A stretch of DNA of 23,116 nt from Candidatus Nanohaloarchaea archaeon (GTDB lineage: Archaea > Nanohalarchaeota > Nanosalinia > Nanosalinales > Nanosalinaceae), in NCBI GenBank assembly GCA_042217695.1, contig JBDGSE010000023.1, forward strand, positions 1-23,116, written 5' to 3'. The notes under the pieces were generated by a model. The model saw only the letters and a list, made by a program, of their open reading frames with translations. It was not told the DNA's origin and made no database searches. Below are positions 1 through 23,116 of this stretch, in pieces (the first letter of the stretch is position 1; each line of letters begins with the position of its first letter). The translations under genes were made by a program, and so were the position numbers.

Positions 1-48
1 TTCGAGGAGCAAAAAATACTCAACACTGCCTATACCTACATGGATTGA
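1..48 (+). CDS. gatA: 3' end of a gene, probably glutamyl/aspartyl-tRNA amidotransferase subunit A (partial)
   Basis: Frame 1 reads FEEQKILNTAYTYMD* (TGA 46-48), resembling the amidase/GatA C-terminal F-x-E-x-x-L-L-x-x-A-x-x-Y pattern. gatB lies 1.2 kb downstream. Only 15 codons are visible. Confidence 0.6.
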   Translation, partial: FEEQKILNTAYTYMD

Positions 49-105
49 GGTGTTCAACCCATCTCGGAGACCCGGTTACAGGAAACGGACAAGAGGTATG
101 TCCTT

Positions 106-1185
106 GTGGAGCAGACGGAACTGCCGAACGGTTTCGTCGACGAAGTGGATGAAAGCATAGAACAGATGATAGAGGAGTCCCGTGCCGGTACAGCCCTGAC
201 CCAGAGACTGGACGACCGTATGAAGGAGATATTTCTGGCCCCCAGCAAACATGCACGGGACATCTACAACCGTCTGTGGATGGAGGCGCTTGACACCGAC
301 TATAACAGGGAGCAGAAAGTCGACCTCGGGGCCGTGAATCAGAGCCACCACAACACCTCTCTGGTCGCAGACGACAGGATGGACGGGGACGAGGACAGGA
401 GGGGAGTCCCGACGTTTCATACCTCTGACTTCCTGGTCTCTGAGTTCTCCAGAGAAGAGGTCGATGCCCTGACGCTGTCACAGGTCATAAAGTATACGAC
501 GATGCCGTACAGCTGGATAACCGGTTCCTCGATCCCCGGCGAGGACCAGGCGGAGCATATATCCATACTCTCCGATAACGTGATGGACCTGGTGGAGGGC
601 CAGAACGAGGACGTGACCGGTAGCGCCAGGCTGGAGATATCCGAAGATGATGCAGGAATCGTCTACGGCGACGAGTACCTGGACCTGGAGGAGTTCAACT
701 ACTCGATGATAGATGGGAAGACCGGCGCCCTCTTCCGGGCATCTTCCGAGACCGCAGGGGCCGCGTCAGGTTACAGGGGCGAGGAACTCTCGGAACACGC
801 CCTTGAACTCGGAAGGCTTCTACAGCTGACCGACGACATACTTGACTACCATCCCGGCGCGGACAAGGACTATCTCTCGGACCTCCGGGAGGGGAAACCG
901 ACCATAATAGTGAGTTACGGACTTGAGGAACTGGAAGGCGAGGAGAGAGAACTACTGCGCAGGGCCGTGGATTCGGAAACAGGGGAGGAAGAGCTCTACG
1001 AGACGGCTGATATCCTGGAGGAAAACGGGGTTATAGATCGGGCCCGGGAAACTGCAGAGGGCCACGCCGAAGAGGCGAAGAGGATAGTGGACGAGGCCTA
1101 CGACTCTGGCCCCATCGAACACAGAGAATACGCGGACGACCTTAACCGGATGGCAGACATCGTTCTCAACCGCGAGGGCCGCTAA
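106..1185 (+). CDS. Trans-polyprenyl diphosphate synthase family protein (divergent)
   Basis: FARM SLVADDRMDGDEDRRGVPTFH, LVEGQNED, GKTGALF, SARM LQLTDDILD, SDLREGKPT. GTG start preceded by AAGAGG. Confidence 0.88.
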   Translation: MEQTELPNGFVDEVDESIEQMIEESRAGTALTQRLDDRMKEIFLAPSKHARDIYNRLWMEALDTDYNREQKVDLGAVNQSHHNTSLVADDRMDGDEDRRGVPTFHTSDFLVSEFSREEVDALTLSQVIKYTTMPYSWITGSSIPGEDQAEHISILSDNVMDLVEGQNEDVTGSARLEISEDDAGIVYGDEYLDLEEFNYSMIDGKTGALFRASSETAGAASGYRGEELSEHALELGRLLQLTDDILDYHPGADKDYLSDLREGKPTIIVSYGLEELEGEERELLRRAVDSETGEEELYETADILEENGVIDRARETAEGHAEEAKRIVDEAYDSGPIEHREYADDLNRMADIVLNREGR

Positions 1186-1224
1186 ACGGGTACAGTAAAA
1201 AACCTTTACACCGGAGTTAAGACT

Positions 1225-2628
1225 ATGCCCGAGGTAAAGATAGGGCTGGAGACCCACGTCCAGCTTGACACGGAGACAAAACTTTTCTGCGGCTGCCCGA
1301 ACGAGGAAGCGGAAGAACCGAACACCCATGTATGTGAGACCTGTCTCGGACACCCGGGAAGCAAGCCACGGCTCAACCGGGAGGTACTTGAACAGGCCGT
1401 CAAGGTCTCGGAGGCGCTGCAGTGCGAGATAGAGGAGGACATATTCTTTTCCAGGAAGACATACTTCTACCCGGACATGTCCAAGAACTACCAGATAACA
1501 CAGTACGAGCTGCCTGTAGGCGTCGAGGGCGAACTGGAGGTAAAGGTCGGCGACGAAAAGAAACCGGTGGGGATCGAAAGACTCCACATCGAGGAGGACC
1601 CTGCCAAGTTGAGACATATCGGGGGCTCGATCTCGAATGCGGATTACACACTCGTGGACTACAACAGGGCGGGGACTCCGCTACTCGAGATCGTTACCGC
1701 ACCTGACTTTGAATCGCCGGAAGAGGCCCGGGAATACCTGAACCAGCTCGTACAGATACTTGAATACCTCGGTGTGTACTCCCCGGATTCCGAGTTCTCG
1801 ATAAAGAGCGATGCCAACATCTCCATCGAGGGCGGTGCCAAGGTGGAGGTCAAGAACATAACAGGTACAAAAGGCATAGAGAAAGCGCTGAACTACGAGA
1901 TATCACGTCAGAAACAGCTCACAAAAAGAGGTCGGGAAGTAGAGCAGGAGACACGGAGCTACTCCGCTGGACAGGAGATAACCGAGAAACTCCGGCAGAA
2001 GGAGACCGAGGAGGACTACGGCTACATATTCGATCCGGACCTCACCCGGCAGAAACTGGACGAAGACTTCCAGGAACGCCTCAGAGAACAGATACCTGAA
2101 CTGCCTCACGAAAAAGTTGAACGCTTCAGAGACGAATACGGCATATCTGACAAACAGGTAGAGTCACTGGTCACAGAACAGGCGCTTGCAGATGATTTCG
2201 AAGCGCTGGCAGAAGAACATGAAACATCGCTCGTGGCGTCCTGGCTCACCGGCGAACTGAAGAAGGTCCTCAACTACAACGAGATCTCCTACGCAAGCTC
2301 CGGTATAGAGACCGGGTGGATAGAGTACCTTATCGGGCTGCTGGAGGATGACCGTATAACAGATAGAAACGCCGAACTCGTTCTCAGGGAGATAGTCGAG
2401 GAACCCCGCCATCCTGAGCGCGTTGTGGAACAGGAAGATCTGCTCAAGGACGAGTCCATCGATGAATACGTTGAAGAAGCGATAGAGGAAAACCCTGGAG
2501 CAGTCGAGGACTTCAACGCGGGGGAAGAAGGCGCGGTCAACTTCCTCGTGGGCCAGGTGATGCAGCTTTCAGGTGGAAAAGCGGACCCGAAGACCGCGAG
2601 AGAAAAAATAATGGAGGAGCTAGAATGA
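1225..2628 (+). CDS. gatB: Asp-tRNA(Asn)/Glu-tRNA(Gln) amidotransferase subunit B
   Basis: KIGLETHVQL, KLFCGC, CETCLGHPG, RKTYFYPDMSKNYQITQY, RLHIEEDPAK, VDYNRAGTPLLEIVT, DANIS, VEVKN, DYGY, and C-terminal FLVGQVM..GKADP. Confidence 0.98.
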   Translation: MPEVKIGLETHVQLDTETKLFCGCPNEEAEEPNTHVCETCLGHPGSKPRLNREVLEQAVKVSEALQCEIEEDIFFSRKTYFYPDMSKNYQITQYELPVGVEGELEVKVGDEKKPVGIERLHIEEDPAKLRHIGGSISNADYTLVDYNRAGTPLLEIVTAPDFESPEEAREYLNQLVQILEYLGVYSPDSEFSIKSDANISIEGGAKVEVKNITGTKGIEKALNYEISRQKQLTKRGREVEQETRSYSAGQEITEKLRQKETEEDYGYIFDPDLTRQKLDEDFQERLREQIPELPHEKVERFRDEYGISDKQVESLVTEQALADDFEALAEEHETSLVASWLTGELKKVLNYNEISYASSGIETGWIEYLIGLLEDDRITDRNAELVLREIVEEPRHPERVVEQEDLLKDESIDEYVEEAIEENPGAVEDFNAGEEGAVNFLVGQVMQLSGGKADPKTAREKIMEELE

Positions 2629-3530
2629 GGGCGGACGACTTTCTCGACGAACACGGAATCGAGTATACAGTGGTGCACCAGGACAACCCCACGAAGACAT
2701 GCGATGACGCGGCTATGGAGCGCGGACTGGATACCTCGCAGATAGTGAAGAGCCTGATAGTTCGTAGAGACGGGGAATACTTCCATGCACTGGTCCCCGG
2801 CGATAGAACGTTGTCCGAGAAAAAGTTTGGAGAACACAGGATGGCGGAACCGGAGAAATCGAAACAGATAACAGGCCAGGAATCCGGAACCGTACACCCT
2901 TTTTCCTCGGAGCTGAAACACTTCGTCGACGAGAGACTGTTCGAGGAGGATACACTCTCCTTCACTACCGGGGACATACTGAAAGGAGTTGTCATGGACT
3001 CATCCGAGTTCAGGGAAGGCCTGGAAGCTGCCGGCTTCAAGTTCGAGACCGGGGATTACGTGGTATCCGAGGAGGAAGACCTGGAGGAACTCGAGGAGAA
3101 AGGCCTCGACAGCGAGGCCGCAAAATTCGTCGCCGACAAAGGCCTCAGATCGGCCTTCAACCGGCTGCAAACGGAACACAGGCCAGGAGAGATAGTCCGG
3201 GCGTTCAAGAAACTCAGGCGAGAAGACATCCAGGTCACAGAACAGCTCTCACGAGAACTTATCCAGCGCTCGGAGAACGAGACCCACATGCAGAAACTCG
3301 CCGAGGGATACGCCGAGACAGGAGAGTTCCCGGACGAAACCGATTTCGAGCTGGAAAAAGTTGTTGAAAACGCGGTCGACGAGAACCCGGAGGCGGTGGA
3401 GGATTTCAACGCCGGGAAGGACTCCGCCATAAACTACCTTCTGGGCCAGATTATGCAGCAGACCCAGGGAAAGGCCGACGGCGAGAGAACCCGGGAACTA
3501 CTTGAGGAAAAACTCGATGACAGATCTTGA
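2625..3530 (+). CDS. YbaK/ProX (INS-superfamily) aminoacyl-tRNA editing domain fused to a GatB helical/YqeY-type C-terminal domain
   Basis: N-terminal ~135 aa: FLDEHGIEY, IVKSL (conserved Lys), VPGDR, TGQESGTVHPF. C-terminus ENPEAVEDFNAGKDSAINYLLGQIMQQTQGKAD matches the GatB tail. The start overlaps the gatB 3' end (ATGA, 2625-2628). Confidence 0.9.
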   Translation: MRADDFLDEHGIEYTVVHQDNPTKTCDDAAMERGLDTSQIVKSLIVRRDGEYFHALVPGDRTLSEKKFGEHRMAEPEKSKQITGQESGTVHPFSSELKHFVDERLFEEDTLSFTTGDILKGVVMDSSEFREGLEAAGFKFETGDYVVSEEEDLEELEEKGLDSEAAKFVADKGLRSAFNRLQTEHRPGEIVRAFKKLRREDIQVTEQLSRELIQRSENETHMQKLAEGYAETGEFPDETDFELEKVVENAVDENPEAVEDFNAGKDSAINYLLGQIMQQTQGKADGERTRELLEEKLDDRS

Positions 3531-4209
3531 AGAACTGGTCGAAAAAGAAGTGGAAGAACTTTCCGGGAGAGAAGATGTCAGGGCCGTTGCTGTCGTCGGA
3601 AGTTATGCCCGTGGCGAGGACGAACACAACGACATCGATTTCTTTATCATAGTCGACGGTGACTGGCGCAGACGCGAGGGAGAGATGGTCGACGATATAC
3701 TGGTCGAACGGTTCTACAACTCGCTTGAAGGCGCGAAGAACTATCTCGATGGAGACAGCTGGTACACCTCCTACCACTGGTACAGGAACGCCGAGCCGCG
3801 GTACGACCCGGAATCACTCTTTGAAGAACTGGCGGACCTGGCCGAGGAGAAAAGAAACGAGAAGATGTCTGTAAACGAGGAAGAACTGCTCTACACTATC
3901 TGGGACAAAAAGCAGGACCTGGACACCCGGGACGTGGGCCAGAAACGCTACCTGATGAACGAATTCTTCAACTACCTCTTGTTCCAGCACTACCTTTTGA
4001 AGGGAGAGGTACCGGTGAAGACCAACTACCGTGTGAAGAAGCTGAAGGAGTTCGACGGCTACATGTACAAGCTTTCACAGGACTTTCTCACGTCGAGCAG
4101 CACCGGTGATAAGGAAAGGACACTGGAAAAGATGATAGACCACGTTACGAGAAACATTGGGGATCCCGGCCCGGAGTGGGAGACCGAGAAGGAATACATG
4201 GGGGACTAG
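3517..4209 (+). CDS. Pol-beta-type nucleotidyltransferase domain protein with C-terminal helical domain
   Basis: AVVGSYARG-x5-DIDFFII (GS...DxD motif) and a downstream LVE acidic residue. ATG at 3517 overlaps the upstream gene end. Confidence 0.8.
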   Translation: MTDLEELVEKEVEELSGREDVRAVAVVGSYARGEDEHNDIDFFIIVDGDWRRREGEMVDDILVERFYNSLEGAKNYLDGDSWYTSYHWYRNAEPRYDPESLFEELADLAEEKRNEKMSVNEEELLYTIWDKKQDLDTRDVGQKRYLMNEFFNYLLFQHYLLKGEVPVKTNYRVKKLKEFDGYMYKLSQDFLTSSSTGDKERTLEKMIDHVTRNIGDPGPEWETEKEYMGD

Positions 4210-4400
4210 TCTGAAAGCTTGAAACCTATCTCAAGTTCTTCCTCGTCCGAGAAAACTCTTACCGGGACGTTACCCGAGACAGGTTGCGCCACCTTCCAGT
4301 CGTCGCCGTCCAGGTTGACCTGGCCCTCCTCGATGGAGTCCGCGATGTCTCTCAGGAGGCCTGCAAGCGACTCCTTTTCCAGCAGGAATTCTCTGTCCAT
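4206..4400 (-). CDS. Small amphi-Trp-domain-like protein
   Basis: LAGLLRDIADSIEEGQV...ELEIGFK pattern resembles amphi-Trp domain proteins; acidic composition. Confidence 0.6.
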   Translation of the reverse strand: MDREFLLEKESLAGLLRDIADSIEEGQVNLDGDDWKVAQPVSGNVPVRVFSDEEELEIGFKLSD

Positions 4401-4486
4401 CTATTTCACCTGTAAAACATCAGTCATGGAGAGGTGCCCTCTCCGTCGGAGGGAAACCGGCGCCACTGGTTTCCTGGCAGGGTTGT

Positions 4487-5695
4487 TCATGCAAACATCT
4501 CGTCGGGATGCATCTCTTCGCCGCCCAGGAAGTCCTTCTCGACACCCATGTTGCCCTCCTTCAGATCCTTTATGGCGTCCTGGAAGTCTTCCAGTGAGGC
4601 TGAGGCTTTCTCAACTTCTTCGTGTCTTTCCAGGGCGTTGACCGCTGCCTGTTTCACTATCTGCTTTATGTCCCGGCCCGTGAACTCGTCGTCGAGTTCC
4701 GCAGCTATAAGATCTACATCCAGGTCCTCCTCCAGGTCCATCCGTCTCGAGTGGATCTTGAGGATTTCCTGCTTGGCCTCCTCATCAGGTACAGGAACTT
4801 CTATCGCGCTGCACCTGTTCAGAAGCGCGGGATCCATGATGTCCGGGGTGTTGGTCGCGAAGATCGAGATAACGTTGGAGTTCTCGTCCGTATCAAGGCC
4901 ATCCAGTTCGGACAGCAGCTGGCTCATCGTTCTCTCTACTTCTTCGCCACCGTGTCTCCTGTCGTCCAGCCTCTTCTTGGCTATAGCATCTATTTCGTCG
5001 ATGAAGACTATCGCGGGCTTGTCAGAGGAGCGTGCCTGGTCGTAGAGTCTCTTCACTTTTTTCGCGCCTTCGCCGATGAACTTTTCGACCATCTGAGGGC
5101 CGTTGATCATGAACATGTCGGCGTCGTACTCGTTGCTCAGCGCCTTAACCATGTGGGTCTTGCCGGTCCCTGGTTTACCTATCAGCAGCAGGGACTTGTC
5201 CATGTCCATACCCCACTCCTTCATCTTTTCGTGCTTGTCTTCGTCCAGCTGGGCTCCAACGTTGGATTTCAGTGAACGGATTACATGATCGAGACCGCCG
5301 ACATCCTGGAACGTTACCTCGGTCTCGACAGGGTCGAACTCCGCGTCCTTCCCTTTCTCCACGATATCTGTTACCTTGAACGTGTTCGGATCAAGCGCTA
5401 CCTCTGTCCCGGGGGTGAAATCTCCTGCGTCGTAGCCTCTCGGTACTTCAACGCCGTAACGCCCTTTCATGTTGCCGGAGGCCTCCACCCAGATGCGGTC
5501 GCCGTCGAATTCAGAGACCACTACACCCCTCAGAACTGGTGTCTTCAGGTTGGTGGAGTTGGGGTTATCGTCTGACTGATTCCTCTGCTGGAAGTACTGC
5601 GGGAACTGGACCTTCTGTTCCTTTCCCTTTTTCTCGGAGTTTTCCTGTTCTTCGTCTTTGTTCTTCATTTTCTCAGAAATGTCTTTATCTCCCAT
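4487..5695 (-). CDS. PAN-like (proteasome-activating nucleotidase-related) AAA+ ATPase
   Basis: TFQDVGGL, Walker A GKPGTGKT, pore loop KFIGEG, Walker B IVFIDEID, ERTMSQLLSELDG, ATN, C-terminal HbYX-like MFA. OB-like segment before the AAA domain. Start at 5695 has a GGGTGA RBS; in-frame ATG 5755 is an alternative. Confidence 0.8.
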   Translation of the reverse strand: MGDKDISEKMKNKDEEQENSEKKGKEQKVQFPQYFQQRNQSDDNPNSTNLKTPVLRGVVVSEFDGDRIWVEASGNMKGRYGVEVPRGYDAGDFTPGTEVALDPNTFKVTDIVEKGKDAEFDPVETEVTFQDVGGLDHVIRSLKSNVGAQLDEDKHEKMKEWGMDMDKSLLLIGKPGTGKTHMVKALSNEYDADMFMINGPQMVEKFIGEGAKKVKRLYDQARSSDKPAIVFIDEIDAIAKKRLDDRRHGGEEVERTMSQLLSELDGLDTDENSNVISIFATNTPDIMDPALLNRCSAIEVPVPDEEAKQEILKIHSRRMDLEEDLDVDLIAAELDDEFTGRDIKQIVKQAAVNALERHEEVEKASASLEDFQDAIKDLKEGNMGVEKDFLGGEEMHPDEMFA

Positions 5696-5869
5696 GTTGA
5701 TCACCCAGCGGCGGATTCGTGTGAGCAGATCCCTGAATCGCCTGATCAAAACCATTCACACCTTTTTGTTCTCGTCTTATCTTTATAAATCAAACATCCT
5801 GCCCCTGTGAACCGGTTTTTGCCACGGAACATAAGTAAACGAGACGCCTGGGCCCCATGGTAACGGGTT

Positions 5870-6003
5870 CGAGTCCGGCGGGATTTGAACCCGCGACCTA
5901 CAGCTTTCTTCACACAGCTTCCTGACAGGAAAGATGTTCAGGCATTTTCGCCCCGGGAAGCCGGTGTTAGGAGGCTGTCGCTCTTCCACTGAGCTACGGA
6001 CTC
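5870..6003 (-). tRNA. tRNA-Arg(CCT) with 62-nt intron at 37/38 (intron 5906-5967)
   Basis: Reverse complement: GAGTCCG TA GCTC AGTGGAA GAGC G ACAGC CT CCT A [intron] A GCTGT AGGTC GCGGG TTCAAAT CCCGC CGGACTC G. All stems pair; no encoded CCA. Confidence 0.93.
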
Positions 6004-6028
6004 ACACCGAGGGTTTCTCCTGGAATTC

Positions 6029-6036
6029 TTAAATAA
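6029..6036 (-). promoter_or_regulatory. TATA box for tRNA-Arg(CCT)
   Basis: TTATTTAA on the minus strand about 26 nt upstream of the tRNA 5' end. Confidence 0.55.
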
Positions 6037-7302
6037 TCAGGTCTGGACCGCTATGAACACCGCGGCTCCGATAGCCGAGGCCAGGAGAAGCGGTGCGGAG
6101 ATCCTGTAACGCATATCCCTGTTGACTACCTCGACAAGCGCGACCTTTGCAACGATGCTTCCTGCGATTGCGGAGAGCATCATACCGGTCGAGAGCTGTA
6201 AACCCATCGCACCACTGGAGTAGGATGTTGCGGCGGAGCTGACAACTGCCGCCGAAGAAGCCACGCCGCCTATGAACGCGGTTGCATACACGCCGAACGA
6301 GCCAAGGAACTCCCGTCCCAGTACAGAGGCGACGGAGGCCAGTGCGAATATCAGGGCGAACTTTATACCGGATTTGATGGAGAACGGCGACTCGAGAGTC
6401 ATCTCGAACTCCTCCTTGTTCCTGCCGCGGGAGAGCCAGGCCGCTACACCTATAACCGCGAGCATCCCTGTGACTGGAAGATAGAGGGGGTAAAGCCTGG
6501 AAAACTGGTATCCTATGACTGGCAGGATTATAACGGTGGCTATCCCTATATCCCGGATCAGCATGGAAAAAGTCGCGAGCAGAGCGCCGGCAGATGCCGG
6601 TTTCAGCAGGTCATCGCCCCGGTTACCCAGTCGGGCCATAACGCCGGTGGTGGCGAACGAACTTGCCCCTCCCCCGAGAAGACCTGTCAGGTATATCCCG
6701 GAGGAGCCGGCCAGCTGCCTCATGGATATGTAGGACGCGAATTCTATCAGCAGGACAAAAACTCCGAGAAGCATTATCTGTCGTGGGACGATGGCGTTGA
6801 ACGGGTCGATGGCGGTTGCGGGAAGGATGGGTAACAGTATGAACGCGAACGCACCGAGCTGGAGCGCCGAGGCTATCTCCTCCTCCCGGAGCCTGTCGAC
6901 GTAGCTGTGCAGAGTTTCTTTTTCCGCAAGTAAGAGGGCGGAAAGTATCGCAAGCGAGGTGGCCTCGGAATAAAGCCCGTAACCTATCAGAACCCCGAGT
7001 ACAGCAGATACAAATGCTGCTACCGAGGTAGTGAAACCGATGTTCTCCCTCTCCATATAGAGCCGGACCAGCAGTATGCCGAGAGATATGGCGACCGCCA
7101 GCAAAAGGTATATGGCTACGAATACCGGTGTACCGGCTTTTTCGGAGGCGGCAACAACTGCGGGAGCCACACCGGCAAGGAGCGCCAGGGTTCTCAGCCC
7201 GGCATACTTTTTCTCCGGTACATGCTCCCGTTCAAGACCTATCAGTCCTCCCATCGCCATGGCCATGAAGATCTCCATGAGGAGTTGTGGGCCAGCCAGC
7301 AT
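6037..7302 (-). CDS. MgtC/SapB family membrane protein with DUF4010
   Basis: GGLIGLERE, AGLRTLAL, GFTTSVA, ILLPILP, GLLGGGASSFATT, SPFSIKSGIKF; many transmembrane segments. Confidence 0.9.
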   Translation of the reverse strand: MLAGPQLLMEIFMAMAMGGLIGLEREHVPEKKYAGLRTLALLAGVAPAVVAASEKAGTPVFVAIYLLLAVAISLGILLVRLYMERENIGFTTSVAAFVSAVLGVLIGYGLYSEATSLAILSALLLAEKETLHSYVDRLREEEIASALQLGAFAFILLPILPATAIDPFNAIVPRQIMLLGVFVLLIEFASYISMRQLAGSSGIYLTGLLGGGASSFATTGVMARLGNRGDDLLKPASAGALLATFSMLIRDIGIATVIILPVIGYQFSRLYPLYLPVTGMLAVIGVAAWLSRGRNKEEFEMTLESPFSIKSGIKFALIFALASVASVLGREFLGSFGVYATAFIGGVASSAAVVSSAATSYSSGAMGLQLSTGMMLSAIAGSIVAKVALVEVVNRDMRYRISAPLLLASAIGAAVFIAVQT

Positions 7303-7332
7303 GGATAGAAATTAGCTCGGCGGCTTAAAACG

Positions 7333-7578
7333 TTATTCTTCGTCCCTGGCCAGCGCCTCTATGGGATAGGTCTTCTCACACTGCGGATACCCTTCGCAGC
7401 CCCAGAAATAGCCGTAACGGCCTTCTTTTACGTGCATCGGCATACCGCACTCCGGGCATTCAACTTCCCGGGGCTCTTTCTCCAGGTGATTCTTGCACAC
7501 CGGCTGGCCCTCGGAGTTCTTCTTTGTCGCGTTCTTCCCGCAGAACACGCACTTGGTCATCTTGGTTTCGCTTCCCAT
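7333..7578 (-). CDS. Small zinc-binding protein with topoisomerase C4 zinc finger
   Basis: CPECGMPMHVKEGRYGYFWGCEGYPQC (Topo C4 finger), preceded by CVFC...CKNH. Start 7578 or 7560. Confidence 0.8.
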   Translation of the reverse strand: MGSETKMTKCVFCGKNATKKNSEGQPVCKNHLEKEPREVECPECGMPMHVKEGRYGYFWGCEGYPQCEKTYPIEALARDEE

Positions 7579-7629
7579 GAAGCATTCTTGGTGCGGTAAA
7601 TTTTTGTAGTTAAGAGAGAACAGTTTTCT

Positions 7630-8265
7630 ATGGACGATATAATCGTCTTTGGACATTCGGTCACCCTGGGGTTCTGGGACCCCGAAGGCGGCTGGGTCCA
7701 GCGCCTCAGAACGTTTCTCGACCAGCGGGCGCTTGAAACTCAGGACGAGGACAACGTTTTCTACGTCTACAACCTTGGCGTGGCAGGGGACACAGTGGAG
7801 GACCTGCTGCAGAGAATGGAGGAGGAGTTCGATAGAAGGACGGAGAAGGATTACGATACCCTGATACTTCTGCAGGTAGGAGCCAACGACGCCCTTTACC
7901 TGGAAGAGGAGGGATATCTCACTCCGGAAGAAGAGTTTCGCGACGGTTTCGAGGAACTTCTAGAGCTCGCCTCTGAACTGGCGGACGGTCTGGGAGTGGT
8001 CGGCGACTTTCCACACGACCCCTCACTGGAAAAAGTGCCATACGCCCCCGATCACAGGCTAGACCACGAAAAATTCGGCGAATACGAGGCTATCAAGAAG
8101 GAGTTATGCAGGGAGAGGGAAGTGCCGTATATCGACCTCGTCGAGATAACTGAAGGAACGGAGAACTCCCGTTACCTGGAGGAGGGAGTGCATCCGAACG
8201 CAGAAGGCCATTCGCAGATAGCTGGGAAAGTAAAGGAAAAACTGGAGGAAGGAGATTTACTCTGA
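7630..8265 (+). CDS. SGNH/GDSL hydrolase
   Basis: VFGHSVT (block I), NLGVAGDT (II), QVGAND (III), EGVHPNAEGH (V). Confidence 0.9.
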   Translation: MDDIIVFGHSVTLGFWDPEGGWVQRLRTFLDQRALETQDEDNVFYVYNLGVAGDTVEDLLQRMEEEFDRRTEKDYDTLILLQVGANDALYLEEEGYLTPEEEFRDGFEELLELASELADGLGVVGDFPHDPSLEKVPYAPDHRLDHEKFGEYEAIKKELCREREVPYIDLVEITEGTENSRYLEEGVHPNAEGHSQIAGKVKEKLEEGDLL

Positions 8266-9168
8266 CTTCTTCTCCTTCACGTAGTCGGAGGCGTTCAACG
8301 CGGCGTCGCAGCCCTGACCCGCGGAAACCACGAGTTGCTGGGCGCCTATAGTGTTGACATCGCCCGCCGCATAGAGGCCGGGTACACCGGTCTCCATTTC
8401 CTCGTTGACCTCGATGTATCCCGCGTCGTCGGTCTCCACCAGGTCAGTCAGGTCGGAGTTCGGGACGGTACCGATCTCTACGAACACGCCGGAAACCTCC
8501 AGCTCGTGTTCTTCGCCGTCTTTCTCGTAGGTCAGCTCCTCCACGAACTGCTCGCCGTCTATCTCCGTCGGCTCCGCGGAGTTGATGACCTCAACGTTTT
8601 CTGCCTCCTCCACTTGGTCGATGGTTATCTCCTCGCCGGATAGTTCCGGGGCGATGTTCACGACGTAGACCTGGCTGGCGATATCCGAGAGGTAGACCGC
8701 GGCCTCGGTGCCGGCGTAACCTCCGCCCACCACGGCGACGTCCTGTTCCTGGTAGAGGGGGCCGTCGCAGACCGCGCAGTACACGACCCCTTTATTCCGG
8801 TACTCTTCCTCTCCAGGGATGTCCAGTCTTCTGCGGTGGCCTCCGGTGGCGATTATCACCGAGTGGGACTCGAAGACCTCTCCGTCCTCGGTCTCCACCT
8901 CGAAACTGTCGCCGGGCTTCCGGATATCCACGACTTTCGAACCGGTCTCTTCCTCTACGTCGTAGTCACGCATGTGTTCCACGTACTTATCCGCCAGATC
9001 CGGGCCGGAGATGGATTTTATACCGAGATAGTTTTCGACTACATCCGTGTTGTTTATCTGGCCGCCGTACTCATCCGTCACCATCAGAACGTCCATACCG
9101 GAACGTGCAGCGTAGATAGCGGCGGAAGTACCTGCGGCCGCGCCTCCAACGATTATTAAGTCTTTCAT
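8257..9168 (-). CDS. trxB: Thioredoxin-disulfide reductase
   Basis: IIVGGAAAG, VENYLG, IIATG, YCAVCDG redox motif, VVGGGYAG, GLYAAGDV. Confidence 0.93.
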   Translation of the reverse strand: MKDLIIVGGAAAGTSAAIYAARSGMDVLMVTDEYGGQINNTDVVENYLGIKSISGPDLADKYVEHMRDYDVEEETGSKVVDIRKPGDSFEVETEDGEVFESHSVIIATGGHRRRLDIPGEEEYRNKGVVYCAVCDGPLYQEQDVAVVGGGYAGTEAAVYLSDIASQVYVVNIAPELSGEEITIDQVEEAENVEVINSAEPTEIDGEQFVEELTYEKDGEEHELEVSGVFVEIGTVPNSDLTDLVETDDAGYIEVNEEMETGVPGLYAAGDVNTIGAQQLVVSAGQGCDAALNASDYVKEKKSE

Positions 9169-9291
9169 ACACCAAGATGCTCCCGCAACCTACTTATTGG
9201 TTTCATTTGAAAGGGGTAACTCACTTACCCGGGCGAAACCCCTGGGAAAGACAGAATAGGTTTAAAACTGTAAACCCATCCAAACTACATA

Positions 9292-9375
9292 TCCGAAAGC
9301 CGCCGAAGCGCAGGCGGTTTTCCGAAAGCCATTCCGTTCGAATGGCTTATTTGCTCCAACTTTATCTAAAGTTGG
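9292..9375. repeat. Cluster of three inverted repeats immediately upstream of tRNA-Gly
   Basis: AAAGCCGCC/GGCGGTTTT (9296-9321), AAGCCATTC/GAATGGCTT (9326-9348), CCAACTTTA/TAAAGTTGG (9356-9375). Direct repeat TCCGAAAGCC at 9292 and 9321. Confidence 0.85.
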
Positions 9376-9509
9376 GCGGCGTTGGTCCAGTGGCTAAGAC
9401 ACGCGCTTGCCAACACGACTTCCTCTCCGAGGTGGTCGTTCGAGAAGCTCGCCCATAAGCTTCGAAAGGCAAATTGCGCGTAACCCGGGTTCAAATCCCG
9501 GACGCCGCA
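9376..9509 (+). tRNA. tRNA-Gly(GCC) with 62-nt intron at 37/38 (intron 9413-9474)
   Basis: GCGGCGT TG GTCC AGTGGCTA AGAC A CGCGC TT GCC A [intron] T GCGCG TAAC CCGGG TTCAAAT CCCGG ACGCCGC A. Canonical BHB: TTGC/GCAA helix with CAA and ATT bulges. Confidence 0.95.
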
Positions 9510-9580
9510 AAACTTCTGAAAGTTTTATCATCATAAGCCATGCTCTGCATGGCTTTCAAACAACAGATCTCCGAATTGCA

Positions 9581-9605
9581 TCGGGAATTCGATCCCGGAC
9601 GCCGC
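9581..9605 (+). repeat. Degenerate copy of tRNA-Gly T-arm plus acceptor 3' strand
   Basis: ATCCCGGACGCCGC (9592-9605) is identical to 9495-9508. It is preceded by TCGGGA, which can pair with TCCCGG. Confidence 0.85.
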
Positions 9606-9666
9606 GAACGGGTTGCGTTGACGGATACGTGGTGTTTTAAAGACCTGTCCTCAACTATCCGACACC

Positions 9667-10230
9667 ATGATGGGTTCCACGCACCTTGCGCTGGGAGCGT
9701 TACTGGGTTACACCGGCTTATTCCTGACGCCGGAGTACGTCCTCGCGGCAGCGGTGGGTGGTCTGATAGGCGGCGTTTTCCCGGATATTGACATGCCGTT
9801 TGACCACCGGAAGACACTGCATTTCCCGGTTTACTATTTTTTCATCGCCGTACCAGCGATGGCTCTGGCCCTGTTAATCCCTTCAGGAATCACCGTATTC
9901 CTGGCCTATTTCTTTTTCTCTGCGGCGGTGCATTCAGCTTTCGACATACTTGGATGCGGAACCGAACCCAAACCGTGGGAGGCCAACTCCGAGGAAGCCG
10001 TATACATACACTACCTCGGGCGCTGGGGGAGGCCGAGGAGACTTGTCCGGTACGATGGGGCGCCCGAAGACTTCCTGCTGACACTTCTGTTCGGTGTACC
10101 GGCATACCTCCTCTACGAGGGCAGGATAGCCCTGCTGGTTCTGGCGGCGATAGTGATAGGTGGTCTTTACTCGTTGATCAGGCGGCGTCTGACCGAGTTC
10201 CTTTACCGGCGATGGCCGGAACTTTTCTAA
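9667..10230 (+). CDS. Membrane-bound metal-dependent hydrolase (YdjM/DUF457-like)
   Basis: STH, FPDID, HRKTLH, HSAFD motifs; hydrophobic helices; TTTTAAAG about 25 nt upstream. Confidence 0.85.
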   Translation: MMGSTHLALGALLGYTGLFLTPEYVLAAAVGGLIGGVFPDIDMPFDHRKTLHFPVYYFFIAVPAMALALLIPSGITVFLAYFFFSAAVHSAFDILGCGTEPKPWEANSEEAVYIHYLGRWGRPRRLVRYDGAPEDFLLTLLFGVPAYLLYEGRIALLVLAAIVIGGLYSLIRRRLTEFLYRRWPELF

Positions 10231-10252
10231 CTCTGAAGCCGTAATAATACAT

Positions 10253-10801
10253 ATGGAGTGCATCGCGTGCGGCGCCCCCATCGATGAGAAGGTTGAGAAG
10301 GGAGGTAGAGAGTTCTACCTGTGTGAAAACGGCCACGAGCTTCCAAGGGCCAGGATAGAGGACGAGGAGATAGAAAAGATAGAGTTCCGGGGCGACCAGA
10401 TACACGTCAGTGTGGGAGTGGTGGTGACCTCTGGTGAGAAAGTGCTGCTTCTGGAACGACGGAAATACCCGTACCAGCACACCATCCCCGCGGGACACCT
10501 GAAACGGGACGAAGAACCTGTGGACGGCGCCATACGTGAACTACGGGAGGAGACCGGCATAGAGATAGTGGATGAGAGCCTGGATCGTATGGAGGAGGCC
10601 GAGGGCGTGCTTGCAGACCCGTGCCGCAGGGGAGAACAGTACCACCGCTGGTTCTTCTTCCACAAAGAGCTTGGAAGAGAGGCGGAGGCCGAGGTAAACG
10701 ACGAAGCCTCCCGGGCGCTATGGGTCGCAAAAGAGGAGCTCGACGACTACGACCTGACTGCTCCGACCCTGTACCTGGCCGACCACGACTACATACCATA
10801 A
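10253..10801 (+). CDS. NUDIX hydrolase with N-terminal zinc ribbon
   Basis: Nudix box PAGHLKRDEEPVDGAIRELREETG; N-terminal CIAC...CENGH. Confidence 0.88.
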   Translation: MECIACGAPIDEKVEKGGREFYLCENGHELPRARIEDEEIEKIEFRGDQIHVSVGVVVTSGEKVLLLERRKYPYQHTIPAGHLKRDEEPVDGAIRELREETGIEIVDESLDRMEEAEGVLADPCRRGEQYHRWFFFHKELGREAEAEVNDEASRALWVAKEELDDYDLTAPTLYLADHDYIP

Positions 10802-10832
10802 AAAACTTCCAGTAGAAACTTCTTCCAGTAAA

Positions 10833-10977
10833 GGGCCCGTAGCTCAGCCAGGACAGAGCGAGCGGCTTCGGCCAACTGGTTACGCTCAGTTGACACGCAA
10901 ACACCGCCGTTAGCGGTGGTCGGCGTAGCCGACTGGAGGATACCGCTAGGTCCAGGGTTCAAATCCCTGCGGGCTCG
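10833..10977 (+). tRNA. tRNA-Arg(TCG) with 70-nt intron at 37/38 (intron 10872-10941)
   Basis: GGGCCCG TA GCTC AGCCAGGACA GAGC G AGCGG CT TCG G [intron] A CCGCT AGGTC CAGGG TTCAAAT CCCTG CGGGCTC G. BHB: CTTC/GAGG helix with GGC and ATA bulges. Confidence 0.95.
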
Positions 10978-11029
10978 TTTCACGATCCCAAGGAATTTGA
11001 TGTCAGAAGCTCCCTTGCCGGCGAGCTTC

Positions 11030-11109
11030 GGGTTCAAATCTTGAAGTTCTCTTTTGAGAACTTCTGCTCTAGAAAACCTCTACGAGGTTTTCCTACCCTG
11101 CGGGCTCGT
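11030..11109 (+). repeat. Copy of tRNA-Arg(TCG) 3' end interrupted by a 56-nt double-hairpin insert
   Basis: GGGTTCAAAT (11030-11039) and CCCTGCGGGCTCGT (11096-11109) together reproduce 10955-10978 exactly. The insert holds two perfect 9-bp hairpins. Confidence 0.85.
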
Positions 11110-11175
11110 CTTCGTCGACCCACCGCTTATATTTTAAAGTGTTTGTAGCATCATTCACCTATACGGCTGTTCTTT

Positions 11176-11258
11176 GCGGGGGTAGCCAAGTGGTCAAAGG
11201 CGCAGCGTTCAGGGCGCTGTCCCTTAGGGGTTCGCAAGTTCGAATCTTGCCCCCCGCA
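11176..11258 (+). tRNA. tRNA-Leu(CAG), intronless
   Basis: GCGGGGG TA GCC AAGTGGTCAAA GGC G CAGCG TT CAG GG CGCTG, long variable arm, GCAAG TTCGAAT CTTGC CCCCCGC A. Confidence 0.97.
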
Positions 11259-11390
11259 ACTTAACTTTTTAACCTCAGATCAGTTTCTGAACATAATTAT
11301 CTCCAGGAAATTTCCTGAGCTGTCGATTATTTAATCTAGCTGAGAAGTATGTTAAATCTTTTAAATCTTTACAACGCTTACAATGTTATT

Positions 11391-11582
11391 GTGTCTGCGA
11401 CAAAGAGAATTCCGGTTTCGGAAGAAACATGGAAAGAACTGGGTAAAGAGAAAGAGCCAGGTCAGACCTGGGACGAACTGCTCGAACAGCTTCACGTAAA
11501 GGCTATGAAGAATCAGGTAGCTTCAAAGGCCAGAAAGGCGAAGAATGAGGATCTTGAGACAGTGGCTCTAGATGACGTATGA
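11391..11582 (+). CDS. Putative antitoxin (small RHH-like DNA-binding protein)
   Basis: KRIPVSEETWKELGKEKEPGQTWDELL resembles archaeal RHH-type antitoxins. It overlaps the toxin start. GTG start at 11391, about 25 nt after a TTTTAAAT box. Confidence 0.75.
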   Translation: MSATKRIPVSEETWKELGKEKEPGQTWDELLEQLHVKAMKNQVASKARKAKNEDLETVALDDV

Positions 11583-11862
11583 AATAAGGGTAGATGTAGA
11601 TGCTGCTGATTTTCTCAATTCCAGGGATGAGAAGACGCAATCCATAATCAAAGAAAATCTGGGTAAACTAAAGGATGAACCCTACCCCTCACCCGAAGCT
11701 CAGTCCGGTGATAGGGAAAAAGTAACAGTTAATGGCGAAGAAGTTTACAGACTGCATATATCCAGAAGCTATACTGCTTTCTATATTGTCAACGAGGGGG
11801 AAGATCAAGTGATTGTCACAGATATAGTTGATATCGACACAGCACACAAAATGTACGATTAA
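11572..11862 (+). CDS. relE: RelE/ParE-superfamily toxin
   Basis: MTYEI...AADFL...IIKENLGKL..PYP...VYRLHISRSYTAFY.V; 96 aa; downstream of a small antitoxin-like gene. Confidence 0.8.
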   Translation: MTYEIRVDVDAADFLNSRDEKTQSIIKENLGKLKDEPYPSPEAQSGDREKVTVNGEEVYRLHISRSYTAFYIVNEGEDQVIVTDIVDIDTAHKMYD

Positions 11863-12317
11863 GAATTTAACATAGACAGACTACACACTTAATTTTCTAA
11901 CCTGGGGCATCAAATAGGTGTTTAAAAGTTAAGCAGAAACCTTAGACAGGGTTAAAGCCTTAACAAAAAACTTAGAATTACGCATAAGTCTTGTCACGTG
12001 TCTTCCACAAACAAGTTTTGCTCAGTACAAGATTCGATAGTAGAAGGCCTTGTCTTCGAATTCGACATCTTGTCTCCCGCACTCTTCCTTTGGAAGAGGT
12101 GGTAGAGCTAGAATCCAGTTCGAATCTAGCGGCCCGCACACTTCCTTCGGATATACTCTGAAAAGCACTCAGAGAGCCTGTCCCTTCCCGCATAAATACC
12201 TCTGCTTCAGGCAATAACCTTTTCCTTTTTCAGGCTCTGTGGACCGTATTTTCAGGGTTACTGGCGGGTAACCCCGGTCCAACCTATTTAAAGGTTCGTG
12301 GTTTATCCAAAGGTATT

Positions 12318-12623
12318 ATGACGGACGAAAACGAGCAGGAGGAACTCGAGGACGTAAAACAGGAAAAAGCCGAGGAGCTCGCCGCTGGAGACCACGAGAT
12401 AGAGATCTTCACCACTCCTAGCTGTCCGTACTGCGCCAAGCTGAAGCAGTGGATGGAGGAAGAAGGTATCGAATACAAGGAGTGGGATGTCGCATCTAAC
12501 CGTGAAAAAGCGGTGGAGATGATCCAGATGACCGGCCAGCAGGGAGTTCCGCAGACGATCATCGACGGCGAGGAAGCGGTCATCGGGTTCCAGCCTGACA
12601 GGATAAAGGAAATCATCTCCTGA
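12318..12623 (+). CDS. Glutaredoxin (NrdH/YruB-like)
   Basis: FTTPSCPYC, TGQQGVPQT, VIGFQPD. Confidence 0.93.
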   Translation: MTDENEQEELEDVKQEKAEELAAGDHEIEIFTTPSCPYCAKLKQWMEEEGIEYKEWDVASNREKAVEMIQMTGQQGVPQTIIDGEEAVIGFQPDRIKEIIS

Positions 12624-12699
12624 ATCTTTCCTTTTTCTCCCTCCTTTTTCTGCTGGTTACCGCAAGAGGCATAAGTGTAGGACCAATTAATGTGCCTGT

Positions 12700-13038
12700 A
12701 TGGACTGCTCTCAAGAACTGAAAGACCTCTTGAATGTTCTCTACGATTTATCTCCCCGTGAATCCGAGGTACTGAGCTATCTCTGCAGGGAGGAGGCAAG
12801 GATAGAGGAGCTCTCCGAGCTCACCGGTAAAGACCGTTCCACCGTACAGAAGTATCTTTACTCGCTGAGAGATTCTGGCCTGGTGTCCCGGGAGAGTGTG
12901 CCGACCTCGAAGGGCAAGGGCAGGTACTTTGTCTACTACGTGAAGGATGTTGCGGAGCTGAAGGAGAAAGTTCGGGCGAGACTCGAGGACTGGGAGGAGA
13001 AGAAACTCCGGGTGCTGGAGGAGGACCTTCCCGCGTGA
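12700..13038 (+). CDS. Winged-helix (TrmB-like HTH) transcriptional regulator
   Basis: LSPRESEVL...ELSELTGKDRSTVQKYLYSLRDSGLV...GRYFVY. Confidence 0.85.
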   Translation: MDCSQELKDLLNVLYDLSPRESEVLSYLCREEARIEELSELTGKDRSTVQKYLYSLRDSGLVSRESVPTSKGKGRYFVYYVKDVAELKEKVRARLEDWEEKKLRVLEEDLPA

Positions 13039-13076
13039 AGCAAACGCCTTTAACCGTTCAGGGTTAATCCCTGTTC

Positions 13077-13469
13077 ATGGAGAGGAAAGACCTTCTCTTA
13101 CTGGCAGCCGTGTTTGTAGCGGCTTTCTCTGCTGGCTGGATGTCCTACAGTATTACCCGACCATCTCTTTACCAGTCAGGGCTTAACGCTACGGTGGACG
13201 CCCAGAATGGGGTGAGAGATGTCAGTTTTGACAACCGTTCGATATCCTTGATGCACAGCAACTCGGCGAAAGGCAGCTTCTTCCTGGATATTGACCGGGA
13301 TGGTTCTCCCGAGCGCAAGATCGAGGTGGAGCATGACGGCGAGATCCACCAGAAACAGGTGTTCGCGACTGTGAGGGGTAACACCTACATCCTTTACCTG
13401 CGTTACAGTGATAATCCGGAGAAAAAGGATGATGCCTGGATGACAGTCTACAAGGTTGAAGAGGTCTAA
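13077..13469 (+). CDS. Hypothetical secreted or membrane-anchored protein
   Basis: N-terminal basic plus hydrophobic signal-like segment; TTTAA box upstream. Confidence 0.65.
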   Translation: MERKDLLLLAAVFVAAFSAGWMSYSITRPSLYQSGLNATVDAQNGVRDVSFDNRSISLMHSNSAKGSFFLDIDRDGSPERKIEVEHDGEIHQKQVFATVRGNTYILYLRYSDNPEKKDDAWMTVYKVEEV

Positions 13470-13505
13470 TAGAGTTTTTTAAACAACCAGAGAGAATAGC
13501 TCTAT

Positions 13506-13910
13506 ATGGAAATAGAAGACCTGCCCTTGAGCGAAGACGCTATAATAATATCCGGAGGAATCCTTACCGCTGTGGTGGGTGGCCTGGCCACGCAGATGGG
13601 TGTTATCTCCCCCCGGATGATCCAGCTCATATCGGTCATCGTGCTTTTCACCGCGCCTGTCTCCATCTACAGCGGTAAAAGGGTGTGGGGCGGGGAGGTG
13701 GCCCAGAATATGCAGTTCGTGGCTGTCGGCCTCGTGGCTGTCATCTTCAAGATGCTTCCCGACCTCCTCTGGGCTGGCCGGAAGATGACTCTATTCGGAC
13801 TGACCAACAGCTTCTGGATGGGGTTCTTTAACTTCCTCGGTGCGGTAGGGTTCGCCCTTGTTAGCTATGGATTCTACCGCTTCTGGAAGCTTGCAAAGGT
13901 CAAGACCTGA
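13506..13910 (+). CDS. Hypothetical membrane protein (about 4 TM)
   Basis: Hydrophobic segments; TTTTTAAA about 25 nt upstream. Confidence 0.65.
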   Translation: MEIEDLPLSEDAIIISGGILTAVVGGLATQMGVISPRMIQLISVIVLFTAPVSIYSGKRVWGGEVAQNMQFVAVGLVAVIFKMLPDLLWAGRKMTLFGLTNSFWMGFFNFLGAVGFALVSYGFYRFWKLAKVKT

Positions 13911-14699
13911 TCACCAGTCAGGCGAGAAACCCGGGTCAACCATCCTTTCCTCTCTTTCTATCGAATCTATCTTCTCTATGTCCTCCTCATCGAGCTCGAG
14001 ATCCAGCGCTTTCAGGTTGTCCCTGATGTGCTCCTCGGAGGTTGCCTTCGGTATCACCCGGACGTTCTCCTTCTCTAGTAGCCAGGCAAGGCTGACCTGG
14101 GCCTCGCTTACGCCGTGTTTCTCCGCTACCTGATTTATCTCGGGTACGTTGAACACTTCGCCGCGGGCCAGCGGCGAGTAGGCCACCAGGTAGATATCGT
14201 TCTCCTGGCAGTAATCCAGTAGTTCGTCCTGCTGGAGAAGAGGATGCATCTCGACCTGGTTCGCTGCTATGCCCGGTGCGATCCGTAGCGCCTCGTCTAG
14301 GAGTTCAGGAGTGAAGTTGCTGACGCCGATGTTCTCTATCATGCCTTCTTCCTTCATCTCCTGGAACGCTTCCAGGGTCTCCTTTGCGGAGTACTCGCCT
14401 GAAGGCCAGTGGACATACATCAGATCCACGCTTTCCACGCCAAGTTTATCCAGGCTTTCCCGGGTGCTGCTTATCACGTCTTCAGGAGAGAGATTGGAGT
14501 TCCAGACCTTGGATGCCAGGAAGATATCGTCGCGGGAGACACTTGACTCCTCTATCCCCTGTCCGACATACTCCTCGTTGTCGTAGGCCTGAGCGGTATC
14601 GATGTGACGGTACCCCATCTCCAGGGCTGTTGAAACCGATTTTGCACACTTTGGTCCTTTGTTCTGCCAGGTTCCAAGTCCTATAGAAGGTATCTTCAT
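13911..14699 (-). CDS. Aldo/keto reductase
   Basis: IGLGTW, GYRHIDTAQAYDNE, LASKVW, DLMYVHWP, IGVSNF, NQVEMHP, AYSPLARG, VIPKA. ATG at 14699. Confidence 0.96.
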   Translation of the reverse strand: MKIPSIGLGTWQNKGPKCAKSVSTALEMGYRHIDTAQAYDNEEYVGQGIEESSVSRDDIFLASKVWNSNLSPEDVISSTRESLDKLGVESVDLMYVHWPSGEYSAKETLEAFQEMKEEGMIENIGVSNFTPELLDEALRIAPGIAANQVEMHPLLQQDELLDYCQENDIYLVAYSPLARGEVFNVPEINQVAEKHGVSEAQVSLAWLLEKENVRVIPKATSEEHIRDNLKALDLELDEEDIEKIDSIEREERMVDPGFSPDW

Positions 14700-14788
14700 A
14701 TCTGTATTACACGAAGCCAAAGGTTAAACCTGTTGATTCGGAGGAGTTTTCATAAACTCTTTTATTCGAGATGTTGACCTACATAAAT

Positions 14789-15175
14789 ATGGCCAGGTCG
14801 CTTTCAGAGCTTTCTGGGAAAAGCAAAGACTGTGATTTCATCCTTAAGTTTGTATACGGGCTGAATGAGCTTGATAGACGCGTATTCAGGGCTCTATCGG
14901 ATAACGGTAGAGGCATGAAGATAGATTCTCTTGCAGCGGAGCTGGGTAAAGACCGTTCCACCATCTACCGGTCGGCCCAGAGGCTCAAGGAGACTGATCT
15001 GGTCGAGAAGAGGAAGGTGGACTACGATTCGGGGGGATACTACCATGTCTATGTGCCTGAATCTCCGGGGGAGGCGGCCGAAGATATGAGAACGCAGGTC
15101 AGCGATTGGGAGGAGAAGATGTCGGAGATGATCGAGGAGTTCCGTGACTCATGTGACCAACAGGGAACCGATTGA
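14789..15175 (+). CDS. Winged-helix (TrmB-like HTH) transcriptional regulator, paralogue of 12700-13038
   Basis: YGLNELDRRVF...LAAELGKDRSTIYRSAQRL...GGYYHVY. Confidence 0.85.
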   Translation: MARSLSELSGKSKDCDFILKFVYGLNELDRRVFRALSDNGRGMKIDSLAAELGKDRSTIYRSAQRLKETDLVEKRKVDYDSGGYYHVYVPESPGEAAEDMRTQVSDWEEKMSEMIEEFRDSCDQQGTD

Positions 15176-15217
15176 TTTTTATCCGGGGAAACCCAAAATG
15201 TCGGAAGGAGGAAACCC

Positions 15218-15691
15218 TTGATGGAAATCGGTATCAGCTTCACTCTTCTGGTCGGAGTCTTCTCCGGATTTGTCGCAGGCATGGCGTTCTGGTCTTTCCG
15301 GGACGTATTCGGTCTCTCCGATGCCCCTGGGCGAGAGCTCGCATCATATCTTCCCGGTTCAAACTATGTAGACGCCACCTACCGCGAGGCCCGTTCCGCC
15401 GAGATAGTTGCTGCTGCACTTCTGGGAGGGACATACGCCGTGCTTTATCACGGTCTGGCGGTTTTTACCTCCGGGGCACCGGCGCTCAGCCATTCCGCGC
15501 TCACACTTGCAGTGCTCTACGGTCTTCTGGTGCCTTTTACCGGGGCAGAGATGGTGGATCGCCTGAACAACTCCCCCGAATTCCTGGAGGCTTACCGCAG
15601 GCATAAACTGAAGTGGGGCTTCCTTTACTTTGTCTACGGCACGGTACTTGGGATCGTTTTCCACTTCGCAATCTACACTCTGGCCATCTAG
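15218..15691 (+). CDS. Hypothetical membrane protein
   Basis: About four hydrophobic segments; fills the gap between neighbouring genes. Confidence 0.6.
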   Translation: MMEIGISFTLLVGVFSGFVAGMAFWSFRDVFGLSDAPGRELASYLPGSNYVDATYREARSAEIVAAALLGGTYAVLYHGLAVFTSGAPALSHSALTLAVLYGLLVPFTGAEMVDRLNNSPEFLEAYRRHKLKWGFLYFVYGTVLGIVFHFAIYTLAI

Positions 15692-16692
15692 CTGGAGACG
15701 CTGTACATGGTCCACCTGCCCGAGCCCTCGGACTCAACCAGGTTGTAGTGTTCCATCTTGTTGAGGTATTTCCTGAGCATCCTCTCGCCCTTCGGATCCT
15801 CGGATCTCTCCTTGTAACGGTCGTAGAGCGTTCTCGGCTTTATCTCCTCTTCCTCCTCGATTATCTCGTAGAGCCTCTGCTGGTGGTCGTTCAGTTTCTC
15901 GACGTTCTTCTGCCTGTTGTGGTCCTTGGCCTCGGGCACCGCGTCGTTTATTATCTCGCTGGTGATCTTGTCTTTACCCTCCTCCTCGGCTGTTCTCGCC
16001 GCTGACCGGAGGATCCCTATGGCTATGCGGGCATCCCCCTCCGCGGAGAGCGCTATCTTTTTTATGCCGCTACGGTCTATAGCGCCTGGTCTGAGGCCTT
16101 TGTCCGCTCTTGCGGAGAGTATATCCTCCAGCTGGTCGGGCGAGTACTCCTTGAAACGTATCCTTTTCATCCCCATCAACCTGCTTCTCACCCGTTCGTC
16201 CATGTTGTAGAAGACGCTTTCCTCCGTGTTGGCTATCATGACCAGGTAGACGTTCGGGATGCTGTTCAGGTCGTAGAGAACTTTGTCGTCCTCCAGCTGG
16301 TCCACCTCGTCCAGTATGAGGACGTACGGGGAGTCAACATGTTTCTTCAGCCGGGTGTAGAGCTCGTCCGTTGGAGTGGACTGCCGGTGTACCTGCAGGG
16401 TTTTCCCCAGCCCCTCCAGTGCCTTGTACAGCACCTTGAAACGGTTGTAGTTCTCCCAGCAGTTTATGTACTTGTAGCGGAAGTCCAGGAGCTCTTCCTC
16501 CAGTTTCTGCAGGGTATGGCGGGAGGTGCAGGTCTTCCCGGTCCCCGGGGGCCCGAATATGAGCGTGTCCTCTCCATCCTGGTCCTGCAGCAGCGGTTCA
16601 AGGCTGTTAGATAGAGACTTGACCTCCTGATCCCGGTGGACTACCTCTTTCGGGATGAATTCGTCCCGCAGCACCCTCGCATCTGTTATCAT
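15688..16692 (-). CDS. cdc6: Orc1/Cdc6 family AAA+ replication initiator (short, 334 aa)
   Basis: VLRDEFIPKEVVHRD, Walker A GPPGTGKT, YINC, Walker B LILDEVDQL, RVRSRL, F.EYSPDQLEDILSARA, GDARIAIGILR, C-terminal wHTH. Confidence 0.95.
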   Translation of the reverse strand: MITDARVLRDEFIPKEVVHRDQEVKSLSNSLEPLLQDQDGEDTLIFGPPGTGKTCTSRHTLQKLEEELLDFRYKYINCWENYNRFKVLYKALEGLGKTLQVHRQSTPTDELYTRLKKHVDSPYVLILDEVDQLEDDKVLYDLNSIPNVYLVMIANTEESVFYNMDERVRSRLMGMKRIRFKEYSPDQLEDILSARADKGLRPGAIDRSGIKKIALSAEGDARIAIGILRSAARTAEEEGKDKITSEIINDAVPEAKDHNRQKNVEKLNDHQQRLYEIIEEEEEIKPRTLYDRYKERSEDPKGERMLRKYLNKMEHYNLVESEGSGRWTMYSVSS

Positions 16693-16742
16693 AGGTCTGT
16701 AAAGGAATTGCCGCCCATCTAATTTAAAAGGAATTCTGTGAA

Positions 16743-16994
16743 TTCCGCTAGTTCCGGTTGGATGAGGAGGCGGGCGTTATATCGCTACAGTAACCTTCAA
16801 TCGGTTCACAAGCCTCCTCAAACCGGAATCGATCTCTCGATCGGGATCCCGCGGAAGTTCTCTGAGGTTCTTCATCTCCTTTCGTCTCATGGCGAGCCTC
16901 CGCAGAAGCGGGTTGTTTTCCCCCTCCCCCTCCTGCATGCCACACTTTCTCGCCCCTTTTAAAATGGTGAACGGGGTCCGTTCCGGCACTTCCG
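16743..16994. promoter_or_regulatory. Candidate Orc1/Cdc6-binding or origin-like repeat region upstream of cdc6
   Basis: Inverted arms TTCCGGTT(GGA)TGAGGAGGC (16752-16771) and GCCTCCTCAAACCGGAA (16812-16828). TTCCG-N4-TTCCG at 16743 and 16981. Confidence 0.45.
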
Positions 16995-17122
16995 TTACTT
17001 TTTTGGTGGCTGGAGAAGCAGGAGGTTTGAATAAGTTTCGACAACTGTCTCAATACACTTTTAAACTCCTTCAGGCTCTCTACGCCGTAAAATAGTTAAA
17101 GAAGGGGTGTCCATCATGTATC

Positions 17123-17539
17123 ATGGGATCCGGGGATACGCGGACGCTTATAGAGGAAACCGTGGAGGAAAATGATGGTATAAGCTTCACGGAGTTGAAG
17201 GATGAGACGGGTCTCTGCAACGGCGTCCTGCAGTATCATATCCGGCGTTCCGATAAGATACACAAGAAGAAGAGTGCCATACTCCCTGTCGGAAGATGTG
17301 AGGAGTGCAGGTTCAACGAGATCTGCCAGGACCGTTGTGTCCACGGCGTTCTGCGGAAGGACATGAAGAGGGAGATAATTGAGCGTCTGGAGGATGGAGA
17401 GAAACAGAAAGATATAGCAGAGGCTCTTGGGCTGGATAAATCGACTGTCAGCTACCACATCCGGTATCTCAAGAATTCGGGTGTGCTGGACGAACAGAAG
17501 CAGGTAAGACAGCCCGTGAAAGCTGCGGCCGAGCTCTGA
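17123..17539 (+). CDS. Double winged-HTH transcriptional regulator with Cys-rich linker
   Basis: GISFTELKDETGLCNGVLQYHI and QKDIAEALGLDKSTVSYHIRYL HTH motifs; linker CEECRFNEICQDRC. Confidence 0.85.
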   Translation: MGSGDTRTLIEETVEENDGISFTELKDETGLCNGVLQYHIRRSDKIHKKKSAILPVGRCEECRFNEICQDRCVHGVLRKDMKREIIERLEDGEKQKDIAEALGLDKSTVSYHIRYLKNSGVLDEQKQVRQPVKAAAEL

Positions 17540-17613
17540 ATTTTTTTTGAGTTTGCCCGGCAGGAGATTTCTACGAGAAAAAACATTAAACCAGGCAGAA
17601 CGGTTTTTATCAC

Positions 17614-18600
17614 ATGGAGGTCGCCTGGTTTGACGCCGAGGAATGGGAACGCGAGTACCTGGAAGAGAAGGACCTGTCGTTTGAAATAGAGTTCTTCGAG
17701 GAACCTCTGGAGCCGGGAAATGTCGAGAAGGCGGAAGGTTTCGACGCGGTCTCCGTTTTCGTGACCTCTGAAGTGGATGAAGAAGTTCTCGAACAGCTTG
17801 ACGCTAACCTGGTCGCCTGCCGTTCCACAGGTTACGACCACGTGGATGTAGACACCGCCACGGACCTGGGGATCGCGGTCGCCAACGTCCCGAAGTACGG
17901 AGCGACTACGGTCGCGGAGCACACGATCGGTCTCATGCTGGCCATCTCGAGAAAGATATACGAGGCCATAAGAAAGGTTGACAGCGGCGAATTCGACCAC
18001 GAAGGCCTGAGAGGTTTCGACCTGGAGGGCAGGAAACTGGGGGTCATAGGCACGGGTGCGATAGGTAAACACGTTATACAGATTGCGAAAGGTTTCGGGA
18101 TGGAGGTGATAGCCTCGGATCCCCGCCCGGATCGGATGGCGGAGAACCGGCTGGGCTTCATGTACGTCTCCACGGAAGACCTTCTTAGGCAGGCGGACAT
18201 AATCAGTCTTCACTGTCCGCTGACCGAGGCCACGAGACATATGCTCTCCAGCGAGGAGTTCGAAAAGATGGACTCAACGGTGGTAATAAACACGGCTCGC
18301 GGCGAACTTATCGACACCGAGGCACTTATCGAGGCGCTGGAATCCGGGAACGTAAAGGCTGCGGGACTCGATGTCCTGGAGGAGGAGTGTTACATAGAGG
18401 ACGATATAGAGTACCTCAGCGATCTGAAGGATGAATGCGATCCAGAGGTCGTGCTCGAGGACCACATACTGATGGACCGTGACGACGTGCTTGTGACCCC
18501 TCACAACGCGTTCAACAGCGAGGAAGCTCTGCAGCGTATAGAGGAAACCACCCTGGAGAACATACGTGCAAGGAAGAACATCGTCAACCATCCAGGTTAA
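17614..18600 (+). CDS. ldhA: D-lactate dehydrogenase-like D-2-hydroxyacid dehydrogenase
   Basis: RSTGYDHVD, NVPKY, VAEH, GVIGTGAIG, ISLHCPLT, INTARG, GLDVLEEE, VTPHNAF. Confidence 0.9.
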   Translation: MEVAWFDAEEWEREYLEEKDLSFEIEFFEEPLEPGNVEKAEGFDAVSVFVTSEVDEEVLEQLDANLVACRSTGYDHVDVDTATDLGIAVANVPKYGATTVAEHTIGLMLAISRKIYEAIRKVDSGEFDHEGLRGFDLEGRKLGVIGTGAIGKHVIQIAKGFGMEVIASDPRPDRMAENRLGFMYVSTEDLLRQADIISLHCPLTEATRHMLSSEEFEKMDSTVVINTARGELIDTEALIEALESGNVKAAGLDVLEEECYIEDDIEYLSDLKDECDPEVVLEDHILMDRDDVLVTPHNAFNSEEALQRIEETTLENIRARKNIVNHPG

Positions 18601-19090
18601 GCGAGAGGAGGAGCAGGGCAGCGAACACGGTCAGCGACATCATCGGCACTGTAACGTATCCGAACTGGAACGTGTACGTTGACGAACACTCGACGAGGCC
18701 GGAACATCCGAAGGAAAGTTTCTCTATCATCTGTATAAGGTAGTGGTAGACCGCGACCGTCCCTCCCACAAGGTTCAACGGCACCAGGTAGTCGGTGACG
18801 TCCTCTTTCTCAAGCAGTAACGCTGTACCCGTGAGGAGGACCTGCGGGTAGAGAAAGATGCGCTGGTACCAGCACAGCATGCAGGGCTGCCATCCGGCAG
18901 TGTACTCCAGCAGCAGGCTCCCAAGGCTCCCGCCCAGCGAGACAAGGAACAGTAGTTCCAGCCGGTACCGGTACATCCTCTCCAGGTCCACTCTTCTACC
19001 GGCGAGATCCAGCAGCCAGATAAACAGTACCGAAACTATCAGCAGATCCGCTACAACAGTGGCCGCTGCAAATACTCGGGCAAGTAGCAC
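18584..19090 (-). CDS. dsbB: Disulfide bond formation protein B (DsbB/BdbC family)
   Basis: GSLGSL, PCMLCWYQRIFLYP, YHYLIQ, second Cys pair GCSGLVECS, FGYVTVPMMSL. Confidence 0.93.
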   Translation of the reverse strand: MLLARVFAAATVVADLLIVSVLFIWLLDLAGRRVDLERMYRYRLELLFLVSLGGSLGSLLLEYTAGWQPCMLCWYQRIFLYPQVLLTGTALLLEKEDVTDYLVPLNLVGGTVAVYHYLIQMIEKLSFGCSGLVECSSTYTFQFGYVTVPMMSLTVFAALLLLSLNLDG

Positions 19091-19189
19091 ATTTCAAACG
19101 TTCTCCCGGGATTTAAATCTGTAGCGGTTACAGACGGTTCGGTAACTGTACCACAACCTGTTTTTAACTCCTGTATCCCAGGGTTAACT

Positions 19190-19984
19190 ATGGTCGAGTG
19201 CGATTACTGCGGAGAAGAGTTCTCCTCCGAAACAGAGCTACATGCGCACTGGGAGGAACATGAAGGCGAACTGAACTCCCACGAGAAGGAAAAGATGAAG
19301 AAGGCGAGGAGGAAACTGGAGAAGGAAAAGGAAAGCAAACTGGAGAGACGGAAAAACATCGTCTTCAAGGGTTTGACTGCTGTGCTCGGCCTCGCTCTAC
19401 TCGGCTTCGTCGCGACCCAGGTAATAAGTTTCGGAGGAGGTGGCGACTACTCCCTTGAGGGCCAGCCGATGCTGGGCAACGAGTCCGCCCCGGTAACGGT
19501 AGTGGAGTTCGCTGATTACCGCTGCCCTTACTGCAAGATGTTCGAGGAACGCGTGTTCCCCAAACTGAAAGAGAACTACATCGAGACCGGAAAGGTCAAG
19601 TTCTACTTCGTGAACTTCGCCTTCCTGGGTCCCGGCTCCACACAGGCCGCGATAGCCAGCGAATGCGTCTACAACCAGGACAGGCAGGAATTCTGGGAGT
19701 TCCACGCGTATGTTTACGAACACCAGGGACCTGAGGCGCAGAGATGGGTCACGAAAGACCTTTTGATGAGTTTCGCAAGGAACGCCACAGAGGGACTGGA
19801 CTACCGGCAGCTTGAACAGTGCATCTCCAGCCAGAAGACTCTCGACGAGGTCCGGAAAGACAAGAGGATGGGGATCAACCGTGGCGTCTCCTCGACCCCG
19901 AGCGTCTTCGTCAACGGCCAGCTAGTGAAGAAATGGCGCTACAGCAACCTCAAAGAGGTTATAGAGAAAGAGCTGGGTAACTGA
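19190..19984 (+). CDS. DsbA/BdbD-family thiol-disulfide oxidoreductase with N-terminal C2H2 zinc finger and TM anchor
   Basis: GNESAPVTVVEFADYRCPYC, GVSSTPSVFVNG. N-terminal CDYCGEEF...LHAHWEEH, then a charged helix and a TM segment. Confidence 0.92.
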   Translation: MVECDYCGEEFSSETELHAHWEEHEGELNSHEKEKMKKARRKLEKEKESKLERRKNIVFKGLTAVLGLALLGFVATQVISFGGGGDYSLEGQPMLGNESAPVTVVEFADYRCPYCKMFEERVFPKLKENYIETGKVKFYFVNFAFLGPGSTQAAIASECVYNQDRQEFWEFHAYVYEHQGPEAQRWVTKDLLMSFARNATEGLDYRQLEQCISSQKTLDEVRKDKRMGINRGVSSTPSVFVNGQLVKKWRYSNLKEVIEKELGN

Positions 19985-20029
19985 TGGCTCACCAGCAGGC
20001 TTAAATCCTTCACCTCGCAGCCATTGTCC

Positions 20030-20551
20030 ATGAGCTGGAAAGAACACGTCAAACAGGAACGCAGAGAAAAGGACGACTTTCTCGAAAACCATCCCAGGTC
20101 TCCCATCCCGCGAGACGAACGCGAGGAGTTCGACGGCCTGGACTACTTCCCGTTGAAAGAGGATTTCCGCTTCGAGCTGGAGCTACACGAACACGACGAC
20201 AAGGAGACAAGAGTGATAGGGACCTCCACCGGCGGCGAAAGAGAGTACACTCGATGGGGAGAGTTCCGGTTCGAGATCGGGGGAGAGGAGTACGTTCTAC
20301 AGGCATACAAGTCGGATCCGGACGAGGAAAGACTCTGGATACCTTTCAAGGACGAGACCAACGGGGAGGAGACCTACGGCATGGGCCGGTACCTCGACCT
20401 GGAGGAGAAAAGGGGCGGTAAATGGGTACTCGATTTCAACCAGGCCTACAACCCGTTCTGCGCCTACTCAGAGAACTACGAGTGCGCCCTTATCCCGCAG
20501 GAGAACCATCTCGACGTCAGGATAGAGGCTGGAGAAAAATCCTACCACTGA
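20030..20551 (+). CDS. DUF1684 family protein
   Basis: SPIP, FDGLDYFP, LWIPFKDETNGEETYGMGRYLD, LDFNQAYNPFCAYSENYEC, IEAGEK. Confidence 0.93.
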   Translation: MSWKEHVKQERREKDDFLENHPRSPIPRDEREEFDGLDYFPLKEDFRFELELHEHDDKETRVIGTSTGGEREYTRWGEFRFEIGGEEYVLQAYKSDPDEERLWIPFKDETNGEETYGMGRYLDLEEKRGGKWVLDFNQAYNPFCAYSENYECALIPQENHLDVRIEAGEKSYH

Positions 20552-21312
20552 AGCATCTCAGGAGTCTCCGGCTCCAGGATGCGTTCCGCATCGTTTTCAT
20601 CCGTGGTGTTGTCCATGTCCAGGAGCGCCACGTTCTCCGGGTTCAGGAAACCCGGGAGAAAGTTCTTCCCAGGCAGGCGGAGCCGTGGGAAGGGCACCAG
20701 GAAACATTTCCTTCCTTTTCTTTCGTAGACCCTCCTGGCGTAGTCGCTTATCTGTATCTTCTCCGGTCCACCCACCTCGAGGATCTCGCCCCCGAAGCCG
20801 TGGAGTGAGGACTCAACTACCGCTGCCAGGTCTCCCGCGGTTATGGGTTGTACCCGGGCCTTGATCTTGGGGAAAAGCCTGGTGATGGAGAGTTTCTCCA
20901 TCATCTCCAGTAGATGGTTGCCCTCCCCCGCGACAACCGAGGGCCGGATGATGGTATGTTCCATGTCGGACTCCTCTACCAGTCGCTCTGCCTCTCTTTT
21001 GGACCTGAAGAAACTGTGGTCGACCTCCCCCACACCCAGGGCGCTTATGTATACTATTCTGTCTGCGTTCACACCCTCGACTATGTTTCTGGTGCCCTCC
21101 ACATGGACCTCACGGTAGTCCTCCGGGGTGTACATACCAGGTGCGAGCCCTACAGTGTGGATCACCGCATCGAAATCTTTCTCGATATCAAACTCCTCCG
21201 TTACATCGACCTGGTAGTCTGCGTCCCCAAGGTCCAGGGTGTACACGTTTTCATCCAGAAGTTCCTCTATCCGGGAGCCGATAAAACCTCTTCCACAGAG
21301 CAGCACTTCCAT
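20542..21312 (-). CDS. NAD-dependent epimerase / atypical SDR (NDUFA9-like)
   Basis: MEVLLCGRGFIG, VHVEGTRNIV, YISALG, SKREAE, TIIRPSVVAG, QPI, EVGGPE. ATG at 21312. Confidence 0.88.
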   Translation of the reverse strand: MEVLLCGRGFIGSRIEELLDENVYTLDLGDADYQVDVTEEFDIEKDFDAVIHTVGLAPGMYTPEDYREVHVEGTRNIVEGVNADRIVYISALGVGEVDHSFFRSKREAERLVEESDMEHTIIRPSVVAGEGNHLLEMMEKLSITRLFPKIKARVQPITAGDLAAVVESSLHGFGGEILEVGGPEKIQISDYARRVYERKGRKCFLVPFPRLRLPGKNFLPGFLNPENVALLDMDNTTDENDAERILEPETPEMLQW

Positions 21313-21387
21313 AACTCTCCCTTTGTCCCGCAACCGCTTAACTTCTTGGGGTAGAATCATAAGCATTGCCGGACTATTCCAGTCCAG

Positions 21388-22239
21388 ATGGGAATCCAAG
21401 AGTTTCTCTGGAAATATCTGGTGGGTCCCGTGATGGCGGACGCCCACAGCGCCGAGACCGCGACCTGGCACAGCGTCGTGGCCCATACCGGATACAACCC
21501 CTACAATACTGTCGCATGGGCTCTTCTCGCTACAGCCTTCGCTTACCTCATAATCCGTTCTTTCAGGCGATACGACATAGAGTTCGATAACACGACCGTG
21601 GTTTACTCGGTACCTTTCATACTGCTCGGCGGACTCCTCCGCTTCATCGAGGATGCCGCAGCCGTCCCGTTCTTCCTCCGGCCGTTCCTGATAACCCCGG
21701 CACTGTACTTCCTGGTCACGGGAGTCTACTTGGTCGCGCTCTTCACCGCCACCGCGCTAACCACGGGCAGAGAGGAAAGGGACCGCGTCTTTCTCGCGGC
21801 AGGACTGGCCGTACTCGCACCGGCAGCGGTATACACCGTTCTGGTTCTGGAAAGTCTCGGTTTCGACCTTTTCCTCGCGGTAAAGGCCCTGATCCTGACA
21901 GTGGTCCTCACATACCTCTTCAAAGTGTTCGTCTCCGGAACCGTCTACGACAGGAAAGCATACCATATCGCGGCTTACAGCCAGTTCTTCGGAGGGGTTG
22001 TCAGCATGATGAGCGTCACCCAGGGCTACACACAGAAACAGCTTCTGGCACAGGCCTTTACAGCGATTCTAGGCGCTCCCGGGATACTGGTGGCGAAAAC
22101 CGCTGTCCTCGCGGCCGCGCTCTACCTTTTGAAGGACATCGAGGACGGACCCACAGAGGCCGTGGTGGTGACCGCACTGGTCGCTATAGGCCTCGGAACC
22201 GGTCTCAGGGTCTTCCTGAGGATGCTGACAGGCGTATAA
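21388..22239 (+). CDS. DUF63 family membrane protein
   Basis: YLVGPV, GYNPYNT, PFILLGGLLRFIEDA, LITP, GLGTGLRVFLRMLTGV. Confidence 0.88.
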   Translation: MGIQEFLWKYLVGPVMADAHSAETATWHSVVAHTGYNPYNTVAWALLATAFAYLIIRSFRRYDIEFDNTTVVYSVPFILLGGLLRFIEDAAAVPFFLRPFLITPALYFLVTGVYLVALFTATALTTGREERDRVFLAAGLAVLAPAAVYTVLVLESLGFDLFLAVKALILTVVLTYLFKVFVSGTVYDRKAYHIAAYSQFFGGVVSMMSVTQGYTQKQLLAQAFTAILGAPGILVAKTAVLAAALYLLKDIEDGPTEAVVVTALVAIGLGTGLRVFLRMLTGV

Positions 22240-22355
22240 ATTAAAACCAGGGTTCTGACGGAACCGTTGGGAGCTATCCGGTTCGCTGAAGAACCAGGAC
22301 ACTCCCTGCCAGCCACTGATGTAAATAAAATAAGTATCGGAATCAATCCTAGTTT

Positions 22356-23012
22356 ATGGTAAAGGATATCCCGGAACTGATCCGAAGATTCGAGGATGAT
22401 TTCTCCTCCGAGGATAGAGTCGTTGGAGTAGGAGCGATGATCCTGCAGGGAGGGAAATTCCTTTCCGTCCTGGAGAAGAAGGATTACTGGGACAGAGGCG
22501 AAATAACACGCATAAGTTACCAGAACGTTGGAGGCCAGGTGGAGGAAGGAGAAAGCGTTTACGAAGCCTTGCGGCGAGAAGCCTCCGAAGAGATAGATTG
22601 CGGCCTGGAGATAAAAGACTCGCAAGAAACAGTTTTGACCGATGTAGACGGTTCCTGGAGAAAAGTGGGCCTTGAAGAAGAGACCTCCCCCGTCCTGGTC
22701 AGTAGAGAGAAACATGACGGAAAGCCCGGAAGGCCGGACGCCGAAGGCAATTGGTATCTTCTTGGATTCCTATTCAGGGGAGAAGTCAAGGGAACCCCGG
22801 AACCCTCCCGTGAAGTCCCCGCCCTTGCAACCCTATCTGAGGGATTACTGAAGAAAAGAGAATTCACGAAGAAGCAGCTGGTCGAGGAAGCCGGAGAGCT
22901 GATTGAGAAAGAACCTATCCCGGCAGACGCCCGCTTCTATCCAAAATTCTCTATGAAACAACTCCTGGATTACAGGGATATCCTGCCTGTTGAGAGGTTT
23001 CTAACCGATTAA
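22356..23012 (+). CDS. NUDIX hydrolase
   Basis: Nudix box GGQVEEGESVYEALRREASEEI. Confidence 0.85.
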   Translation: MVKDIPELIRRFEDDFSSEDRVVGVGAMILQGGKFLSVLEKKDYWDRGEITRISYQNVGGQVEEGESVYEALRREASEEIDCGLEIKDSQETVLTDVDGSWRKVGLEEETSPVLVSREKHDGKPGRPDAEGNWYLLGFLFRGEVKGTPEPSREVPALATLSEGLLKKREFTKKQLVEEAGELIEKEPIPADARFYPKFSMKQLLDYRDILPVERFLTD

Positions 23013-23070
23013 TCGGTGGATGCTGCCTCTCTTTCTAACTCCCTCAAGCCGCAGATCTTCCTGGTGATCT

Positions 23071-23100
23071 AAAAGACGGATTATCGTTCATCCGTCTTTT
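23071..23100. terminator. Perfect 11-bp inverted repeat between convergent genes
   Basis: AAAAGACGGAT-TATCGTTC-ATCCGTCTTTT. Confidence 0.45.
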
Positions 23101-23116
23101 TAATCAGGTGCCAGCC
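23081..23116 (-). CDS. 3' end of a probable parvulin-type peptidyl-prolyl isomerase (partial)
   Basis: Minus strand reads GWHLIKKTDER*, matching the parvulin C-terminal G(W/Y)H(L/I)IK motif. Only 11 codons are visible. Confidence 0.55.
   Translation of the reverse strand, partial: GWHLIKKTDER

Follow-up and report, generated by a model that had tools for sequence, protein, structure and literature searches.

An INS/YbaK-fold domain joined to GatB helical and tail domains in nanohaloarchaea: a probable quality check on the indirect Asn-tRNA route

Known editors and GatB arms

INS domains hydrolyse the aminoacyl ester, a reaction in which a Lys positions A76 and the A76 2'-OH takes part, while GatCAB requires its tail for tRNA binding and uses it to read the tRNA D-loop/variable loop. 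The INS superfamily is recognised by this conserved Lys and a GXXXP loop, and the residues removed by its characterised members are small and neutral (Ala, Cys, Abu, Ser or Thr), none being acidic (PMC11286415). According to a 2024 review, three INS subfamilies are still listed as uncharacterised, and members other than INS itself are single-domain proteins, with the exceptions of ProXp-ala on ProRS and of a plant CTD (PMC11295145). The indirect Asn-tRNA route deliberately produces a mischarged tRNA, and channelling, slow release and discrimination by the elongation factor, not a dedicated hydrolase, are regarded as its guards (PMC3367201).

The gene analysed here lies in a window (the whole stretch of 23,116 nucleotides, contig JBDGSE010000023.1) from Candidatus Nanohaloarchaea archaeon, a small salt-loving archaeon. 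Its product has the common fold (Z 14-18), the Lys and the GXXXP of free-standing INS trans-editors (YbaK 1dbu/2dxa, TTHA1699 ProXp-x 2cx5/2z0k, APE2540 1wdv, ProXp-ala 5vxb, YeaK/ProXp-ST1), but it is only 20-26% identical to them and adds GTVHP and SFTTG motifs and a GatB tRNA arm that they lack. With GatB of GatCAB (3ip4, 3al0, 3h0l) it has in common the helical and tail tRNA-binding module, the extra tail helix and the GK motif; in contrast to GatB, it has no cradle, a shortened helical domain and a module that falls in its own clade (SH-aLRT 98). A GatB-like arm is likewise found on another tRNA enzyme in D. radiodurans GlnRS-YqeY and in the eukaryotic GlnRS N-terminal domain (2hz7, 3tl4, 4ye6), where it serves a synthetase and not, as in the fusion, a putative hydrolase (PMC1865053). 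Genomics has linked an editing domain to indirect aminoacylation before, since a tRNA-Thr editing domain is fused to SepRS or encoded beside SepCysS (PMC8762117); unlike the fusion, that editor has a DTD-like fold, belongs to the Cys pathway and carries no GatB arm. Removal of an un-amidated intermediate as a fidelity step, which the fusion may likewise perform, is known for H. pylori GluRS2 and Glu-tRNA(Gln) (PMC3241645), except that there the synthetase itself hydrolyses and no dedicated editing protein is involved.

Architecture of the fusion

The ORF that follows gatB (Table 1) is confirmed to encode an INS/YbaK-fold domain joined to GatB helical and tail domains, the INS editing domain occupying the place of the GatB catalytic cradle. 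Its start overlaps the gatB stop in ATGA, as the earlier note on this DNA had claimed, and the two genes may be translationally coupled; a promoter/terminator scan gave chance-level matches only, the promoter type scanned being the wrong one. The nucleotidyltransferase-fold gene downstream is a syntenic neighbour, not counted in the system because it is also found where the fusion is missing.

Table 1. Features of the gatB-fusion locus (positions within the window)
Feature	Position	Strand	Evidence
gatB, full-length amidotransferase subunit B, 467 aa	1225..2628	+	NCBIfam NF004012, 557 bits vs cut-off 338; Pfam GatB_N and GatB_Yqey
ATGA start/stop overlap of gatB and fusion gene	2625..2628	+	Sequence
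Fusion gene: INS/YbaK-fold domain and GatB-type helical and tail module, 301 aa	2625..3530	+	Pfam, BLASTP, AF2, Foldseek, structure alignment, hhalign
INS-superfamily editing-type domain, aa 1-147	2625..3065	+	PF04073, E 1e-14; Foldseek; Z 18.0 to 1wdv
Lys42, conserved INS lysine	2748..2750	+	K in 120/120 listed homologs and 19/19 more distant
G88-T-V-H91-P92 loop, GXXXP with family-specific His	2886..2900	+	G88, H91, P92 invariant in 120/120 and 19/19
Shortened GatB-type helical domain, ~aa 150-236, with invariant Arg199	3072..3332	+	hhalign (weak alone); structural match to 3tl4; R199 in 139/139
GatB-type (YqeY-like) tail, aa 241-298	3345..3518	+	PF02637, E 1.5e-17; 30/59 identical to adjacent GatB
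Nucleotidyltransferase-fold gene, 14-nt overlap with fusion gene	3517..4209	+	PF01909, E 2.6e-6

The INS/YbaK hallmarks noticed earlier, the IVKSL Lys (K42) and the GTVHPF loop (G88-P92), are both intact, and the YbaK fold on which that first reading hinged is predicted. Pfam tRNA_edit (PF04073) covers aa 21-117 (55 bits vs a cut-off of 25.5), and in the AF2 model (mean pLDDT 92.2, pTM 0.75) the predicted structure of residues 1-147 aligns with APE2540 (1wdv; Z 18.0, rmsd 1.9, 142 residues) and with H. influenzae YbaK (1dbu; Z 17.1), Foldseek returning 2z0k, 2cx5, 1wdv and 1dbu at E about 1e-8 to 1e-9 (2z0k, 2.5e-9). K42 and G88/P92 align with the Lys and the GGVPP loop of 1wdv and 2cx5, the nearest solved relatives (23-26% identity), and the fusion has the fold, the Lys and the GXXXP loop of the superfamily. 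All of these residues, and also H91, R33, G59, G116 and R199, are the same in each of the 139 homologs aligned. As for YbaK proper, a Cys-tRNA(Pro) deacylase, the score is 36 bits vs an equivalog cut-off of 153.25 (TIGR00011), and NF007951 is not among the models listed. Conservation is highest in the INS part (0.72), followed by the tail (0.64) and the helical domain (0.55). In four genome pairs, each of the three parts has a dN/dS well below 1, dS being often near saturation.

At the other end, Pfam GatB_Yqey covers aa 240-297 (E 1.5e-17), and BLASTP aligns the fusion with the adjacent GatB without gaps (30/59 identical, E 5e-16), a hand count of the translations reproducing the 29/52 identities first reported for the last 52 aa. 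The earlier impression that the middle loosely echoes the GatB helical domain stands for the C-terminal half as a whole, which matches the GatB helical and tail profile over 149 columns (hhalign probability 99.8%), but is weak for the middle region alone (54%, E 1.3e-4, 42 columns, with 1 of 40 block shuffles scoring higher); residues 146-301 also align, with middling quality, with the yeast GlnRS N-terminal domain 3tl4 (151 residues, Z 6.4, rmsd 4.7). No match to the GatB cradle domain PF02934 was found in the fusion, which scores 58 bits vs the NF004012 cut-off of 338, and it therefore cannot be an amidotransferase.

GatB tails have an extra helix and a KXGKXK-like motif, whereas GatE tails are without these and carry a GXXAXGX motif (PMC2811023). 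The fusion has the extra helix, the ungapped alignment with GatB tails and the KXGKXK-like motif, GatE tails examined having the GXXAXGX type, and family models score its module far better as GatB (E 7e-16) than as GatE (E 1e-6). The motif Gly is found in 30/30 fusions, followed by K/R in 22/30 (vs 3/30 at the same position in nanohaloarchaeal GatB). The tail pocket Pro, present in 29/30 GatBs, is kept in only 6/30 fusions and replaced by Gly/Ala in most nanohaloarchaeal ones, the GatE tails examined having Gly.

A phylogeny of C-terminal modules and GatB, of the kind that the earlier note had called for, separates 25 fusion modules from 33 GatB and 3 GatE rows (SH-aLRT 98), in a quick tree where GatE placement is an uninformative long branch and several intended GatB rows were missed by the motif filter. 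A recent duplication of the neighbouring gatB is rejected on this split; judged from sequence, the module is a whole helical and tail unit and an old GatB paralog. Tails are slightly more identical to their own GatB (0.490) than to permuted ones (0.472; p 0.0012, 30 pairs, relatedness and composition uncontrolled). Co-evolution with the own GatB was not used as an argument, since in only 19/30 pairs is a tail closer to its own GatB than to the others on average, and three genomes (G003, G004, G034) drive the signal.

Distribution, relatives and pathway context

A search for tRNA_edit and GatB_Yqey co-occurring near gatB, proposed in the earlier note, finds the fusion at full length in 32 of the 70 genomes of nanohaloarchaea, with 30 of these copies lying within one gene of gatB (21 directly after it, nine with one small gene between). 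The gene does not adjoin gatB in G005, G070 and G071, and the fusion occurs also in Hydrothermarchaeota and Thermoplasmata. The assembly chimera feared at the outset is rejected on this distribution and on a contig from a second sample of the same study, which runs from 1616 to 3299 and covers both the gatB/ORF junction and those between domains. The fusion is missing in 11 of 28 near-complete genomes, and the gene is dispensable because three of eight single-contig genomes (G032, G046, G065; archaeal AspRS and GatCAB) do without it. The architecture is visible in databases: in the Atlas, a cluster of 83 members that bears an automatic name combines the two Pfam domains. The open-access literature searched yielded no description of the fusion, which is probably a so far undescribed check on the quality of the indirect Asn-tRNA route. 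For eukaryote-like homologs, no genomic locus was found, the search giving only 21-56% partial matches.

Another 19 proteins are full-length GatBs that contain an INS domain themselves (nine N-terminal, ten inserted near the N-terminus; one named Diapherotrites), two of which were tested and exceed the GatB equivalog cut-off; in G281, the INS-GatB gene is the last in an aspS-gatC-like-gatA-gatB cluster. In a quick tree (SH-aLRT only, 4/55 GatB-linked rows being fragments with no tail shown), a branch with SH-aLRT 96 unites fusion INS domains with those of full-length GatB (55 GatB-linked rows and two short strays), the other side holding 30 stand-alone rows from nanohaloarchaea and 66 further INS rows. 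The fusion family forms its own clade among these rows, which include no named subfamily references. A separate stand-alone INS paralog exists in nearly every nanohaloarchaeal genome, and an origin of the fusion from the genome's own stand-alone YbaK paralog is unsupported by the tree. The His residues of the fusion are not common to INS domains inside full GatB, so the two may differ in substrate. In 6/25 fetched loci, bacterial-type AspRS carries an INS domain of a different clade, AspRS being the other partner of the Asn transamidation pathway.

As for that pathway, GatE is over cut-off in 64/70 nanohaloarchaeal genomes, and G000 has gatA, gatC, gatB and gatE, by which the fusion is rejected as a GatC/GatA substitute. 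In G000 no AsnRS over cut-off was found, and its AspRS has His/Pro at positions that we take to be non-discriminating markers; ARAGORN found no tRNA-Asn in this 83% complete genome. None of five related genomes with AsnRS (61-93% complete) holds the fusion. In G006 (88% complete), which has AsnRS, GatE and ProRS and no gatA, gatB or gatC match, a relic of the GatB-linked INS clade has decayed to 141 aa with no tail, K42 changed to R, G88 to E and C26/R33 lost (its single-sequence fold, at pLDDT 39, being uninformative), an observation from this one genome. The link to transamidation proposed earlier is therefore much stronger than synteny alone, since the same INS clade sits in full GatB and decays in an AsnRS genome. 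GatE present and AsnRS absent in fusion genomes points to tRNA(Asn), and of the tRNA(Asn/Gln) target first suggested the Asn half has gained (GatE in 64/70, module scoring as GatB) and the Gln half has lost ground. Archaeal GatCAB prefers Asp-tRNA(Asn) (PMC2811023).

Candidate functions of the fusion

With slightly better than even confidence, we favour the reading that the fusion belongs to a GatB-linked INS subfamily and would act in trans as an aminoacyl-tRNA deacylase directed at tRNA(Asn). Its arm would grip the tRNA elbow gripped by GatB and present the CCA end to the INS site; there a wrong residue would be stripped off tRNA(Asn), letting the tRNA be recycled. About half of the weight within this reading goes to un-amidated Asp-tRNA(Asn), the fusion then being an overflow valve for when amidation lags behind non-discriminating AspRS, and the other half to a non-cognate residue (Ser/Ala-size, Glu or D-Asp), which GatCAB would be unable to convert. 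We favour a deacylase because (i) an INS domain whose Lys and GXXXP are intact takes the place of the cradle, next to the GatB helical domain and tail, which are kept, (ii) key residues are invariant, the INS part is the most conserved and dN/dS is well below 1, (iii) nearly all copies are at gatB and (iv) the same INS clade is built into full-length GatB. The tRNA(Asn) target is made more likely by the pathway genes of G000 (GatCAB and GatE, no AsnRS, non-discriminating-type AspRS), by the absence of the fusion in AsnRS genomes and by the G006 relic, and editing of this pathway is further suggested by the INS clade on AspRS. Hydrolysis of excess intermediate by H. pylori GluRS2 is a precedent (PMC3241645). 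Against this stand the near-complete genomes in which the gene is missing, the three copies away from gatB and the rarity of the pocket Pro; against removal of Asp, the lack of acidic substrates among characterised INS members (PMC11286415); and the YqeY tail of D. radiodurans GlnRS is an affinity enhancer, so the arm need not give specificity (PMC1865053).

A bolder version, which we consider rather unlikely as a whole, is that archaea recruited INS to Asn transamidation at least twice (a GatB clade, in cis or cradle-less in trans, and an AspRS clade), the fusion being a dedicated Asp-tRNA(Asn) hydrolase, which would be the first acidic-residue INS enzyme and also the first proofreader dedicated to indirect aminoacylation. 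A conserved GatB-tied INS subfamily would add an editing checkpoint to the indirect Asn-tRNA route and give the INS superfamily a new substrate class or targeting mode. The fusion is amenable to biochemistry, being a soluble protein of 301 aa with non-halophile homologs and obvious mutants (K42A, H91A, tail deletion).

It is unlikely that the fusion is instead a broad editor that clears small residues from mischarged tRNAs (Ala/Cys-tRNA(Pro), Ser/Thr-tRNA), in which the GatB arm only tightens tRNA binding, for example at high salt, and gatB linkage is a relic of origin. Known INS substrates are indeed small and several members are without tRNA selectivity (PMC11286415, PMC11295145), appended affinity domains are known in D. 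radiodurans GlnRS-YqeY (PMC1865053) and the plant ProXp-ala CTD (PMC11295145), the tail is more basic than in nanohaloarchaeal GatB at its Lys-rich motif, and the archaeal-family ProRS of G000 shows no INS by PF04073. However, the stand-alone INS paralog could serve ProRS, the clade of the fusion is also built into catalytic GatB, the homolog decayed in G006, which has AsnRS and keeps ProRS, and the arm is the same in non-halophile relatives. More improbable is a non-catalytic carrier, whose INS pocket would cap the end of Asp-tRNA(Asn)/Asn-tRNA(Asn), shield it from EF-1alpha or hydrolysis and pass it to GatCAB. The conserved Lys has a binding/accommodation role, so its conservation is no proof of catalysis (PMC10164551), His91 is unusual in the loop, a structure search finds an INS-like fold in P. 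aeruginosa SadB, and Asp-tRNA(Asn) is known to be retained as a safeguard (PMC3367201); yet an arm binding the same tRNA surface as GatB would compete with it and not hand over, and INS catalysis is largely backbone- and substrate-assisted, both hallmarks being intact.

Compared with the favoured deacylase of tRNA(Asn), one acting on Glu-tRNA(Gln), or on both amide tRNAs, is very improbable. Bacterial GatB arms serve both tRNAs (PMC2811023), the module matches GatE models weakly and the Gly/Ala at the pocket recalls the Gly of GatE tails, but GatE itself is widespread while archaeal GatCAB prefers Asp-tRNA(Asn), the tail has the GatB extra helix and GK motif absent from GatE (PMC2811023), the gene follows gatB and not gatE, and G006 keeps GatE despite the decayed homolog. 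We give the least credence, and next to none, to a stand-in for an absent D-aminoacyl-tRNA deacylase with no special tie to tRNA(Asn). DTD2 (PF04414) is found in 0/70 nanohaloarchaeal genomes and DTD1 in 0/3 tested, but genomes without the fusion are also without DTD2, and DTD2 is present in all five non-nanohaloarchaeal genomes tested, one of which has an AspRS-INS and the other four an INS protein or fragment of the GatB-linked kind.

Domain architecture and conservation

The INS/YbaK-type gene directly behind gatB encodes a fusion that is real and conserved and, apparently, undescribed: searches of the open-access literature found no description of it, and its architecture is present in databases under automatic names. 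Pfam finds tRNA_edit at residues 21-117 (E 1e-14) and GatB_Yqey at residues 240-297 (E 1.5e-17), both above cut-off, and the protein is not GatB, since the catalytic cradle domain (PF02934) is absent in Pfam. The identity with the end of GatB claimed in an earlier note (29/52) was reproduced by hand count, and a gap-free alignment of the tail with the adjacent GatB gives 30 identical residues in 59.

Features of the window (positions in nucleotides)
Feature	Position	Strand	Remark
gatB	1225-2628	+	stop overlapped by fusion start (ATGA)
GatB tail compared	2443-2625		
Fusion ORF, 301 aa	2625-3530	+	begins in ATGA shared with gatB stop
Fusion tail compared	3345-3518		
Nucleotidyltransferase-fold gene	3517-4209		
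tRNA	5869-6004		ARAGORN
tRNA	9376-9509		ARAGORN
tRNA	10833-10977		ARAGORN
tRNA	11175-11260		ARAGORN

In an AlphaFold2 model of mean pLDDT 92.2 (input alignment of 30 sequences), residues 1-147 resemble the structures of APE2540, ProX and YbaK (Z 17-18; Foldseek E about 1e-9). Fold and motifs place the protein in the INS superfamily; at 36 bits it falls below the 153-bit threshold for YbaK proper. Its C-terminal half extends beyond the tail domain: profiles of fusion halves (n=17) and GatB C-termini (n=18) align over 149 columns (99.8%), and modelled residues 146-301 can be aligned with the N-terminal domain of yeast GlnRS (151 residues, middling Z of 6.4). The middle region alone against GatB is suggestive only (54%, E 1.3e-4, with one of 40 block shuffles scoring higher). 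GatB consists of cradle, helical domain and tail according to passages of PMC2811023, and the fusion is therefore best described as a GatB tRNA arm with an INS domain in the cradle position.

A protein search with the fusion gave 203 matches; each of the 120 listed, the query among them, is full-length and has both domains, and wherever an organism is named it is a nanohaloarchaeon. K42, G88, H91, P92, R33, G59, G116 and R199 are invariant in these 120 and in 19 more distant homologs, C26 is retained in 138/139, and H54, invariant in the 120, is mostly Gln in the 19. Passages of PMC11286415 and PMC10164551 describe a lysine and a GXXXP loop as the catalytic features that superfamily members have in common. 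The family-specific His91, His54, Arg33, Cys26 and Thr114 could perhaps accommodate a side chain that is polar or acidic. All three parts of the fusion have dN/dS well below 1 (four genome pairs).

Spread, gene order and origin

Full-length fusions occur in 32 of the 70 nanohaloarchaeal genomes (17/28 near-complete, 5/8 single-contig), and a contig-end piece in two more. Of the 31 full-length copies whose position could be read, 21 directly follow gatB, nine have one small gene between and one (G005) lies elsewhere. The gene is absent downstream of a visible gatB locus in 20 genomes, and genera mix members with and without it; cells can therefore do without the gene, and several losses are probable. 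The nucleotidyltransferase-fold gene follows gatB or the fusion, and many relatives keep only its last 85-100 residues, as a separate gene.

In a quick ML tree of INS domains (153 rows), all 55 rows labelled GatB-linked (four of them fragments with no tail shown) and two short strays fall on one side of a branch with SH-aLRT 96; on the other side are 30 stand-alone INS domains of nanohaloarchaea and 66 further rows. The two AspRS-INS rows lie outside the GatB-linked side, so that INS was recruited to AspRS independently. The C-terminal modules of 25 fusions, placed in another quick tree, stand apart from GatB and GatE (SH-aLRT 98), which speaks for one old origin of the arm and against a local copy of gatB. 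A simple history allowed by the trees would be that an INS-GatB ancestor was duplicated and one duplicate then lost its cradle. In three loci (L032, L031, L004), the tails of the fusion and of its own GatB have long identical runs in common (16 residues in G004) and agree in many codons (22/31), possibly by local gene conversion. At a Lys-rich motif, nanohaloarchaeal GatB tails are acidic (D/E 27/30) whereas fusion tails are basic (K/R 22/30; 30 locus pairs).

The Asn-tRNA pathway and a candidate role

The links between fusion and GatB shown here are of three kinds: (i) gene order, (ii) fusion in the same polypeptide and (iii) decay when the pathway goes. The telling case for the last is one AsnRS-bearing genome (88% complete), which has AsnRS, GatE and ProRS and no gatA, gatB or gatC match. 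Its relic, one of the two strays, is a 141-aa protein of the same INS clade as the fusion (L147:2415-2840, G006:C29, P0151); it has no adjacent tail, Lys42 has become Arg, Gly88 has become Glu, and Cys26 and Arg33 are lost. The fusion was found in 0/5 AsnRS-bearing genomes and in none of eight with bacterial-type AspRS (four confirmed, four inferred), both small, related sets; the bacterial-type enzyme replaces the archaeal one in G013, G019, G063 and G064, all without the fusion.

The genome of the window (83% complete) has gatA, gatC, gatB and gatE, no AsnRS above cut-off, and an AspRS with His and Pro at two positions that we take to be non-discriminating markers. GatE is above cut-off in 64/70 nanohaloarchaeal genomes and Asp-tRNA(Asn) is, in passages of PMC2811023, the preferred substrate of archaeal GatCAB, so the tRNA served by GatB here should be tRNA(Asn). 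ARAGORN called four tRNAs in the window, three with introns, and no tRNA-Asn or tRNA-Pro in the whole genome at that completeness. A second GatA-like match lies within a 1424-aa open frame (L051, G061:C3:564281-565501).

A good genomic case can be made for a role of the fusion in Asn-tRNA formation. Binding of tRNA depends on the GatB tail, which reads both the D-loop and the variable loop (passages of PMC2811023), and INS domains hydrolyse the ester via a Lys and the A76 2'-OH (passages of PMC10164551). As one joint reading, towards which we lean modestly, the arm would pick tRNA(Asn) and the INS site would strip a wrong residue from it. That residue may be un-amidated Asp, for which removal of excess Glu-tRNA(Gln) by GluRS2 is a parallel (PMC3241645), or one that GatCAB cannot convert.

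A broad-specificity editor for which the arm supplies affinity is a less probable reading that we still take seriously, and a non-catalytic carrier is unlikely. That the target is tRNA(Gln) is distinctly improbable. DTD2 is absent from 70/70 nanohaloarchaeal genomes and DTD1 from the three tested, but DTD2 is present in 5/5 outside genomes tested, and a stand-in for DTD is the least credible reading.

INS fusions beyond the phylum

A HMMER scan across all 1.84 billion representatives, with follow-ups, found the fusion architecture in 13 non-halophile proteins (two named, from Hydrothermarchaeaceae and Thermoplasmata), in 3/38 genomes of the phylum of G071, a genome outside the nanohaloarchaea (gatB not adjacent in the two checked), and in metagenome proteins of eukaryote-like appearance. 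A set of homologs (P0140, P0144, P0147, P0148, P0153, P0159, P0273, P0291) shares the motifs of the fusion, and some of these begin with a long, Ala/Arg-rich extension of eukaryotic look; no genomic locus was found for them.

INS also sits inside full-length GatB, N-terminally in nine proteins and between two N-terminal cysteine pairs in ten (ten placements read directly, nine from HMM coordinates). Both of the two tested score above the GatB cut-off, and these INS domains lack the fusion's His91 and His54. One (L146:5804-7660) ends an aspS-gatC-like-gatA-gatB cluster in G281, likewise outside the nanohaloarchaea, the only case in 401 genomes sampled in its phylum; P0292, P0305-P0320, P0137 and P0141 are further examples. 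The same sample gave 38 matches, and among the 25 whose loci were fetched, six are bacterial-type AspRS with a C-terminal INS (L121, L124, L127, L128, L131, L133), a form also seen in P0232 and P0222; this INS is of a different clade, with motifs that may resemble YeaK/ProXp-ST1.

Other INS fusions (P0265, P0183, P0218) comprise an INS N-terminal to archaeal-type ProRS (P0265), a triple INS repeat and an INS with a RuvX-like domain. The stand-alone INS paralog of nanohaloarchaeal genomes often adjoins a class I synthetase gene, of W/Y type and presumably TyrRS for family f1 (L063-L066, L078-L080, L086), and of I/L/M/V type and presumably IleRS for families f4/f5 (L061, L069, L074, L081).
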